From: an uncultured Chlorobiaceae bacterium
GTDB lineage: Bacteria > Bacteroidota > Chlorobiia > Chlorobiales > Chlorobiaceae
Assembly: GCA_903928225.1 (NCBI GenBank)
Contig: CAIYPU010000130.1
Span: 1,536-65,535 of the forward strand
Reading direction: 5' to 3'
Length of the DNA: 64,000 bases
Shown: piece by piece, positions 1 through 64,000 of the stretch
Position numbering within the stretch: the stretch's first letter is position 1
How the letters are laid out: the number at the start of each line of letters is the position of its first letter
Notes under the pieces: model-generated
Seen by the model: only the letters and a program-made list of their open reading frames with translations
Told to the model about the DNA's origin: nothing
The model's database searches: none
Position numbers and translations under genes: made by a program

Positions 1-380
1 CTGAAGATCATTCTTTTCCGCCCGGTCTCGGGCAGTGCGCCAAGTTTCTCTTTCAGTTTGACAAGGCTCTGGTGGTCATCTACGAAATAGTAGTAATCAA
101 AACCCTGCTCAAGGGCCATCACCCGTTCCGCCGCACCTTTATAGCCGATCTCCTCCGAGGGAGTGAATTTCAGCTCTTCATAGAGCGCTTTTCTCACTTC
201 CCTCCTTGCGCCGCTTCCGGCGAAACCGTCGAAATAGATGGTTTTCCATTCCTGGCCCGCTCCCTGAAGAGCCAGATACTCTGCCACATAGCCTGCAAAT
301 GCATCCAGCCGCCGCGCGGCATCGATGCATTCGTTTTCTTCACGGCCTGCCGTGTTTCCGTTCAAATTATCGAAGATCAT
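1..380 (-). CDS. TcmP-like (three-Cys-motif partner family-like) protein, N-terminal part; the 3' end lies beyond the window start
   Basis: Absent from the ORF track because it runs off the window. My minus-strand translation from the ATG at 378-380 gives MIFDNLNGNTAGREENECIDAARRLDAFAGYVAEYLALQGAGQEWKTIYFDGFAGSGARRE...GAAERVMALEQGFDYYYFVDDHQSLVKLKEKL. An AAGGAAG Shine-Dalgarno sits just upstream. The YFDGFAGSG motif followed by a YYFVD block matches my memory of the TcmP family layout. Confidence 0.4.
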   Translation of the reverse strand, partial: MIFDNLNGNTAGREENECIDAARRLDAFAGYVAEYLALQGAGQEWKTIYFDGFAGSGARREVRKALYEELKFTPSEEIGYKGAAERVMALEQGFDYYYFVDDHQSLVKLKEKLGALPETGRKRMIF

Positions 381-482
381 TCTTCCTTACCTAAAGGTTG
401 AGTATTCACTACGATGCCCGTCACCATGCATCCCTGGACCCGAAAAAAGGAATTTCTCCCAACGATGCCGAGTAAGTCCGCC

Positions 483-986
483 TTAACCGGTCTTGCCTTC
501 GACCTGCGGACGGTTCTCAATATTTTCTTCCCCCTGCAGGGGCTTTTTTTCTGAGCTCATCACCAGCTTGTGCAGAATGCCGATGACCAGCAGTGCGACA
601 AGGAGAAGCCCGTAATGCCAGGTGTTGAAAACCTGCTCGGGGTCACCTCCTGCCGTGACAATCTTCACCGGCTCGACGATCAGCTGCCGCAGGAGCGTGA
701 TCATGGCAACCTCGATGAACACCGTGACATGGAAAACGCCGGTATGGACATAGTTGATTTCCGCGGAAATGAGGCTCGAAAGGGTCCAGACGATGAACAG
801 GGTGCCCAGCGCCTGGAGAAAACCATGCGCAAGGTTGCTGTGCTCTACGGACTGATAGACGGCAAAGGAAAATTCCCAGATGACCATGATGCTGGCCAGT
901 ACGAGGGCTATGGCGAGAAACGCATGGAGAATATGGTTGAAACCCTTCAGAGCGTTTAAAAGGCGCTCTTCGAAAGTTGCTATCAT
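483..986 (-). CDS. PsiE-family inner-membrane protein
   Basis: 167-aa ORF with four hydrophobic helices. The core FIVWTLSSLISAEINYV...VFIEVAMITLLRQLIV resembles the E. coli PsiE core as I remember it. Confidence 0.65.
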   Translation of the reverse strand: MIATFEERLLNALKGFNHILHAFLAIALVLASIMVIWEFSFAVYQSVEHSNLAHGFLQALGTLFIVWTLSSLISAEINYVHTGVFHVTVFIEVAMITLLRQLIVEPVKIVTAGGDPEQVFNTWHYGLLLVALLVIGILHKLVMSSEKKPLQGEENIENRPQVEGKTG

Positions 987-1139
987 TTCGGTTACTGAAT
1001 ATATTGGTGAGTTATCTGTGCAACAACCGGCTGCTGTGTTTTTCAGAAAAAAACCGCTGTTTTATTGTAATCATACGTTTTTTTGTTTGCAAGACATTCT
1101 TTGTTCCCCGAACGACGCGGAAGCCATTCCATTCAGAGC

Positions 1140-1541
1140 ATGATCAGCACGTACGAAATCACGGTAGAAGTGCAGCCCGAAGATATCGACATGCTCGGGC
1201 ATGTGAGCAACATCGTCTACGTGCGCTGGATCCAGGATGCAGCAATAGCCCACTGGAGCAGGATCGCCCCGCAGGACGAACAGGATAAGCTGGCCTGGGT
1301 GGTACGGCGCCATGAAATCGATTACAGGAAACCGGCCATGCCGGGAGATACCGTGATTGTCAGGACCTGGACAGGTTCGGCCAAACGGATGGCATTCGAC
1401 AGGCACACGGAAATCCTTCGTGCATCCGACAGGAGGGTGTTCGCCCAGTCGAGGACCGTCTGGTGCCCGATCGACCGGATGAGCGGCAGGCCAACCGATG
1501 TCAGTCCTGAAATTCGTTCTCTGTTTTCCGTTTCGGATTAA
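1140..1541 (+). CDS. Acyl-CoA thioesterase, 4HBT/YbgC hot-dog fold
   Basis: The ORF runs 1083..1541, but an internal ATG at 1140 gives MISTYEITVEVQPEDIDMLGHVSNIVYVRW, the typical N-terminus and catalytic D..GHV.N motif of 4HBT thioesterases. Confidence 0.8.
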   Translation: MISTYEITVEVQPEDIDMLGHVSNIVYVRWIQDAAIAHWSRIAPQDEQDKLAWVVRRHEIDYRKPAMPGDTVIVRTWTGSAKRMAFDRHTEILRASDRRVFAQSRTVWCPIDRMSGRPTDVSPEIRSLFSVSD

Positions 1542-1681
1542 TTACCGCACACAGCGTTGGAGAGTACCTCCGGGTAATGTATATTTCCATTCAGGAAGGG
1601 TACCCCCACATGCAGACAGAGAGAGTTGCATTTTTTCTTCGCGGCGCTTTTTGATTACTATCGATCAATCTGCATGCCCTT

Positions 1682-2284
1682 ATGGATGAACACACGTTGA
1701 AACGGCTGAGTACGGGAGAGATACCCATCACCTTTTCCTCCCTGCCGGATGATGTCATCTCGGTGACCGCCATGATACTTGTCGATGCCGGGCCCGAAGA
1801 GCTCTGGACGTCGCTGACCGACTACGACAACCTGCAGCATAACCTGCCGAAGGTTTTGTCAAGCCGGCTCGTTTCGCGCGACGGCAGCGAAGTGCTGCTT
1901 GAGCAGACTGGAAAAACAGGGATTTTCATATTTGAAAAAACAGTGAACTTTCTGCTCAAAGCGCAGGAAACATACCTGAAAAGGATCGGTTTCGAGCAGG
2001 TCAGCGGGGATTTCAAAGTTTACAGGGGCGAATGGAGGATCGACAGCTTCCCTGGGACCATAGGGTCGATCCTTGTCTATAAAGCTGAAATCAAACCGGA
2101 TTTTTTCGCACCGCCCATTCTTGTCAGTTTCGTTCAGTACCAGGACCTTCCCGGAATACTGAAGGCACACAAAGAGCGGGCGGAAAAACTCAGGGACGAA
2201 AAAACAGAACAGGATAAAACCGGAGAGCCATCAGGGGCGGATCCGGAAACGAAAAGCAGTATTCCGTCAAACAATGATAACTGA
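1682..2284 (+). CDS. SRPBCC (cyclase/dehydrase, START-like) family protein, cytoplasmic paralog
   Basis: 200-aa ORF. It shares LTDYDNL...FEQVSGDFKVYRGEWRI...YKAEIKPDFFAP with the ORF at 3342..4040. Its stop overlaps the next gene by 11 nt. Confidence 0.75.
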   Translation: MDEHTLKRLSTGEIPITFSSLPDDVISVTAMILVDAGPEELWTSLTDYDNLQHNLPKVLSSRLVSRDGSEVLLEQTGKTGIFIFEKTVNFLLKAQETYLKRIGFEQVSGDFKVYRGEWRIDSFPGTIGSILVYKAEIKPDFFAPPILVSFVQYQDLPGILKAHKERAEKLRDEKTEQDKTGEPSGADPETKSSIPSNNDN

Positions 2285-3311
2285 AAAACCAGTCTGCCTT
2301 ACCGGAGCATCCGGGTTCATCGCGGCGCATATCCTCAGGGAGCTTCTTGCAAACGGCTACAGGGTACGGGGCACCGTGAGGAAAAAACCCGAAAATTACC
2401 CCTATCTCCTCTCCCTGCCGGGAGCGGCCGAACGCCTGGAACTTGTGAACGCGGACCTGCTTGCTGACGGATCGTTCGACAAAGCGGTTGAAGGATGCGA
2501 ATATGTGATTCATACGGCCAGCCCCTTCGAGATCAATGTAAAGGATCCCCAGACTGACCTCGTGGATCCAGCCGTGAATGGAACGGAAACGCTCATGGAA
2601 AGTTGCCGGAAAGCCGGAAGCGTCAGAAGGGTCGTACTGACCTCGTCGATCGCGGCAATAACCGACGAGCCGGAAAACAACAAGGTATACACGGGAAACG
2701 ACTGGAATACGATGTCATCCCTCGAACGCAATCCCTATTATTATTCAAAGACTCTTGCGGAGCGGGCAGCATGGGATTTCATCATGCAGAAGCGCCCTGG
2801 CTATGACCTCGTTGCCCTCAATCCGCCCCTTGTTCTGGGCCCGTCCCTCAGTCCGGCACTGAATACAAGCAAGCTGATGATCAGGGATATCATGACTGGT
2901 GAATATCCTGCAATCATGGACCTGAACTGGGGCTTTACCGATGTCAGGGATGTCGCGAAGATCCATCGCCTCGCCATGGAAAACAGAAACGCTTCCGGAC
3001 GTTATCTCTGCACCGCAGGAACACTTCACATGCGTGATCTTGTAGGCATGATTGCAGCGGCAGGATTTACTGGATACCGTTTACCAAAGGCCGATCTCTC
3101 GGGAAAAATCGGAACAGCGCTGATCACACTGCTATCCTACACAAAACCGAAAAATGTTGGCAAATATATCCGAACCCAGATAGGCCGAACCATGAATTGT
3201 GACATATCCAGGCTTCAACGCGATCTGGGTTGCGATTTCATGCCTCTTGAAAAAAGTGTCATCGACACCGTTGAAGACCTTGTACGTTGGGAACACCTGA
3301 AAACAACCTGA
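2274..3311 (+). CDS. NAD(P)-dependent extended SDR, dihydroflavonol-4-reductase/cinnamoyl-CoA-reductase-like
   Basis: 345-aa ORF with an N-terminal Rossmann motif (VCLTGASGFIAAHILRELLANGYRVRGTVR) and YYYSKTLAE, a YxxxK catalytic motif. Confidence 0.85.
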   Translation: MITEKPVCLTGASGFIAAHILRELLANGYRVRGTVRKKPENYPYLLSLPGAAERLELVNADLLADGSFDKAVEGCEYVIHTASPFEINVKDPQTDLVDPAVNGTETLMESCRKAGSVRRVVLTSSIAAITDEPENNKVYTGNDWNTMSSLERNPYYYSKTLAERAAWDFIMQKRPGYDLVALNPPLVLGPSLSPALNTSKLMIRDIMTGEYPAIMDLNWGFTDVRDVAKIHRLAMENRNASGRYLCTAGTLHMRDLVGMIAAAGFTGYRLPKADLSGKIGTALITLLSYTKPKNVGKYIRTQIGRTMNCDISRLQRDLGCDFMPLEKSVIDTVEDLVRWEHLKTT

Positions 3312-3341
3312 ATATTTGAGAACCTGCTACCGGGAGAATCG

Positions 3342-4040
3342 ATGAAAAAATATGCACGCTCATGTTACCGCTTTCTGTTCACACTTCTGTCAGTTGTCCT
3401 GCTTGTCCTGTCACAACCAGGCTTTGCCGTTTCCTCTACAGCCGGCCTTACGGAGGCCTCCGCAGAACAGAAAACGAAGCTGCTCAACGGCGAGGTGATC
3501 GTCGCGCTCTCCAGCCTGGGGGACGGCGTCACCGGCGTCACGGGGCATATCTATATTGCCGCCCCGCCGCAGGAGGTATGGCAGGCAATAACCGATTACG
3601 ACAACCACAAAAATTTTGTGCCGAATGTGCTCGACAGCGGCGTTCTCTCGGATAACGGCACCGAGAAAATCATGTTTGAAAAGGGAAAGAGCGGCATGTT
3701 CCTTTTCCAGAAAAAAGTTTTCGCCAAGCTGAAAGTGTGGGGAGAACGGCTGAAACACCTTCAGTTCGAGCAGTTGGAAGGAGATTTCAAGGTCTACCGG
3801 GGAGAGTGGATCCTCGACGAAAACCGCCAGGGAAAGGGAACATTCCTTACTTACAGAGCCCAGGTCAAGCCCGATTTCTTCGCCCCCCAGTTCGCGATCA
3901 GGAACGTCCAGGAACGCGATTGCCCCCTCATGATGCTTGCCATGAAAAAACAGGCTGAAGCCCTGGCACAGCAACTGCGCGAAAAGGCACTGCCGCTGAC
4001 GGGATCGCAGAAAACCCGGACCGGAACGAATCAGAGCTGA
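3342..4040 (+). CDS. SRPBCC (cyclase/dehydrase) family protein with N-terminal signal peptide, secreted paralog
   Basis: 232-aa ORF with signal-like MKKYARSCYRFLFTLLSVVLLVLSQPGFA. It shares ITDYDNH...FEQLEGDFKVYRGEWIL...YRAQVKPDFFAP with the ORF at 1682..2284. Confidence 0.75.
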   Translation: MKKYARSCYRFLFTLLSVVLLVLSQPGFAVSSTAGLTEASAEQKTKLLNGEVIVALSSLGDGVTGVTGHIYIAAPPQEVWQAITDYDNHKNFVPNVLDSGVLSDNGTEKIMFEKGKSGMFLFQKKVFAKLKVWGERLKHLQFEQLEGDFKVYRGEWILDENRQGKGTFLTYRAQVKPDFFAPQFAIRNVQERDCPLMMLAMKKQAEALAQQLREKALPLTGSQKTRTGTNQS

Positions 4041-5080
4041 AATACATGCCCCTCTTTTCTCCGGGTGGCACAGGTCAGTGGGAGCCCCTGAAACAGCTCC
4101 CTGTCGCTGTTTACTCTTGAATCCTGTACGTTCCTGCGTTTGCCGAGTATCGTTGCCCTGTTCCTGAAATTGTGCATTGCCGCCCGGAACACCGCGTTTG
4201 ATTTTTTCAGCGCGTCCGGGTATTGGGTGAGGTAGAATACTGCCGCAGCGACCTCGAGCGCCATCCGCAGCGGCATGCTCCACAAAAGCCCTGCGAGGCC
4301 CCGGTTTTTCAGGACCATGGCAATATTGTTCCTGTGGTTCAGGTAGATTTTTTCTGCGGAACCGGCCGAAAGTGAAGCGCCCCCTTCATGCCAGACGACC
4401 GATGAGGGAACCGAACGCACGCGGTACCCGGCAAGCTTCATCCTCCAGCAGAGATCGATTTCCTCCATGTGCATGAAAAAATCCTCGTCGAAACCGCCGA
4501 ACTTCAGGGCGACATCCCTTTTCACCAGCATGGCGACTCCGGAAGCCCAGAAAATTTCACGTTCCGTATCGTACTGGCCGCAGTCCTCCTCCTGCGAGGA
4601 AAAGACGCGCCCAAGGCACCAGGGATATCCGAGCCGGTCGATCATACCGCCGGCCGCCCCGGCGTAATCGAAAACTTTCTTCCCTTTCGCCGCGGCCCTC
4701 ATCGAGAGGATCCTGGGCTGGAACGCCGCAGCGCCCGGGTTCCTGAACGCTGCATCAGCAAGCATTCGGAGCCATAACGGGTCATGGACGGTATCGTCGT
4801 TCATGAAAAGGACATAGTCGGCAGATGAAAGCCTGAGCGCTTCATTGCACCCTCCCGCATAGCCCTTGTTCTCCTGAAGGCTGAGAAGCTTCGCGTTGCG
4901 GTACCGTTTCACCATGAAAACAAGCCCTGCCTTCTTGCCGCAGTTGTCGACAACGGTGATGCTCATCGAAGGATAGTCGGTTTTTTCGAGCGATTCGAGG
5001 CAGCGCTCCAGCATGTCATGCCGCTGAAAATGCGGAATGATGATCTCGATGGATGGATATAGCTCCAGCGGAGTCTCCAT
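4031..5080 (-). CDS. Family 2 glycosyltransferase (rhamnosyltransferase-like)
   Basis: 349-aa ORF with IIIPHFQRHDMLERCLESL, VVDN, FMNDD (DxD region) and EEIDLCWR motifs typical of GT2. Confidence 0.85.
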   Translation of the reverse strand: METPLELYPSIEIIIPHFQRHDMLERCLESLEKTDYPSMSITVVDNCGKKAGLVFMVKRYRNAKLLSLQENKGYAGGCNEALRLSSADYVLFMNDDTVHDPLWLRMLADAAFRNPGAAAFQPRILSMRAAAKGKKVFDYAGAAGGMIDRLGYPWCLGRVFSSQEEDCGQYDTEREIFWASGVAMLVKRDVALKFGGFDEDFFMHMEEIDLCWRMKLAGYRVRSVPSSVVWHEGGASLSAGSAEKIYLNHRNNIAMVLKNRGLAGLLWSMPLRMALEVAAAVFYLTQYPDALKKSNAVFRAAMHNFRNRATILGKRRNVQDSRVNSDRELFQGLPLTCATRRKEGHVFQL

Positions 5081-5092
5081 GGGGCGACCGTA

Positions 5093-5887
5093 TCAGCGGA
5101 GCGATTTCCAGAACTCCCCGGCAAGGCGGGCGCACTCGTCCGGTGCATTGCATCCGGCAATGTGCTGCAGGAGCGCCGTGCCCACCACGGCACCGTCCGC
5201 CAGGCCCCACATGTGCTCGACGCGGGTCTTGTCCTTGATTCCGAAACCGACGACGAACTTCTTCTTCGTATGCTGCCGCACTCTTTTCAGGTAATCGTCC
5301 ACCGCGACGCCATCGGTAAGCTTCGAGGTGCCGGTTGTCGCATTGACGGCAAGGCAGTATGAAAAATCGGTTGAAAGGCTGTCGATGAGCTCGATCCGTT
5401 CAGGAGGGGTGACCGGTGAAATGAGCAGCACCATCGAAAGGCCGGCTTCCCGTGCCATTTCGCGGTAATCCTCGATCTCTTCAGGAGGCAGGTCGGGAAT
5501 GAGCAGACCATCCACACCGGCTTCGACCGCATCGCTCAGGAAACATTCTCCGCCGTAAGCGAAAAGAGGGTTGCTGTATCCCATCAGGATGATCGGAACC
5601 GTTATTTTCCGGCATCCAACACCGTTCCTTGCCCTGCGAACCGTTTCGAGCAGATTTTTGAGGGTGACGCCGTTCCGTATGGCTACATGGGCGGCTTCCT
5701 GGATGACCGGTCCGTCACCTACGGGATCGGAGAAGGGAATGCCGAGCTCGATGATATCCGCACCGTTTTCCTGGAGCGCTTCGAGCACCGGGAGCGTCGC
5801 CCCCTCGACGGGGTATTCCGGCATGTAGTAGGCAAGAAGCAGCTTTTTATCCTGCTTCAGCAGTTTTGTTATTCTGTTTTCAGGCAT
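5093..5887 (-). CDS. trpA: Tryptophan synthase alpha chain
   Basis: 264-aa ORF with YYMPEYP...ADIIELGIPFSDPVGDGPVIQ...GFGI, the hallmark TrpA motifs. Confidence 0.92.
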   Translation of the reverse strand: MPENRITKLLKQDKKLLLAYYMPEYPVEGATLPVLEALQENGADIIELGIPFSDPVGDGPVIQEAAHVAIRNGVTLKNLLETVRRARNGVGCRKITVPIILMGYSNPLFAYGGECFLSDAVEAGVDGLLIPDLPPEEIEDYREMAREAGLSMVLLISPVTPPERIELIDSLSTDFSYCLAVNATTGTSKLTDGVAVDDYLKRVRQHTKKKFVVGFGIKDKTRVEHMWGLADGAVVGTALLQHIAGCNAPDECARLAGEFWKSLR

Positions 5888-5902
5888 ATCGTCGGAATTC
5901 GG

Positions 5903-6589
5903 TCAGAACTTGAGGTTCGGGATAAGAAAAACGTCGAGTATCATGGAAACCATGGTGATCATGTGCACCAGCACGCTTCCCCAGACGTTGCGCGTTTTGA
6001 GGACAAGGTAACCGCCGAAAATGCCGATCGGGAAAGCCATCATGGCCATCAGGGCGCGTTCTTTCATACCGACGGGAGCCACGGCGAAATGGTTCACGAC
6101 ATAGAAAAATGCGGTGAGGAATACCGTGAGATGCCTGTTGAAACCTCGCTCGATCATCGCGGAAAACATGATGCCGCGCCAGAGGAATTCCTCGGCCAGG
6201 ACAAGCAGCGGAAAAAGATAGAGCAGAGACATATTGACCAGGATGAACTGCATGCCGACCATCGGTGCGCCGCCGTTCTTGTAGTACATCACGGTATTGA
6301 AAATATCCATGAGGAAGAGAATGCCGCCCGCAACACCGCCCCAGAGGAGCGACTTGCGCAAGTCTCCACCAGCAAGGTACATTTCCTGCCACTCACCTTT
6401 GCTTTTGCCCCTGTAGAGCACGAGGCCGAGCGAGCCGAGCAGGTAGATGAAAAGGGCTGGCCACTCGCCAAGCGGTGTAAAATGACCGACAAGTCCGACC
6501 GTCCAGATAAGGGCCATGAGGCCGAACGACTGGTTGAATCTCTCGGAAAGGGTATCCGGACCGGATGATTGCACTTTTACAGGTTTCAT
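5903..6589 (-). CDS. CPBP-family intramembrane glutamic endopeptidase (CAAX protease/Abi family)
   Basis: 228-aa polytopic membrane ORF with AEEFLWRG (EExxxR), FYVVNH (FxxxH) and VLVHMITM motifs. Confidence 0.8.
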   Translation of the reverse strand: MKPVKVQSSGPDTLSERFNQSFGLMALIWTVGLVGHFTPLGEWPALFIYLLGSLGLVLYRGKSKGEWQEMYLAGGDLRKSLLWGGVAGGILFLMDIFNTVMYYKNGGAPMVGMQFILVNMSLLYLFPLLVLAEEFLWRGIMFSAMIERGFNRHLTVFLTAFFYVVNHFAVAPVGMKERALMAMMAFPIGIFGGYLVLKTRNVWGSVLVHMITMVSMILDVFLIPNLKF

Positions 6590-6644
6590 GACTGAAAATG
6601 TTAGGAAGTTGGTACAGCCTTTTTATTCTCTGTAATACAATAAC

Positions 6645-7328
6645 TTAAATATACCGGGGACGCTCTTCATATTCAATGGGGTCTTCGATGCCGAGCTGTG
6701 CGAAAGCCCTGAGCCTGCGTGCGCAACTGTCGCAGACGCCACACGCCCTTCCCTCGCTTTTGTAGCACGACCAGCTGAAATCGAACGGCACCCCGAGTTC
6801 CATGCCTTTTCGGACAATTTCCGATTTCTGCATTCCAATGAGCGGCGTGACGATCTCGATATGCGTTTCAGGTCTCGTTCCAAGCTCGATCACGGTATTG
6901 AAGGCGTCATAGAACACTTTCCTGCAGTCGGGATATCCCGAGGAATCCTCCTCGACCGCGCCGATAAATATTTTACCCGCCCCGATCACCTCCGACCAGC
7001 TCACGGCCATCGAAAGGAAAAGAGCGTTTCGGAACGGAACATAACTTGTCGGAATGGATGAGCCGTGAAGATCGGGCCCGCTCACCGGCATGGAATGATC
7101 GGTAAGCGAAGAACCTCCTATTCGGGACAGGAAGGGCGCATCGACTTCAAGGCTCTCTGCGATGCCGAAATGCCGGCAGATCGACCGGAACGATTCGAGC
7201 TCCTTCTGCCAGGTCCGCTGTCCGTAATTGATATGCATGGCCGCAGGCACGAAACCCTGTTCAAGGGCGATAGCCGCAGTGACCAGGCTGTCCATTCCAC
7301 CGCTGAGAAGGATGACGGCTTTCATCAT
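6645..7328 (-). CDS. queC: 7-cyano-7-deazaguanine synthase
   Basis: The ORF runs 6645..7466, but its N-terminal extension would overlap the groEL terminator. The internal ATG at 7328 gives [14 protein letters not shown] (PP-loop SGGxDS). The C-terminal [10 protein letters not shown] zinc motif is present. Confidence 0.9.
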
Positions 7329-7399
7329 ATGCTGCAGATAAGCAAAGGCTTCAGGAAAATTTCCTGTAAGGTATGAAATTCTTTTGTCATGGAGAGTTG

Positions 7400-7436
7400 A
7401 AAAAAAAAGCCACCCCGGGAGTTCCGGGATGGCTTT
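7400..7436 (-). terminator. Rho-independent terminator downstream of groEL
   Basis: Minus strand reads AAGCCATCCCGGAACTCCCGGGGTGGCTTTTTTTTT, a GC-rich hairpin followed by a T9 run. Confidence 0.75.
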
Positions 7437-7462
7437 GCTTATGCCGGGTGAGGGCCTGCGGA

Positions 7463-9106
7463 TCAATACATGCCGCCCATTCCACCCATACCGCCCGGAG
7501 GCATTGCCGGCATCTCGGGTTTGTCTTCCTTGATGTCGGTGATTGCTGCTTCGGTAGTGAGCAGGATGCTGGCAACCGATGCGGCGTTCTCGAGGGCGCT
7601 CCTGGTGACTTTGGTCGGATCGACGACACCGGCCTCGACCAGGTTCTCGTACTGCTCGGTCCTGGCGTTGAAACCGAAATCGCCCGTACCTGCCTTCACT
7701 TTCTCGAGCACGACTGCGCCATCGGTGGTGCCGGTGTTGGCAACAATCTGGCGGAGCGGTTCTTCGAGGGCACGGCGGATGATATCGATGCCGGTCTTCT
7801 GGTCTTCGTTGTCAGCAGCCGCATTGGCAAGGCCTCTGGCAGCGCGGATCAGCGCTACGCCGCCACCTACCACGATACCTTCCTGGACGGCAGCGCGGGT
7901 AGCATGCAGCGCGTCTTCGACGCGTGCTTTCTTCTCTTTCATCTCGACTTCAGTCGATGCGCCGATGTTAAGTACGGCAACACCGCCGGAAAGTTTCGCA
8001 AGTCGCTCCTGCAGTTTTTCAGTGTCGTAGTCGGAAGTGGATTTCTCGACCTGGCCTTTGATTTCGTTGATGCGGGCTTTGATCTCTTCCTGCTTGCCCC
8101 TGCCTTCGACGATGGTGGAGTTGTCCTTGTCGACCGTAACACGGCCGGCCTGGCCGAGGTAGGCGAGTGTTGCATTTTCGAGCTTGTAGCCTTTCTCTTC
8201 GGAGATCACGGTGCCGCCGGTAAGGATGGCGATATCTTCCAGCATGGCTTTGCGGCGGTCGCCGAAGCCCGGGGCTTTCACCGCACAGACTTTCAGGGTG
8301 CCCCTCAGCTTGTTGACGACGAGGGTCGCGAGCGCTTCACCTTCGATGTCCTCGGAGATGATGAGCAGCGGACGGCCGGTCTGGGCTGCTTTTTCGAGGA
8401 TCGGGAGCAGCTCTTTCATGTTGCTGATCTTCTTGTCGTGGATCAGGAGCAGGGGCTCTTCGAGCTCGGCTTCCATGGTTTCCGGATTGGTGACGAAGTA
8501 CGGTGAAAGGTAACCGCGGTCGAACTGCATACCTTCTACGACTTTCAGTTCGGTATCCATACCTTTCGCCTCTTCGACGGTGATGACGCCGTCCTTGCCG
8601 ACCTTGTCCATCGCCTCGGCAATCAGTTCTCCGATTTCAGGATCGTTGTTGGCGGAAATGGTGCCGACCTGTGCGATCTCTTTCTTGCCGGATATGGAGC
8701 GGCTGATGTTGCGCAGTTCAGCGACAACCTCTTTCACGGCACGGTCGATCCCCCTTTTCAAATCGATCGGGCGTGCGCCTGCGGCAACATTCTTCAGGCC
8801 TTCACGGTAGATGGCCTGTGCGAGCACGGTTGCGGTGGTGGTTCCGTCACCGGCGACATCGCTGGTTTTGGAAGCGACCTCGCGGACCATCTGTGCGCCC
8901 ATGTTCTCGAAAGGATCGGCAAGTTCGATCTCCTTGGCAACGGTAACGCCGTCCTTGGTCGAGGTAGGTGCGCCGAATTTTTTATCGATGAGCACGTTGC
9001 GGCCGGCAGGGCCGAGGGTCACTTTAACGGCGTTGGCGAGCTTGTCTACGCCACCTTTGAGCCTGCCCCTGGCATCGGCATCAAAAAGAATATCTTTTGC
9101 AGTCAT
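7463..9106 (-). CDS. groL: Chaperonin GroEL (Cpn60)
   Basis: 547-aa ORF with [23 protein letters not shown] and a C-terminal [10 protein letters not shown] tail. Confidence 0.98.
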
Positions 9107-9152
9107 TGTAATGCTTTCCTCCTGTAGGATTGTTTAAGGTGTTGTTCGGGTT

Positions 9153-9440
9153 TCAGCCAAGGATGGCGAAAATGTCGGATTCGCGCATGATAAGGTAATC
9201 CTCGCCTTCGACGGTCACTTCGGTGCCGGAATATTTGCCGTAAAGGACTTTCTGGCCTGGTTTGACCTGCACTTCGATCACCTGGCCGTTGTCGGCAACC
9301 TTGCCGGTCCCGACAGCGACGACTTCGCCGTACTGCGGTTTTTCTTTGCCGGTATCGGGGATATACAGACCGCCTTTGGTTTTTTCCTCTGCCGGTGCTG
9401 GCTTAACAATAACTCGATCAGCTAAGGGTTTCAAGTTCAT
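9153..9440 (-). CDS. groS: Co-chaperonin GroES (Cpn10)
   Basis: 95-aa ORF: [29 protein letters not shown]... It lies 46 nt upstream of groEL. Confidence 0.97.
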
Positions 9441-9512
9441 TGTCTTCTCGTGTTTGGGTTTTAGATTAAGGTACTGTGCTATCGTCTGGAAAAATGGGAA
9501 CTCGATTCATTA

Positions 9513-9539
9513 TTAGCACTCGAATGAGTCGAGTGCTAA
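9513..9539 (-). promoter_or_regulatory. CIRCE operator (HrcA binding site) upstream of groES
   Basis: TTAGCACTC-gaatgagtc-GAGTGCTAA is a perfect match to the CIRCE consensus TTAGCACTC-N9-GAGTGCTAA. It lies 73 nt upstream of the groES ATG. Confidence 0.92.
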
Positions 9540-9630
9540 TAAAACCATCTAATAATAGAAAAAAATCGCGCTCTGCCAAAATATTTTCAATTTGCGGAAA
9601 GCGAAAAATATCACTCCTGAAAAAAATTTT

Positions 9631-9933
9631 ATGGGCACGCAAACAGAGGAACAGCGGCAGAAGCAACTCTACTGCACAACGGGCAAGGTAGCCATGGAAA
9701 AACTTGAAAGCATCCGTTCGAAAATGCTCGACGATACAGCGACTTCGGATGACCGGCGGCTGGGTGAACTGCTGGCGGAAATTGTCGGGCTCGCGGCCAA
9801 CCGGGTATCAGCTGCGTTCAACGAAGAAGCCCTGCAGTCGGGTAAAACGGTATGGGTCGAGAGGACGTCGCAATCACATTTCCCTCATGTCCGGCTGCAC
9901 GGCGGCGCACTCGAAGACGACCCCATCGCCTGA
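9631..9933 (+). CDS. Hypothetical small protein (orphan ORF)
   Basis: The ORF runs 9592..9933 (TTG) and the first ATG is at 9631. Codon usage looks gene-like, but I recognise no family. It fills the gap between the groES promoter and the uvrA 3' end. Confidence 0.3.
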   Translation: MGTQTEEQRQKQLYCTTGKVAMEKLESIRSKMLDDTATSDDRRLGELLAEIVGLAANRVSAAFNEEALQSGKTVWVERTSQSHFPHVRLHGGALEDDPIA

Positions 9934-9944
9934 CCCTGCCCCAG

Positions 9945-12839
9945 TCAACGCCCGAGGCAAGCCTTGAGGCATCGACCGGTGAGTGAACGGTCATTGGTTG
10001 CCACATCTTCGGGAGTACCTTCAGCTACGATCTCTCCCCCCCTGTCTCCCGCACCGGGACCGAGGTCGATAACCCAGTCGGCCTGCATGATGATATCGGG
10101 ATTGTGTTCGATGATGACAAGAGTGTTCCCCTGGTCGAGCAGCTTGCGGAAACAGGCGTTCAGTTTGTTGATATCGTCGAAATGGAGCCCTGTTGTCGGC
10201 TCGTCGAAAATAAAGAGGGTATGTTCCACGTCCGCCCTTGCGATGAAGCTGGCAAGCTTAAGGCGTTGCGCCTCCCCGCCGCTGAGCGTGCTCGAAGACT
10301 GTCCGAGCCTGACATAGCTCAGCCCGACTTCATCAAGCACGGAGAGTTTTTTCCGGATCGCTTTGTCGCCGGAGAAAAATTCAAGGGCTTCCTCGATGGT
10401 CATGTCGAGCACTTCGGCAATCGAGCGGCCCCGGTACTTCACTTCGAGGGTCTCCTGTTTGTAGCGAAGGCCGTTGCACTCCTCGCATACGGCCTCGATA
10501 TCGGCGAGAAACTGCATCTCGATATGCACGCTGCCTTCGCCCGCACAGGTTTCACAACGTCCGCCGGGAATGTTGAATGAGAAGTAGCCGGCTTTCCACC
10601 CTCTTGCCTTCGCATCCTTTGTCTGCGCGAAAAGCATCCGGATATCGTCGAAAATCTTCAGGTAGGTGGCCGGGTTGCTTCGGCTTGATTTTCCTATGGG
10701 CGACTGGTCGACCTGCTCGACACGATCGACGAGCCAGGTCCCGGTGATCGAACGGTGCGTGCCGACCTTCTCCTTCAGGCCCGTCTTTTCCTTGATGATG
10801 CCTTTGCCGAGGATATCGTTCACCAGCGTCGATTTCCCCGAACCGCTCACGCCGGTGACGCAGGTCATGATCCCGAGGGGAAAACGAACGTCGATATTCT
10901 TCAGGTTGTTCTGCAGTGCTCCTCTGATCTCGATGCAGGAACTGAAATCCGGTGCGGTGCGCCTTTCCGGCAGGGCAATGTGCTTGCGGCCGCTCAGGTA
11001 CTGCGCGGTAAGCGATTCGCCGGATGCCCTCATCTCGTCTACAGTCCCCTGGAAGACCAGTTCGCCTCCAAGCCTGCCGGCAAAAGGGCCGAGGTCGATC
11101 ACTTCGTCCGCCGCCTCGATGATCTCCCGGTCGTGCTCGACCACAATGACCGTATTGCCGAGGTCGCGCAGTTTCCTGAGCAGTGATATGAGCCGGACAG
11201 AGTCGCTCTGGTGGAGCCCGATGCTCGGTTCGTCGAGGATATAGACCGCGCCGACAAGCGGCGAGCCAAGCGATGTCGAGAGGTTGATGCGCTGAAACTC
11301 GCCTCCGCTGAGCGTATGGGTGAGCCGGTCGAGCGTCAGGTAGTTGAGTCCGACGTCGAGCAGGTAGCCGAGCCGTTTGGTGATCTCCTGAAGCACGGCT
11401 TCGGCCACCTTCCTGTCGAAAGGCGAAATATCGAGGTTCAGGAAAAATTCATGGGCGTCGGCGATGTTCATGCGGGTCACCTCGCCGATGCTGCTGCCTG
11501 AAACCCTCACGAGACGTGCATCGGGGTTAAGCCTGCTCCCTTCGCATTCCGGGCAGGTGGCATAGCCGCGGTACCGGCTCAGGAAAACGCGGTAATGCAT
11601 CTTGTAGCCGGCGTCGCGCTCGATTTCGGCGAAAAATGGCCTGATCCCCTTGTACCGGTCTTCGCCGAGGCCTTTCCAGATGATGTCCTTGTGGATATGG
11701 GAAAGTTTCTCATACGGCACGTCGGTCGGAATGCCGGCCGCAGGCGCCGCCTTCAGGAGCTGGCGGAGGTTCCAGCGGTACTTTTCAGAATTCCAGCATG
11801 CGATTGCCCCCTCGGCAATGGAAAGCGATTTGTCGGGAACCACCACATCCTCGTCGATACCGGCAATGCGCCCGAAACCCTGGCATTCGGTACATGCGCC
11901 GATCGGAGAATTGAAGGCGAAAAGCTGGGGCGAAGGCTCCTGGTACTCGATGCCGTTGAGTTCGAGCCGGTCGCTGAAACGGAAAACCTTTCCGCCCGCT
12001 ACCTTCAGTACAGCATAGCCACCGGATTCGTTGAAGCAGGTTTCCGCAGCCTGGGAAACCCTGCTGAGCACCTTTTCGTCATTTTTGGCCACGAAACGGT
12101 CGACGAGCACCAGAAGATGGGATCGCTCTTCAGCAGGCATATCGAGCACTTTCCTGCAGATCCTTTCATCGTTGAGATCAAGAACGCTGTCCCCTTCGAC
12201 AACCCTGAAAAAACCCTTTTTCAGGAGGTTCCCTATCTCTTCCTGCACGGTGGAATGACGGTGCCCGTTGCGTTCGTGCGAAGGAAAGAAAAAACCGGCA
12301 TAAAATTTCGTGCCTTCATCGAAAAACGAAGCCTGCAGGCCGACATCGTCAGGAGTATGCTTGAGGACAAGCTCGTTGGTGTCACGGGAATAGATTTTAC
12401 CGATCCTCGCAAAAAGAAGACGGAGGTAATCATAGATCTCCGAAACCGTACCCACCGTCGAACGGGGATTCTTCGGAATCGCTTTCTGCTCGATGGCTAT
12501 CGCCGGCGCAATGCCTTCGACGCTCTCGATGTCAGGGCGAGGCATACGCTCGAGGAACTGCCTCACATAAGCGGAAAGCGATTCGACATAACGGCGGTGC
12601 CCTTCGGCATAGAGCGTGTCAAAAGCCAGGCTTGATTTCCCGGAACCGCTCACACCGGTCAGCACGACAAAACGGTTGCGGGGAATACGAACGGTTATGT
12701 TCCTCAGATTGTGGGTGGCGATACCCCTGAGTACGATATCTGGCAGCGCCCCTCGGTGAGCGGGGGTACAGGATTTTTGCATAGTCATTTGGAGCGTACT
12801 CTCCCGAGTATTTTTGACCGGGATGTTTGGGTGGAACAT
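9945..12839 (-). CDS. uvrA: Excinuclease ABC subunit A
   Basis: 964-aa ORF with two ABC modules (GVSGSGKSSLAFDT and GVSGSGKSTLVNDI), LSGGE signatures and zinc-finger cysteines (CTECQG, CPECEG, CETCAGEG...CEECNG). The true start may be an internal Met near 12788. Confidence 0.95.
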   Translation of the reverse strand: MFHPNIPVKNTRESTLQMTMQKSCTPAHRGALPDIVLRGIATHNLRNITVRIPRNRFVVLTGVSGSGKSSLAFDTLYAEGHRRYVESLSAYVRQFLERMPRPDIESVEGIAPAIAIEQKAIPKNPRSTVGTVSEIYDYLRLLFARIGKIYSRDTNELVLKHTPDDVGLQASFFDEGTKFYAGFFFPSHERNGHRHSTVQEEIGNLLKKGFFRVVEGDSVLDLNDERICRKVLDMPAEERSHLLVLVDRFVAKNDEKVLSRVSQAAETCFNESGGYAVLKVAGGKVFRFSDRLELNGIEYQEPSPQLFAFNSPIGACTECQGFGRIAGIDEDVVVPDKSLSIAEGAIACWNSEKYRWNLRQLLKAAPAAGIPTDVPYEKLSHIHKDIIWKGLGEDRYKGIRPFFAEIERDAGYKMHYRVFLSRYRGYATCPECEGSRLNPDARLVRVSGSSIGEVTRMNIADAHEFFLNLDISPFDRKVAEAVLQEITKRLGYLLDVGLNYLTLDRLTHTLSGGEFQRINLSTSLGSPLVGAVYILDEPSIGLHQSDSVRLISLLRKLRDLGNTVIVVEHDREIIEAADEVIDLGPFAGRLGGELVFQGTVDEMRASGESLTAQYLSGRKHIALPERRTAPDFSSCIEIRGALQNNLKNIDVRFPLGIMTCVTGVSGSGKSTLVNDILGKGIIKEKTGLKEKVGTHRSITGTWLVDRVEQVDQSPIGKSSRSNPATYLKIFDDIRMLFAQTKDAKARGWKAGYFSFNIPGGRCETCAGEGSVHIEMQFLADIEAVCEECNGLRYKQETLEVKYRGRSIAEVLDMTIEEALEFFSGDKAIRKKLSVLDEVGLSYVRLGQSSSTLSGGEAQRLKLASFIARADVEHTLFIFDEPTTGLHFDDINKLNACFRKLLDQGNTLVIIEHNPDIIMQADWVIDLGPGAGDRGGEIVAEGTPEDVATNDRSLTGRCLKACLGR

Positions 12840-12885
12840 GATGGTTGTTCACGCAAAAGAAGGGAGCTTCTCGGTACCTTAAAAG

Positions 12886-13299
12886 TCATCGTTCTTTATG
12901 ATGCAGGAGGTCGTCTATGGTTGTCGATGCAAGGAGGTCCTGGATACGGTTCTGCAGGCTGTTCATATACCCCCTGTGCTGGCAGGAGGAACTGATCTCG
13001 CAGTTGCTGAGTCTGACACCGCATCGCACAATATGGGGTTTACCCTCGATGGCGACGGCAATGTCGGCCAGGGTTATCGATTCGGGACCCTTTGCAAACC
13101 TGTAGCCCCCCTTGACTCCCTGGACGGAGATTATGATCCCGCTCCGCTTGAGGCTCTGCATCGCTTTTGAAAGGAATTCCTGGGAAAAGCCGATTTCATC
13201 GGCAATCTCTTTGACGGTAACAACCCGATCGCGGCCCCTGGAGGCCAGATAGGTGACGGCATGAAGCCCGTATTCGAATTTTCTTGAAACCTGTAGCAT
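12886..13299 (-). CDS. Rrf2-family transcriptional regulator (IscR/BadM-like)
   Basis: 137-aa ORF. MLQVSRKFEYGLHAVTYLA...VTVKEIADEIGFSQEFLSKAMQSLKRSGII is a winged-helix region. The C-terminal cysteines (CGVRLSNCEISSSC) are compatible with Fe-S ligation. Confidence 0.85.
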   Translation of the reverse strand: MLQVSRKFEYGLHAVTYLASRGRDRVVTVKEIADEIGFSQEFLSKAMQSLKRSGIIISVQGVKGGYRFAKGPESITLADIAVAIEGKPHIVRCGVRLSNCEISSSCQHRGYMNSLQNRIQDLLASTTIDDLLHHKER

Positions 13300-13435
13300 G
13301 CATTTCTCCCTCTTTTCAGGGGAATGGGGGTGCTCCCACTGCTTTCTACCATTGTGATTTATTTTATATTAAAGACGTAGAACAGGAAGAACCCCTTATA
13401 AGTTTGAAAATATCCGGATTTTATCGAGAGTTTCC

Positions 13436-14308
13436 ATGAGCAAGTCTGCGAAGGATAAATATTTTCTCTGGCAGTTTTCCCCTGAGGACGAGGCAAAAAT
13501 CAGATATCAGGAATACGGCCCCGACAACAGCGGAAAGCCTCCGCTGCTTTTCATCCATGGTTATGGCGCCATGCTTGAGCACTGGAACAGGAACATTCCT
13601 GAATTTGCCGGTGACTACAAAATCTATGCGATGGACCTTATCGGTTTCGGAAAATCACAGAAACCGAACGTCCGCTACCGCCTCGAGCTTTTCGCAGCCC
13701 AGATAGAGGCTATCATGAAACTCAAGGGACTCGATTCGGTCATCATTGTAGGTCACTCGATGGGAGCGGCGAGCGGAATATATTTCGCCCACCACATGCC
13801 CGATAAAGTCAGGGCACTCATCCTTGCCAACCCATCCGGGCTCTTTGGGGATACGATGGAGGGGATGACCAGTGTTTTTTTCGGTCTGATCGGTTCACCA
13901 GTCATAGGTGAAGTACTGTTTTCAGCCTTCGCCAACCCAATGGGGGTCAGCCAGAGCCTTCTTCCGACCTATTACAACCAGAACAGGGTCGACCTGAAGC
14001 TCATAAATCAATTCAGCCAGCCCCTGCGGGACAAAGGCGCACTCCACTCGTACCTTTCACCGTCAAAAAGGCCCCACGACTTCAGGCTCGACAATCTGCC
14101 GAAACCAAGCAATTACAAGGGGGATGCTTTCCTGGTCTGGGGAGCCGAAGATACGGCGCTTCCACCCCAGAAAATCATACCGGAATTCCAGGAACTCCTG
14201 CCGCAGGCAGGCGCTTTCATCGTCCCGAAAGCATCCCATTGCATCCATCATGACGACCATGAGGCCTTCAACAGAAGGCTCGCGCACATCCTGAAATCTC
14301 TTCAGTAG
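13436..14308 (+). CDS. Alpha/beta-fold hydrolase
   Basis: 290-aa ORF with [10 protein letters not shown], a nucleophile elbow (GHSMGA) and a C-terminal SHCIHHD. Confidence 0.85.
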
Positions 14309-14340
14309 TTCTCTTCAGGAAAATATCCGGAGGGATTGCG

Positions 14341-16980
14341 CTACCAGCCTTTCGCAGAATTGCCCGCATTGAAACGGATATCCGAAAACTGCGGGGCCTT
14401 GAGGCCGATCTGGATTCCGAAGCTCCTGAACTCCCCGAATGGCACCATCTGGAAACCGAACTGCCAGCAATGCAGGTCACGATAGACCTGTATCATTGGA
14501 AATACGAGCTCTTCGTTTCCGAAATCATAGCCTGAATCCAGTTCGATCTGCCACTTTCTCATAATCGAGACTTTCGCGGAAGTATTGAGCAGGTAGTTTG
14601 CCTGCCCTGCAACAAGCGGATTACTTTTATCGCTCTGAAGAAAGAGGGATGCACGCAACTCCCAGGGAATGGAAAAATCGATCGAATCGAAATTGTTTCT
14701 GTTGAAGCGGTTCTGGTACATGGAACGTGCAGCATTGGGTAAAACCGGCACCGTCGGCTGGCCGGTTGAACCGTCACTCCTTCTGCCCTGTACGTAAAGG
14801 CTCATGTTGAGAAATCCTTTCACAAAACGCAACAGGCCCTTGCCCTCCGAACTGTTTGTACGGCCGGACCTTTCGCCGGTAACCGGATCATAACTGTAAA
14901 AATCATACATGCCGCCTGCGCTGAAGAGCAGGTTGTCCGACAAGGCATTGCTCGTGGCAACGATGGTAAGCGGCTCAACGGGGCATTTGGCGGCAGCGAA
15001 GTTATATGCTGCAGAAGCGGTCAGCGACAGGAGCTGCCTGGTATGATCGCCCGATGCGCTTCCATCGGCAGATTCGGGCCCCCTGAACTTGCCCTGTATG
15101 ATGTTTTTGAGGGTTATACCCAGAGAGCTCTGCCCTTCCGGCAATCCTGCGTATATATTGTTGTCAAAGCGGCTGAAAAACCGGGGGTCTGTCCAGTCAT
15201 ACAGCTTGTGGTAATAGTTATAAGCGCTTGCTGTAAAAGCAGGGTTCCAGGAATAGGTGACCGTCGGAATGAAAACATGCCTTATCGCCTTCAGCCCCGT
15301 GATATTTTCAAGGAACCCGGTATCGAGCGTACCGTAAAGCCTCGTCCCGGCATCGAGCATAAGGAGTGTCGAGGAAAAATCTTTCGAAGCATCTGCTGCA
15401 TGCCTGAAGTGGTTGAACGTCAATCCGGCATTGACGTTCAGATAGTTGAAAAATGTCGACTGCATCCTGAAAGGCAGCGTCACGCTCGTGCCGTCAAAGG
15501 TTTCATCGTAGAAATCTGCATCGGGGCGGCTTCTCTGGACCGCCACCCCCTGGGTGAAAAGTGACCTGCTGCCATCTCCAAGTTGCCGGAAATATCCTAT
15601 CTCGAGATTCGCATTGGCGGAATATCCGTAAACCGAACTTCCTCCGCCGATAGTCAGGTTTCCGGTATAAGCGGCGCTGCCGGTGATGGACAGATCGTTC
15701 AGCCAGTCTTCGCTGCCCGGGCTTCTGAACGGGTACATCCGGTTCTGATAGAACGAAGCACCCGTTTTCTGAAAGGAAGATTCGTCGATCAGATTCTCGG
15801 AACGGCCGTAGAACAAAGCCAGCAAGGCGTTGTCATCGTTGAAGGTCTTGCCGAAAGAGATATTTGAATTGGATTGCTGGTTGACGATCTCGAGCGGGTC
15901 CATCGAATTCAGGTCGTAATATCTGCTGCCTCCCTGAAGGTTCATATTGATATCGAGACGGGCTGTCGGATCAAATTCCTGATTGTGAATAAAATTGACA
16001 GTAGAACTGCGGTACCGCTTCGAATCGTCGCTGATGAAATAATTTTTATATTCTGCTGAAATTTCTCCGGTGAATGCGCCGGCTTTCGCATACCTCAGCC
16101 TTTCCCCGATCCTCCAGCTCCCGCTGAACGCGATATCGCCCTCGGATCGTAAATCCAGATAATCGTTGATGGCCCAGAAATAGCCGAATTTCGACAGATA
16201 CACTCCCCTGTCGTCATGTCCGATATGGGGTATAAGGAACCCTGATGCCCGGCCGGACCTGATGGGGAAAACCATATACGGCAGCACCAGAACCGGCAGC
16301 TCCGGAAGGCGTCGGGAGAAAAGCTCGGGCCTGACATGCAATTCGAAAGGCCTTGCAATGATACGACTGTCGGGTACGATGGTCAGGTGCGAGCTCGAAA
16401 ACCAGTAATGAGGCTCCGGTTCGTCGCAGGTGGTGAACATGCCGTCCCGTATCTCCATGGTTCCGTTTTCACGGCGCTCCACCGTTTTCCCGCTGAAAAT
16501 AACGCCATTAGTCGTCGACTGGATTTTCGACGATTCACCACTGCCTGTCCTGAAATTATACGTGATTTTGTCCGCCTTGAAACTGCCGCTGAGGTCTGAA
16601 AACTCTGCCTGGTTCGAAAGGCCATTCGACGGAATGGATGAACTCGTGGCCTGCAGAAGTTCAGTCTCGAGATCAACGGTTATCTCGGGAGCCTTGACGG
16701 CAGTGTTTGCATGGTTGAGACGGGCTTTTCCCCAGAGCTCCATCTTCTTGTTCCGGAGATCATAGATGACAGAATCCCGTGCCGAGAAATAGACGATGCC
16801 GTTCAGTCCGGGTTTTTCAGACCTGTCCGCCTGCCTGAGATCTTTTGTCCGCTTGACTTCCGTTTTCTTCTTCGGATGCCTCACAAAAGCAAAAGCCCCC
16901 CCCGGGAAGCAGCATGGCTCCACAATCGTAATGAGGCAAATCAGGGCCAGTACAGGGCTTTTTCCAGAAAAAAACTTCAC
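14341..16980 (-). CDS. lptD: LPS-assembly outer-membrane protein LptD/OstA-like
   Basis: 879-aa ORF with a signal peptide and an OstA-like N-terminal domain. It has the FTTCDEPEPHYWFSSSHLTI motif typical of LptD and a long beta-barrel-like C-terminus ending in aromatic residues. Confidence 0.72.
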   Translation of the reverse strand: MKFFSGKSPVLALICLITIVEPCCFPGGAFAFVRHPKKKTEVKRTKDLRQADRSEKPGLNGIVYFSARDSVIYDLRNKKMELWGKARLNHANTAVKAPEITVDLETELLQATSSSIPSNGLSNQAEFSDLSGSFKADKITYNFRTGSGESSKIQSTTNGVIFSGKTVERRENGTMEIRDGMFTTCDEPEPHYWFSSSHLTIVPDSRIIARPFELHVRPELFSRRLPELPVLVLPYMVFPIRSGRASGFLIPHIGHDDRGVYLSKFGYFWAINDYLDLRSEGDIAFSGSWRIGERLRYAKAGAFTGEISAEYKNYFISDDSKRYRSSTVNFIHNQEFDPTARLDINMNLQGGSRYYDLNSMDPLEIVNQQSNSNISFGKTFNDDNALLALFYGRSENLIDESSFQKTGASFYQNRMYPFRSPGSEDWLNDLSITGSAAYTGNLTIGGGSSVYGYSANANLEIGYFRQLGDGSRSLFTQGVAVQRSRPDADFYDETFDGTSVTLPFRMQSTFFNYLNVNAGLTFNHFRHAADASKDFSSTLLMLDAGTRLYGTLDTGFLENITGLKAIRHVFIPTVTYSWNPAFTASAYNYYHKLYDWTDPRFFSRFDNNIYAGLPEGQSSLGITLKNIIQGKFRGPESADGSASGDHTRQLLSLTASAAYNFAAAKCPVEPLTIVATSNALSDNLLFSAGGMYDFYSYDPVTGERSGRTNSSEGKGLLRFVKGFLNMSLYVQGRRSDGSTGQPTVPVLPNAARSMYQNRFNRNNFDSIDFSIPWELRASLFLQSDKSNPLVAGQANYLLNTSAKVSIMRKWQIELDSGYDFGNEELVFPMIQVYRDLHCWQFGFQMVPFGEFRSFGIQIGLKAPQFSDIRFNAGNSAKGW

Positions 16981-17139
16981 GCAGCAGGACTCCGCAAGAG
17001 TATGGCGATGTTTCGATGATAAAAGTTTAAATATATTATTTTATTTCAGGTATACGACCGGTGTTTTTCTGCCGAAGATATGGCATTGCATCGCGGAAAG
17101 CGGTCCATCCTGCAAATTATCTTAATCCTGATCCTTTCC

Positions 17140-18339
17140 ATGCTTCCGAAAGATTACTCTGCGCCCGATAAAACCGGCCACTTCGGTTTGTACGGCGGCA
17201 AATTCATCCCTGAGACTCTCATAAAAAATGCCGCAGAACTTGAAACGGAATATCTCAAAGCCAGGGACGACCCTTCTTTCAAGTCGGAATTTGAACATCT
17301 CCTCCGTGACTACGTTGGCAGGCCTACCCCTCTGTACCATGCAGAAAGGCTCAGCAGGTCTGCAGGCGGAGCGGGGATTTTCCTGAAAAGGGAAGATCTC
17401 TGCCATACCGGCGCCCATAAAATCAACAATGCACTGGGACAGGCGCTGCTCGCAAGGAGGATGGGGAAAAAACGGATCATCGCCGAAACCGGCGCAGGAC
17501 AGCATGGCGTCGCTACGGCAACGGTTTGCGCGCTCTTCAACCTTGAATGTATTGTTTACATGGGAGAAGAGGATATCAGGAGGCAGGCCCCGAACGTAGC
17601 GAGAATGAAACTGCTCGGAGCGACGGTCCGGCCTGTGACCAGCGGATCCAGGACACTGAAGGACGCTACGAGCGAAGCCATACGCGACTGGATGAACAAC
17701 CCCGAGGAAACCTTCTACATCATCGGCTCCGTTGTGGGAATGCATCCTTACCCCATGATAGTGAGGGACTTCCAGTCCGTCATAGGAAAAGAAACGCGTG
17801 AGCAGATCATCAGGCAGGCAGGCAGGCTTCCCGATGTCGTCACGGCATGTGTAGGAGGAGGAAGCAACGCGGCGGGCATGTTCTACGAATTCCTCGGTGA
17901 TACCGCAACCGTCGAACTCGTCGGTGTCGAGGCTGCCGGCGAAGGTCTTCAGGGAAAACATGCCGCTTCACTGACGCTCGGGAAACCCGGAGTGCTGCAC
18001 GGGGCCCTCACGAAACTCCTCCAGGACGAGGACGGACAGGTGCAGGAAGCCCATTCGATTTCAGCCGGACTCGATTATCCGGGAGTAGGCCCAGAGCATT
18101 GTTACTTTCAGGAACTCGGTCTGGTCACCTATACCTGCGCTACGGACAGTGAGGCACTCTTTGCGCTCAAGAAGCTCGCAGAGACCGAAGGAATCATCTG
18201 CGCACTCGAGTCGGCCCACGCCATGCACTATGCCCTGAAACGGGCCTCCACCATGCCGGATGACGGTATCCTGATCGTCAACCTTTCAGGGCGGGGAGAC
18301 AAGGATATGGAGACGATTATCCGCGAGCTCGGGTTGTGA
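17140..18339 (+). CDS. trpB: Tryptophan synthase beta chain
   Basis: The ORF runs 17080..18339. The ATG at 17140 gives [27 protein letters not shown]. The PLP-lysine region is [16 protein letters not shown]. Confidence 0.93.
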
Positions 18340-18446
18340 AACCACCGGGCAGAACACTTCCTCGAGTACTGGAAAAAGCATGAAAAGAAAATTCACAAAG
18401 GAGTTGCACGGAAATAAAATATCTTTATATTTATGCCCATAACGAC

Positions 18447-18520
<74 letters not shown>

Positions 18521-18537
18521 AACGACATATCTCATGC

Positions 18538-18562
18538 AAAGCCTCTTCACGGAGGCTTTTTC
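18538..18562 (+). terminator. Rho-independent terminator after tRNA-Gly
   Basis: AAAGCCTC-ttcacg-GAGGCTTTTTC is a hairpin followed by a T-run. Confidence 0.6.
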
Positions 18563-18808
18563 ATTGCATACCCTCCCTTCTCCCGAATATCCTTCCCGAT
18601 CCCTTGTAATCGATCCTGCGACAACAGATACCTGCTTATCATCAAAAGAACTTCGTATTCCGATCATTCTGAGCTCCCCGTATCCGACCACTACCGCACA
18701 GGGGCCATGAATAATAAGACCGAAAATTTGTCAAAAGCAGTGTTTGTTCATGGAAAGCCGATCGGAAAATCCTGTTATTTTTATTTTGTAAACAGGTGAA
18801 TTTTTCCT

Positions 18809-18836
18809 GATTCATCGCTTCACTCAGAATGACAAA
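18809..18836. repeat. Half-site fragment of the palindromic 'cagaatgac' repeat family
   Basis: gattcatcgcttcactcagaatgacaaa resembles the right arm ggattcttcacttcgttcagaatgac of the element at 24637..24785. Confidence 0.5.
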
Positions 18837-18875
18837 CCGCTCTTCTGAATTCATTTGTGACTTTCAGTCGAGTGA

Positions 18876-20720
18876 ATGACAAAAACAAGATTCGAACTGG
18901 ACATGCTGAACGTCAAGCACCTGATCACCTTTTCCGGGCCGAGCCCTTTTGCCATGGAACCCGTCGTGGTGGCAGCTATCGACCTGCCGGGCGAGTATCC
19001 TTATACTGGAGAAGGCCTCAGGCAGGGATGCAGACGGCTGCAAAAAGAGTTCCCCGATTGGATTTCAACCGAATTTACCCAGGATGTCCCGACTGGCGAA
19101 GAGATAGGGACAGTAATCGTACAATGGGCTCTCGGTGCCCTTAACGAAGTCAGGGGTTTCCTTCATGATTCCGGTTCGGTAACCACACCGGAGGGAGCCC
19201 TGATCTGGATCGGCTACCACCTTCCCTCGGTAAGCATCCAGGCCCTCGAACTGGGCTTGGATATCCTCAAACACGCCTGCCTGGATGAAGGATTTTGCCG
19301 CTCTGCGGCTGATGCGAGCCTTGCATCGTTCTGGCAGGTCTGCAGAGCGCACCATCCCGACTATCAGGCGCATATTCTCATGCAGGGTGCCCGGTCCAGG
19401 GTGATTCCCTTTATGCCTTTCATCCCGAATACAAGATACTGGCAGTTCGGCTGGGGATGCCGCTCTGAGATTTTCTTCGAATCATCGTCAAATGCTGACG
19501 GAGCGCTGGGGTTCCAATTCCAGCATTCAAAAATCCTTTCAAAGAATGTTTTCGAAAAACTTGGTTTTCCAACACCAGCTGCCCGGCTTGCCGGAAATAA
19601 AAGAGAACTTGAAGAAGCTGCAGAACAGGTGGGATGGCCCTGTGTTCTGAAACCGATATCCGGCGGGAAAGGAAAAGGAGTCACCGTAGGAATCCGGAAC
19701 ATGTCTGAACTGGAGAGGGCGTTCGATCATACAAAAGGGGTTACCGACAGGCCATTGCTGGTCGAAAGGTTTGTTCCCGGCTATGATCACCGGCTGACAA
19801 TCATCGGAGGAAAGTTGACGGCCGCCACCCGCCGCAATGCACCTTATGTAACAGGTGATGGAAAGAGTACAATACTTGAACTGATCGAGAACGTCAACAG
19901 AGAAAGAACGGATAACCTTGTCAAAAGCAGGTTTCTCTGTCCAGTGCCTGTAGATGAGACCCTTCTGCTGTACCTTTCACAGCAGGGATTGGAACTTGAT
20001 ACAATCCCCGCTTCAGAAATAAAGATAACCCTGAGGGCCAACGCCAACATCTCAACGGGTGGAACAGCTACCGATGTAAGCAGCCTGGTGCATCCCGATG
20101 TCAGAAAAATGGCTGAAACCATTGCAAAAACCATGGGGCTCTCAACAGCAGGTGTCGATTATATCACAGAGGATATCGGAAAACCCTGGTGCGAAGGCGG
20201 TGCGATCATCGAGATTAATTCCACTCCCGGCCTGGATGTCGCTCTATGCGGAGGAACAAATGTTATCGAACTTTCCTGCAGAGCCCTTGGTGACATTGTC
20301 GGACGGATACCGTTCCAATTGGTCATCGCAGGAGAGCCTGAAATCCGGGCCGCTGCTGAAAACCTCAAACAATATCGTTTCCGTGATGGAATTGGATGGA
20401 CTTGCTGCGGGTTCGAAACGCAAATCGGAAACATGCCTCTCTCCATTAGCGGTGATGGTACATGGCCCGGTATTCAATCATTGCTCATCAACCGGCTTGT
20501 GACTGAAGTCATCGCTGTCTGCACACCGGAGCAGATCATGAGGAACGGACTTCCTGTTGACCGGGTCGAACGCACCTGCATTTGCGGGGACTTGCCGTTG
20601 ATCGATGAATGGGTGGTTGTGCTCGAAGAGTGCAGTGGGTCCGTAGTCAAATTTTCCTCCTGGGACGAATGCTTCCGAATCCTGAGAACACATGCATCAG
20701 CAGATCGTAACCCAGAGTGA
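18876..20720 (+). CDS. Cyanophycin-synthetase-like ATP-grasp ligase: N domain and G (ATP-grasp) domain only, no Mur-ligase M domain, novel Cys-rich C-terminal tail
   Basis: 614-aa ORF. WPCVLKPISGGKGKGVTV, ERFVPGYDHRLTIIGGKL, APYVTGDGKSTILELIENVNRER, LRANANISTGGTATDV..HPD and GAIIEINSTPGLD line up with the CphA N+G region (VLKP..G.HGRG, GKDHRVLVV, GDGKSTI.ELIE..N, ANLSTGG.A.D, EVNAAPG) as I remember it. The last ~150 aa contain 7 Cys and no Mur-ligase GxxGKT motif. Confidence 0.75.
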   Translation: MTKTRFELDMLNVKHLITFSGPSPFAMEPVVVAAIDLPGEYPYTGEGLRQGCRRLQKEFPDWISTEFTQDVPTGEEIGTVIVQWALGALNEVRGFLHDSGSVTTPEGALIWIGYHLPSVSIQALELGLDILKHACLDEGFCRSAADASLASFWQVCRAHHPDYQAHILMQGARSRVIPFMPFIPNTRYWQFGWGCRSEIFFESSSNADGALGFQFQHSKILSKNVFEKLGFPTPAARLAGNKRELEEAAEQVGWPCVLKPISGGKGKGVTVGIRNMSELERAFDHTKGVTDRPLLVERFVPGYDHRLTIIGGKLTAATRRNAPYVTGDGKSTILELIENVNRERTDNLVKSRFLCPVPVDETLLLYLSQQGLELDTIPASEIKITLRANANISTGGTATDVSSLVHPDVRKMAETIAKTMGLSTAGVDYITEDIGKPWCEGGAIIEINSTPGLDVALCGGTNVIELSCRALGDIVGRIPFQLVIAGEPEIRAAAENLKQYRFRDGIGWTCCGFETQIGNMPLSISGDGTWPGIQSLLINRLVTEVIAVCTPEQIMRNGLPVDRVERTCICGDLPLIDEWVVVLEECSGSVVKFSSWDECFRILRTHASADRNPE

Positions 20721-20872
20721 AAACTGCGATCCGGCATGCGGTGATTCCTGTTTCAGATGATAATGTTCTTCGACGGAGGCTGGGCAAGGAATAAAATCCT
20801 GCCAAGACAGGTCCGGACAAAACGCAAAAAATACTTAAAGCACCCTTGGAACTCCCTGTAAAATCCTCGCCG

Positions 20873-21700
20873 ATGCATCCGCTTGCCGATACGTCGGCCC
20901 TCGTCCTGCTCTGGTGCGGACATGAAATCTACCGGACCGGAGCGGTTGAACAGTATTGCAGGAAACTCGACCTGAAAAACGGCATAGAACTGCTAAGACG
21001 CTGTAACGCCATCTGGCCTGAATACGGAAATGTCATCAGGTATCGAAAAACCTGTATCGCAGAAACTGCGGCCTCGTTGCTGATGAGCGGAACGATCCGG
21101 CAGGTCGTCATACCCGCAGCAGGCTTCTCCATGCTCGGGATCGAGCTCGCCGCCATGTTTTCCGGTTTACAGGTATTCGAACTTGACAGGGACGGCATGC
21201 CGGTAAAGCAGGAAATTACCAGGGACCTGCGCTATGCTGCTGACAGCAGCCTGCACTGCATCGCTGCCGATATCTGCGACTGTGGTCAGGTTGAACGCCT
21301 GCTCATGGATGCAGGCTGGAAAAGAAACGAACCCACGCTGCTCGTCATCGAAGGAATATCCTATTACCTGCATAAAAGGACTTCAAGAACACTATGGGAA
21401 ATGGTTGACACAGGATCGCCGGTCATCTTCGAATACCTCGTACCTCTTTCGTCAGTAGATGCCGGAAGGAGGCATATTCCCGAAGCTGTCTTTACGGAAA
21501 TCATGACCTACTGTTCAAGCCCCACAAGGGTAACCTGCTGGAGTGAGGATGAACTCAAACTCGAACGGTCAGTATCCGTTGACCGCTGTTATTCGCTCTC
21601 TGAAATCGAAAATAACACCCGAAATATCGATGAACCGCTTTTTCCGGAAAGAAAGGATGGATGGATCGAAGTCGCTATGATGTACCGGAACAGCAGATAA
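20873..21700 (+). CDS. SAM-dependent carboxyl O-methyltransferase, LCM/TcmP-type (Pfam LCM-like)
   Basis: The ORF runs 20846..21700 (TTG) and the first ATG is at 20873. VVIPAAGFSMLGIELA...QVFELDRDGMPVKQEI...IAADICD...PTLLVIEGISYYL follows the LCM-family pattern (V..LGAGLDTR...FEvD.P.v...K....D....PTl.i.EGvl.YL). Confidence 0.75.
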   Translation: MHPLADTSALVLLWCGHEIYRTGAVEQYCRKLDLKNGIELLRRCNAIWPEYGNVIRYRKTCIAETAASLLMSGTIRQVVIPAAGFSMLGIELAAMFSGLQVFELDRDGMPVKQEITRDLRYAADSSLHCIAADICDCGQVERLLMDAGWKRNEPTLLVIEGISYYLHKRTSRTLWEMVDTGSPVIFEYLVPLSSVDAGRRHIPEAVFTEIMTYCSSPTRVTCWSEDELKLERSVSVDRCYSLSEIENNTRNIDEPLFPERKDGWIEVAMMYRNSR

Positions 21701-21876
21701 ACGTGCCGCTCCCGAAAGACTGAAGAGGGAACCCTGTTAACAGCTGGCAGAGCAGGAGATACAAATAAAATCATGTTAATAACCGAATATTTTCGTAATA
21801 TTGCGATTGATGTGAAATTATTACCGCAATAATGATGTTCCTGTCAGTGACATCGCGGCAATTAAAATGAACAAGT

Positions 21877-22380
21877 ATGAAAACGAATCCAGATACTCAT
21901 AAAAAAAATGTCCATGACCTCGAAAAAGAAGTTGCCGATCTCAAGGCAAGGATCACCTTCAAGGACATGGAACTTACCAGGATATCCACTGCGGTTGCTG
22001 AGAAGACAAGCAAACTGAAAAAACTCCTTGATCAGATAGAAAGCCTCGAACTTGACCAGGCGACAAAAAAAAGCATGAAGGAGTCATGCCTCACGCTCAT
22101 AGACAGCCACACCATCGGTAAAATGATCAATGCGGAGCTGACCGAAGCGGATTCCGTATTCCTTTCCCGGCTACAGAAAAAACACCCGAAGCTCAACCAG
22201 CGCGAAATGAGGGTACTCCACCTCGTTAAGCTCAACCACGACACGAGGGAAATCGCCCATACCATAGGCATCTCGACACGAGGGCTGGAAAGTATCCGTT
22301 ACCGCCTGCACAAGAAACTGGGCCTCGGCAAGCACCAGTCGATCAAAACCTACCTTTCCGATTTCGCTGTCAGCGAATAA
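21877..22380 (+). CDS. LuxR-type HTH transcriptional regulator with N-terminal coiled coil (no receiver domain)
   Basis: 167-aa ORF. The C-terminal LNQREMRVLHLVKLNHDTREIAHTIGISTRGLESIRYRLHKKLGL is a LuxR/GerE HTH. Confidence 0.8.
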   Translation: MKTNPDTHKKNVHDLEKEVADLKARITFKDMELTRISTAVAEKTSKLKKLLDQIESLELDQATKKSMKESCLTLIDSHTIGKMINAELTEADSVFLSRLQKKHPKLNQREMRVLHLVKLNHDTREIAHTIGISTRGLESIRYRLHKKLGLGKHQSIKTYLSDFAVSE

Positions 22381-22401
22381 TCACGGATTCCCGAACAAAA
22401 G

Positions 22402-22434
22402 AGGCTGTCTGTCAGAATACAGGATGGACAGCCT
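22402..22434. terminator. Possible bidirectional hairpin between convergent genes
   Basis: AGGCTGTC-N17-GACAGCCT lies between the LuxR-type stop (22380) and the DUF4332 stop (22477). The T-tract is weak. Confidence 0.35.
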
Positions 22435-22476
22435 TATTCCATAATTGCTCCTTCCGTTTACAGGTTTTCAGCATTA

Positions 22477-22881
22477 TCAATGGGAAACCTTTTTTCCAAG
22501 TATTTTCGCCTGGGCTATCCAGCTTTCCACTTCCGATTCCGCAGGTACTCTGCGCACAAGATTTTTTTCCGCATTGATCCCGGCCATTTTGCATGCAAGG
22601 TTATCGGCCCGACGCTGTGCCAGTTCAGGAACAGTATCGACACCGGCAGCTTCCAGAAGTTCGGCAAATTCCCCGCCGACCCCTTTAAGACGGAACAGGT
22701 CCGCATGATTTACCCACTTCAGGATAATGAGATCGGAAATACCGGTCGAATCGGCAATGGTTTTTCTTCCGGCTGCAGTACTGCCCTGTTCGAGCAAAGA
22801 TTCAACAGTTGTTATTCCGGCACCCTGCAGTTTTGCCGCATAATTTTCTCCGATACCTTCAATTTCGGATATGTCTGACAT
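22477..22881 (-). CDS. DUF4332 domain protein (helix-hairpin-helix-like)
   Basis: 134-aa ORF with MSDISEIEGIGENYAAKLQGAGITTVESLL and LFRLKGVGGEFAELLEAAGVDTVPELA, the repeated HhH-like modules characteristic of DUF4332. Confidence 0.8.
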   Translation of the reverse strand: MSDISEIEGIGENYAAKLQGAGITTVESLLEQGSTAAGRKTIADSTGISDLIILKWVNHADLFRLKGVGGEFAELLEAAGVDTVPELAQRRADNLACKMAGINAEKNLVRRVPAESEVESWIAQAKILGKKVSH

Positions 22882-22949
22882 TCGGACCTCCCAGGTTTAA
22901 AGATTGATATTGAGGAATACTGAAGGACAGCTCTGTTTATTGTAGCGAG

Positions 22950-23075
22950 GAGCAAGGCGGACAGAGCGGAGAAAACAGAGTGTACAAATGGTACATGAAG
23001 ATTTTGATCCCGATTCATCGGGACCAACCCGAGCAACAGGGCTTCGGAACAGATAAAGAGATATACCCCTTACAT
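22950..23075 (+). repeat. Dispersed ~125-nt structured repeat, copy A
   Basis: About 80 percent identical by eye to 63025..63148. Shared blocks are GGACAGAGCGGAGAAA, GAGTGTAC-loop-GTACATGA, GATTTTG, TCCCGA-loop-TCGGGACCAAC and GCTTCGGAACAGATA. Confidence 0.8.
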
Positions 23076-23360
23076 CTGGCAACGGTCGCAAGATACGCTC
23101 TTGTAAATACTCGCAGATAATTCCTTATCTACGAAAAACAGCTTAAAAAATAGAGAACGGAGACCGTATTGAAAGAAGTGCTTTCAGAACTGAAAAATTA
23201 ATGAAGAAAAGCTGGGGGATAAAAGATGATAAAAGTTCAATACCCGTTTTGGAAAATCCGTCAGAAAAGTGGAGAGTAAGGCCTTCTGTTCACATGGGTT
23301 ACCTGAAAACCGCAACAGGGGGTAAGACGCTGCCTCAGATATGGATTTTGTACCATACGG

Positions 23361-23696
23361 TTATTTTCTGATCTCCCTCATGAATATCCTGGGCCTTTCC
23401 GAAAAAATTTCCTCTTGTATTTCCTCCACCTTCGGCTGTTCTTCACGAAGCTTGCGTGGCAAAGGCACGTTCAGCATCAGGCAGATCTCTTCAAGCGATG
23501 GCACCCGTCCCCTGCAAAGGACCTTGCCGTCAATGATAAGAGCCGGCATAGACATAACGCCATGCCGGACAATTTCCCGGTACTCTTCCACCTTTTCCAG
23601 AGCGGCATCGACACCAGCGGAAGCGATTACGGTTTTGACCAGATCAGCAAGCCGGGTGCTTTCAAGACCGGCAGTACCCAATACTTTAATTTGCAT
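23361..23696 (-). CDS. Thioredoxin-fold protein of the 'redox-active disulfide protein 2' type, but lacking the CxxC motif
   Basis: The ORF runs 23361..23708 and the likely start is MQIKVLG at 23696. KVLGTAGLESTRL...YGVMSMPALIIDGKVLCRGRVPSLEEI matches the family pattern KVLG.GC..C..L...YGVMSTPALVIDGKVV..GRVPS.EEI, except that both active-site Cys are replaced. A charged ~35-aa C-terminal extension follows. Confidence 0.7.
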   Translation of the reverse strand: MQIKVLGTAGLESTRLADLVKTVIASAGVDAALEKVEEYREIVRHGVMSMPALIIDGKVLCRGRVPSLEEICLMLNVPLPRKLREEQPKVEEIQEEIFSERPRIFMREIRK

Positions 23697-23960
23697 CATT
23701 AGATTCAAGGTTGTTTGCCGGATATTCCCGAAGGTGAAATATTCCTGGAATCACGCTGATGGCCGGCAAATCAAAATGGTCGGTTTATCTGTTCCGTGTA
23801 TATCAACAGGAACTTATGGTGTAATATAACAACCTTTACCCATATCGTCACCCACCCTTTCCTTCTGTCCGGAAATATCACCATCGTGATACCTGTTTTG
23901 TTATTATAATCTTAAACTGAGGCCCGGTCAGAGGCCATAATCCATTCAGGGCCACCCAAT

Positions 23961-24545
23961 ATGGAAAAGAAACTCCTGATTATCCATGCTCATCCGGACA
24001 GCGAAAGTTTCTGCGGAGCGCTCGCTTCTGCCTACGAATCCGGGGCTGCCCATGCCGGACATTCCATAAGCCGCATCGATCTCGGCGAACTCAGCTTCGA
24101 TCCCGTCCAGCACAAAGGATATCGTGAAGTCCAGCCTCTCGAACCAGACCTGCTCGATGCCAAAGAGGCTCTCATTCAGGCCGGTCACCTTGTTTTTGTC
24201 TATCCTGTCTGGTGGGGAGGACCTCCTGCGCTGCTGAAGGGATTTTTCGACCGTCTCTTCCTGCCGGGAATCGCTTTCAAGTTCAACAATCCGCATGCTC
24301 TGCGCTGGGAACGTCTTCTTGCAGGACGTTCAGCCCGCCTTCTGGTCACGATGGATACCCCGCCCTGGTACTATCGTCTCATCTATCGAATGCCCGGTCA
24401 CAACCAGATGAAACGCACCATTCTCGATTTCTGCGGCATACGGCCTGTCTTTATTTCAGAATTCGGCCCCGTCAGGACATCAACACCCGAGCAGCGACAG
24501 AAGTGGCTTGAAACAGCTTCACAACTCGGTCGGAAAGCGGGATAA
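23961..24545 (+). CDS. NAD(P)H dehydrogenase (quinone), flavodoxin-like fold (Flavodoxin_2/NQO-type)
   Basis: 194-aa ORF with LLIIHAHPDSESF...HLVFVYPVWWGGPPALLKGFFDR, typical of the family. Confidence 0.85.
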   Translation: MEKKLLIIHAHPDSESFCGALASAYESGAAHAGHSISRIDLGELSFDPVQHKGYREVQPLEPDLLDAKEALIQAGHLVFVYPVWWGGPPALLKGFFDRLFLPGIAFKFNNPHALRWERLLAGRSARLLVTMDTPPWYYRLIYRMPGHNQMKRTILDFCGIRPVFISEFGPVRTSTPEQRQKWLETASQLGRKAG

Positions 24546-24636
24546 TACCATCGCTCATCAAAAGCTGGTAGAAACGATCCGGATTATCCCGTATCTTTTT
24601 ATGAATCGTAACCGAGGTTATTACTGAGGCAACAAC

Positions 24637-24785
24637 AAAGCGCAAGGAAATCCATGCAGCGGGTCTGTCATTCTGAAGGAAGCATAGCGAAATGAAGAAT
24701 CCATTTGATTTCTATACAATAATTTATGGATTCTTCACTTCGTTCAGAATGACGGAAAAAGGACAGAATGACAAAATCGGGGCTC
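24637..24785. repeat. Palindromic MITE-like dispersed repeat, copy 1
   Basis: The left arm GTCATTCTGAAGGAAGCATAGCGAAATGAAGAATCCAT pairs imperfectly with the right arm ATGGATTCTTCACTTCGTTCAGAATGAC. The lead-in CGCAAGGAAATCCATG and the tail CAGAATGACAAAATCGG are shared with 52647..52795. Confidence 0.8.
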
Positions 24786-24853
24786 TTTTTTACACACCAA
24801 AACTGACAGTTTTAATTGCCGCAGTAATGATTAAATGATGATCCCCATATGCC

Positions 24854-25513
24854 ATGGAAAAACAGGTGTCGTGTAAATGGCTGACGATAAAGATCTTCGG
24901 TTCAGCAATCCTGGCATTGGCAATGCTGTTTTCAGGCGCCACCCTGCTTCAACCGCCTGAAAAAATATCCCCGGAAGCCTACCGCGCGGCATTTGCCGCC
25001 CTTGGCCGCTACCGGGCGCAGCATCCCGGAGAACAACCGCTCACCATTGTGATCGTGGATTTTTCCAAGCCTTCATACGTCGAACGCATGGCAGTCGTTG
25101 ACCTGAAGAACGGCAGAAAGACGTTTTACCGGGTAGCGCACGGGAAGAAATCAGGGCAACTTTATTCCCGGACGTTCTCCAATATTCCCCAGTCGAATAT
25201 GAGCAGCCTCGGCCTCTACAAGGTGCTCGATACATATTATGGCGATCACGGAAAAGCAATGCGGCTCGAAGGCCTGGATCCGGCAGTGAACGACAGCGTT
25301 TTCGTCCGTGACATTGTGCTGCACTCTGCAGGTTACGTTTCGCAGGGCTATATCCTGCTCAACCTGATGACATTCAAAGGGCCTATGATCGGCAGAAGCA
25401 ACGGATGCTTCGTCGTTTCACCCTCCGAAATCGACGAGGTTGTCGCGAAGTTCTCTCGTGGAGCGTTCATTTACGCCTGGGCCGACTCTTCGGGAACGAA
25501 GGAATATCGTTAG
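24854..25513 (+). CDS. L,D-transpeptidase catalytic-domain family protein (YkuD_2-like), secreted
   Basis: 219-aa ORF with an N-terminal hydrophobic signal/anchor. HGKKSG...FSNIPQSNMSSLGLY...IVLHSAGYV...GRSNGCFVV carries the His and Cys catalytic signature. Confidence 0.8.
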   Translation: MEKQVSCKWLTIKIFGSAILALAMLFSGATLLQPPEKISPEAYRAAFAALGRYRAQHPGEQPLTIVIVDFSKPSYVERMAVVDLKNGRKTFYRVAHGKKSGQLYSRTFSNIPQSNMSSLGLYKVLDTYYGDHGKAMRLEGLDPAVNDSVFVRDIVLHSAGYVSQGYILLNLMTFKGPMIGRSNGCFVVSPSEIDEVVAKFSRGAFIYAWADSSGTKEYR

Positions 25514-25520
25514 GAAGCAG

Positions 25521-25550
25521 AAAAACCCGGATCGCTCCGGGTTTTCTGTT
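25521..25550. terminator. Bidirectional rho-independent terminator between convergent genes
   Basis: AAAAACCCGGA-tcgc-TCCGGGTTTTCTGTT has A-rich and T-rich flanks on both sides of the hairpin. It lies between the stops at 25513 (+) and 25569 (-). Confidence 0.75.
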
Positions 25551-25568
25551 GTATTTGTCTTATGCCAT

Positions 25569-27830
<2,262 letters not shown>

Positions 27831-28186
27831 TCAATTGAAATTACACCAGGACGATCCGGCAGGACGGATGGTCGGCAAAACTGCCTTCCGGACCTCGAAC
27901 TCATGAACATAACGGCGTGCACCAGCCGTCACACCGCCAAGATTATACTTTGCGGTTCGGATGGCTTTCGCCCTGCGGCTTCGGCGCAGTTTATGTTCGA
28001 TAGAAAATAATGCAAACCCGCCTGCAAGATAGAAACAGGCTGGAGAAAAAGGGCTCCAGTCAGCGTTTTCTGCCCAGAAAAAAGGATTGGACAGAAAACG
28101 CTGCGACCCGGAAAAGATCCGGGTGATAGCCGGATAAAATCAACTAATAACAGGGAAACCTGCTACAACCTCGGTTCCGCTGACGG

Positions 28187-29068
28187 TTACCGTGAGGAAT
28201 AAAACTCATCGAGACCTACTCTTGCGGCCAGCTCCGAATCGGTCAGCACCTCGTGGGCAAGCTTGATCATGGGAATGGTAGCACCCATGGAACTGTAGCC
28301 GCCGTCGTGGAAAAGGTTCTGCATGGTCACTTTTCTGGTGAGATCGCTGAGCAGGGTTATGGAGTATTCTGCGCACTCTTCTGCGGAGGCATTCCCGAGA
28401 GGAGACATCAGGTCGCTGTATTCGTACATCTTTTCAAAACCCGGGATGCCGCTTCCGGCTTTCGTGTAGGTTGGGCTCTGTGAAATCGTGTTGATGCGTA
28501 TCCCCCTCCTTGCAAGCCTCGGACCGTAACTGCGGACGATGGACTCGAGCAGCGATTTCGCGTCGCCCATGTCCGAATAGGTCCAGTAGTTCCGCTGTGA
28601 AGCGATATAGGAAAGGGCGAGGACGCTTCCGCCATCGTTGATCGCTCCGTTCTTGAGCGCTATGGAGACAATACGGTGAAGCGACAGGCCCGAAACGTCG
28701 AGGGTCCTCATGAACCACTCGTAGTTGAGATCTTCGTAGGGAAGCTGCTTGCGGATATTCTGCGACATGCCGATTGAATGAACGATAAAATCGACGGGGC
28801 CAAGCTTCTCTTTCAGTTCAATGAAGCAGCTTTCGACCTCTTCGTTTTTCGACGCGTCGCACTGGATCACCGGCGCGTTGCCGCACAGGGCCGCCAGTTC
28901 ATCAATTTTACCGAAGCGCATGGCTGCAGCGACGTTCGATATAGCGATCTCTGCACCTTCCTGATAAGCATGCAGGGCTATCTGCCAGCCGATACTGCTC
29001 TCATCGAGGGGACCGAAAACAATGCCTTTTTTCCCTTTCAATAAACCATAGTGCGCTTTCTCGGACAT
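28187..29068 (-). CDS. fabI: Enoyl-[acyl-carrier-protein] reductase (NADH), FabI-type SDR
   Basis: 293-aa ORF with LLKGKKGIVFG...SIGWQIA and a Y-x6-K catalytic pair in YSDMGDAKSLLES. Confidence 0.8.
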   Translation of the reverse strand: MSEKAHYGLLKGKKGIVFGPLDESSIGWQIALHAYQEGAEIAISNVAAAMRFGKIDELAALCGNAPVIQCDASKNEEVESCFIELKEKLGPVDFIVHSIGMSQNIRKQLPYEDLNYEWFMRTLDVSGLSLHRIVSIALKNGAINDGGSVLALSYIASQRNYWTYSDMGDAKSLLESIVRSYGPRLARRGIRINTISQSPTYTKAGSGIPGFEKMYEYSDLMSPLGNASAEECAEYSITLLSDLTRKVTMQNLFHDGGYSSMGATIPMIKLAHEVLTDSELAARVGLDEFYSSR

Positions 29069-29205
29069 GATATATGCTCTCTTCTTTAACAGAAATTGGG
29101 GCTGACAGCCTTTTCAAATATTAAAACAATGAAGATACGAGATTGGCGTGAAAACTTAAACAGTTTCCCTGCAATTTTTCTCCTCCCGACCAACCGTTGC
29201 AATGG

Positions 29206-30507
29206 TTATATCTTCATTTTCCTCATCGAACGCAGCTTGTCGAGCACGTTTTTGTTCACACTCAATTCGCTCTCCTCCTTGTCTGCAGGGGTGTCCTTGA
29301 AAACAACCCTGAGCAGGTTGTCCTCGCGGTAGAATTTTTCCATCTCGAGACTGTAGAGCGCCCTCGGAAGGGTAATGATGCGCTGAGCACGATCGATGGT
29401 CACGACAATATCGGTGCCCATGCGCTCGACGGAAACTTCCTCGACATCCTTGAGGAACGGAATCTTGATGCAGAGGATTTCACGATGGTCTTCGGTAAGG
29501 GCATTTTTCTTGCTCTCGATCCAGAAGTTCTTGCCGGTGTAGAAAATCTTGTCGGGCGACTGTTCGCCGAACACCTTGCGGCTGATATCGTGAAGGGCAT
29601 CGGGGCCGATCGGTTCGGTCCTCTGGAGGTGGCAGCGGAAAACCGGGGTCGGATAGAACGAGTTGTCGATCTCCATGAGGTAACGGCTGTGCAGGTCGGC
29701 CCAGAACTCGAAGTATTCTCCGACGGTCTTCGATGTCGGCAGGATCTTGTTGATGACGATCCCGTCGATATTGATGCCGTAGAGGTGCACGAAGGTATAG
29801 GCGCGCTTCGTTTCGAGGATGGACAGTTTCTCCGGGTTCAGGACAAGGCGGAACGTGACTTCCGGGCTGAGGATGAATTTGTTGATGTCCTCCATCTGCT
29901 TGAGGAGCAGGTTGACCTCGTTGAAAAACTCGTCGTCGGGTATGGAGTTGCCGCTCAGCGGCCTCGCGATGGAAGACATGCTCTTGTAAAGCTTGAAAAA
30001 CTGCTTGCCCATGTTGCCGCCGATGATGATCTCGGGATAGGCGAGCAGGCGAAGGGTGTTGCCGGTCGGTGATGTGTCGAGCACGACGGTATCCCACCTA
30101 CCGGACTGCGCCTCGTCGAGCAGGCGGCTGAGCGCGAAGATTTCGTCGAGGCCGGGCTGGGTGGTCAGCTCGGTTGCCATACCGGAATCGATTCCCTTGT
30201 TCTTGTATGAGGAAGAAACGAATTTCTGGAACCCGGACATGTTCTTCTTCAGCTCGTGGATGGTATCGACTTCGAGCCCGTAAAGGTTGTGTTCGATTTT
30301 CTGGGGCTCGTTGCGGCTGATTTTCATGTTGAAAACATCCGAAAGCGAGTGGGCAGGGTCAGAAGACATGATCAGGACCTTCTTGTTCTGCCTGGCCAGC
30401 GCGACGGCCGTACACGAGGAAATCGTGGTCTTGCCGGTCCCTCCCTTGCCCGAATAGATGATAACTCTTGTCTGCAGTTCGTTTTCCGTTAAATCCCTCG
30501 ACGACAT
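29206..30507 (-). CDS. ArsA/GET3(TRC40)-family ATPase with C-terminal HSP20/alpha-crystallin-like domain
   Basis: 433-aa ORF with a deviant Walker A (GKGGTGKTT), DPAHSLSD and DTSPTGNTLRLL (the ArsA DTAPTGHT signature with His replaced by Asn). The C-terminal beta-rich segment is ILCIKIPFLKDVEEVSVERMGTDIVVTIDRAQRIITLP. Confidence 0.82.
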   Translation of the reverse strand: MSSRDLTENELQTRVIIYSGKGGTGKTTISSCTAVALARQNKKVLIMSSDPAHSLSDVFNMKISRNEPQKIEHNLYGLEVDTIHELKKNMSGFQKFVSSSYKNKGIDSGMATELTTQPGLDEIFALSRLLDEAQSGRWDTVVLDTSPTGNTLRLLAYPEIIIGGNMGKQFFKLYKSMSSIARPLSGNSIPDDEFFNEVNLLLKQMEDINKFILSPEVTFRLVLNPEKLSILETKRAYTFVHLYGINIDGIVINKILPTSKTVGEYFEFWADLHSRYLMEIDNSFYPTPVFRCHLQRTEPIGPDALHDISRKVFGEQSPDKIFYTGKNFWIESKKNALTEDHREILCIKIPFLKDVEEVSVERMGTDIVVTIDRAQRIITLPRALYSLEMEKFYREDNLLRVVFKDTPADKEESELSVNKNVLDKLRSMRKMKI

Positions 30508-30589
30508 AAAAAACTCCGCTGTTAAAGGTCAATGATCGTGATTAGGCCTTCCCCGCACAGGAGAATCAGAACCGTAATTTAAGAAAGTA

Positions 30590-31189
30590 TCACATTTCCC
30601 CTGCTTCGAGAAACACAATCTTTTTCTTCAGCGCAGGCAGGAGCTGACGCATATACTCGTCATGGGTGATTTCCACTGCTCCGAGCTTCTCGAGGTGGGG
30701 GTTCATGATCTGAGCGTCAAGGAGAAGGTATCCCCTCTGTCTCAAATGGGAAACAAGACGGTCGAAGGCAACCTGGGAGGCATAGGAACGGCGGAAAAAC
30801 ATCGATTCCCCGAAAAACGCGGCGCCCATGGCGACCCCGTACAATCCTCCGGCAAGTTCGCCCTCGTGCCAGCTTTCGAAACTGTGCGCCACACCGAGAG
30901 TGTGCAGCATGAGATAGGCTTCGACGATATCATCGGAAATCCAGGTGGTGCTGTCGTTTCTTCTGGGTGCCGCGCATTGCCAGATCACGCTCTCGAACGC
31001 TTTATCGATGGTGACCGCGTATTCGTTGTTTCTGATCACCCGCTTCACCTGGCGAGAAGGCTTGTAGCTGTCAAGGGGGAAAACCGCCCGGTTATGCGGC
31101 TGGCACCAGTAGAGCTTGCCATCTTCCGGGTTCGCCATGGGAAAATACCCTAGCCGGTAGGCCTTGAGCAGTTCATCGATACGGATCAT
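30590..31189 (-). CDS. aat: Leucyl/phenylalanyl-tRNA--protein transferase
   Basis: 199-aa ORF with AYRLGYFPMA...WISDDIVEAY..LH.LG.AHSFE.W....LAGGLYG...G..FFGESMF. Confidence 0.9.
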   Translation of the reverse strand: MIRIDELLKAYRLGYFPMANPEDGKLYWCQPHNRAVFPLDSYKPSRQVKRVIRNNEYAVTIDKAFESVIWQCAAPRRNDSTTWISDDIVEAYLMLHTLGVAHSFESWHEGELAGGLYGVAMGAAFFGESMFFRRSYASQVAFDRLVSHLRQRGYLLLDAQIMNPHLEKLGAVEITHDEYMRQLLPALKKKIVFLEAGEM

Positions 31190-31210
31190 GGAAATATAAG
31201 GTTGCCCCGC

Positions 31211-31789
31211 TCAGCGGGACTTGAGAACAACATCTTCCGGCACCCTTTTTGGAATGCGCCTGATACCGTTGGCATCGGTACGGCTGCCGACCGGATCGTC
31301 CTCCGACATCTGCTCGATGACCACGGTTTCCGCCGGTTTTCCGAGCGCAATGACAAGCAGGGGGAGGAAAAGGGAAGGAATCCCGAAATGATTGTTCACC
31401 CCGTCCCTGTCGAAAGATGGTATGATACTGCCGCCAAATCCGGCATCGGTGGCTCCGAGCAGGATAGTCTGTGCGGCGATGCCGCTGTCCATGCCGAAAT
31501 CGCTGCCGAGGCAAAGGTCGGCGAACATGATGATGAAGGCAGTCGGGCGCTCGCTTTCCGGTGTGCCAGACCACCCGGCGAAAGAACCTTCGGGGAGAAG
31601 CATCGATACGAGCGCATCGGTATTCGTGGGGTCGGTGACCGGAAGATATTTGAGCGGCTGGAGGTTGCCCCGGGAAGGAACATAGCAGGCAAGCTCCACA
31701 AGGGAAAGCAGCAGCTCATTCGGAACGGCAATGGAAGCGTCGAATTTCACGTAATTCCGGCCCCTGGTTACAAGATCCCTGAAAAGCAT
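31211..31789 (-). CDS. Nitroreductase-family protein
   Basis: 192-aa ORF with PSRGNLQPLKY and AAQTILLGATDAGFGG, typical of the nitroreductase fold. Confidence 0.82.
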   Translation of the reverse strand: MLFRDLVTRGRNYVKFDASIAVPNELLLSLVELACYVPSRGNLQPLKYLPVTDPTNTDALVSMLLPEGSFAGWSGTPESERPTAFIIMFADLCLGSDFGMDSGIAAQTILLGATDAGFGGSIIPSFDRDGVNNHFGIPSLFLPLLVIALGKPAETVVIEQMSEDDPVGSRTDANGIRRIPKRVPEDVVLKSR

Positions 31790-31801
31790 ACGGTATCGTG
31801 G

Positions 31802-32833
31802 TTAAGACTTTTCGCCCCAGGCCGCCCGGGTATATTTCGTCAGGTCGCCCCAGTGCCCGCTTTTTATCCATTCAGCAATATAATCCACTGTCCTGGAATA
31901 GTTCAATGGTTCCCTGCAGGGCCTTTTCAGCCATTCATCAAGTACGCTTCGGTCAAGCGCATGCATGACCATACCGTAATGAAGCTGGTCCATGGCGAGA
32001 GCGTTCGATTCCTGTTCGATCTGGCCGTCGAGGGGCCTGAGAAGAAGTTTTTTTCCGAGATGGAGCGCTTCTCCGGGAAGTTCGAAACCGGCATTGCAGA
32101 CCACCCCGTCGGATTCCATGAGATCGCGCAGGAACCCTTCCCGCGAGTAGGTGCGATAGTGCAGGTGACCGTCGTCACCCGCTTCGCTGACCTTGCCGTA
32201 GATAAAGAATTCGTAACCGCTGAAAGGCCCGGTGAAGGCGGTGACATCCTCGACCTCCTCGAAGGGCAGGTAGACAAGGATCTTGCCCTGTACGCGGGGC
32301 AGCACATCCTGTTCGTAGAGGGATGCCGGAATGACCGGTGGAAAGATAGGCTGCCCGAAATCGCTCCAGTGCAGCCCGGCATTGTACCGGGCGGGCGCAA
32401 AATTCAACAGGGTGTATTTCTCGAAGACATTGCCCCGCGCGAAGGGAATGTTGTACTTGAATGCATACTGGTGGCCGAACCCCATCGAGGGGATGTTCCG
32501 CAGCCTTGCGGCCATCGAGCTGACCGGCTCGAAATCGGTGATGACGAGGTCGATGCCAGACGTGTCGAGGGTCAGAACATCAGCCATCAGTCGGCTGAGA
32601 TCGAGCTGGAACATGGTCTCGATGTAGTTCATCTTCCCCTTGTAGGTCACGAGCGTCATCCCTTTCATAACCCGGTAGGGGCTGAACACCTCGATTTCCC
32701 TGAGATCGCTCTCCTTGCGACCGCTTATGATGACTTCGATATCGTGGCCGTCCTCCTTCAGCCTGCGGACCAGTTCCCTGCTCCGGCTGATATGGCCGTT
32801 ACCCGTTCCCTGCACACCGAATAGGATCCTCAT
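31802..32833 (-). CDS. Glycosyltransferase, MJ1255/GT28-like family
   Basis: 343-aa ORF. MRILFGVQGTGNGHISRSRELVRRLKEDGHDI is the hallmark N-terminus of this family. Confidence 0.78.
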   Translation of the reverse strand: MRILFGVQGTGNGHISRSRELVRRLKEDGHDIEVIISGRKESDLREIEVFSPYRVMKGMTLVTYKGKMNYIETMFQLDLSRLMADVLTLDTSGIDLVITDFEPVSSMAARLRNIPSMGFGHQYAFKYNIPFARGNVFEKYTLLNFAPARYNAGLHWSDFGQPIFPPVIPASLYEQDVLPRVQGKILVYLPFEEVEDVTAFTGPFSGYEFFIYGKVSEAGDDGHLHYRTYSREGFLRDLMESDGVVCNAGFELPGEALHLGKKLLLRPLDGQIEQESNALAMDQLHYGMVMHALDRSVLDEWLKRPCREPLNYSRTVDYIAEWIKSGHWGDLTKYTRAAWGEKS

Positions 32834-32874
32834 GCTGCTGCGTTTGTTTTACGTGATGCGCATCTCAATGCATT

Positions 32875-35184
32875 TCACCTCTGGACCGTAAGATTGGCAT
32901 ACTGGACCATAAGAGTCTTTTCTCCCGCGCTCCTGAACTGTATCCTGACTTTCTGCTTCGCGCCGGCACCCTGGACATCGAGCACGGTCCCGGAGCCGAA
33001 CACCGCATGGTGCACCATCGATCCCTTTCGGATGCCTGCCGCCTGTGGTTTCGGCCTGCTTTCAGGAGCGGAAGGGGCTGCTGCAAGATCCTGCCTCCGT
33101 GCAAGTTCCGGACGGGAGACGGGCTGCCCGCCCTGCCGTTCCTTTGCCTGGATATCGGACAGGTAGGCGCCGCTCTCCTTCTGGACGATCGACGCGTCAA
33201 TTTCTCCGATAAACATCGATTTCAGGCAGTAATGAGGCTGGCCGTACTGGTAACGGGTCTGAGCCCATGAAAGGAAAATCTTCTCCTGCGCCCTCGTCAT
33301 GGCCACGTAGAAGAGTCGACGCTCCTCCTCGAGCTGTTCCGGCTCGTAAGCGTTGAGCGGAAAGAGTTTTTCTTCGAGGCCAGTGATGAACACGACGGGG
33401 AACTCGAGGCCTTTCGCCGCATGCACCGTCATCAGCGAAACATAGTTGTCCGAATCCTGGGCCTCGTCGTAGTTCGAGGCGAGGGAAATGTTTTCAAGGA
33501 AATCCCGGAGGGAACTGCCGTCAGGGTTATGATCGGAAAAATCCCTAGCCATCGAAAGCAGTTCCTGCAGGTTTTCATACCGGGCCAGCGACTCCGCAGT
33601 GTTCTCGGCCTGGAGCAGGAGGGGAATCGAGGTCAGGGTGAACAGCTCCGAAAGGACTTCGTAGACCGTTGCGGTTTCCGCCATCGACCCGAGCTTGTCG
33701 ATAACACCGGTAAAAGAACCGAGCGCGTTAACGAGACGCTGCTGGAAACCGCCCTCTTCGGCACGCTTTATCGCGTCGTAGAGCGAGATTCCTTTCTCCT
33801 CGGCGAACTCCCTGAGGCGGGAGATGCTGACATCCCCTATTTTCCTCGGCGGAAAATTCAGTATCCGCAGCAGCGATTCGGTATCGCGGTCGTTGAGGAT
33901 GAAGCGGAGATAAGCGACTGCATCCTTGATCTCCTTGCGTTTGTAGAACGAAACGCTGCCGAAGATCCTGTAGGGAATGCGCAGTCGGCGCATGATATCC
34001 TCGATCACCCTTGACTGCGCATTGGTGCGGTAGAACACGGCGAAGGCGCTGTATTCGTAACCCTGTCTCATGCGCAGCGAATTGATGCGCTCCCCGACTT
34101 TTTCGGCTTCGCGCCTCTCGTCCTGCGCTTCCATGAGCGTCAGCGGTTCGCCGGTGTTCCGATGGGAGACCAGCTCTTTGCGGATCTGCCGGACATTGCG
34201 GCTGATGACGCTGTTCGCGGCTTTCAGGATGTTGCCCGTGCTGCGGTAGTTTTCGATCAGCTTGAAGGTCTTCGCTTCCTTGTAGTCGTCCTGGAAGTTC
34301 AGGATGTTGGTGATGTCCGCACCTCGCCACGAATAGATCGACTGCGCGTCGTCGCCCACGACGAAAATGTTCCGGCGGCGCGCGCCGAGCATTTTCGCGG
34401 CAAGGTACTGGGCGCGGTTGGTATCCTGGTACTCGTCGATCAGGATGTAATGGAACATATCCTGCAGCTCTTCGAGCACCCGCGGAAACTGGGTGAACAG
34501 TTCGATCGGCTTGATGAGCAGGTCATCGAAATCGAGGGCGTTGTTTTCCTTCAGCTTCCGGTCGTAATGTTCGTAAATGACCGCCGCCTTCTGCTGGTTG
34601 TAATCCCCTGCGCTGCGCTGGAACTCGCCCGGCTTGACGAAACTGTTTTTCGCCCGGCTGATGATCCCCTGGATGGTATTGACCGGGACCGAGTCGTGGG
34701 AAATGTTGAGCTCGGTCATCGACTGCCGGATCAGGCTCTTGCTGTCATCGGCATCGAAAATGGTGAAGTTGCGGCTGAACCCGAGAAGGTCGATGTAATT
34801 GCGCAGCAGGCGGGCGAAAATCGAATGGAACGTGCCTATCCACAACCCCCCGGCGCTGCCGTGGTGAAGCAGGGAATCAACGCGGTGGCGCATCTCCCCT
34901 GCAGCCTTGTTGGTGAAGGTCAGGGCCAGGATGTTGGCGGGCGATACCCCTTCGTTCCTGATCAGGTAGGCTATCCGGTAGGTGATGACCCTGGTCTTGC
35001 CGGAACCTGCCCCGGCAAGCACCATCACCGGCCCGGAAGTCGCCGTCACGGCGCCGCGCTGCACCTCGTTGAGTTCGTTCAGAAAATCCGTCAAACCTCT
35101 TGTTTGCTTTATCGGTTGCAGTGCCTGCCTTGTCCTGGATTTCCCCCTGGGCACCGAAAAAATATCCTGATGAATTTCGTACAA
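32875..35184 (-). CDS. ATP-dependent DNA helicase, UvrD/PcrA/Rep family (SF1)
   Basis: 769-aa ORF with LNEVQRGAV, AGAGSGKTRVITYR, ILIDEYQDTN, VGDDAQSIYSWRGA, TVHAAKGLEF and VAMTRA motifs. Confidence 0.92.
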   Translation of the reverse strand: MYEIHQDIFSVPRGKSRTRQALQPIKQTRGLTDFLNELNEVQRGAVTATSGPVMVLAGAGSGKTRVITYRIAYLIRNEGVSPANILALTFTNKAAGEMRHRVDSLLHHGSAGGLWIGTFHSIFARLLRNYIDLLGFSRNFTIFDADDSKSLIRQSMTELNISHDSVPVNTIQGIISRAKNSFVKPGEFQRSAGDYNQQKAAVIYEHYDRKLKENNALDFDDLLIKPIELFTQFPRVLEELQDMFHYILIDEYQDTNRAQYLAAKMLGARRRNIFVVGDDAQSIYSWRGADITNILNFQDDYKEAKTFKLIENYRSTGNILKAANSVISRNVRQIRKELVSHRNTGEPLTLMEAQDERREAEKVGERINSLRMRQGYEYSAFAVFYRTNAQSRVIEDIMRRLRIPYRIFGSVSFYKRKEIKDAVAYLRFILNDRDTESLLRILNFPPRKIGDVSISRLREFAEEKGISLYDAIKRAEEGGFQQRLVNALGSFTGVIDKLGSMAETATVYEVLSELFTLTSIPLLLQAENTAESLARYENLQELLSMARDFSDHNPDGSSLRDFLENISLASNYDEAQDSDNYVSLMTVHAAKGLEFPVVFITGLEEKLFPLNAYEPEQLEEERRLFYVAMTRAQEKIFLSWAQTRYQYGQPHYCLKSMFIGEIDASIVQKESGAYLSDIQAKERQGGQPVSRPELARRQDLAAAPSAPESRPKPQAAGIRKGSMVHHAVFGSGTVLDVQGAGAKQKVRIQFRSAGEKTLMVQYANLTVQR

Positions 35185-35396
35185 CTTTACCCTTTTTACA
35201 AATAACCGGAAACATTTAACCGGGCCTCCGCTGCCGCTTCATCCCGCAAAAGGTGAACGAACATCCCCATCCTCCGGAAAGCGCGGCGCCGGACCCGCCG
35301 CCGGAGCGCTTCCGGAATATTTTATACAGAGTTACGCATGTTGCCCCGAGAGTTGCTATATTCTCCTTCAAACAATCGCCAAACAACAAACGCCCA

Positions 35397-36839
35397 ATGT
35401 TTCCTCTCGTTTACGAAATCAATACGAGAATCTGGCTGAAAAAACTGAGCGCCATCCACAACAGGGCAATAACCCTCGGCAATGTTCCCGATAGCGAATT
35501 CGTTTTTTTCGCCTCGTCCGGTTTCGACATCGTCTGGCTGATGGGGGTCTGGAACCCCAGCCTCTACAGCAAATCGATCGCGACGGCCCACCCGGGGCTC
35601 AGGACTTCCTTTTTCGAACATGTCGACGAGATCGCTCCCGGCGACATCGCCTCTTCTCCTTATTCGATCCCATCCTATACGGTCAGCGACCTGCTCGGAG
35701 GTAAAGACGAACTGGTCAAGTTCAGGGAAAAACTGCATGCATACGGCATAAAGCTGATGCTCGATTTCGTGCCCAACCATCTGGCGCTCGACAACGAATG
35801 GCTTCCGAAACACCCGGAGTATTTCATATCGCTGCCGCGTGCCGAATGGGTACATGATCCCGGAGCCGGCTTCGAATACGTGCACGGCAAGTACCTCGCA
35901 TGCGGCAAGGACCCGTTTTTCGCGCCCTGGACCGATACGCTGCAGCTCAATTACGCAAGGCATGAGACGCACGAGATGATGACCGGAAACCTCCTGAAAA
36001 TCAGCGACCTCTGCGATGCGGTACGGTGCGACGTAGCCATGCTGGTGCTCAAGAGCGTGTTCAACAGCACCTGGAGCCGTCTCAGCGGCCCGATGCCGCA
36101 CGAGTTCTGGAGCAATGCCATTGCGACGGTGAAAGCGCGGCACCCAGGGTTCATTTTCCTTGCCGAATCTTACTGGAACAAGGAGTGGGAGCTCCAGCAG
36201 CTCGGCTTTGATTTCACCTACGACATGCCCTTTTATGACTTCATCAGCAGTGCCCCGGTCAACGTCGAAAAGCTCTCGGGCCATCTGAAGGGACAGTGGG
36301 ACTACCAGAAGCACCTCTGCCGTTTCATCGAAAACCACGACGAGCAGAGGGCCGCCGAAAAAATCGGGCTCAACAACAAGGCTGCCGCACTGGTTTTCCT
36401 TGCCGCGCCGGGCATGCACCTCGTTCATCAGGACCAGATGTCGGGATACCACAAGAAAATTCCCGTCCAGCTGCTCAAACAGGCCCCGGAAATAAACGAT
36501 ACCGATCTCGAGGAGCTCTACGGCAAACTCTTCCAGCTGCAGAAAAAACCGCTGTTCCAGGAAGGCCAGATATCCTGGCTCGAAGTGAACACCTCCTGCA
36601 GCTCGCACTGTTTCGGCTTCCAGCGCTTCCTCGGCAACGAATACGCCTTCGTCCTCGCCAACTTTACGGCAACGGGCATCACTATGGAGTTCAGGCACCC
36701 GTCGCCCGAAAATCTCGATATCGATGTCCTGAACTACATCAGTTCGGAAGATGTCGACAAAAGCGCCGACATGACCTACGACGCGCCCTTTTTCCATGTG
36801 AGGCTCTCACCTCACGAAGCAGTCGTCATCACTCCGTGA
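35397..36839 (+). CDS. Alpha-amylase-family (GH13-like) glycoside hydrolase
   Basis: The ORF runs 35253..36839 (GTG) and the ATG at 35397 gives MFPLVYEINTRIW. It has the conserved-region-I-like LMLDFVPNH and FIENHDE. Confidence 0.78.
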   Translation: MFPLVYEINTRIWLKKLSAIHNRAITLGNVPDSEFVFFASSGFDIVWLMGVWNPSLYSKSIATAHPGLRTSFFEHVDEIAPGDIASSPYSIPSYTVSDLLGGKDELVKFREKLHAYGIKLMLDFVPNHLALDNEWLPKHPEYFISLPRAEWVHDPGAGFEYVHGKYLACGKDPFFAPWTDTLQLNYARHETHEMMTGNLLKISDLCDAVRCDVAMLVLKSVFNSTWSRLSGPMPHEFWSNAIATVKARHPGFIFLAESYWNKEWELQQLGFDFTYDMPFYDFISSAPVNVEKLSGHLKGQWDYQKHLCRFIENHDEQRAAEKIGLNNKAAALVFLAAPGMHLVHQDQMSGYHKKIPVQLLKQAPEINDTDLEELYGKLFQLQKKPLFQEGQISWLEVNTSCSSHCFGFQRFLGNEYAFVLANFTATGITMEFRHPSPENLDIDVLNYISSEDVDKSADMTYDAPFFHVRLSPHEAVVITP

Positions 36840-36918
36840 GGAAGCCTCCGGAACACAGGGGCCGACCCGGCCCCTGATTCACTTCACGAATGCTGAAAAA
36901 CCATAACGATATTCCCCG

Positions 36919-37344
36919 ATGCAATTCATCATCAAAACCGTCTCTCTCAGGACAAACAGGCCTCTGGAAATCATCGACATCACTGCAGAAGCGGACGCCG
37001 CAGTCGCGGCATCGGGAATCGTCAACGGGCAGCTCAACGTGATGAGCCGGCATACGACTGCCTTTATCGCGATCAATGAAAAAGAGGAAAGCTTGCTCGA
37101 AGACATGGAAACCTTCCTCAAACGGTTTGTACCCAGAGACGGCAACTACCGGCATAACCTGACGTCGATCGATGGCCGGGACAACGCCCACGCCCATCTT
37201 ATAGGCCTGTTCATGAACGCGTCCGAAACCATTCCGGTCGCCGACGGAAAATTGCTGCTTGGTGAATGGCAGTCCCTTTTCTTCATCGAACTGGACGGGC
37301 CACGCGAAAAAAGAAATGTTCTCTTCCAGATTTCCGGCATCTGA
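36919..37344 (+). CDS. yjbQ: YjbQ/UPF0047 family protein (secondary thiamine-phosphate synthase-like)
   Basis: 141-aa ORF with VMSRHTTAFIAINE...DNAHAHL...GEWQSLFFIELDGPR, the family signature. Confidence 0.88.
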   Translation: MQFIIKTVSLRTNRPLEIIDITAEADAAVAASGIVNGQLNVMSRHTTAFIAINEKEESLLEDMETFLKRFVPRDGNYRHNLTSIDGRDNAHAHLIGLFMNASETIPVADGKLLLGEWQSLFFIELDGPREKRNVLFQISGI

Positions 37345-37448
37345 GAGGATCCTTCCCTGCCCCTGGCGGATAAAACGGGGGTGGAACCGGAAAGGCAGAA
37401 ATATGGTTACTGCATTGGAAAGCCCGCTAAACTGAAATTTCACCAGAC

Positions 37449-39371
37449 ATGTCCGACCCAAACCCGGTCCCATCCGTTACAACACCCCTGCGCATCGCCG
37501 ATATCCGTTCACCGGAAGACCTTAAAAATCTCGATATCCCGGAACTGATCGCCCTGGCCGATCAATGCAGGAAAGAGATCATCGATCTGGTTTCCATGAA
37601 CGGAGGACATTTCGCTTCAAGCCTCGGTGTCGTTGAGCTTACCGTAGCACTGCACCATGTCTACAATTCCCCGAAGGATAAAATCATCTGGGACGTCGGT
37701 CATCAGGCCTACATCCATAAACTGCTGACCGGAAGATTCGACCGGATGCATACGAACCGCCAGTACGGCGGACTCGCGGGGTTCCCGAAAATTTCCGAAA
37801 GTCCGCATGACCCGTTCGGCACAGGGCACGCTTCGACATCGATATCTGCGGCAGCCGGGATTGCAGCCGGAAGGGACCTTATCGGCGGCAAGGAAAAAGT
37901 GATTGCCGTCATCGGCGACGGCAGCATGACCGGTGGCATGGCATTCGAGGCCATGAACCATCTGGGAGACCTGAAGAGCGACGTCCTCGTGATCCTGAAC
38001 GACAACCAGATGGCAATTTCCCCGAGCACCGGCGGGCTGAAAAACCATCTGATCAACATCAGCCTGAACAAGACCTACAACAGGCTCCGAAAGCTGATCT
38101 GGCAATCGGTCTCCCTGTTCAACAACGATCTGGGCAATTCGGCCCAGAAAGCGCTGCACAAGATCGAAGACGGCATCAAGGCCGCCCTGACGCCAGGAGC
38201 ATTCTTCGAAGCGCTGGGCCTTAGGTATTTCGGCCCGATCGACGGACACAACATGGAGCAGCTGGTCAAGGCGCTCAGGGAAATGCACGACCTTCCCCAC
38301 CCCAAACTCCTGCATGTCATGACGACAAAAGGAAAAGGGTTCAAACCGGCGGAGGAAAACCAGAGCAAGTGGCATGCGCACAGCGGCGGCTTCGATACCG
38401 TCACGGGCAAATCGCTCAAGGCATCGGATAAACCACAGCCACCGAAATTCCAGGAGGTCTTCGGCGAAGCGCTTGTCGAACTTGCGCAGAAAGACATACG
38501 GATTGCAGCCATCACCGCGGCCATGCCTTCCGGCACCTCTCTCGACCTCTTCCAGGAAGCCCTCCCCCAGCGCTTTTATGATGTCGGCATCGCGGAGGGT
38601 CACGCCGTCACTTTTGCTGCCGGGCTTGCGACACAGGGGCTCAAACCTGTCTGCGCCATCTATTCGACCTTCCTGCAGCGGGCGTACGACCAGATCATCA
38701 TCGACGTCGCCCAGCAGCACCTCCACGTCGTCTTTGCCATAGACCGGGCGGGGCTCGTGGGCGAAGACGGTCCGACACACCACGGGGCTTTCGACCTCTC
38801 CTACCTGCAGCCTGTCCCGGGAATGGTGATCATGGCTCCGGCCGACGAACAGGAGCTTCGCGACATGCTCTTCACCGCCCTCTACCAGGTGAACGGCCCC
38901 GTCGCGATCCGTTATCCGAGGGGCAGCGGAACCGGCATCGCCCTGCGCAGGGAGTTCCTGCCGGTGGAAATCGGCAAGGCGGCCGTTGTCCGGGAAGGCA
39001 GCGGCATCGCCCTGCTCTGTATGGGCAACATGGTGCAGAAAGGCCTCGAAACGGCCGACAGCCTGAGGCAAAGGGGAATCGACGCCGCAGTAGTGAACAT
39101 GAGGTTCCTCAAACCTCTCGATACCGGGATTCTTGAAAAGCTCGCGCCGAAAGTCAGCCATTTCGCGGTCATCGAGGAAAACAGCTGTATCGGCGGGCTC
39201 GGCAGCGCGGTCATCGACCATCTCAATGCTGCCGGACTGCAGCATCCCGTCCTGAAACTCGCACTGCCGGACGCCTTCGTGACACACGGCCACATGGACG
39301 ACCTCTACAGGGAAACCGGTTTCGACATCCCCGCGATGACCTTGAAGATATCGGCTTTCTATATGCCGTAA
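37449..39371 (+). CDS. dxs: 1-deoxy-D-xylulose-5-phosphate synthase
   Basis: 640-aa ORF with GGHFASSLGVVELTVALH, DVGHQAY.HK.LTGR, the GDGSMTGGMAFEA TPP motif and IAEGHAVTFAAG. Confidence 0.96.
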   Translation: MSDPNPVPSVTTPLRIADIRSPEDLKNLDIPELIALADQCRKEIIDLVSMNGGHFASSLGVVELTVALHHVYNSPKDKIIWDVGHQAYIHKLLTGRFDRMHTNRQYGGLAGFPKISESPHDPFGTGHASTSISAAAGIAAGRDLIGGKEKVIAVIGDGSMTGGMAFEAMNHLGDLKSDVLVILNDNQMAISPSTGGLKNHLINISLNKTYNRLRKLIWQSVSLFNNDLGNSAQKALHKIEDGIKAALTPGAFFEALGLRYFGPIDGHNMEQLVKALREMHDLPHPKLLHVMTTKGKGFKPAEENQSKWHAHSGGFDTVTGKSLKASDKPQPPKFQEVFGEALVELAQKDIRIAAITAAMPSGTSLDLFQEALPQRFYDVGIAEGHAVTFAAGLATQGLKPVCAIYSTFLQRAYDQIIIDVAQQHLHVVFAIDRAGLVGEDGPTHHGAFDLSYLQPVPGMVIMAPADEQELRDMLFTALYQVNGPVAIRYPRGSGTGIALRREFLPVEIGKAAVVREGSGIALLCMGNMVQKGLETADSLRQRGIDAAVVNMRFLKPLDTGILEKLAPKVSHFAVIEENSCIGGLGSAVIDHLNAAGLQHPVLKLALPDAFVTHGHMDDLYRETGFDIPAMTLKISAFYMP

Positions 39372-39853
39372 GGCAGGTGAAGCGGCATGAGCAGCGCAAG
39401 CAGGCACCTTGCCGCAATGTTGGCAAAAATGCCGGCAAGCAGGTCGTCGGCCATGATGCCCCATCCCCCGGGCAACCGCTGAAGAGCGTTGACGGGGCCG
39501 GGCTTGAGGATATCGAACAGGCGAAAAAAAAGAAAGGAAAGCGCAAAGGGGACCACTCCGACAGGAAGCGCAGCGAGCGCCAGCCACTGGCCGGCAAGCT
39601 CGTCAATGGTGACGATCGAGGGGTCCTCCCCGAAATGCTCTTCCATGACCGATCCGGCCCATACTCCGGCGGCACTGGCAACGGCCACGAGGCAGCACAT
39701 GACCTTCGGATCGAGCATGCCCGGAAAAAAGATGCAGGGAAGGACGGCAAGCAGGCTGGTGAAGGTCCCCGGAGCCCAGGGAAAGAATCCGGCGCCGAAA
39801 CAGGTCCCGATGATTTTCGCTACGGTCAGCCTCATGATAGCCTCAGCCTTCAA
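39359..39853 (-). CDS. pgpA: Phosphatidylglycerophosphatase A
   Basis: 164-aa membrane ORF with FGAGFFPWAPGTFTS...FRLFDILKPGPV...PGGWGIMADD, the PgpA signature. The 3' end overlaps dxs by 13 nt (convergent). Confidence 0.85.
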   Translation of the reverse strand: MKAEAIMRLTVAKIIGTCFGAGFFPWAPGTFTSLLAVLPCIFFPGMLDPKVMCCLVAVASAAGVWAGSVMEEHFGEDPSIVTIDELAGQWLALAALPVGVVPFALSFLFFRLFDILKPGPVNALQRLPGGWGIMADDLLAGIFANIAARCLLALLMPLHLPYGI

Positions 39854-40460
39854 ATGGCTTGCCGGAGTAGATCTTCCAGTTGCTCACCAGGTAGGAAATC
39901 CCCGTGTAAACCGTCAGGACCGTGACGGCGAGCATGAGGTAATTCAGGATATCGTTCATGAGAAACGTGCTGATCATGCTTGTTGCGCTCCGGCCAAGAA
40001 AGGCGGTCTCCTTGAGAAGCACGAGGAACATGACCGCATAGACGAAGATATGCTGCACGAGCGTCTTGTATTTCGCTTCCAAGCTGGTCACGACCGGTTT
40101 GTCCTTCATTTCTGCGTAGATACGAAGGCCGGTGATCAAGACATCCCGGACAACGACCAGAAGGACCATCCAGAGCTGAAGGTAACCGAGCCAGACGTAG
40201 AGCAGGAATGCCGCCGTAATCAGCAGCTTGTCGGCAAGAGGGTCGAGAAATGCGCCGAGCCTCGTGGTTTCGCCGTACTTGCGGGCATGGTAGCCATCGT
40301 AGATGTCGGTCAGGGAGGCGAAAGCGAACACGAAGACACCTGCTACCTTGCAGGCCGGATCATGCTGAAGCAGGAGAAAGACAAAAACGGGGACAAGCGC
40401 TATCCTCAGGGTTGTCAGCAGGTTGGGAATGGTCAGGTATGTATGTAGCTGCTGTTTCAA
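39843..40460 (-). CDS. pgsA: CDP-diacylglycerol--glycerol-3-phosphate 3-phosphatidyltransferase
   Basis: 205-aa ORF with IPNLLTTLRI and the CDP-alcohol phosphatidyltransferase motif DIYDGYHAR....T.LGAFLDPLADK. Confidence 0.88.
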   Translation of the reverse strand: MKQQLHTYLTIPNLLTTLRIALVPVFVFLLLQHDPACKVAGVFVFAFASLTDIYDGYHARKYGETTRLGAFLDPLADKLLITAAFLLYVWLGYLQLWMVLLVVVRDVLITGLRIYAEMKDKPVVTSLEAKYKTLVQHIFVYAVMFLVLLKETAFLGRSATSMISTFLMNDILNYLMLAVTVLTVYTGISYLVSNWKIYSGKPFEG

Positions 40461-40602
40461 TCCCTGCGGGTTTATGGATAGTTATGGTTTCGTGCGGATA
40501 CACACGGATGCGGTTCATGCTCCGTTTGCACACCTACGGCTTAAGATAGTGCATTGCACGCTGTTTTTCAATCAGCAGCTGCAGACGAAAAGCGGAAAAT
40601 AC

Positions 40603-42978
40603 TCACTTGAGTTCAACTACGGTCACGCCGGAACCGCCCTCGTCCCACTCTCCGAGACGGAAGTTTTTCACCGACGGGTGCTGCTGCAGGAAATCCGCCG
40701 TTCTCTGCCGGAGAGCTCCCGACCCTTTCCCGTGGACTATGATGCCCGATCGGATACCGTTCAGTCTCATGGAGTCGATGAAACGGTCGATCTTCATGAT
40801 AGCTTCATCACCGGCAAGTCCCCGCAGATCGAGCCTCGTCGATTCGAATACGCCGGAAGCAACCGTCCATGAACTTTTCTTTCCCGGAGATTCTGGAGCT
40901 CTCTGCATTTTCCGCTCCTCTTTCCTTGAAATTTTTTCCAGGTTTCTCATGGAGGTTGTGAGCCTGAAATTTCCACAACGGACAATCGCCGTCTCCCTGC
41001 TCACGCTTTCCACCTCACCCGTGGCGTTCGAATCGAGAAACCTGACCAGGTCGCCTTCACGGATCGACAAATCGCCGGTGAACCGGGTTTCGTCATCCAT
41101 CTCTTCCGCCTTCTTTCCCGCATCCTGAATCTTCCGACCGAGCTTTTTTCTCGCTTCACGCACCGCTCCTTCATCGGCAGGAGCGTTTTTCACCTCCTGA
41201 AGGATACCTTTGATTTCTTTTCTGGCATGTTCTACCTCCCGCATGATTTCCCTCGACACCCCAAGCTTCAGCTCCCGCTGCCTGCGAAGAAGCTTCGATT
41301 CTTCCTCACGCATGCTGCGCTCGCGCTCGTCGAGCGCGGCATTTTCCTCGCCGAGCCGTTTGCGCAGGGAGCGGTTTTCTTCGAGCATCGACTTGAGGTC
41401 ATCGAGCATCGTTTCAAGCCCGATTTTCTCACCGTGCATATACCCCGCGGCCCGCTCAATCATCTTTTCCGGAAAGCCCATCCGTTTCATCATGGCGAAA
41501 GCGAAGCTGTTGCCTGGCAAACCCTTGATGAACCTGAAGGTCGGCTGTAGCCCGGTGCGGTCGAACTCCATGGCGCCGTTCAGCACCCCCTCCCGTTCAT
41601 GCGCATATGCCTTGAGCTCGCCGATGTGCGTCGTCACCACACACTTGCAGCCCCTTTCAAGCAGCTCCTCGATAATGGCACGCGCAATCGCGCCGCCTTC
41701 CTCGACATCGGTCCCTGCGCAGAGCTCGTCGACAAGCACGAGGTCCCGGCTCCCGGCAGACCCGATGATCTTCCTGATCTCTTCAAGATGGGAACTGAAT
41801 GTCGACAGATCGTTATCGATGGACTGGTCGTCTCCGATTTCAATAAAAATGTTGCTGAAAAGCGGAAAAACCGAACTTTCGCTGCAAGGGGGAAGGTAGC
41901 CGTGGAGCAGCATGCAGCAGAGCAGTCCGGCGGTTTTCATGGCGACGGTCTTGCCTCCTGCGTTCGGCCCGGAGATGACCAGCACATGCTCCTCTTCCCC
42001 GAGATCAAGGTCCAGGGGGACCACCTTCTTGTCACGGTGCGAAATGAGCAGCCACGGATGGTAGCCCCTGACAATTCGCAGGATGCGGTCCGTTGAAATC
42101 GCCGGCAGCACGCCCCCGATTTCGACGGCGAAACGCCCCCTGGCATAGATGGAATCGAATTCAGAAAGCAGGCTTTCGTTATGCCTGATGTTTTCCAGTT
42201 CGGCACGCAGTTTTCCGGAAACCTCCCTGAGGATCCTTTCGATTTCCCTGCGCTCGGCTATCTGCAGATGCTGAATCCTGTTGCTGAGCTCAAGCGTTTC
42301 GCCCGGCTCGATAAAAACCGTCTGCCCGGAACCGGAATAATCCTGGATGTAGCCGCTCAGCCTGTGCTTGTATTCGACCTTCAGAGCGAGCGTGAGCCGG
42401 CCGTTCTTCACGGCGACGACATCCTCCATGAGCCATCCGTTGGCGGAACAGTGCCTCAGCAGGCGCTCCATCTTCCTGCGAACCTGTTCCCTTCCTTCAC
42501 CGAGCTCCCTGCGAATCAGGTAAAGCGCATCACTTGCCGTATCCCTCACATTGCCCTGCTCATCGATCACCACACGGATAGCCGCCTGCAGGCTCCGCTC
42601 CAGCCAGATGGCGATGGTAAGGTCATTGAGCCGTGGATAGACCTCCCGGTTCTGGAACATGAACTTGCGGAGCTGGACCGAAGCATGGAGAAGCTGGAAA
42701 ACATCCTGCAGTTCCTCAGGCTCGAGCGAACTGTCGAGGATCTCGAGTTTTTTCAGGTGCGGCCTCGTATCGGGCAGGAAAGAAAACGGAAGCGAAAGGC
42801 CTTCCATCAGCATGTTCCTCAGTTCAAGCACTCTCTCGAGTTCTTCTGTCAGCGCCTCCCTTTCCTGGAGCGGGTGCGATGCGAGCAGCCGGTCGCTGCC
42901 CATCGGTGAAAGGGCAAAACGCGCGGCGTAAGCGACGACCCGGTCAAATTCCAGTTTTTTCAGTGTAAGTGCGTTCAT
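40603..42978 (-). CDS. mutS2: Endonuclease MutS2 (MutS domain V ATPase plus C-terminal Smr domain)
   Basis: The ORF runs 40603..43050 and the likely start is MNALTLKKLEF at 42978. It has Walker A (GPNAGGKT), DELCAGTD and a C-terminal Smr domain (LDLRGL...IVHGKGSGALR). Confidence 0.92.
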   Translation of the reverse strand: MNALTLKKLEFDRVVAYAARFALSPMGSDRLLASHPLQEREALTEELERVLELRNMLMEGLSLPFSFLPDTRPHLKKLEILDSSLEPEELQDVFQLLHASVQLRKFMFQNREVYPRLNDLTIAIWLERSLQAAIRVVIDEQGNVRDTASDALYLIRRELGEGREQVRRKMERLLRHCSANGWLMEDVVAVKNGRLTLALKVEYKHRLSGYIQDYSGSGQTVFIEPGETLELSNRIQHLQIAERREIERILREVSGKLRAELENIRHNESLLSEFDSIYARGRFAVEIGGVLPAISTDRILRIVRGYHPWLLISHRDKKVVPLDLDLGEEEHVLVISGPNAGGKTVAMKTAGLLCCMLLHGYLPPCSESSVFPLFSNIFIEIGDDQSIDNDLSTFSSHLEEIRKIIGSAGSRDLVLVDELCAGTDVEEGGAIARAIIEELLERGCKCVVTTHIGELKAYAHEREGVLNGAMEFDRTGLQPTFRFIKGLPGNSFAFAMMKRMGFPEKMIERAAGYMHGEKIGLETMLDDLKSMLEENRSLRKRLGEENAALDERERSMREEESKLLRRQRELKLGVSREIMREVEHARKEIKGILQEVKNAPADEGAVREARKKLGRKIQDAGKKAEEMDDETRFTGDLSIREGDLVRFLDSNATGEVESVSRETAIVRCGNFRLTTSMRNLEKISRKEERKMQRAPESPGKKSSWTVASGVFESTRLDLRGLAGDEAIMKIDRFIDSMRLNGIRSGIIVHGKGSGALRQRTADFLQQHPSVKNFRLGEWDEGGSGVTVVELK

Positions 42979-43229
42979 AGACAACATCCGTGATCCCTGA
43001 ATACTTGATACAATTTCCCATTCATCCGCCGTAAACATAAACAACGGCAACGGGCTTTCAAACGGTCATCAATAACGGGAAATTTTCATTGTGGCCGGGT
43101 ATTTTCCGGGTGTAACGGAATCAATAACCGGAACAAAACCGTTCATGAACATACCTGGCAGCAGGACACCTCATTGAACGGCACCGTTCTTTATTGCGGA
43201 AAATCCCGGTGCAAGCCGGACAAAGTCAA

Positions 43230-43269
43230 GGGCAACAGGGCTTCGGAACAGAAATTAAGAGTGTTGCCC
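43230..43269 (+). repeat. Fragment of the ~125-nt repeat family (copy C) embedded in a hairpin
   Basis: GGGCAACA-GGGCTTCGGAACAGAAATTAAGAG-TGTTGCCC. The core CAACAGGGCTTCGGAACAGA matches 23033..23053 of copy A, and 8-bp flanking arms form a stem. Confidence 0.6.
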
Positions 43270-43287
43270 TCACAAACCGGAGACGTC

Positions 43288-43504
43288 ATGGCACGGACCG
43301 TCACCCTGAAAAGATCGCCCGGTCAAAGCGTTCACCTGCCGCACCTTCAATTTCTGCCTCGATTTTCTGACCATCTATCTGTTCACGGGAAAGGTGCGGC
43401 TCGCACTCGGCTTCATGATCGTGAGCCACATCTGCACTTCCGCCGGGTATTTCCTGCATGAACGGATATGGAACCGGTTACGCCGGGGTATCGGCAACGG
43501 ATGA
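43288..43504 (+). pseudogene. DUF2061-family small membrane protein, apparently interrupted by a 1-nt frameshift near 43317-43323
   Basis: Frame 1 from the ATG at 43288 reads MARTVTLKRSPGQS. Frame 2 (43310..43504, no start codon after a TGA) reads [64 protein letters not shown], the DUF2061 pattern (KA.SWR...YL.TG...Y..HER.W). Deleting one G in CCCGGTC would join them into MARTVTLKRSPVKAFTCR... Confidence 0.5.
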
Positions 43505-43617
43505 AGAGCGTTATCTCTTTTATCTTTTTTTCATTACCTTCGCTTTACAAGCGGACCGGATGCGGAGCGGGACGGTTACTACTGAGCATAACTATCAACG
43601 GTTCATCGAAAATCATC

Positions 43618-44328
43618 ATGAGACTGGCAGTCAATATAGATCATATCGCCACCCTGAGGAATGCAAGGGGGGAAGGAGTCCCCGATCCGGTTGAAGGAGC
43701 GCTGCTCGCCGAAAAAAACGGTGCGGCTGGCATCGTGTGCCACCTGCGTGAGGACCGCCGGCACATCAAGGACGAAGACCTCAGGAACCTCAGGGCGTCA
43801 GTTACGACGAAGCTCGACCTGGAAATGGCCATGACGCCTGAAATGCAGGCGATCGCGCTGCGCACGAAACCGGAGCTCATCACGCTGGTCCCTGAAAAAA
43901 GGGAAGAGCTGACTACCGAGGGAGGGTTCAATATCACCGCCCGGTTCGCAGCCCTTGCTGAATTCATCAAACCCTTCAAGGGAAGCGGCATTGAAGTGAG
44001 CATGTTCATCGAACCGGAAAAACATGCCATCGATCTTTCGCTTGAGGCAGGCGCCGACCTTGTCGAGCTGCATACCGGAAAATATGCACTGCAGACCGAC
44101 AGTGCAGAGACAGAACTCGAGTTCCGCAGGATTATGGAGGCGGCATCCTATGCGAAAAGCATCGGACTGAAAGTCGTTGCTGGTCACGGTCTCAACTACG
44201 GCAACATCGCGCCGTTCAGGGAAATCCCGGAAATCGAGGAAGTGAGTATCGGCCACGCCATCATCTCCCGTGCCGTCATGACGGGGCTCGGCGAAGCGGT
44301 CCGGGAAATGCTGGGCCTGATCCGATGA
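43618..44328 (+). CDS. pdxJ: Pyridoxine 5'-phosphate synthase
   Basis: The ORF runs 43468..44328 and the ATG at 43618 gives [18 protein letters not shown]. It also has HLREDRRHI and VSIGHAII. Confidence 0.93.
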
Positions 44329-45047
44329 ACACGATGGCGACACCTGGGACGCAAAAGATCACGATCGTCCTTGCTACGGGAAACCGCGACAAGGTCCGCG
44401 AAATGCGTCCTCTTCTTGAACATATTTCGCCGCTCGTCGAAGTTGCCTGCCTGAGGGAACTCGGCGCAGAAATCGAGGTTGAAGAAACCGAAAAAACCCT
44501 CGAAGGAAATGCTCTGCTCAAGGCAAGGGCCATATTCCAGCATCTTTCGGGACGCCTGGGGCATATGATAGCCCTTGCCGACGACACCGGGCTCGAAGTC
44601 GCAGCGCTGGATGGAGCTCCCGGAGTCTACTCCGCCAGGTTCGCCCCGATGCCGGAAGGTGTGGCCCCGGCTTATGAAGACAATGTCCGTTACCTGCTCG
44701 AACGCATGCAGGGAATCACCGACCGCACCGCCAGCTTCCGCACCGTCATCGCCATGAAAGGATGCATCCCTTCCCGGGAAGGGGATTTCTCATTTGAACA
44801 AACTTCGGAAGGATCGGTAAATGGAACGATAGCCCTCGAAAGGAAAGGTACGGAAGGCTTCGGTTACGACCCGGTCTTCGTCGTGGACGGCAGGGGCCGG
44901 TCCTATGCCGAAATGGGTATGAATGAAAAAAATACGCTGAGCCACCGGGCACTGGCCGTGAAACAGGCCATGGCTGACCTGAAAATACTATTCCAGACGC
45001 TCGAGATCCCCGCAAAGCTATCCACCGATACCAATGAACCTCGCTGA
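44325..45047 (+). CDS. rdgB: dITP/XTP pyrophosphatase (Ham1/RdgB family)
   Basis: 240-aa ORF with an ATGA start/stop overlap with pdxJ. It has [28 protein letters not shown] and GFGYDPVF. Confidence 0.88.
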
Positions 45048-45882
45048 AGCAGCCCTTATCGGCCTTGTCCAGGGCCTTACCGAATTTCTTCCTGTCAGCA
45101 GCACGGCCCACATCAGGCTCATACCGGCTCTTGCAGGATGGGAAGATCCCGGGGCCGCCTTTACCGCCATTATCCAGCTCGGTACCCTTGCCGCCGTGCT
45201 GCTTTATTTCCGCAGGGATATTTTCGTCATCACTCGAGCCGTCATCCTCGGGATGCTCCATGGAAAACCGCTCGAGAGCCCCGAATCGAAAACAGGCTGG
45301 ATGATCGCGGCCGGCACGCTTCCCATCGTCGTTTTCGGACTGCTCTTCAAAACTCAGATAGAAACGAGCCTCCGATCCCTCTACTGGATCAGTGGAGCAC
45401 TCATCCTGCTCGCCTTCGCGCTTATCCTGGCCGAACAGAAAATCAAGAACCGCATGGAAAAGGGGCTTCCGCTGAAATCCATGGAAGATATCGGATGGAA
45501 AGAAGCTATTCTGATCGGTCTGGCACAGAGCATCGCCCTTATTCCGGGCTCGTCCCGGTCAGGAGTGACCATTACCGGCGGACTGCTCGCAAACCTCGAC
45601 CGTTCATCAGCCGCCCGTTTTTCCTTCCTGATCTCTCTTCCATCGGTATTTGCAGCGGCGGTCCTTGAATTTTACCATACGTGGCACGGCATCGCATCTT
45701 CCCCGGCCAATGCGGCAAACCTTGCCGTCGCGACAATTATTTCCGGCATATCGGGATACCTGTCGATAGCCTTTCTGATCAACTACCTGAAAAAGCATAC
45801 GACCACCATTTTCATCGTTTACCGTATTGCTGCAGGCACGGGCATCCTTGCACTGATCTCCTCAGGCATGCTGAAACCCTGA
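45034..45882 (+). CDS. uppP: Undecaprenyl-diphosphate phosphatase
   Basis: 282-aa polytopic ORF with GLVQGLTEFLPVSSTAHI and PGSSRSGVTITGG, the BacA/UppP signatures. It overlaps the rdgB stop by 14 nt. Confidence 0.92.
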   Translation: MNLAEAALIGLVQGLTEFLPVSSTAHIRLIPALAGWEDPGAAFTAIIQLGTLAAVLLYFRRDIFVITRAVILGMLHGKPLESPESKTGWMIAAGTLPIVVFGLLFKTQIETSLRSLYWISGALILLAFALILAEQKIKNRMEKGLPLKSMEDIGWKEAILIGLAQSIALIPGSSRSGVTITGGLLANLDRSSAARFSFLISLPSVFAAAVLEFYHTWHGIASSPANAANLAVATIISGISGYLSIAFLINYLKKHTTTIFIVYRIAAGTGILALISSGMLKP

Positions 45883-46071
45883 ATGCACCGGAACAACCCC
45901 TTTCCGCCCATTCGCCTTATAATCAAGGTTTCAATACTCCTTCGGGATGGTTTGATACCTTTTGCACGAAGCAACTTTTTAATCCGAAAAATTATTCTCT
46001 TTTCTCTGAAACGGACCCGTTATTTTTGTTATATACAAGAATGATAAAATCAACCTTATAACCTGTCAGCC

Positions 46072-46932
46072 ATGCCGTACAGCTCATCAGGCGTAGGGCA
46101 TAATGGCTTTGAAAAAGCAGACTTACATATACACACAAAATGTTCGGATGGACTCTTCACTCCTGAAGAAATCGTCGAAAAAGCGGCACATGCGGGATTG
46201 AAGGCCATCAGCATCACTGACCATGACTCTGTTTTAGGGATCGACAAAGCAAAGCCATTAGCCTTGGACAAAGGCGTAGAGCTTATTCCGGGTGTAGAAA
46301 TGAGCTCGACCTACAAGGGCTATGATATCCATGTCCTTGGTTACTTTTTCAACTATCAGCACTCCGAGCTGAAAAGTTATCTTGACCATTGCCGTCGGCT
46401 TCGCACAGAAAGGGCTGAGCGCATGGTCAACAAGCTCGCCAGGATGGGCGTGAAGATCGGTATCGAACAGATCATCACCAAAGCCCAGAACGGAAGCGTC
46501 GGAAGGCCGCATATCGCAGCCGTTCTCCAGGACGTCGGTTATGTGAAAAGCTTCAGCGAGGCTTTCAGCAAGTATCTCGGCGCCCATAGTCCGGCTTATG
46601 TCAAAAGCATTGAAACGCATCCCGGTGAAGTGATCAGGCTGATCAACGAGGCCGGAGGCTTGTCATTCCTTGCCCACCCGGCACAGAATGTTCCCGATGA
46701 GACACTGAAGCAGCTCATAACATTCGGCCTTGACGGAATCGAGATCGTCCATCCTTCTCACGATACGTACAAACAGAACTACTACAGGGAAATCGCCAAC
46801 GAGTATTTCCTGCTTTTTTCCGGCGGCTCCGATTATCACGGATTGAAGGAGCGTGATGAAGATACGTTCGGCAGGGTTACCATACCCTACCAGTGGGTGA
46901 CGAAAATGAAATGCAGGCTGGTAAATGCCTGA
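46072..46932 (+). CDS. PHP-domain metal-dependent phosphoesterase (TrpH/YciV-like)
   Basis: 286-aa ORF with ADLHIHTKCSDG, ISITDHDS, AHP and GGSDYHG motifs. Confidence 0.85.
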   Translation: MPYSSSGVGHNGFEKADLHIHTKCSDGLFTPEEIVEKAAHAGLKAISITDHDSVLGIDKAKPLALDKGVELIPGVEMSSTYKGYDIHVLGYFFNYQHSELKSYLDHCRRLRTERAERMVNKLARMGVKIGIEQIITKAQNGSVGRPHIAAVLQDVGYVKSFSEAFSKYLGAHSPAYVKSIETHPGEVIRLINEAGGLSFLAHPAQNVPDETLKQLITFGLDGIEIVHPSHDTYKQNYYREIANEYFLLFSGGSDYHGLKERDEDTFGRVTIPYQWVTKMKCRLVNA

Positions 46933-47029
46933 AAACAAGTGATTTGCCTTTTCATGAAGTTTTGCTATTATTTGAGCGTATTTTTCAGGCCGCGCAGCAT
47001 ACTTGTTTCGCCCTTACCATCTATTCTCT

Positions 47030-47824
47030 ATGCATTTGACTATTGCTCGGAACCTGTACAAACAGATGATCTTCGACCTGAAAGCGTTCCTGCTCAACAT
47101 CCAGGAATTTTTTTTCTTTTCAGTCAGGGCGTTTGTGACTTTTCCGAAAGTACGGACATACTGGCGCGACGTTCTCGACCAGATGACCATCTGCGGAACC
47201 GATTCCATTCCGATCGTGCTGGTCAGTTCCATATCCATAGGCGCACTGCTTGCCATAGAAGTGGGAAACCTGCTTGAGGACTTCGGCGCGAAAACCATGC
47301 TCGGACGGTCGACGTCGATATCTGTTATTCGTGAGCTCGGTCCGCTGCTCATGGGCCTCATGCTTTCCGCAAGGTTCGGTTCACGCAACGGAGCAGAGCT
47401 CGGAGCAATGAAAATATCCGAACAGATCGATGCGCTCCGGGCTTTCGGCACCGATCCCGTGGCCAAGCTCGTCATGCCGAGGCTTGTAGCCGCGCTGATC
47501 ATGTTCTTCCCGCTGACCGCACTTTCAGATTACGCAGGCCTGCACAGCGCCGCTTATCTCGCCGAACATTACCACAAGCTCGATCCGGGCATTTTCTGGA
47601 ATTCGGTCTACCCGAGGCTTCTGCCGAAGGATTTTGTCGTAGGGTTCCTCAAGGCTCCGGTGTTTGCCATCATCATTACGCTTGTCAGCAGCTTCAACGG
47701 ATTTTCCGCCAGGGGAGGAACAGCCGGAGTCGGACGATCTACCATCAAGGGGATCGTCGTCTCTTCAGGGCTTGTGCTGGTCGCGAATTTCTATGTTTCC
47801 AAAATAGTTCTGGAGAACATGTAG
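47030..47824 (+). CDS. mlaE: MlaE-family ABC transporter permease
   Basis: The ORF runs 47003..47824 (TTG) and the ATG is at 47030. The sequence MKISEQIDALRAFGTDPVAKLV is diagnostic of MlaE/Ttg2B permeases. Confidence 0.85.
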   Translation: MHLTIARNLYKQMIFDLKAFLLNIQEFFFFSVRAFVTFPKVRTYWRDVLDQMTICGTDSIPIVLVSSISIGALLAIEVGNLLEDFGAKTMLGRSTSISVIRELGPLLMGLMLSARFGSRNGAELGAMKISEQIDALRAFGTDPVAKLVMPRLVAALIMFFPLTALSDYAGLHSAAYLAEHYHKLDPGIFWNSVYPRLLPKDFVVGFLKAPVFAIIITLVSSFNGFSARGGTAGVGRSTIKGIVVSSGLVLVANFYVSKIVLENM

Positions 47825-47828
47825 CACC

Positions 47829-48563
47829 ATGATCGAGCTGAAAAACGTCTGCCTGAGTTACGGAGAGAAACTGATACTGAAAAACGTCTCCCTCAAGGTC
47901 CAGGACAACACCATCAAAGCTATCCTCGGCCCCAGCGGTGTCGGAAAAAGCACCATTCTCAAACTCATGCTCGGGCTCATCAAGCCCGACTGCGGAAAAG
48001 TTTTTGTCGACGGGCAGGATATCACGCACATGAAGGAAACCGAGCTTTACGACATACGCCGAAAAATGGGCATGGTATTCCAGGGCAATGCCCTTTTCGA
48101 CTCACTTACCATAAGCGAGAACATCGGATTTTTCCTTCGTGAAAACCTCAAACTGCCTGAAGATCAGGTAAGGAAAAAGGTTCAGGAACAGATCAGCTTC
48201 GCGGGCCTCGAAGGATACGAAGACCTGCTCCCTGAAAGCCTCAGCGGCGGCATGCGCAAAAGGGTGGCGATTGGCAGGGCAATGGTTTTCAACCCGAGGA
48301 TGATCCTTTTTGACGAACCGACCGCCGGTCTGGACCCGGTGAGTTCCAAAAAAATTCTTTCTCTTATCAGCTCCCTCAGGCATACCAGCAACCTCGGAGC
48401 GGTTATCGTCACCCATATCATCGATGATGTCTTCAATGTCGCCGATTGCGTTGCGGTGCTTTACCAGGGAGAGATCATTTTCGACGATGTGACGGAAAAG
48501 CTCCACGACTCGCAGCACCAGTTCATCCGTTCGATACTGTCAGACAAGATTCTCGAATTATAA
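47829..48563 (+). CDS. mlaF: MlaF-type ABC transporter ATP-binding protein
   Basis: 244-aa ORF with Walker A (GPSGVGKST), signature LSGGMRKRV and Walker B (ILFDEPTAGLD). Confidence 0.9.
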   Translation: MIELKNVCLSYGEKLILKNVSLKVQDNTIKAILGPSGVGKSTILKLMLGLIKPDCGKVFVDGQDITHMKETELYDIRRKMGMVFQGNALFDSLTISENIGFFLRENLKLPEDQVRKKVQEQISFAGLEGYEDLLPESLSGGMRKRVAIGRAMVFNPRMILFDEPTAGLDPVSSKKILSLISSLRHTSNLGAVIVTHIIDDVFNVADCVAVLYQGEIIFDDVTEKLHDSQHQFIRSILSDKILEL

Positions 48564-48583
48564 CACCTAATGATTTTTCCTGT

Positions 48584-49462
48584 ATGAAAAACCCGAACGC
48601 TTTGAAATGGAGCGATCTGAAAACCGGCATCTTTTTCATTCTCGGCATCGGTTTTGCAGCGTATCTCGGTATCGTGATCGGCAAGAACACCAATATGTTC
48701 ACCGGTGTCACGACCATCCAGGTCCTTTCGCAGGACATGCAAAGCCTTGCTGAAAACAATTTCGTATCCATTTCAGGAAAGAGGATCGGCACTGTTTCAA
48801 AAATGGGTTTTCTTAACAGGAACGACTCCCTGTTCGTAGTTGCCGAACTGCGGCTGAAGAACGAATTCGCTTCACTCGTCACAAAGGATTCAAGGGCGAC
48901 GATCAAATCCCTCGGCATCCTCGGCGACAAATTCATCGACATCAAGACAGGAAAAGGGGCCAGGGTGAAAAACGGTGATTTTATCGCCCTTCAGACCGAA
49001 GACGGCATGGCCAACCTTACCGACAATGCTGCGGCAGCATTTGAAAAAATCAACGTCCTGCTCGATCAGATCAACAATGGCAAGGGCATGGCCGGCAGGA
49101 TCGTATCCGACGAAAAAATGGGTAAAGATCTTGTCGAAACCGTCGCCAATCTGAAATCGGCGACGACGGAACTTTCGGCTCTTTCGAAAAAAGCTTCGCA
49201 TGGCGAAGGCCTCCTGCCCAAACTCCTGAACGACAAGTCGCTTGCAAACAACACGACACAGACCATCGACCGCCTCAACAAGGCGGCACAACAAACCGAG
49301 CTGCTCATCGGAAAAATCAACGACGACAAGGGGACTCTTGGCCAACTCACCTCTAATCCGGCACTCTACAACAACCTGAGCCATACGCTTACATCGCTTG
49401 ATTCAGTCCTGGTCGACCTGAAACGAAAACCGGGGCGTTACGTGAAATTCTCTCTCTTCTGA
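48584..49462 (+). CDS. mlaD: MlaD/MCE-domain substrate-binding protein
   Basis: The ORF runs 48446..49462 and overlaps mlaF. The ATG at 48584 gives MKNPNALKWSDLKTGIFFILGIGFAAYL (a TM anchor), followed by an MCE domain and a coiled-coil tail. Confidence 0.85.
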   Translation: MKNPNALKWSDLKTGIFFILGIGFAAYLGIVIGKNTNMFTGVTTIQVLSQDMQSLAENNFVSISGKRIGTVSKMGFLNRNDSLFVVAELRLKNEFASLVTKDSRATIKSLGILGDKFIDIKTGKGARVKNGDFIALQTEDGMANLTDNAAAAFEKINVLLDQINNGKGMAGRIVSDEKMGKDLVETVANLKSATTELSALSKKASHGEGLLPKLLNDKSLANNTTQTIDRLNKAAQQTELLIGKINDDKGTLGQLTSNPALYNNLSHTLTSLDSVLVDLKRKPGRYVKFSLF

Positions 49463-49475
49463 CAGGGAAGTCGGC

Positions 49476-50615
49476 ATGCACAGGCATCGGATAATCCTTG
49501 CCGTCAGGACACTCCTTGTTTTCCTGGCCACTATCCTGCCGGGCAAGGCTTTCTGTTCTGACTACAGTGCCCTGCGCACCCTGATCAGGAACGCCATCAG
49601 GGATTCAGTGTTTCCAGGCGCAAGCATCGCCGTTGTCTACGGGAACCACGTCGTTTTCCAAGAGGCGTTCGGCAGGATGACTTACGAGAGTTCAAGCCGT
49701 CCGGCAAGCACGGAAACGCTCTACGACCTCGCATCGCTCACCAAGGCGGTCTGCACGACAAGCATCGTCATGCAGCTCAGCGAACGGGACTCACTTTCAA
49801 TCCAGGCACCCGTCGGCCGCTACCTTCCGGACTTCGCCGCAAACGGCAAAAAAGCGGTCACCCTTGAAAACCTGCTGCGCCATACATCCGGTTTAAGAGC
49901 GCATTCCTATTTCGCGAAAACATGCAGGACCCCGGAGCAGGTTTACCGGGCCATTTACGCCGACACCCTGCTGTGCCCCCCGAACACCGCGACTATTTAC
50001 AGCGACCTCGGGTTCATCACGCTTGGAAAGATCATCGAGACTGTTACCGGAAAAAGCCTCGCATCGAACTTCCACGAACGTTTCGCCGTCCCTCTCGGCA
50101 TGAATTCGACCATGTTCAACCCTCCGCTGTCGCTTGCAGACCGTATCGCGCCGGTTGAACAGGATCATGACTGGCCTCTCTCTACGCCCCGCCCGACGGT
50201 CCACGACCAGAATGCCGCGCTTCTCGGCGGCGCGGCCGGACATGCCGGTCTCTATTCCACTACCGGCGACCTTGCTCGATTCGTCATGATGATCATGAAC
50301 GGAGGGAAACTCGAGGGCAGAACCTATATCGGGGGAACAACCCTCGGCAAATTCCTCTCCCATCCCGAAGGAGTCAGGGCGCTCGGCTGGGATGTCCGGT
50401 CACCCGGAAGCAGTTCGTCAGCCGGAACAATTTTCTCTGCCGCATCCTACGGGCACCTCGGCTATACCGGCACCAGCATCTGGATCGATCCGACAAAAAA
50501 CCTTGCCGTCATTTTCCTCTGCAACAGGGTTTATCCTACGTCAGAGAATATCAAAATCCGCAAGTTCCGTCCCGTACTGCACGACACTGTCGTCAGATGC
50601 CTCGGTATCCGGTAA
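49476..50615 (+). CDS. Serine hydrolase, beta-lactamase/transpeptidase-like (class C/esterase family)
   Basis: 379-aa ORF with a signal peptide, an SxxK motif (ASLTKAV), YSDLGF and a late HLGYTGT motif. Confidence 0.85.
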   Translation: MHRHRIILAVRTLLVFLATILPGKAFCSDYSALRTLIRNAIRDSVFPGASIAVVYGNHVVFQEAFGRMTYESSSRPASTETLYDLASLTKAVCTTSIVMQLSERDSLSIQAPVGRYLPDFAANGKKAVTLENLLRHTSGLRAHSYFAKTCRTPEQVYRAIYADTLLCPPNTATIYSDLGFITLGKIIETVTGKSLASNFHERFAVPLGMNSTMFNPPLSLADRIAPVEQDHDWPLSTPRPTVHDQNAALLGGAAGHAGLYSTTGDLARFVMMIMNGGKLEGRTYIGGTTLGKFLSHPEGVRALGWDVRSPGSSSSAGTIFSAASYGHLGYTGTSIWIDPTKNLAVIFLCNRVYPTSENIKIRKFRPVLHDTVVRCLGIR

Positions 50616-50635
50616 CCTGCAGGAAATTCTGTTTT

Positions 50636-52558
50636 TCAGGCGAAAAGGCCTTCCATGGGGACAATGGGAAGCGGAACCGGTTTCAGAGATTCGTTCCTGA
50701 GTATGGCATTTGCCGCCATTCTTCCGGTAAACGCAGCCGCTTCCATGAGAAACACCGGGGCATCGACTTTCACCCAGTCACCGGCAAGGAAGAGGTTTGC
50801 ATAGGGAGTTTCCACGCCCGGCCTCGAAGCATGGTCACCGGGGGCCCATCGCGTGAAATTGGACTGCTGCATAAAAAGACCATACAGCACGTTCGCGCCC
50901 GCAAGTTCGGGAATCATGGTCTTCATTTCCTTCAGCATCGCGGCTTTGACCACTTCTTCCGGTTTGATGTCTTCCGGAGCGATGGCATATGCATGCAGTT
51001 CTACAACGGCACCCCGGTTCTTTTTCGCCCACGAGATGAATGGCTCCTGAAAATGGGAATAGATCGTGATCGAGTCGGTATAGGTGAACCCTGAAGTGGT
51101 ATAGAAAGGAAAATGCGAAGAGTCGAGGGGCTTGTCGAGCCAAACGCGGTAAACTGCATAGGGATCGGCTTCGCCGAGCGACGAAATCTGTTTATTGAAC
51201 AAAGGGCTTACAGGATCAGAATTCCTGAATATTGACCGGGTCCCGCTGACATTGGAAGCAACCACGCAGTAATCGCATGCAAGCATTTCGCCCCCGGTTT
51301 CTCCCGAACTTCTCACGATCAGTGTTCCGTCATGCTCGGTTACCGAAAGAGGAGCGAGGGATTGTTTCGGTGGGCCGCTCAGGGGTGCACCGGTAAGATC
51401 GTAGCGTCCGGAATGGCAGGGACAGTAGAGCCCGGCGGCAGAAGCATCATAGCTGACAGGACATCCCATATGGGTACATCGGGCATCGAAGGCGGCAAAA
51501 CCGCCTTCATTCCTTCCAAGCAGGACAGGAATCCCGTCAGGGGAAAGAAAGGAACCGAAACCTTTAACAGGGACTTCGGATGTCTTTACCTGCATAAACA
51601 AGCCGGGGCTTCCGCTACCCCGATCAAGCAGGACACCGTTAACCTTGTTCCCCTCGGTGAGGATCTTCCTCGCCGTACGACCTTTCATGATGGTTACGCC
51701 AAGCCGGCGCATCCTTGTTTCGAGAGGATCGATAAGGGCGCTCATGCAGTCGCGGTTCGTAATCCTGAAGGCAAGCCCCTCGGGACTTCCCATGAAATAA
51801 AAATGGAAATAGCGGAGCGCCTCGGCGGCCGACAGCGCCTCCATGCGGTTCATGGTCGCGTCGGCGAACGGGTGCAGGACCGTGTCGACAAAGGCAGGGA
51901 GGATCTCTCCCCTGCGGCAGAAGGTCATGAAATCAATAGTGTCGTACTGCCGGAATGCACGGGAATAATCATACTCGAACAGCTGCAGCGTCGAAAGCAG
52001 GCCTTTTGAATTTTTCAGGAACGAGACGAGATCAAGCCTTCTGGACTGGCCAAGGATGGAAAAAACATTGAAGGGAAAATATTTCGGTGTCTGTCCGAAA
52101 ATCTCGGAAGGAAACTCCCTGAAAAGAACGGGGTAACCGGGAGATTCTTTGAAAACCGTCTTTTTTACCCCGCCTTCTGCAAATATTTCGTTGAGATTGT
52201 AGTACTGGTCGAAAAATCCATGGAAGCCGTGCTCTACAGGAAACGTTTCCCCGAGCGCATCGACATTCCATCCGGTGAGCTTGCCTCCGAGTGAGTCGGA
52301 AGACTCCACCAGCGTCACGTCGAACCCTCTGGCCGCAAGTTCGAGAGCGGCACTGATGCCGGCAAGTCCTCCGCCGATGACAGCTGCCCTGCGGGTTATT
52401 TCCAGCTTTTCCGCACCTTCATCATCCTGAGGGTCCCCCTTGTATAGCGCCTTTCTGGGCTGGTAATAACCTGCCAATCCGCCTGCGCCTGCCGCCAGGA
52501 CCCCGGTACCGATTCCGGTCCTCAGAAATATTTTTTTGATGAATTCCCGTCTTTCCAT
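50636..52558 (-). CDS. Tat-signal FAD-dependent oxidoreductase (phytoene-desaturase/amine-oxidase fold) with an embedded Rieske [2Fe-2S] domain; candidate CrtU-type carotenoid aromatic-ring synthase
   Basis: The ORF runs 50636..52627. The ATG at 52558 gives MERREFIKKIFLRTGIGTGVLAAGAGG, a twin-arginine signal. The FAD motif is VIGGGLAGISAALELAARGFDVTLVE. The Rieske motifs CTHMGCP...CPCHSG lie mid-protein (about nt 51340-51560). Confidence 0.75.
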   Translation of the reverse strand: MERREFIKKIFLRTGIGTGVLAAGAGGLAGYYQPRKALYKGDPQDDEGAEKLEITRRAAVIGGGLAGISAALELAARGFDVTLVESSDSLGGKLTGWNVDALGETFPVEHGFHGFFDQYYNLNEIFAEGGVKKTVFKESPGYPVLFREFPSEIFGQTPKYFPFNVFSILGQSRRLDLVSFLKNSKGLLSTLQLFEYDYSRAFRQYDTIDFMTFCRRGEILPAFVDTVLHPFADATMNRMEALSAAEALRYFHFYFMGSPEGLAFRITNRDCMSALIDPLETRMRRLGVTIMKGRTARKILTEGNKVNGVLLDRGSGSPGLFMQVKTSEVPVKGFGSFLSPDGIPVLLGRNEGGFAAFDARCTHMGCPVSYDASAAGLYCPCHSGRYDLTGAPLSGPPKQSLAPLSVTEHDGTLIVRSSGETGGEMLACDYCVVASNVSGTRSIFRNSDPVSPLFNKQISSLGEADPYAVYRVWLDKPLDSSHFPFYTTSGFTYTDSITIYSHFQEPFISWAKKNRGAVVELHAYAIAPEDIKPEEVVKAAMLKEMKTMIPELAGANVLYGLFMQQSNFTRWAPGDHASRPGVETPYANLFLAGDWVKVDAPVFLMEAAAFTGRMAANAILRNESLKPVPLPIVPMEGLFA

Positions 52559-52646
52559 CCGTGATAGGGGTGATGAGGCTATGCCTGTGATTATCTTTTT
52601 ATGAGCGATTGACCCGAAAAGGAACACTTATTGTGCCGGCGACAAT

Positions 52647-52795
52647 AAGTCGCAAGGAAATCCATGGAACCGGGTTGTCATTCTGAATGAGCGTAGCGGA
52701 ATGAAGAATCCATTATATTATTGGAAGAATAAGTTATGGATTCTTCGGACGACCCATCGGCCTCAGAATGACAAAATCGGAGCAATAACCCGGAA
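52647..52795. repeat. Palindromic MITE-like dispersed repeat, copy 2
   Basis: CGCAAGGAAATCCATG...GTCATTCTGAATGAGCGTAGCGGAATGAAGAATCCAT...ATGGATTCTTCGG...CTCAGAATGACAAAATCGG is collinear with 24637..24785. Confidence 0.8.
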
Positions 52796-52860
52796 TGCCC
52801 ATACCTTCAGGGTAAAGATAACTACCTGCATAACAAACCTTTGCATCCTTTTTTCCGCAA

Positions 52861-53826
52861 ATGGCCATCTCATCGGTGAATATCGTGGCTGAAATCCGCC
52901 GGGAAGCCTCACGGCTCGGGTTCTCAGCAGTAGGATTTTCACGTCCTTCATCGCTTGCAGAGGCTATGAAACGCTATGAAAATATGCTCGGGGAGAGCAG
53001 GCACGGCGAAATGTCCTACCTGGAAAGGCAGAAAGAGGAAAGAAACCGTCCGGAAATGATCTTTCCCGGCCTCGGCACCATCATATCCGCTGCGATCAGC
53101 TACAACAACCGGTTAGAGAACGATGAAAGAGGACCGAAAATCGCAAGATATGCATTGGTCGACGATTACCATACCGTCGTCAGGAAAAAACTCGAAGAGT
53201 TGGGCGAATTCATCAGAACACTCATTGACGGACCTGTCAGGACATTGGTGAGCGTAGACAGCGGGCCGGTTCTGGAAAAAGCCTGGGCCGAATGTTCCGG
53301 CATCGGAAGGACCGGCAAGAACACCCTGATCATCGTTCCATCGGCTGGCTCCTATGTTTTTCTGGGAGAACTGTTCCTGGACAGGGAAATCGGAACACCG
53401 AAACAACCTCTCCCCTACCCCTGCGCAGGATGCAATGCCTGTATCGAACATTGTCCTACCGGTGCACTCGTGGAGCCGGGAAAGCTTGACGCGAGGAAAT
53501 GCATCTCCTACCTCACCATCGAACTGAAACGGGAGTTCACTCCTGAAGAAGCCGCATCCACGGGAAGCAACCTTTTCGGATGTGACCGCTGCCAGGAAAT
53601 CTGTCCATGGAACCGGCAGGCCAACGTTACGGCAGACGAATCCTTTTCGCTGAAAAAGGAGCTGTTAGGCATAACGCCCGAAACCATACTGGGCCTCGGC
53701 AAATCTGGGTTCCGTAGACTTTTTCATGGGACACCCGTTTTCCGGATCGGCCTCAGGCGCCTGAAAAGAAACGCCCGGGCTGTCGCTGATAATCTGAAAA
53801 AATCTGCTCAGAAAGCAGGAAACTGA
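52861..53826 (+). CDS. queG: tRNA epoxyqueuosine(34) reductase
   Basis: 321-aa ORF with two ferredoxin-type clusters (CAGCNACIEHCPTGA and CDRCQEICPWN) and GIGRTGKNTLII. Confidence 0.9.
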   Translation: MAISSVNIVAEIRREASRLGFSAVGFSRPSSLAEAMKRYENMLGESRHGEMSYLERQKEERNRPEMIFPGLGTIISAAISYNNRLENDERGPKIARYALVDDYHTVVRKKLEELGEFIRTLIDGPVRTLVSVDSGPVLEKAWAECSGIGRTGKNTLIIVPSAGSYVFLGELFLDREIGTPKQPLPYPCAGCNACIEHCPTGALVEPGKLDARKCISYLTIELKREFTPEEAASTGSNLFGCDRCQEICPWNRQANVTADESFSLKKELLGITPETILGLGKSGFRRLFHGTPVFRIGLRRLKRNARAVADNLKKSAQKAGN

Positions 53827-53938
53827 ACTAATTCGAGCACTCTTCATTTCAAACCCTCTTGCTTGACATGCGACATTATTGTTATTTTTAACAATTGTTT
53901 ATCACCATCAATCTCCCGACACCGATAACCCAATTCTT

Positions 53939-54436
53939 ATGCCCATGATGACCAGGATCTTCTGTGTAACATGCTTCGCCCTGTTTTTGGCATGTATCAA
54001 TACAGGTGCAACTCCTAAAACTTCTGGCTTAAATACACTTGCAATCGGCAACAGCTATGGAGGAGGAACAATTGTTCATCTCCTGAAACCTGGCGACAGA
54101 GGGTATGATCCTGAAAAACCGCATGGCATTATCTCCGATACCGAAGATATCCCCGGCCTTTTCGATTGGCCTGATGCCCTTGCTGCCTGCGAAAGACTGA
54201 AAAAAAACGGGTATGGCGACTGGTACCTCCCCGACAGCAATGACCTCGAAAAGCTCTATGTGAACAGATTTTCAGCGGGTGGTTTCGCCAGAAGCGGCAA
54301 GCAGGAACGTTTTTACTGGAGTTCATCCGAAAAGGATGCCGATTACTCCCGTGGAAGGAGTTTTAAAACCGGAAAAGAGCTTGTGGTCGACAAGATGTCG
54401 AAAACCGGCCACGCGAGGGCGGTCAGAACTTTTTAA
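53939..54436 (+). CDS. DUF1566-domain lipoprotein
   Basis: The ORF runs 53879..54436. The ATG at 53939 gives MPMMTRIFCVTCFALFLACINTG with a lipobox (FLAC). GYGDWYLPDSNDLEKLY...FYWSSS is the DUF1566 signature. Confidence 0.75.
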   Translation: MPMMTRIFCVTCFALFLACINTGATPKTSGLNTLAIGNSYGGGTIVHLLKPGDRGYDPEKPHGIISDTEDIPGLFDWPDALAACERLKKNGYGDWYLPDSNDLEKLYVNRFSAGGFARSGKQERFYWSSSEKDADYSRGRSFKTGKELVVDKMSKTGHARAVRTF

Positions 54437-54441
54437 ATGGA

Positions 54442-54485
54442 AAAGCCCTGCATATCCGTTCAGTTGACCGTATATGCAGGGCTTT
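54442..54485. terminator. Bidirectional rho-independent terminator
   Basis: AAAGCCCTGCATAT-N16-ATATGCAGGGCTTT is a 14-bp perfect stem with A/T-rich flanks. It lies between the stops at 54436 (+) and 54512 (-). Confidence 0.8.
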
Positions 54486-54511
54486 ATTCGCTCGTCAGAT
54501 GCAGGAAATAT

Positions 54512-56089
54512 TCAATGCTTGAAGTGGCGCATGCCGGTGAACACCATGGCGATGTTGTTGGCATCGGCGGCTTCGATTACCTCGTTGTCCCTGATTGATC
54601 CTCCTGGCTGTATGACTGCGGTCACCCCAGCCTCCGCAGCGGCAAGAAGACCATCGGCAAAAGGGAAGTACGCATCCGACGCCACGACAGAGCCGTTGAG
54701 GTCGAGCCCTGCTTCGGAAGCTTTCCATCGCGCGATTTTCGATGAATCGACCCGCGACATCTGCCCTGCGCCGACACCGTAAGTCTGGCGGTCCTTGACA
54801 TAGAGGATGGTGTTCGACTTGATATGCCTGCAGATTTTCCATGCGAACATGAGGTTTGCAAGCTCTTCTGCCGTCGGCTGCCTTTTCGTTACGACGTTCA
54901 AATCACTCATGGACACTGTCTTCGTATCGCGGTCCTGGACCAGCATGCCGAACGGTGTGGACCTGTACTCGAAGCCGCTTCCGGGCAGCGCTTTTTTCTG
55001 AAGTACGAGCCTGCGGTCCTTTTTCTTCATCAGCAGTTCAAGTACCCCTTCTTCAAATCCCGGAGCGATGAGTATTTCAGTGAAAATTTCGTTGACCACC
55101 TCTGCTGCCGCCATATCGAGAGGGCGGTTGAAAGAGATGATGCCGCCGAACGGAGCCTGCGTATCGGTAGAAAAAGCCTTGCGGTATGCTTCGGCAAGTG
55201 TCGGGGCCTGGGCTGCGCCGCACGGGTTGGTATGCTTGACGATCACGACCGCCGGGTCCTCGTTCCTGAACTCTTCGATGAGCACAGCTGCTGCGGCAAT
55301 ATCGAGCATGTTATTGTAGGAAAGCTCCTTTCCGTGCAGTTTCCTGAAATATTCGCCGAAAGAACGGGTGCCTTCGGGGTCTGAAAGCCGATACAGACCC
55401 GCGCTCTGATGCGGGTTTTCGCCGTAGCGCATGTCGAGCTCCCTGTCGAGCCTCACCGTCATCGAAGCGGGAGCGTTTCCTTCGGCAACACCATCTCTGC
55501 TCGTGAGATAATCGGCAATGGCGCGGTCGTATCGGGAAGTAAGCTCGAAAACCTTGCGTGCCAGCCTGAGACGGGTTGCACGGTTCGTCGACCCCCCGTT
55601 GCTCCGCATTTCGGAAAGCACCTGTACGTAATCGGAACTGTCGGTGAGCACCGTTACCGATTCGTTGTTCTTTGCTGCGCTCCTGAGCATGGATGGACCG
55701 CCAATGTCGATATTTTCAATGGCATCCTCGAAGGTGACATCCGGTCTGGCAACCGTCGCCTCGAACGGATACAGGTTGACGACAACCATATCGATGAACC
55801 CGATCCCGTTCTCCAGGGCCTGCTTCACATGGTCCGCATTTTCTCTGACGGCCAGCAGCCCTCCATGTATCTTGGGATGGAGCGTCTTCACCCTGCCATC
55901 CATGATTTCCGGGAACCCGGTGATCGTCGATATCGACGCAGCGGCGATACCGGCGTCCTGAAGGGTTTTCAGGGTGCCTCCGGTTGAAAAGATCTCGACG
56001 CCGAGAAGTGAAAGCTCGCGGCAGAAATCGACGATACCGGTTTTATCGGATACGGAAACAAGGGCCCGTTTGATGACAGGTTCGGACAT
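54512..56089 (-). CDS. purH: Bifunctional AICAR formyltransferase / IMP cyclohydrolase
   Basis: The ORF runs 54512..56140 and the ATG at 56089 gives [22 protein letters not shown]. It also has GGTLKTL...[13 protein letters not shown] and a C-terminal FTGMRHFKH. Confidence 0.95.
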
Positions 56090-56312
56090 TTGCTGAAGAT
56101 TTATCGGTTTGGTTGCAAAGGTGACGGCGGAATCTAACAAATAATCACCAAATTATTCATGGTCCGTCATCGTACCGGGGAAAGACCGATGCGCGACAGA
56201 TTATCCCTGACTGCTCGATATCCTCATGCGACGGCTCTGACGCTGTTTTATCGCTGTATCAAAGCTACCTTTTGCCGGGTAACCGCTAAAGGTTGTCCTG
56301 TTCCGCAATGCG

Positions 56313-56567
56313 TTATTTGCACCGCTTCGCTGATTTCCATCTCATGTGCATGTACAGATCGCCCTTTTCAAGCTCATCAAGCATCTGTGCAAGGCGTTTC
56401 TTTTGCGTCGAATCGAGTTTCGCCCTGCCTATCCATCCAAGATAGTCATTTCGCTGATAAGCCGGACGGGACTGATAAGCCTTCATCAGGGACCGGCACT
56501 CGAGCGCATCGCGCACGAAATCCGGCATCGGGTTTGCCGGCCTTTTAAGAGAACGACCTGATTCCAT
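56313..56567 (-). CDS. YdeI/OmpD-associated family small protein
   Basis: 84-aa ORF with PDFVRDAL.....AY..RPAYQRNDYLGWIGRAKLDSTQKKRLAQMLDEL, which matches the family pattern. Confidence 0.7.
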   Translation of the reverse strand: MESGRSLKRPANPMPDFVRDALECRSLMKAYQSRPAYQRNDYLGWIGRAKLDSTQKKRLAQMLDELEKGDLYMHMRWKSAKRCK

Positions 56568-56585
56568 GACTATACCGCATATCCC

Positions 56586-57104
56586 TCAGTTGATCGCGGG
56601 CCATTGGGCAGAGGGCTTGTGCGCCCAGACCCATGCGATATAATCGGTCATGGGCGGGCCGATGCCAAGGTCACGAAGCCTGGCGTTGACCTGTCCGCGA
56701 TGATATGAACTGTGTGCATGGACCTGCATCAGTGTTTCTCCGATCGTCGGCTTTGCGACCTCGAAACCGAGGTTTCTGCTGACAAGTCCCGCCCAGGGCA
56801 GCTTGACGGCATCATCGAGCATACCGGCTGTCAGTGTATCATGAAAACATCCGATCGCGAGGTGGTTTTTCCGGACGTATTGCTCAAGTTCCGGAACTGA
56901 AAACGAACCGGTCTCTTCGGGATTGACGGGTTCGTTGCGCCAGACGTCGAGAAAAACCTTCTGCACCAGATGCAGGTGCCTGAGGATGCCGAGAAGACGT
57001 TCGTCCTCCTGTGCCGCCGGATTGGCGTTGATTGCGGTAAATACGACGGCGTCGGCCCATTCCGTATGCCGTGAAAGCTCACGAAATAATGTCAGTGTGT
57101 TCAT
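56586..57104 (-). CDS. DinB-family protein
   Basis: The ORF runs 56586..57185 and the ATG at 57104 gives MNTLTLFRELSRHTEWAD. It has a His triad context (HLHLVQ...HAHSSYHRGQ). Confidence 0.8.
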   Translation of the reverse strand: MNTLTLFRELSRHTEWADAVVFTAINANPAAQEDERLLGILRHLHLVQKVFLDVWRNEPVNPEETGSFSVPELEQYVRKNHLAIGCFHDTLTAGMLDDAVKLPWAGLVSRNLGFEVAKPTIGETLMQVHAHSSYHRGQVNARLRDLGIGPPMTDYIAWVWAHKPSAQWPAIN

Positions 57105-57229
57105 ATTTCCCTTTTTCACGATGACAGGAACAATACCAGTGAATAATAATGGATAAGGTACTGAATAGAAACCTCTTCCTGTCAATCAGAGACACGATCA
57201 GGAAAATCCTGGAAAAACTCGGTCCCGGG

Positions 57230-57931
57230 TTAACCAATCATCCGGGTTAACGCACGAAATTCTTCATCGCTGAAATCATCCTCATCGATCCTGCCCAGGA
57301 TATCGCCAGGCCTGAAGCGCTGCAAGACGAGTTTTTTTTCTGCCGTCCGCGCCATACTGGCAACAGCATCCGGAGTATGCAATCGTCTGACGACCGTGCT
57401 TCTAAAAACAGACGGGATTCCGGATGACCTGATCAGTTCGCATGAGCGCCAGATGTCCCGGATCATGTCTGGAGTAAAGTGAATACCCGCAACTTCACTG
57501 TATCGCAGGGGATCCAGAGGGGCCTTGATATCGAGCGCAACCATATCGACAAGCCTTTCGCCGATGAGCCGGCCGAGCATCCGGGAATTCGTGCCGTTCG
57601 TATCGAGTTTTATACGCAGACCGAGTTTCCTGAACTCATGCAATACTTCCGGAAGCCCATCGTGGATTGTCGGTTCACCCCCGGTCACGACAACCCCGTC
57701 GATTAATCCGAGGTTACGACCGATGCTTTCCAGGATATGCCCTAAAGGAATCAGTTTCCCCTGTGCGATGCGTGAGGGAAGAACAAGCCCTGGGTTATGA
57801 CAGTAAGGGCAGCGGAGATTACAGCCGGATGTAAAGACAACCGCCGAAATCAGTTCAGGGTAATCGACAAAACTCTGGGGTATGTACCCCCCAACCGGCA
57901 GTTCTCTTTTATGCATGATCCCGTAATTCAC
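57230..57931 (-). CDS. nrdG: Anaerobic ribonucleoside-triphosphate reductase activating protein (radical SAM)
   Basis: 233-aa ORF with a CNLRCPYCHN radical-SAM cluster motif and GVVVTGGEP. It lies immediately downstream of nrdD. Confidence 0.88.
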   Translation of the reverse strand: MNYGIMHKRELPVGGYIPQSFVDYPELISAVVFTSGCNLRCPYCHNPGLVLPSRIAQGKLIPLGHILESIGRNLGLIDGVVVTGGEPTIHDGLPEVLHEFRKLGLRIKLDTNGTNSRMLGRLIGERLVDMVALDIKAPLDPLRYSEVAGIHFTPDMIRDIWRSCELIRSSGIPSVFRSTVVRRLHTPDAVASMARTAEKKLVLQRFRPGDILGRIDEDDFSDEEFRALTRMIG

Positions 57932-57955
57932 AATATTCGGTCATTTATCCGATCC

Positions 57956-60109
57956 TCAGGAATACGGGCAATCTTCGACCACAGTGCCGAGTTTAAACAG
58001 TTTCCGCTCCCGAAACTCGCTCTGTTTTCCTCCATTCCATTGCATGACGGGTCTCAGGTACCCGACAATCCTCGAATAGACCGTGCAGGGCTGTTCCTTA
58101 CCGCTCCGCAGACAGGATGGACAATGATGATGCTCTCCGAACAGATAACCATGGGAAGGGCAGATGCTGAATGTCGGGGAGAGGGTAAAATAAGGCAGGG
58201 TGAAGTTGTTCATTACCAGGCGAACCAGTTTCTTGACGGCCTCGGCAGGCAATTCTTTTTCACCGACAAATGCATGAAAAACCGTACCGCCTGTATAGCG
58301 TGACTGCAGTTCGTCCTGAAGCCTGAGGGCTTCGAACAGGTCATCGGTATAACCGACGGGCAGCTGGGTCGAATTGGTATAATACGGTTCGGCACCGTCG
58401 AGCACAGCATCCTCATTCGCTGCAATAAGATCGGGGTAAAGAGATTTATCGGTTCTGGCCAGGCGGTAAGCAGTGCTTTCGGCTGGAGTTGCCTCAAGGT
58501 TGTAAATATTGCCTGTTTCTTCCTGGAAAGATTCAAGACGGTTCCGAATGAAGTCCATGATTTCGAGGGCAAAAGCCTTACCGCGTGGCTCCGCTATCGT
58601 GCATCCCAGAAAGTTCAGGCAGCATTCGTTCATACCGGTGATGCCGATAGTTGAAAAATGGTTCTCCCAGAACAATCCGTTCTTGCAGCTTACATGGCGC
58701 AGATAAAAACGGGAATAGGGATAGAGCCCTTCCCCTGTGAGGCGCTCGATAACCTTGCGCTTGATTTCGAGGCTGCTTTTTGCAAGCTCCATGGCATGCC
58801 CGAGCCGCTCGAAAAGCTCTTCATCACTTTTCGATTCGTAACCTATGCGAGGAAGATTCAAGGTGACGACACCGACCGAGCCGGTAAGGGGATTGGAACC
58901 GAACAGGCCGCCCCCTTTTTTCTGAAGCTCCCGTTTATCGAGCCGTAGCCTGCAGCACATGCTCCTGACGTCGTCAGGGCTCATCGAGGAATTGACGAAA
59001 TTGGAAAAATAAGGAATCCCGTATCTGGCTGTCATTTTCCATATCCCTTCGAAATTCGGATTGTCCCAGTCGAAGTCTGGAGTAATATTGTAGGTTGGAA
59101 TGGGAAAAGAAAATACCGCACCGTTGGCATCACCATCAAGCATGACATCGGTAAACGCCCTGTTGAAAAGGTCCATTTCCACCTGAAAGTCACCGTACTG
59201 CTCTTCCATCGGTCGTCCTCCAATAATCACCGGTTTGTCCCTGAGCATGCCGGGCACTTTCAGATCAAGAGTGACATTGGTGAACGGGGTCTGGAAACCG
59301 ACCCTCGTAGGGACATTCATATTGAAAAAGAATTCCTGCATGCACTGTCGCACACCGGCGTAATCCAGCTGGTCATAACGTATGAAAGGAGCAAGCAGGG
59401 TATCGAAACTGGAAAAAGCCTGTGCTCCGGCAGCTTCCCCCTGCATGGTGTAAAAGAAATTCACGACCTGTCCGAGAGCTGAGCGCAGATGCTTCGCCGG
59501 CCTGCTTGAAGCATGCCCGGCAACGCCGGTGAACCCTGAAATGAGAAGATCCTCCAGATCCCAGCCCACGCAGTAGACGCTCAGAAAGCCGAGATCGTGG
59601 ATATGCATTACGCCGGATTTGTGCGCATCGCTTATTTCAGGTGGATAGATCCTGTTCAGCCAGTACTGGGCACTCACGAGGGTCGAAATGTGCTGATTGA
59701 GCCCCTGCAGGGAATAGGATGAATTTGCACTTTCCTTCACACGCCAGTCTTCAAGGTGAAGGTAGCTGTCCACCAGGTCGATGTTGCTGAACATCTCCCT
59801 GGCATCCCTGATGTTCCGATGCTGATGCCGGTAGAGGATGTAAGCTTTCACCGCAGCGAATTCCTGATGCAGGAACAGAACATTTTCGACCATATCCTGC
59901 ACCTCTTCCACCGTTGGAGGCTTATCACTGCCGCCCTGCCGGATCTTCGCCACCACAGCTGAGCTATACATTTCCGCCTTCTGCCTGTCGGGTTTTCCAA
60001 CCGCACGCAAAGCCCTGAAAACAGCATACGTTATGCGTTCATGATCGAACGGCTCACTCCGTCCGTCACGCTTGATGATCACCTGTGGAGTGGTGAACGA
60101 ATGTTTCAT
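57956..60109 (-). CDS. nrdD: Anaerobic (class III) ribonucleoside-triphosphate reductase
   Basis: 717-aa ORF with an N-terminal ATP-cone (VIKRDGRSEPFDHERI). The C-terminus has a zinc ribbon (CPSHG...CPSC) and a glycyl-radical motif (SRIVGYLRPV). Confidence 0.93.
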   Translation of the reverse strand: MKHSFTTPQVIIKRDGRSEPFDHERITYAVFRALRAVGKPDRQKAEMYSSAVVAKIRQGGSDKPPTVEEVQDMVENVLFLHQEFAAVKAYILYRHQHRNIRDAREMFSNIDLVDSYLHLEDWRVKESANSSYSLQGLNQHISTLVSAQYWLNRIYPPEISDAHKSGVMHIHDLGFLSVYCVGWDLEDLLISGFTGVAGHASSRPAKHLRSALGQVVNFFYTMQGEAAGAQAFSSFDTLLAPFIRYDQLDYAGVRQCMQEFFFNMNVPTRVGFQTPFTNVTLDLKVPGMLRDKPVIIGGRPMEEQYGDFQVEMDLFNRAFTDVMLDGDANGAVFSFPIPTYNITPDFDWDNPNFEGIWKMTARYGIPYFSNFVNSSMSPDDVRSMCCRLRLDKRELQKKGGGLFGSNPLTGSVGVVTLNLPRIGYESKSDEELFERLGHAMELAKSSLEIKRKVIERLTGEGLYPYSRFYLRHVSCKNGLFWENHFSTIGITGMNECCLNFLGCTIAEPRGKAFALEIMDFIRNRLESFQEETGNIYNLEATPAESTAYRLARTDKSLYPDLIAANEDAVLDGAEPYYTNSTQLPVGYTDDLFEALRLQDELQSRYTGGTVFHAFVGEKELPAEAVKKLVRLVMNNFTLPYFTLSPTFSICPSHGYLFGEHHHCPSCLRSGKEQPCTVYSRIVGYLRPVMQWNGGKQSEFRERKLFKLGTVVEDCPYS

Positions 60110-60334
60110 GATCCTTTTTTCTTTTTATTGGCAGAAACGATGGTATTTCATCATCATCATTGGACGACAGCTTCCAGCCAAAAGACCTTTGGCGACGGAA
60201 CTGCCTGGACAATTCTGATTGATGCTCTGTGCTTGTGCGGAAAAAAGAAGACAAGGGGCTGGAAAGAGCGGATTGAATGCGTCAGACCAAGTCACTTACC
60301 ATGCTTTGGACCGCGAAAGCATGTTACGGATTCA

Positions 60335-60480
60335 AGAAACAGGACAGGTCTCCTGGCTTGCCGGTCCTGCGGCACCTTCCCATTCCGCTTGAGGCGGAAC
60401 AGTGGTTGCAACGCTGCAGGATGATCGATCGGCTTTACAGTTGCGCGTCAGCTCACGATTTACACGTGATTCCCAATTAA
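60335..60480 (-). promoter_or_regulatory. Cobalamin (B12) riboswitch in the nrdDG leader
   Basis: Minus strand reads AATTGGGAATCACGTGTAAATCGTGAGCTGACGCGCAACTGTAAAG...CAACCACTG...AATGGGAAGG...CAAGCCAGGAGACCTGTCC. It tracks the conserved cores of the E. coli btuB leader (AATAGGGAATCCAGTGCGAATCTGGAGCTGACGCGCAGCGGTAAGG...CACTGCC...GGGAAG...AAGCCCGAAGACCTGCC), including the B12 box. Confidence 0.9.
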
Positions 60481-60583
60481 ACCCCGTCAGGGGTGTCGAG
60501 TTTCTTCAGTAAGAAAAAAACAGAGTGGAGGAAATCTATGAAAATAATCCGGAATACAAACAGTTTAAACGGGATGAACAGCA

Positions 60584-61435
60584 TCAGAACCATAACCTGA
60601 TGACGATGAACGCCACAAGCATGGCTGTCCCGCCCAGGTAGATACGCCGGATATCGCGCTGTCTGTTTTTACGATTTTCATCCAGAAGGTTCCCTGCAGA
60701 GAGGAGCAGCAGAATATCAAAAAGGAATACCGGAACATGGAATGGCCAGCCGAACCACCCGAAGGCGAACGGAACAAAACTGCCGATTATTACTATGGCA
60801 AAAAGAGCAGAGGCTGTCCGCATGGCGGCAACAGGCCCGAAAATCACCGCAATCGATCGTGAACCGCTTTGCCGGTCACCTTCAACATCCAGGGCGTCAG
60901 CGGCTATCTCTTCCCCGAGATCCACGAACATGGCGGTCAAGGCAAAGTACCAGACGGTTTTTTCATATGGATTCCCAACCACAACCCCACCGAAGATGAA
61001 TGCCATGCCAACAGAGAAACTGACAAGGAGGTTGCCTGCCAATCCTGACTTTTTCAGTTTCCAGTTGTAGAAAAAACCTGCGAGCCAGACGATGAATGCG
61101 AGCATGAATGCCGGAAAGCCGGCTGCGAAGCTCGAAATGAAACCCGACAGAGCGACAATTGCTGAAAGAACGACCGCCTCGTTCCTCGATACCGTTCCCG
61201 ACACAAGGGGGCGCATGGGGCTGTTGATGCGGTCTGCCTCGATATCGAAGCAGTCATTGAGTATGAGGGCTGTCGCGGAAATACAGAAAAAGCCCAGGAA
61301 GCCGTACATGGCGTCGTTCAGAGAGGGAATTGCGCCAAGCGCGAGGATTTCGGCAAGCAGGACACATATTCCAGCGGCTGTCGACAACTCGAAACGGAAC
61401 AGGGCAAACAGCCCTTGCATCTTTCCGTTTTTCAT
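60584..61435 (-). CDS. UbiA-family aromatic/polyprenyl prenyltransferase
   Basis: The ORF runs 60584..61501 and the likely start is at 61435 (MKNGKMQ) or 61420. It is a polytopic membrane protein with LNDCFDIEADRINSPMRPL (NDxxDxxxD) and a second Asp-rich motif (DLGEEIAADALDVEGD). Confidence 0.8.
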   Translation of the reverse strand: MKNGKMQGLFALFRFELSTAAGICVLLAEILALGAIPSLNDAMYGFLGFFCISATALILNDCFDIEADRINSPMRPLVSGTVSRNEAVVLSAIVALSGFISSFAAGFPAFMLAFIVWLAGFFYNWKLKKSGLAGNLLVSFSVGMAFIFGGVVVGNPYEKTVWYFALTAMFVDLGEEIAADALDVEGDRQSGSRSIAVIFGPVAAMRTASALFAIVIIGSFVPFAFGWFGWPFHVPVFLFDILLLLSAGNLLDENRKNRQRDIRRIYLGGTAMLVAFIVIRLWF

Positions 61436-61463
61436 TTTTCCTACACGATCCCGTAAACTATGC

Positions 61464-61838
61464 TCAGGCTTCGCTGAACATACCGGGAATGAACCTGGCA
61501 AAAAAGCCTTCCTGAGCTGACCGTCTGGTCGGCAACCCCTGCCTGTCCCAGCCCATTATGCCGTCCTGCAGGTTGGAGACCTTGCCGTAGCCGTTTTCGG
61601 CCAGGAAACCTGCTGCCATAAGACTGCGGTTGCCGCTCCTGCAGGCAAGGATCACTTCTCGGTTTTTCGGAATTTCACGAAACCGTTTTCCGAAATCGCT
61701 GAGCGGCACCACCATGATTCCCTCGACATCGAATGATTTTGACTCGGCTTCGCGCGTTTCGCGAACATCCACCATAACCGCACCGTTCCTGATCATTTCA
61801 AAAGCTTTGGATGCCGTTACCTCTTTTATGTTTTTCAT
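61464..61838 (-). CDS. Rhodanese-domain sulfurtransferase
   Basis: 124-aa ORF with the active-site loop ILACRSGNRS and DVRE upstream. Confidence 0.85.
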   Translation of the reverse strand: MKNIKEVTASKAFEMIRNGAVMVDVRETREAESKSFDVEGIMVVPLSDFGKRFREIPKNREVILACRSGNRSLMAAGFLAENGYGKVSNLQDGIMGWDRQGLPTRRSAQEGFFARFIPGMFSEA

Positions 61839-61887
61839 GGTTTTTCTGATTTTTTTTACGCGACAGAAGCGCCGTTTCAGTCAGGAG

Positions 61888-61916
61888 TTAAAAACAGGAA
61901 ATCCTCGGGGAGGATT
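61888..61916 (-). terminator. Possible rho-independent terminator downstream of the methyltransferase gene
   Basis: Minus strand reads AATCCTC-ccc-GAGGATTTCCTGTTTTT, a 7-bp stem with a T-rich tail, about 160 nt after the stop at 62077. Confidence 0.4.
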
Positions 61917-62076
61917 GCAGATTTACCTGAATGCATACCTGAAACCCGCAAAATACCAATACCCGGTATGGGTATATAATACAAAAACAACGATAAACCA
62001 CCAAGAAGTTTTTCCTGTATGGTTGAGTTCTTTGAATGAACCGGCATCGATCGACATGTGACCGGAGCGGTCCGGA

Positions 62077-62892
62077 TCACATTCTCAGGTGCACCATGAA
62101 CATAATCCGATGCCTGTCGGCAATAAACGCAAGATACCGGTCTTTCAGGCCCAATCCCTTCGTCATTCCCCTGTAGACGGGATATTCTCCGACAACCTCA
62201 ATGCTTCCGTTCCACTTCACGATGTCCGATGCCTTTTCGAGACCCCACTTCAGGCATGATTGTTCACCGAGGCCGATGCTCCGGATAATTTTCCTGTTGG
62301 CCAGCTTTACCCCGAACGGGGAGGCTGCATCGAACACGAATTCGCTTTCAGGGAATGCCGCTGACAGGTTATTGAAAATCTCTCTGACCTCATTCTCCCC
62401 AAAATAGTAGAGTACTCCTGCAGCCATGAACAGCACATGCTCCGAAGGATGTATCCTCCTGAACCAGCTTTTATCGAGAAATGAAGCTGAAATAAATGTC
62501 CGACGGCCGATTTCGGGAATGAATTTCCTGCGCAGATCGATCACGTCGGGCAGGTCGAGGTCATACCAGAAAAGCCGTCCATTGTCAACCCTGTCGAAAG
62601 TGGTGTCGAGCCCGCATCCTATATTGACGATGGTCGCTTCGGGATATCGGGAAACGAACTCCCTGATGGTCCTGTCGATATGGATGCTCCTCGCTATCCA
62701 CTCAAGCTGCGATATGTACTTTATCTTCGCCGCGATTTTCGAAAAATCGTAATCGATCTTCGTAATGATTTCACAGGCTTTCCTGTCGACAATCCTCGGA
62801 TGTTTTTTAAGGGTTTCACACGCACGGCCCCAGAGAGGAAGCAGCAGGGTGATCTGAACGCTTCCGAGCTCTATCGCATATTTGACAGACAT
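62077..62892 (-). CDS. SAM-dependent O-methyltransferase, LCM/TcmP (polyketide O-methyltransferase-like) family
   Basis: 271-aa ORF with IVNIGCGLDTTFDRV...WYDLDLPDVIDLRRK...VLFMAAGVLYYF, the LCM-family pattern. It is a second member in this window (see 20873..21700). Confidence 0.8.
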   Translation of the reverse strand: MSVKYAIELGSVQITLLLPLWGRACETLKKHPRIVDRKACEIITKIDYDFSKIAAKIKYISQLEWIARSIHIDRTIREFVSRYPEATIVNIGCGLDTTFDRVDNGRLFWYDLDLPDVIDLRRKFIPEIGRRTFISASFLDKSWFRRIHPSEHVLFMAAGVLYYFGENEVREIFNNLSAAFPESEFVFDAASPFGVKLANRKIIRSIGLGEQSCLKWGLEKASDIVKWNGSIEVVGEYPVYRGMTKGLGLKDRYLAFIADRHRIMFMVHLRM

Positions 62893-63024
62893 CTTCGGGT
62901 ATCCTCCATGAAAAGGTTCACGGCAGCATGCACACTCTGATCAAAGTTAAGAACATTCCTGCATTCCTGCATGCGCATATTCCCGCTCTCTTTCATTTAC
63001 AGGCACATCCCTTTTTGCTGACGT

Positions 63025-63148
63025 GAGAAGCACGAGTGCAAGGAGGACAGAGCGGAGAAACCGGAGTGTACACGGAGTACATGAGGATTTTGCTCCCGAC
63101 TCATCGGGACCAACGCTGCAATAGAGCTTCGGAACAGATATATAGAGG
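63025..63148 (+). repeat. Dispersed ~125-nt structured repeat, copy B
   Basis: Collinear with 22950..23075 and in the same orientation. It also lies upstream of a minus-strand gene start (62892). Confidence 0.8.
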
Positions 63149-63230
63149 TGCCCTTACGGAAAAATCGGGAAGCCGGCGAAAACAGTTTCCCGAACGGTAA
63201 AAAAATCCCGAAATCCGGGTCTTTTGAGCT

Positions 63231-64000
63231 TCACACAGGATAAGGAAGGAAAAACCTTTCCCTGAGCAGGGCAGGTAATTCTCCGGGACAAACCGTCCTG
63301 CATTCTGTCCCTTCTTCCGAAACAGATTTGAACTGGTAGCCGTTCAGCACAATCTTCCCGCCGGGCTGCTGAAGAACTGCCATCACTCCTTTGACGAAAA
63401 TCGAATCGGGATGTTTCGAGTTGAGGAAATTGGCCGGCTCGAAATCCACCCACTCCTGCGGCTGAAGCGTGAACTCGTAAAGGTTTCTCCAGGAATCGCC
63501 ATCGAAGGAGCGCAACAGGTATGAGCCATCGGCAGTCATGCATAACATGAATGTTTCGTTTTCCTGCCTTACCTCCCGGCCGGTCAGGGCAAGGTTCATC
63601 GGTTCCCTTATACCGAAGCTTCCGAAACCGAGGTCAACAAGCCATACCGTCCCATCGACTTCAACAACAAGGGCCATATGGGTTTTCGGACGCCTCACCG
63701 GATAGGTCATCGGCCTTGCGGCTATCATGCGGTAAGTGAAGCCTGCCGCTTCGAGCGCCATGGCAAAGAGACCATTCACTTCGTAGCAGTAGCCTCCCCT
63801 GCCGTGTTCAACGATTTTTATGAAGATATCCTCAGGGACAAGCGAAACCAGCTTTCCCGCCTGGACATCCAGGTTTTCGAATGGTACCGAAAAGAGCTGG
63901 CAGCGCATCATGAGCCTCAGCGTCTCAAAATCGGATGAAACGCTTCCACCGAAACCGGTTCTCCGGAAATATGCCTGAAGGCTGAAATTATCGGCGGTCA
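63231..64000 (-). CDS. Arylamine N-acetyltransferase (NAT family); the 5' end lies beyond the window end
   Basis: The ORF track starts at the Met at 63911, but the frame stays open to nt 64000 (TADNFSLQAYFRRTGFGGSVSSDFETLRLMMRCQLFSVPFENLDV). The catalytic-Cys context is RGGYCYEVNG. Confidence 0.85.
   Translation of the reverse strand, partial: TADNFSLQAYFRRTGFGGSVSSDFETLRLMMRCQLFSVPFENLDVQAGKLVSLVPEDIFIKIVEHGRGGYCYEVNGLFAMALEAAGFTYRMIAARPMTYPVRRPKTHMALVVEVDGTVWLVDLGFGSFGIREPMNLALTGREVRQENETFMLCMTADGSYLLRSFDGDSWRNLYEFTLQPQEWVDFEPANFLNSKHPDSIFVKGVMAVLQQPGGKIVLNGYQFKSVSEEGTECRTVCPGELPALLRERFFLPYPV

Follow-up and report, generated by a model that had tools for sequence, protein, structure and literature searches.

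A cyanophycin synthetase-like ligase with a vestigial M domain in Chlorobiaceae: a probable member of a separate clade of CphA2-like build

Introduction

A gene for a cyanophycin synthetase-like ligase that is shorter than CphA1, followed on the same strand by a gene for a putative carboxyl methyltransferase, raises the question of what such a ligase makes and whether the two genes act together. To our knowledge, CphA1 and CphA2 are the only characterized members of this polymerase superfamily. CphA2 consists of N and G domains and a truncated, inactive M domain, is about 630 aa long, and is represented by the structures 7TA5 and 8FXH (PMC10273328); it has been described as cyanobacterial (PMC10273328, PMC10206079). 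We analyzed the locus within its window, the whole 64-kb stretch of DNA. The reading that we favor, with a probability of roughly 0.7, is that the ligase is an intact member of a distinct clade of the cyanophycin synthetase superfamily with the build of CphA2, and that the methyltransferase is a lineage-specific neighbor. The clade to which the ligase belongs is labeled FAM here. The features of the locus are:

18447..18520, + strand: tRNA-Gly (GCC), separated from the ligase ORF downstream by 355 nt
18876..20720, + strand: ligase, maximal ORF of 614 aa, member of the FAM clade
18903, + strand: ATG (M10), likely true start of the ligase, 605 aa
18903..19352, + strand: N domain, residues ~10-159, CphA-type fold
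19353..20240, + strand: ATP-grasp G domain, residues 160-455, from profile matches and residue conservation
20241..20717, + strand: vestigial M domain, residues 456-614, related by homology to the initial ~100 residues of the Mur-ligase-type Mcore of CphA
20721..20845, + strand: intergenic spacer; by consensus matches only, terminator-like at 20723-20742 (weak hairpin) and promoter-like at 20770-20797
20846..21700, + strand: LCM/TcmP-family SAM-dependent methyltransferase, 284 aa, PF04072
21877..22380, + strand: coiled-coil protein with a LuxR/GerE-type HTH, 167 aa

Results

Domain Composition of the Ligase

Translation of the ligase likely starts at ATG 18903 (M10), since P0001 and the majority of homologs begin there and residues 1-8 are disordered in the structure model. 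The sequence-only reading of this DNA had aligned the protein with the N and ATP-grasp G domains of CphA, and profile searches agreed: residues 12-453 matched positions 2-449 of 871 in the NCBIfam cyanophycin synthetase models (E 1.3e-84), and the blocks GDGKSTILELIENVN, ANISTGGTATDVSSLVHP and EINSTPG, named earlier as shared with CphA, align with TeCphA1. The NCBIfam models covered the N and G domains only, and the ligase scored 285 bits on NF010623 (cutoff 877) and 253.5 bits on TIGR02068 (cutoff 850). A true CphA1 (P0118) reached 1265 and 986 bits, respectively. A Pfam scan of the ligase returned ATP-grasp families alone, with neither Mur_ligase_M nor Mur_ligase_C, as had been anticipated; both were detected in a control CphA1-like neighbor gene. 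The next-best matches of the G domain were Ngg (TIGR03103, E 1e-44) and GshF/GshAB (PRK02471, E 9e-34). As GshF and N-acetylglutaminylglutamine synthetase illustrate, formation of a single dipeptide bond is also within the range of this ATP-grasp subgroup, but GshF and Ngg have neither a CphA-type N domain nor an M remnant and carry different fusion partners (GNAT, GshA).

Similarity to cyanophycin synthetases extended beyond the G domain. The FAM profile matched CphA1 at E ~1e-90 and the CphA2 structures 8FXH and 7TA5 at E 4e-84 and 1e-81, with alignments to both enzymes that ran into the M domain, and phmmer aligned ligase residues 168-562 to TeCphA1, where GRIPfqlviaGEpe faces GRIPILSVTGTNGKT. 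The AF2 model of the whole ligase was a confident single chain (pLDDT 92) and superposed on GcCphA2 (7TA5) over 608 columns (TM 0.76/0.80). The earlier statement that no characterized system has this architecture is thus contradicted by CphA2 (GcCphA2 7TA5; StCphA2 8FXH and 8FXI), which has the same order of N domain, G domain and dead M domain of about 150 aa in a chain of about 600-640 aa.

The N domain is homologous to that of CphA1 (TeCphA1 7WAC, SuCphA1 7LG5) but does not contain the Cx19HxxEH peptidase motif defined for CphA1 (PMC9262961); HxxEH is missing from CphA2 as well. A family-conserved helix, W84..L89-N90-x-x-R93-G94, occupies its place in the ligase. Roles of residues in the G domain were taken from PMC9427784 and PMC10273328. 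Among 32 aligned FAM members, K219, K259, E297, R306, R320, D428, E446 and N448 were invariant and the Asp-site residues were invariant or nearly so. The CphA1 catalytic set K220, K261, R309, R323, D431 and E450 is identical in the ligase, and the CphA1 Asp-site residues N394 and S396 are common to both. Four residues required for activity in StCphA2, D362, R389, N393 and S395 (PMC10273328), correspond to the large-loop residues D360, R387, N391 and S393 of the ligase, which were kept in 31, 31, 29 and 30 of the 32 FAM members, respectively.

Two substrate-facing features of the G domain were altered. The position of TeCphA1 Arg458, which binds the alpha-carboxylate of the substrate Asp (PMC9427784), is D454 in the ligase. 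FAM members have Asp (23 of 32), Glu (2), Asn (1), Gly (2) or Arg (2) at this position; Arg was found in eight of eight CphA1 and CphA1-like neighbor sequences. The Arg is also lost in CphA2, which, unlike the ligase, has Phe, Leu or Ser there. The second feature is the primer crevice, where LGP(S/T) gives way to HPDYQA (H160-P-D-Y-Q-A165), a motif that is invariant in FAM and absent from CphA2. The cyanophycin-primer contacts of StCphA2, P162/T163, H208 and D212, align with P161-D-Y163-Q164, A210 and Q214 of the ligase; T163, H208 and D212 are not conserved in FAM. Position 214 is variable in FAM and the D/E found there also varies in proteobacterial CphA1, making it a weak discriminator, and the primer-binding differences as a whole carry less weight, since proteobacterial CphA1 likewise varies at the positions of E215 and H267 of the cyanobacterial enzyme. 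At the H267 position of TeCphA1 the ligase has Lys, as does CphA2. Further FAM-specific residues of the G domain are W189, E202, D208 and Y429.

The C-terminal Tail

Profile-profile comparison and two structure searches identified the tail as a truncated, degenerate Mur-ligase-type M domain. Comparison of the tail with the CphA1 M domain by hhalign gave a probability of 88% (E 3e-6), and the control comparison of the CphA2 and CphA1 M domains gave 74% (3e-5). When the PDB was searched with the fold of a tail-only model, the first 13 matches were all CphA1 or CphA2, followed by MurE. After the Mcore-like part, the tail adds a strand-helix-strand-helix element. The sequence-only reading could assign the tail to no family and had named a match to a degenerate Mur-ligase domain as an outcome that would refute its claim; these results place the tail in exactly that class. 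The earlier failure is understandable since a tail-only sequence profile returned chance matches alone among PDB sequences (best E 0.4, RuvB-like). Homology of the tail is visible only by profile-profile and structural methods.

The P-loop site of the tail reads AGEPE in place of GTNGKT, the Mg-binding Glu is lost, and the Mlid and C-terminal Mur domain of CphA1 are missing; the P-loop was absent from all 32 FAM tails. The earlier claim that the protein has no working Arg-adding site therefore stands, and de novo synthesis of cyanophycin is excluded for the same reason. With a complete G domain, an N domain without HxxEH and an M domain without P-loop and Mg-binding Glu, the ligase has a single active site, as CphA2 does. 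All seven Cys reported for the tail are present (residues 510, 511, 549, 568, 570, 586 and 599), but a Cys-rich tail is not a feature of the family: only C511 (21 of 32) and C549 (26 of 32) were even moderately conserved, compared to 13 for C570, 8 for C586 and 2-3 for the other three. A metal-binding Cys cluster was rejected on these grounds.

Size, Phylogeny and Distribution of the Clade

Tail-bearing proteins formed 239 clusters at 50% identity with E<=1e-10 and 602 with E<=1e-3, and the full-length clusters were nearly all 570-640 aa long. More than 110 clusters at 90% identity (590-620 aa) covered about 95% of the ligase. The idea that the gene is a decaying remnant of cphA1, to which its short length and scores far under the curated cutoffs could point, is thus practically untenable: hundreds of clusters from several phyla share its length and tail, the catalytic residues are invariant and the model is a confident single chain.

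In a neighbor-joining tree, FAM was monophyletic in 200 of 200 bootstraps, as was CphA2. FAM grouped with CphA2 in 102 of 200, and CphA1 with CphA2 against the rest in 76 of 200. The mean G-domain identity of FAM was 31% to CphA2 and 35% to CphA1. A truncated ancestor common to FAM and CphA2, and hence a CphA2-like function, is conceivable. FAM hosts were Chlorobiaceae and Proteobacteria, and at about six proteobacterial loci the FAM gene lies beside a full-length CphA1-like gene. These adjoining genes (L005, L006, L007, L015 and L017) scored 614-638 bits vs. cutoffs of 850-877. Other members of the superfamily were co-located with FAM at L005, L006, L008, L012, L015, L017 and L032, namely truncated CphA-like proteobacterial paralogs of 620-685 aa (PAR2) and their CphA1-like neighbors of about 885 aa (NBR1). 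PAR2 proteins are also truncated inside the M domain (profile to about position 578), but PAR2 and NBR1 belong to a different clade, with about 31-33% G-domain identity to FAM, and none occurs in this window. Besides these paralogs, no conserved neighbor was found across 28 loci, and most FAM loci had no cyanophycin gene nearby. An integrase gene lies 3' of the ligase in L031. A literature search on further CphA-like synthetases returned only papers on Aeromonas beta-lactamases.

The Methyltransferase and the Gene Neighborhood

The product of the downstream gene is an LCM-family methyltransferase encoded on the same strand, as first proposed. It matched PF04072 (LCM) with E 8e-14 and 52.4 bits (gathering cutoff 22.3), scored 49.5 bits on TIGR00027, under the cutoff of 93.55, and had no match among PDB sequences. 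From the end of the ligase gene it is 125 nt to a TTG start, before which no obvious Shine-Dalgarno sequence was seen, or 152 nt to the next ATG (20873). A second, divergent LCM gene is located in the same window (62077-62892).

Co-occurrence of the two genes, on which the earlier proposal of a dedicated pair depended, was confined to one lineage. The methyltransferase was present at four of about 33 ligase loci, all from closely related Chlorobiaceae with ligase identity of at least 56%; in L001, L029 and L030 its orthologs follow the ligase at a distance of about 3 kb or less. None of the proteobacterial loci had it, nor did the further Chlorobiaceae loci L002, L003 and L019. Ligase and methyltransferase are separated by a gene on the opposite strand in L029 (564 aa) and L030 (171 aa), which makes co-transcription impossible there, and the L001 methyltransferase has an apparent frameshift at its 3' end. 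Relatives of the methyltransferase with 49-55% identity were found in three contexts whose neighboring genes encode ArsP/Mrp or aconitase, and none of these had a ligase gene within 8 kb. We judge the methyltransferase to be a neighbor of the ligase by lineage-specific synteny and not its dedicated partner; a functional link limited to this lineage would be compatible with its proximity in four Chlorobiaceae genomes. The gene for the 167-aa HTH protein follows the methyltransferase at all four of these loci (86-97% identity).

The tRNA gene reported upstream of the ligase is tRNA-Gly (GCC). The setting was described as one of accessory genes, which was not borne out: the GC content of the ligase region equals that of the flanks, the upstream order Rrf2, hydrolase, LptD and TrpB is common to other Chlorobiaceae, and the remainder of the window consists of housekeeping genes. 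Recent acquisition as an island was rejected, given the GC content and the shared synteny. The stretch after the tRNA gene varies among relatives, with genes inserted in L003, L029 and L030. A tblastn search detected no CphA1 M domain in the window, and the scanned ORFs of at least 250 aa included no member of a cyanophycinase-type family.

Discussion

By homology with the G domains of CphA1 and CphA2, the ligase would use ATP to phosphorylate an acceptor carboxylate, and the acyl-phosphate would be stabilized by R306. The G-omega large loop (N391, S393 and R387, with R320) would bind an Asp-like substrate, whose amine would attack the acyl-phosphate to form an amide bond, a reaction that may repeat. 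The acceptor and the incoming unit are probably not those of CphA1 and CphA2, because the Arg that contacts the alpha-carboxylate in CphA1 is Asp454 here and because HPDYQA has replaced the crevice sequence, and a product other than canonical cyanophycin is plausible.

Among the other explanations, the ligase could be a functional analog of CphA2 that re-polymerizes beta-Asp-Arg (or beta-Asp-Lys) to cyanophycin at its single G-domain site, the dipeptides coming from uptake or from release by cyanophycinase. Its identical architecture and size, the four retained StCphA2 activity residues, the Lys at the H267 position, the lost R458, the CphA1-like genes adjoining at five loci and the grouping with CphA2 in 51% of bootstraps are consistent with this function. 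We nevertheless consider it unlikely, given that FAM is a separate clade with lower G-domain identity to CphA2 than to CphA1, that the T163, H208 and D212 contacts are not conserved, that neither a CphA1 M domain in the window nor a cyanophycinase-type family among its scanned ORFs of at least 250 aa was detected, and that most loci have no cyanophycin gene nearby; the adjoining CphA1-like genes score well below the CphA1 cutoffs, and CphA2 itself is described from cyanobacteria. A more doubtful proposal is that the enzyme is not a polymerase and joins a single amino acid to a carboxylate that is not part of a peptide, such as a glycan uronic acid or a small glycosylated solute. FAM is fused to a C-terminal family-2 glycosyltransferase domain in two separate 50%-identity clusters (P0457 and P0106) and to an FrhB/FdhB-like domain in cluster P0399, the gene order in Methylophaga is MFS, ligase, GT1, and in L032 the gene lies among genes for glycosyltransferases, UDP-glucose dehydrogenase and an epimerase; at many loci it is solitary, with no primer-making partner. 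However, in this window and at most other loci the ligase does not adjoin glycan genes, a role in polymer handling agrees with the conserved CphA-type N domain and the dimer-forming vestigial M domain, and no sugar-acting relative is known within the CphA clade.

The pairing put forward in the sequence-only reading, a dedicated ligase and methyltransferase that yield a carboxyl-methylated poly-amino acid or peptide, appears very unlikely. The genes share a strand and are closely spaced, nearby orthologs occur at three further loci, and a poly-Asp-type product would present free carboxyls. Against these points stand the loci that lack the methyltransferase, the intervening genes, the relatives that occur without a ligase, the L001 frameshift, and the terminator-like and promoter-like sites of the spacer; the upstream housekeeping genes are equally syntenic, which means that inherited gene order can account for the adjacency. 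As a long shot, FAM might constitute a third type of polymerase that makes an undescribed Asp-based poly-amino acid without Arg side chains, or with another unit, as a storage or surface polymer of green sulfur bacteria and aquatic Proteobacteria, with LCM esterifying its free carboxyls in this Chlorobiaceae lineage.

Under the favored reading, FAM is a sizeable separate clade that carries the design of one active site and a vestigial M domain outside the cyanobacteria, with two substrate-facing features changed. Its product, once identified, could widen the repertoire of non-ribosomal amino acid polymers; alternatively, the clade could show that the M domain was lost repeatedly. Of greater importance than this solitary gene may be the proteobacterial clusters that contain three or four CphA-like paralogs. 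For coral-associated Prosthecochloris, one paper mentions, without analysis, two to five annotated CphA homologs.

Ligase gene and genomic setting

From sequence comparison, we conclude that the ligase belongs to a distinct clade (hereafter the family) with the architecture of CphA2, a G domain predicted to be active, and changes at residues that face the substrate. The ligase gene and its neighbors in the window are:

18447-18520, tRNA-Gly(GCC), upstream of the ligase gene
18876-20720, + strand, ligase ORF, 614 aa
20846-21700, + strand, LCM methyltransferase ORF, 284 aa, TTG start

ATG 18903 (M10), where the closest homologue and most other family members begin, is probably the ligase start; residues 1-8 of the AF2 model were disordered. 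The Pfam scan of the ligase returned ATP-grasp families only. Residues 12-453 aligned with positions 2-449 of the 871-position NCBIfam cyanophycin-synthetase profile (E = 1.3e-84), and the score of 285 bits was below the cutoff of 877. The methyltransferase matched PF04072 (LCM; 52.4 bits vs. a cutoff of 22.3) and is separated from the ligase gene by 125 nt to the TTG or 152 nt to the next ATG.

The window is ordinary chromosome, encoding TrpA, QueC, GroEL, UvrA, LptD, TrpB, isocitrate dehydrogenase, FabI, UvrD, Dxs, MutS2, PdxJ, PurH, and NrdD, and GC content around the ligase gene was uniform. A tblastn search of the 64 kb detected no CphA1 M domain, and the scanned ORFs of at least 250 aa included no cyanophycinase-type family. 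A cobalamin riboswitch (60326-60515, - strand; 90.6 bits) lies directly upstream of the NrdD ORF (57956-60109, - strand); NrdD is the anaerobic ribonucleotide reductase, and the riboswitch would mean B12 control of a B12-independent reductase.

The C-terminal tail

The sequence-only reading had described the tail (residues 456-614) as Cys-rich and assignable to no family. The tail is best identified, by sequence comparison and structural modeling, as a truncated, catalytically dead M domain, that is, the degenerate Mur-ligase domain which that reading had named as an outcome counting against its claim. This identification rests on profile, alignment, profile-profile, and structural matches together with the loss of the P-loop and a metal-binding residue. 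A family profile matched CphA1 structures (E of about 1e-90) and the CphA2 structures 8FXH (StCphA2; E = 4e-84, profile positions 6-560) and 7TA5 (GcCphA2; E = 1e-81, positions 4-570), and these alignments ran on beyond the G domain. The alignment of the ligase alone to TeCphA1, the CphA1 reference, extended through residue 562, with GRIPfqlviaGEpe of the ligase opposite GRIPILSVTGTNGKT and AVCTPEQIMRNGL opposite AVLETARGGILRSGL. Compared profile to profile, the tail and the CphA1 M domain matched with 88% probability (E = 3e-6, 98 columns), as good a match as that between the known homologues CphA2 M and CphA1 M (74%, 3e-5). The full-length AF2 model (pLDDT 92, pTM 0.90) superposed on GcCphA2 over 608 columns (TM 0.76/0.80), and the first 13 PDB matches of a tail-only model (pLDDT 88.6) were all CphA1 or CphA2 chains (E = 1.6e-4 to 2.6e-2), with MurE the next match. 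The P-loop motif G[TS]xGK[TS] was present in none of the 32 family tails, and Val occupied the tail position aligned with the Mg-binding Glu of Mcore. When a profile of the tail was searched directly against PDB sequences, nothing matched above chance, which is why the tail could not be placed earlier.

The ligase is not a local truncation or pseudogene. A search of 5.8 billion proteins detected more than 110 clusters of similar length (about 590-620 aa; 33-92% identity, about 95% query coverage), and true CphA1 proteins (856-879 aa) aligned at about 32% identity over only 72% coverage. In the 32-member alignment, the tail behaves as a conserved domain (consensus GRIPv.L.V...GW.CG...PW..V.ALLRNR...VC....I.R.GLPVDR), with L471, G558, and P560 invariant. 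In a search of 1.84 billion representatives, the tail profile by itself matched 602 clusters (50% identity), and 239 of these reached E ≤ 1e-10. Almost every full-length match was 570-640 aa long and carried the tail near residues 445-600. The sequence blocks quoted in the sequence-only reading and the seven tail cysteines were all found in the ligase. As a set, the cysteines do not characterize the family (of 32 members, C549 in 26, C511 in 21, C570 in 13, C586 in 8, and the remaining three in 2-3).

Relation to CphA1 and CphA2

CphA2 has been described as N and G domains plus a truncated, inactive M domain (PMC10273328), and the ligase has exactly the same build. In a G-domain tree (59 sequences, 296 columns) that included recovered cyanobacterial CphA2 sequences, the family was monophyletic in 200/200 bootstraps, as was CphA2. 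Bootstraps were divided over the deep order (family with CphA2, 102/200; CphA1 with CphA2 vs. the rest, 76/200), and mean family identity was 35% to CphA1 and 31% to CphA2. Five partial proteins labeled Bacteroidia, Bacteroidales, or candidate division CSSED (P0144, P0164, P0167, P0173, and P0175) shared 50-62% identity with the G domain of GcCphA2. P0164, P0167, and P0175, the three included in the tree, fell with CphA2 in 199/200 bootstraps, even though the literature treats CphA2 as cyanobacterial; mis-binning or a broader distribution could explain these partials.

Functional residues were mapped from TeCphA1 (PMC9427784) and StCphA2 (PMC10273328). The ATP-grasp catalytic positions K219, K259, E297, R306, R320, D428, E446, and N448 were invariant in the family, and the large-loop and Asp-site residues D360, R387, N391, and S393 were conserved. 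TeCphA1 R458 binds the alpha-carboxylate of the incoming Asp (PMC9427784); this position was Asp in 23 of 32 family members, Arg in all eight CphA1-type proteins, and Phe, Leu, or Ser in CphA2. The primer-crevice motif (L/Y)GP(S/T) was replaced by an invariant H160-P-D-Y-Q-A165, and W189, E202, S205, D208, and Y429 were family-specific. The E215 and H267 positions were given no weight because they also vary in proteobacterial CphA1. The N domain lacked the Cx19HxxEH peptidase motif, and the equivalent helix carried a conserved W..LNExRG.

Most likely, the ligase would have a single ATP-grasp active site, at which an acceptor carboxylate would be phosphorylated and coupled to an Asp-like unit through its amine, with the large loop holding that unit; by analogy with CphA2, the coupling would possibly be repeated. 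The ligase cannot synthesize cyanophycin de novo. It may polymerize a dipeptide, as CphA2 does, or it may extend another kind of peptide or amidate a non-peptide carboxylate.

The adjacent methyltransferase

About 33 ligase loci were compared: the window, six loci from contig look-ups, and 26 of the 28 loci that a scan of 185,579 species genomes had yielded. The methyltransferase was present only in the window and in L001, L029, and L030, all Chlorobiaceae, whose ligases were 92, 56, and 56% identical to that of the window. It was missing from the Chlorobiaceae loci L002, L003, and L019 and from all proteobacterial loci. An opposite-strand gene lies between ligase and methyltransferase in L029 (564 aa) and L030 (171 aa). 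Upstream, the housekeeping genes of the methyltransferase-bearing genomes follow a common order (Rrf2, hydrolase, LptD, TrpB); inheritance of gene order can therefore account for the adjacency. Chlorobiaceae relatives of the methyltransferase (49-55% identity) adjoin ArsP/Mrp or aconitase genes and lack a ligase gene within 8 kb. The spacer in the window has a promoter-like site and a weak hairpin resembling a terminator. Taken together, these observations do not support the pairing as a system; a link specific to one lineage retains a small probability.

The specific claim of a dedicated ligase-methyltransferase pair thus fails on its own terms, since the tail proves to be a degenerate Mur-ligase domain and the genes fail to co-occur across genomes. 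What survives is a real, conserved, uncharacterized variant of a known enzyme type, of moderate interest, chiefly to cyanophycin and ATP-grasp specialists.

A second PF04072 (LCM) gene (62077-62892, - strand), 41 kb from the ligase gene, was very divergent and showed no significant similarity to the first in pairwise comparison. In L001, the closest relative, the methyltransferase orthologue (L001:11971-12820) was called as 256 aa; its last ~28 residues lie in a different frame, suggesting a 3' frameshift or assembly error. After the methyltransferase, all four genomes encode a 167-aa protein with a coiled coil and a LuxR/GerE-type HTH, whose identity across the four (86-97%) was far above that of the ligase (56-92%) and methyltransferase (60-79%):

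window 21877-22380, + strand, coiled-coil and HTH protein
L001:13003-13506, coiled-coil and HTH protein
L029:10588-11094, coiled-coil and HTH protein
L030:3893-4396, coiled-coil and HTH protein

The region around the ligase gene, downstream of TrpB and tRNA-Gly, varied between relatives. L003, L029, and L030 carry unrelated inserted genes, and in L031 a phage-type integrase immediately follows the ligase gene; this variation suggests an insertion hot spot:

L031:4142-7570, variable stretch
L003:8190-9473, variable stretch
L029:7665-9359, variable stretch
L030:2048-2563, variable stretch

Ligase loci in other genomes

No conserved neighbor was found across the ligase loci. CphA-like paralogues accompany the ligase gene in about ten proteobacterial loci. 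One type is CphA1-like (about 885 aa), contains Mur_ligase_M, Mur_ligase_C, and a P-loop, and reaches only 614-638 bits where the cutoffs are 850-877. The other type is also truncated and measures 620-685 aa. Two to four different ligases (sub-cutoff CphA1-like, family member, and other truncated type) lie side by side in these clusters:

L005:7301-13614, multi-ligase cluster
L006:6267-11860, multi-ligase cluster
L017:5299-11809, multi-ligase cluster
L012:8507-20255, multi-ligase cluster
L008:7971-13584, multi-ligase cluster
L032:7498-19016, multi-ligase cluster

The paralogue clusters also carry ABC/HlyD exporters, a P450, a FemAB-like protein, a TPR-sulfotransferase, or glycosyltransferase and glycan genes, and look like uncharacterized biosynthetic clusters. 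Fusions were rare. One protein (P0399, 1009 aa) joins an N-terminal 4Fe-4S and FrhB/FdhB-like domain to the family, and two clusters carry a C-terminal family-2 glycosyltransferase domain (P0457, 965 aa; P0106, 944 aa, L037:10001-12835). These glycosyltransferase fusions and the Methylophaga gene order of MFS transporter, ligase, and GT1 (L038:8739-13104) are hints that the family may be linked to glycosylated products in certain lineages.
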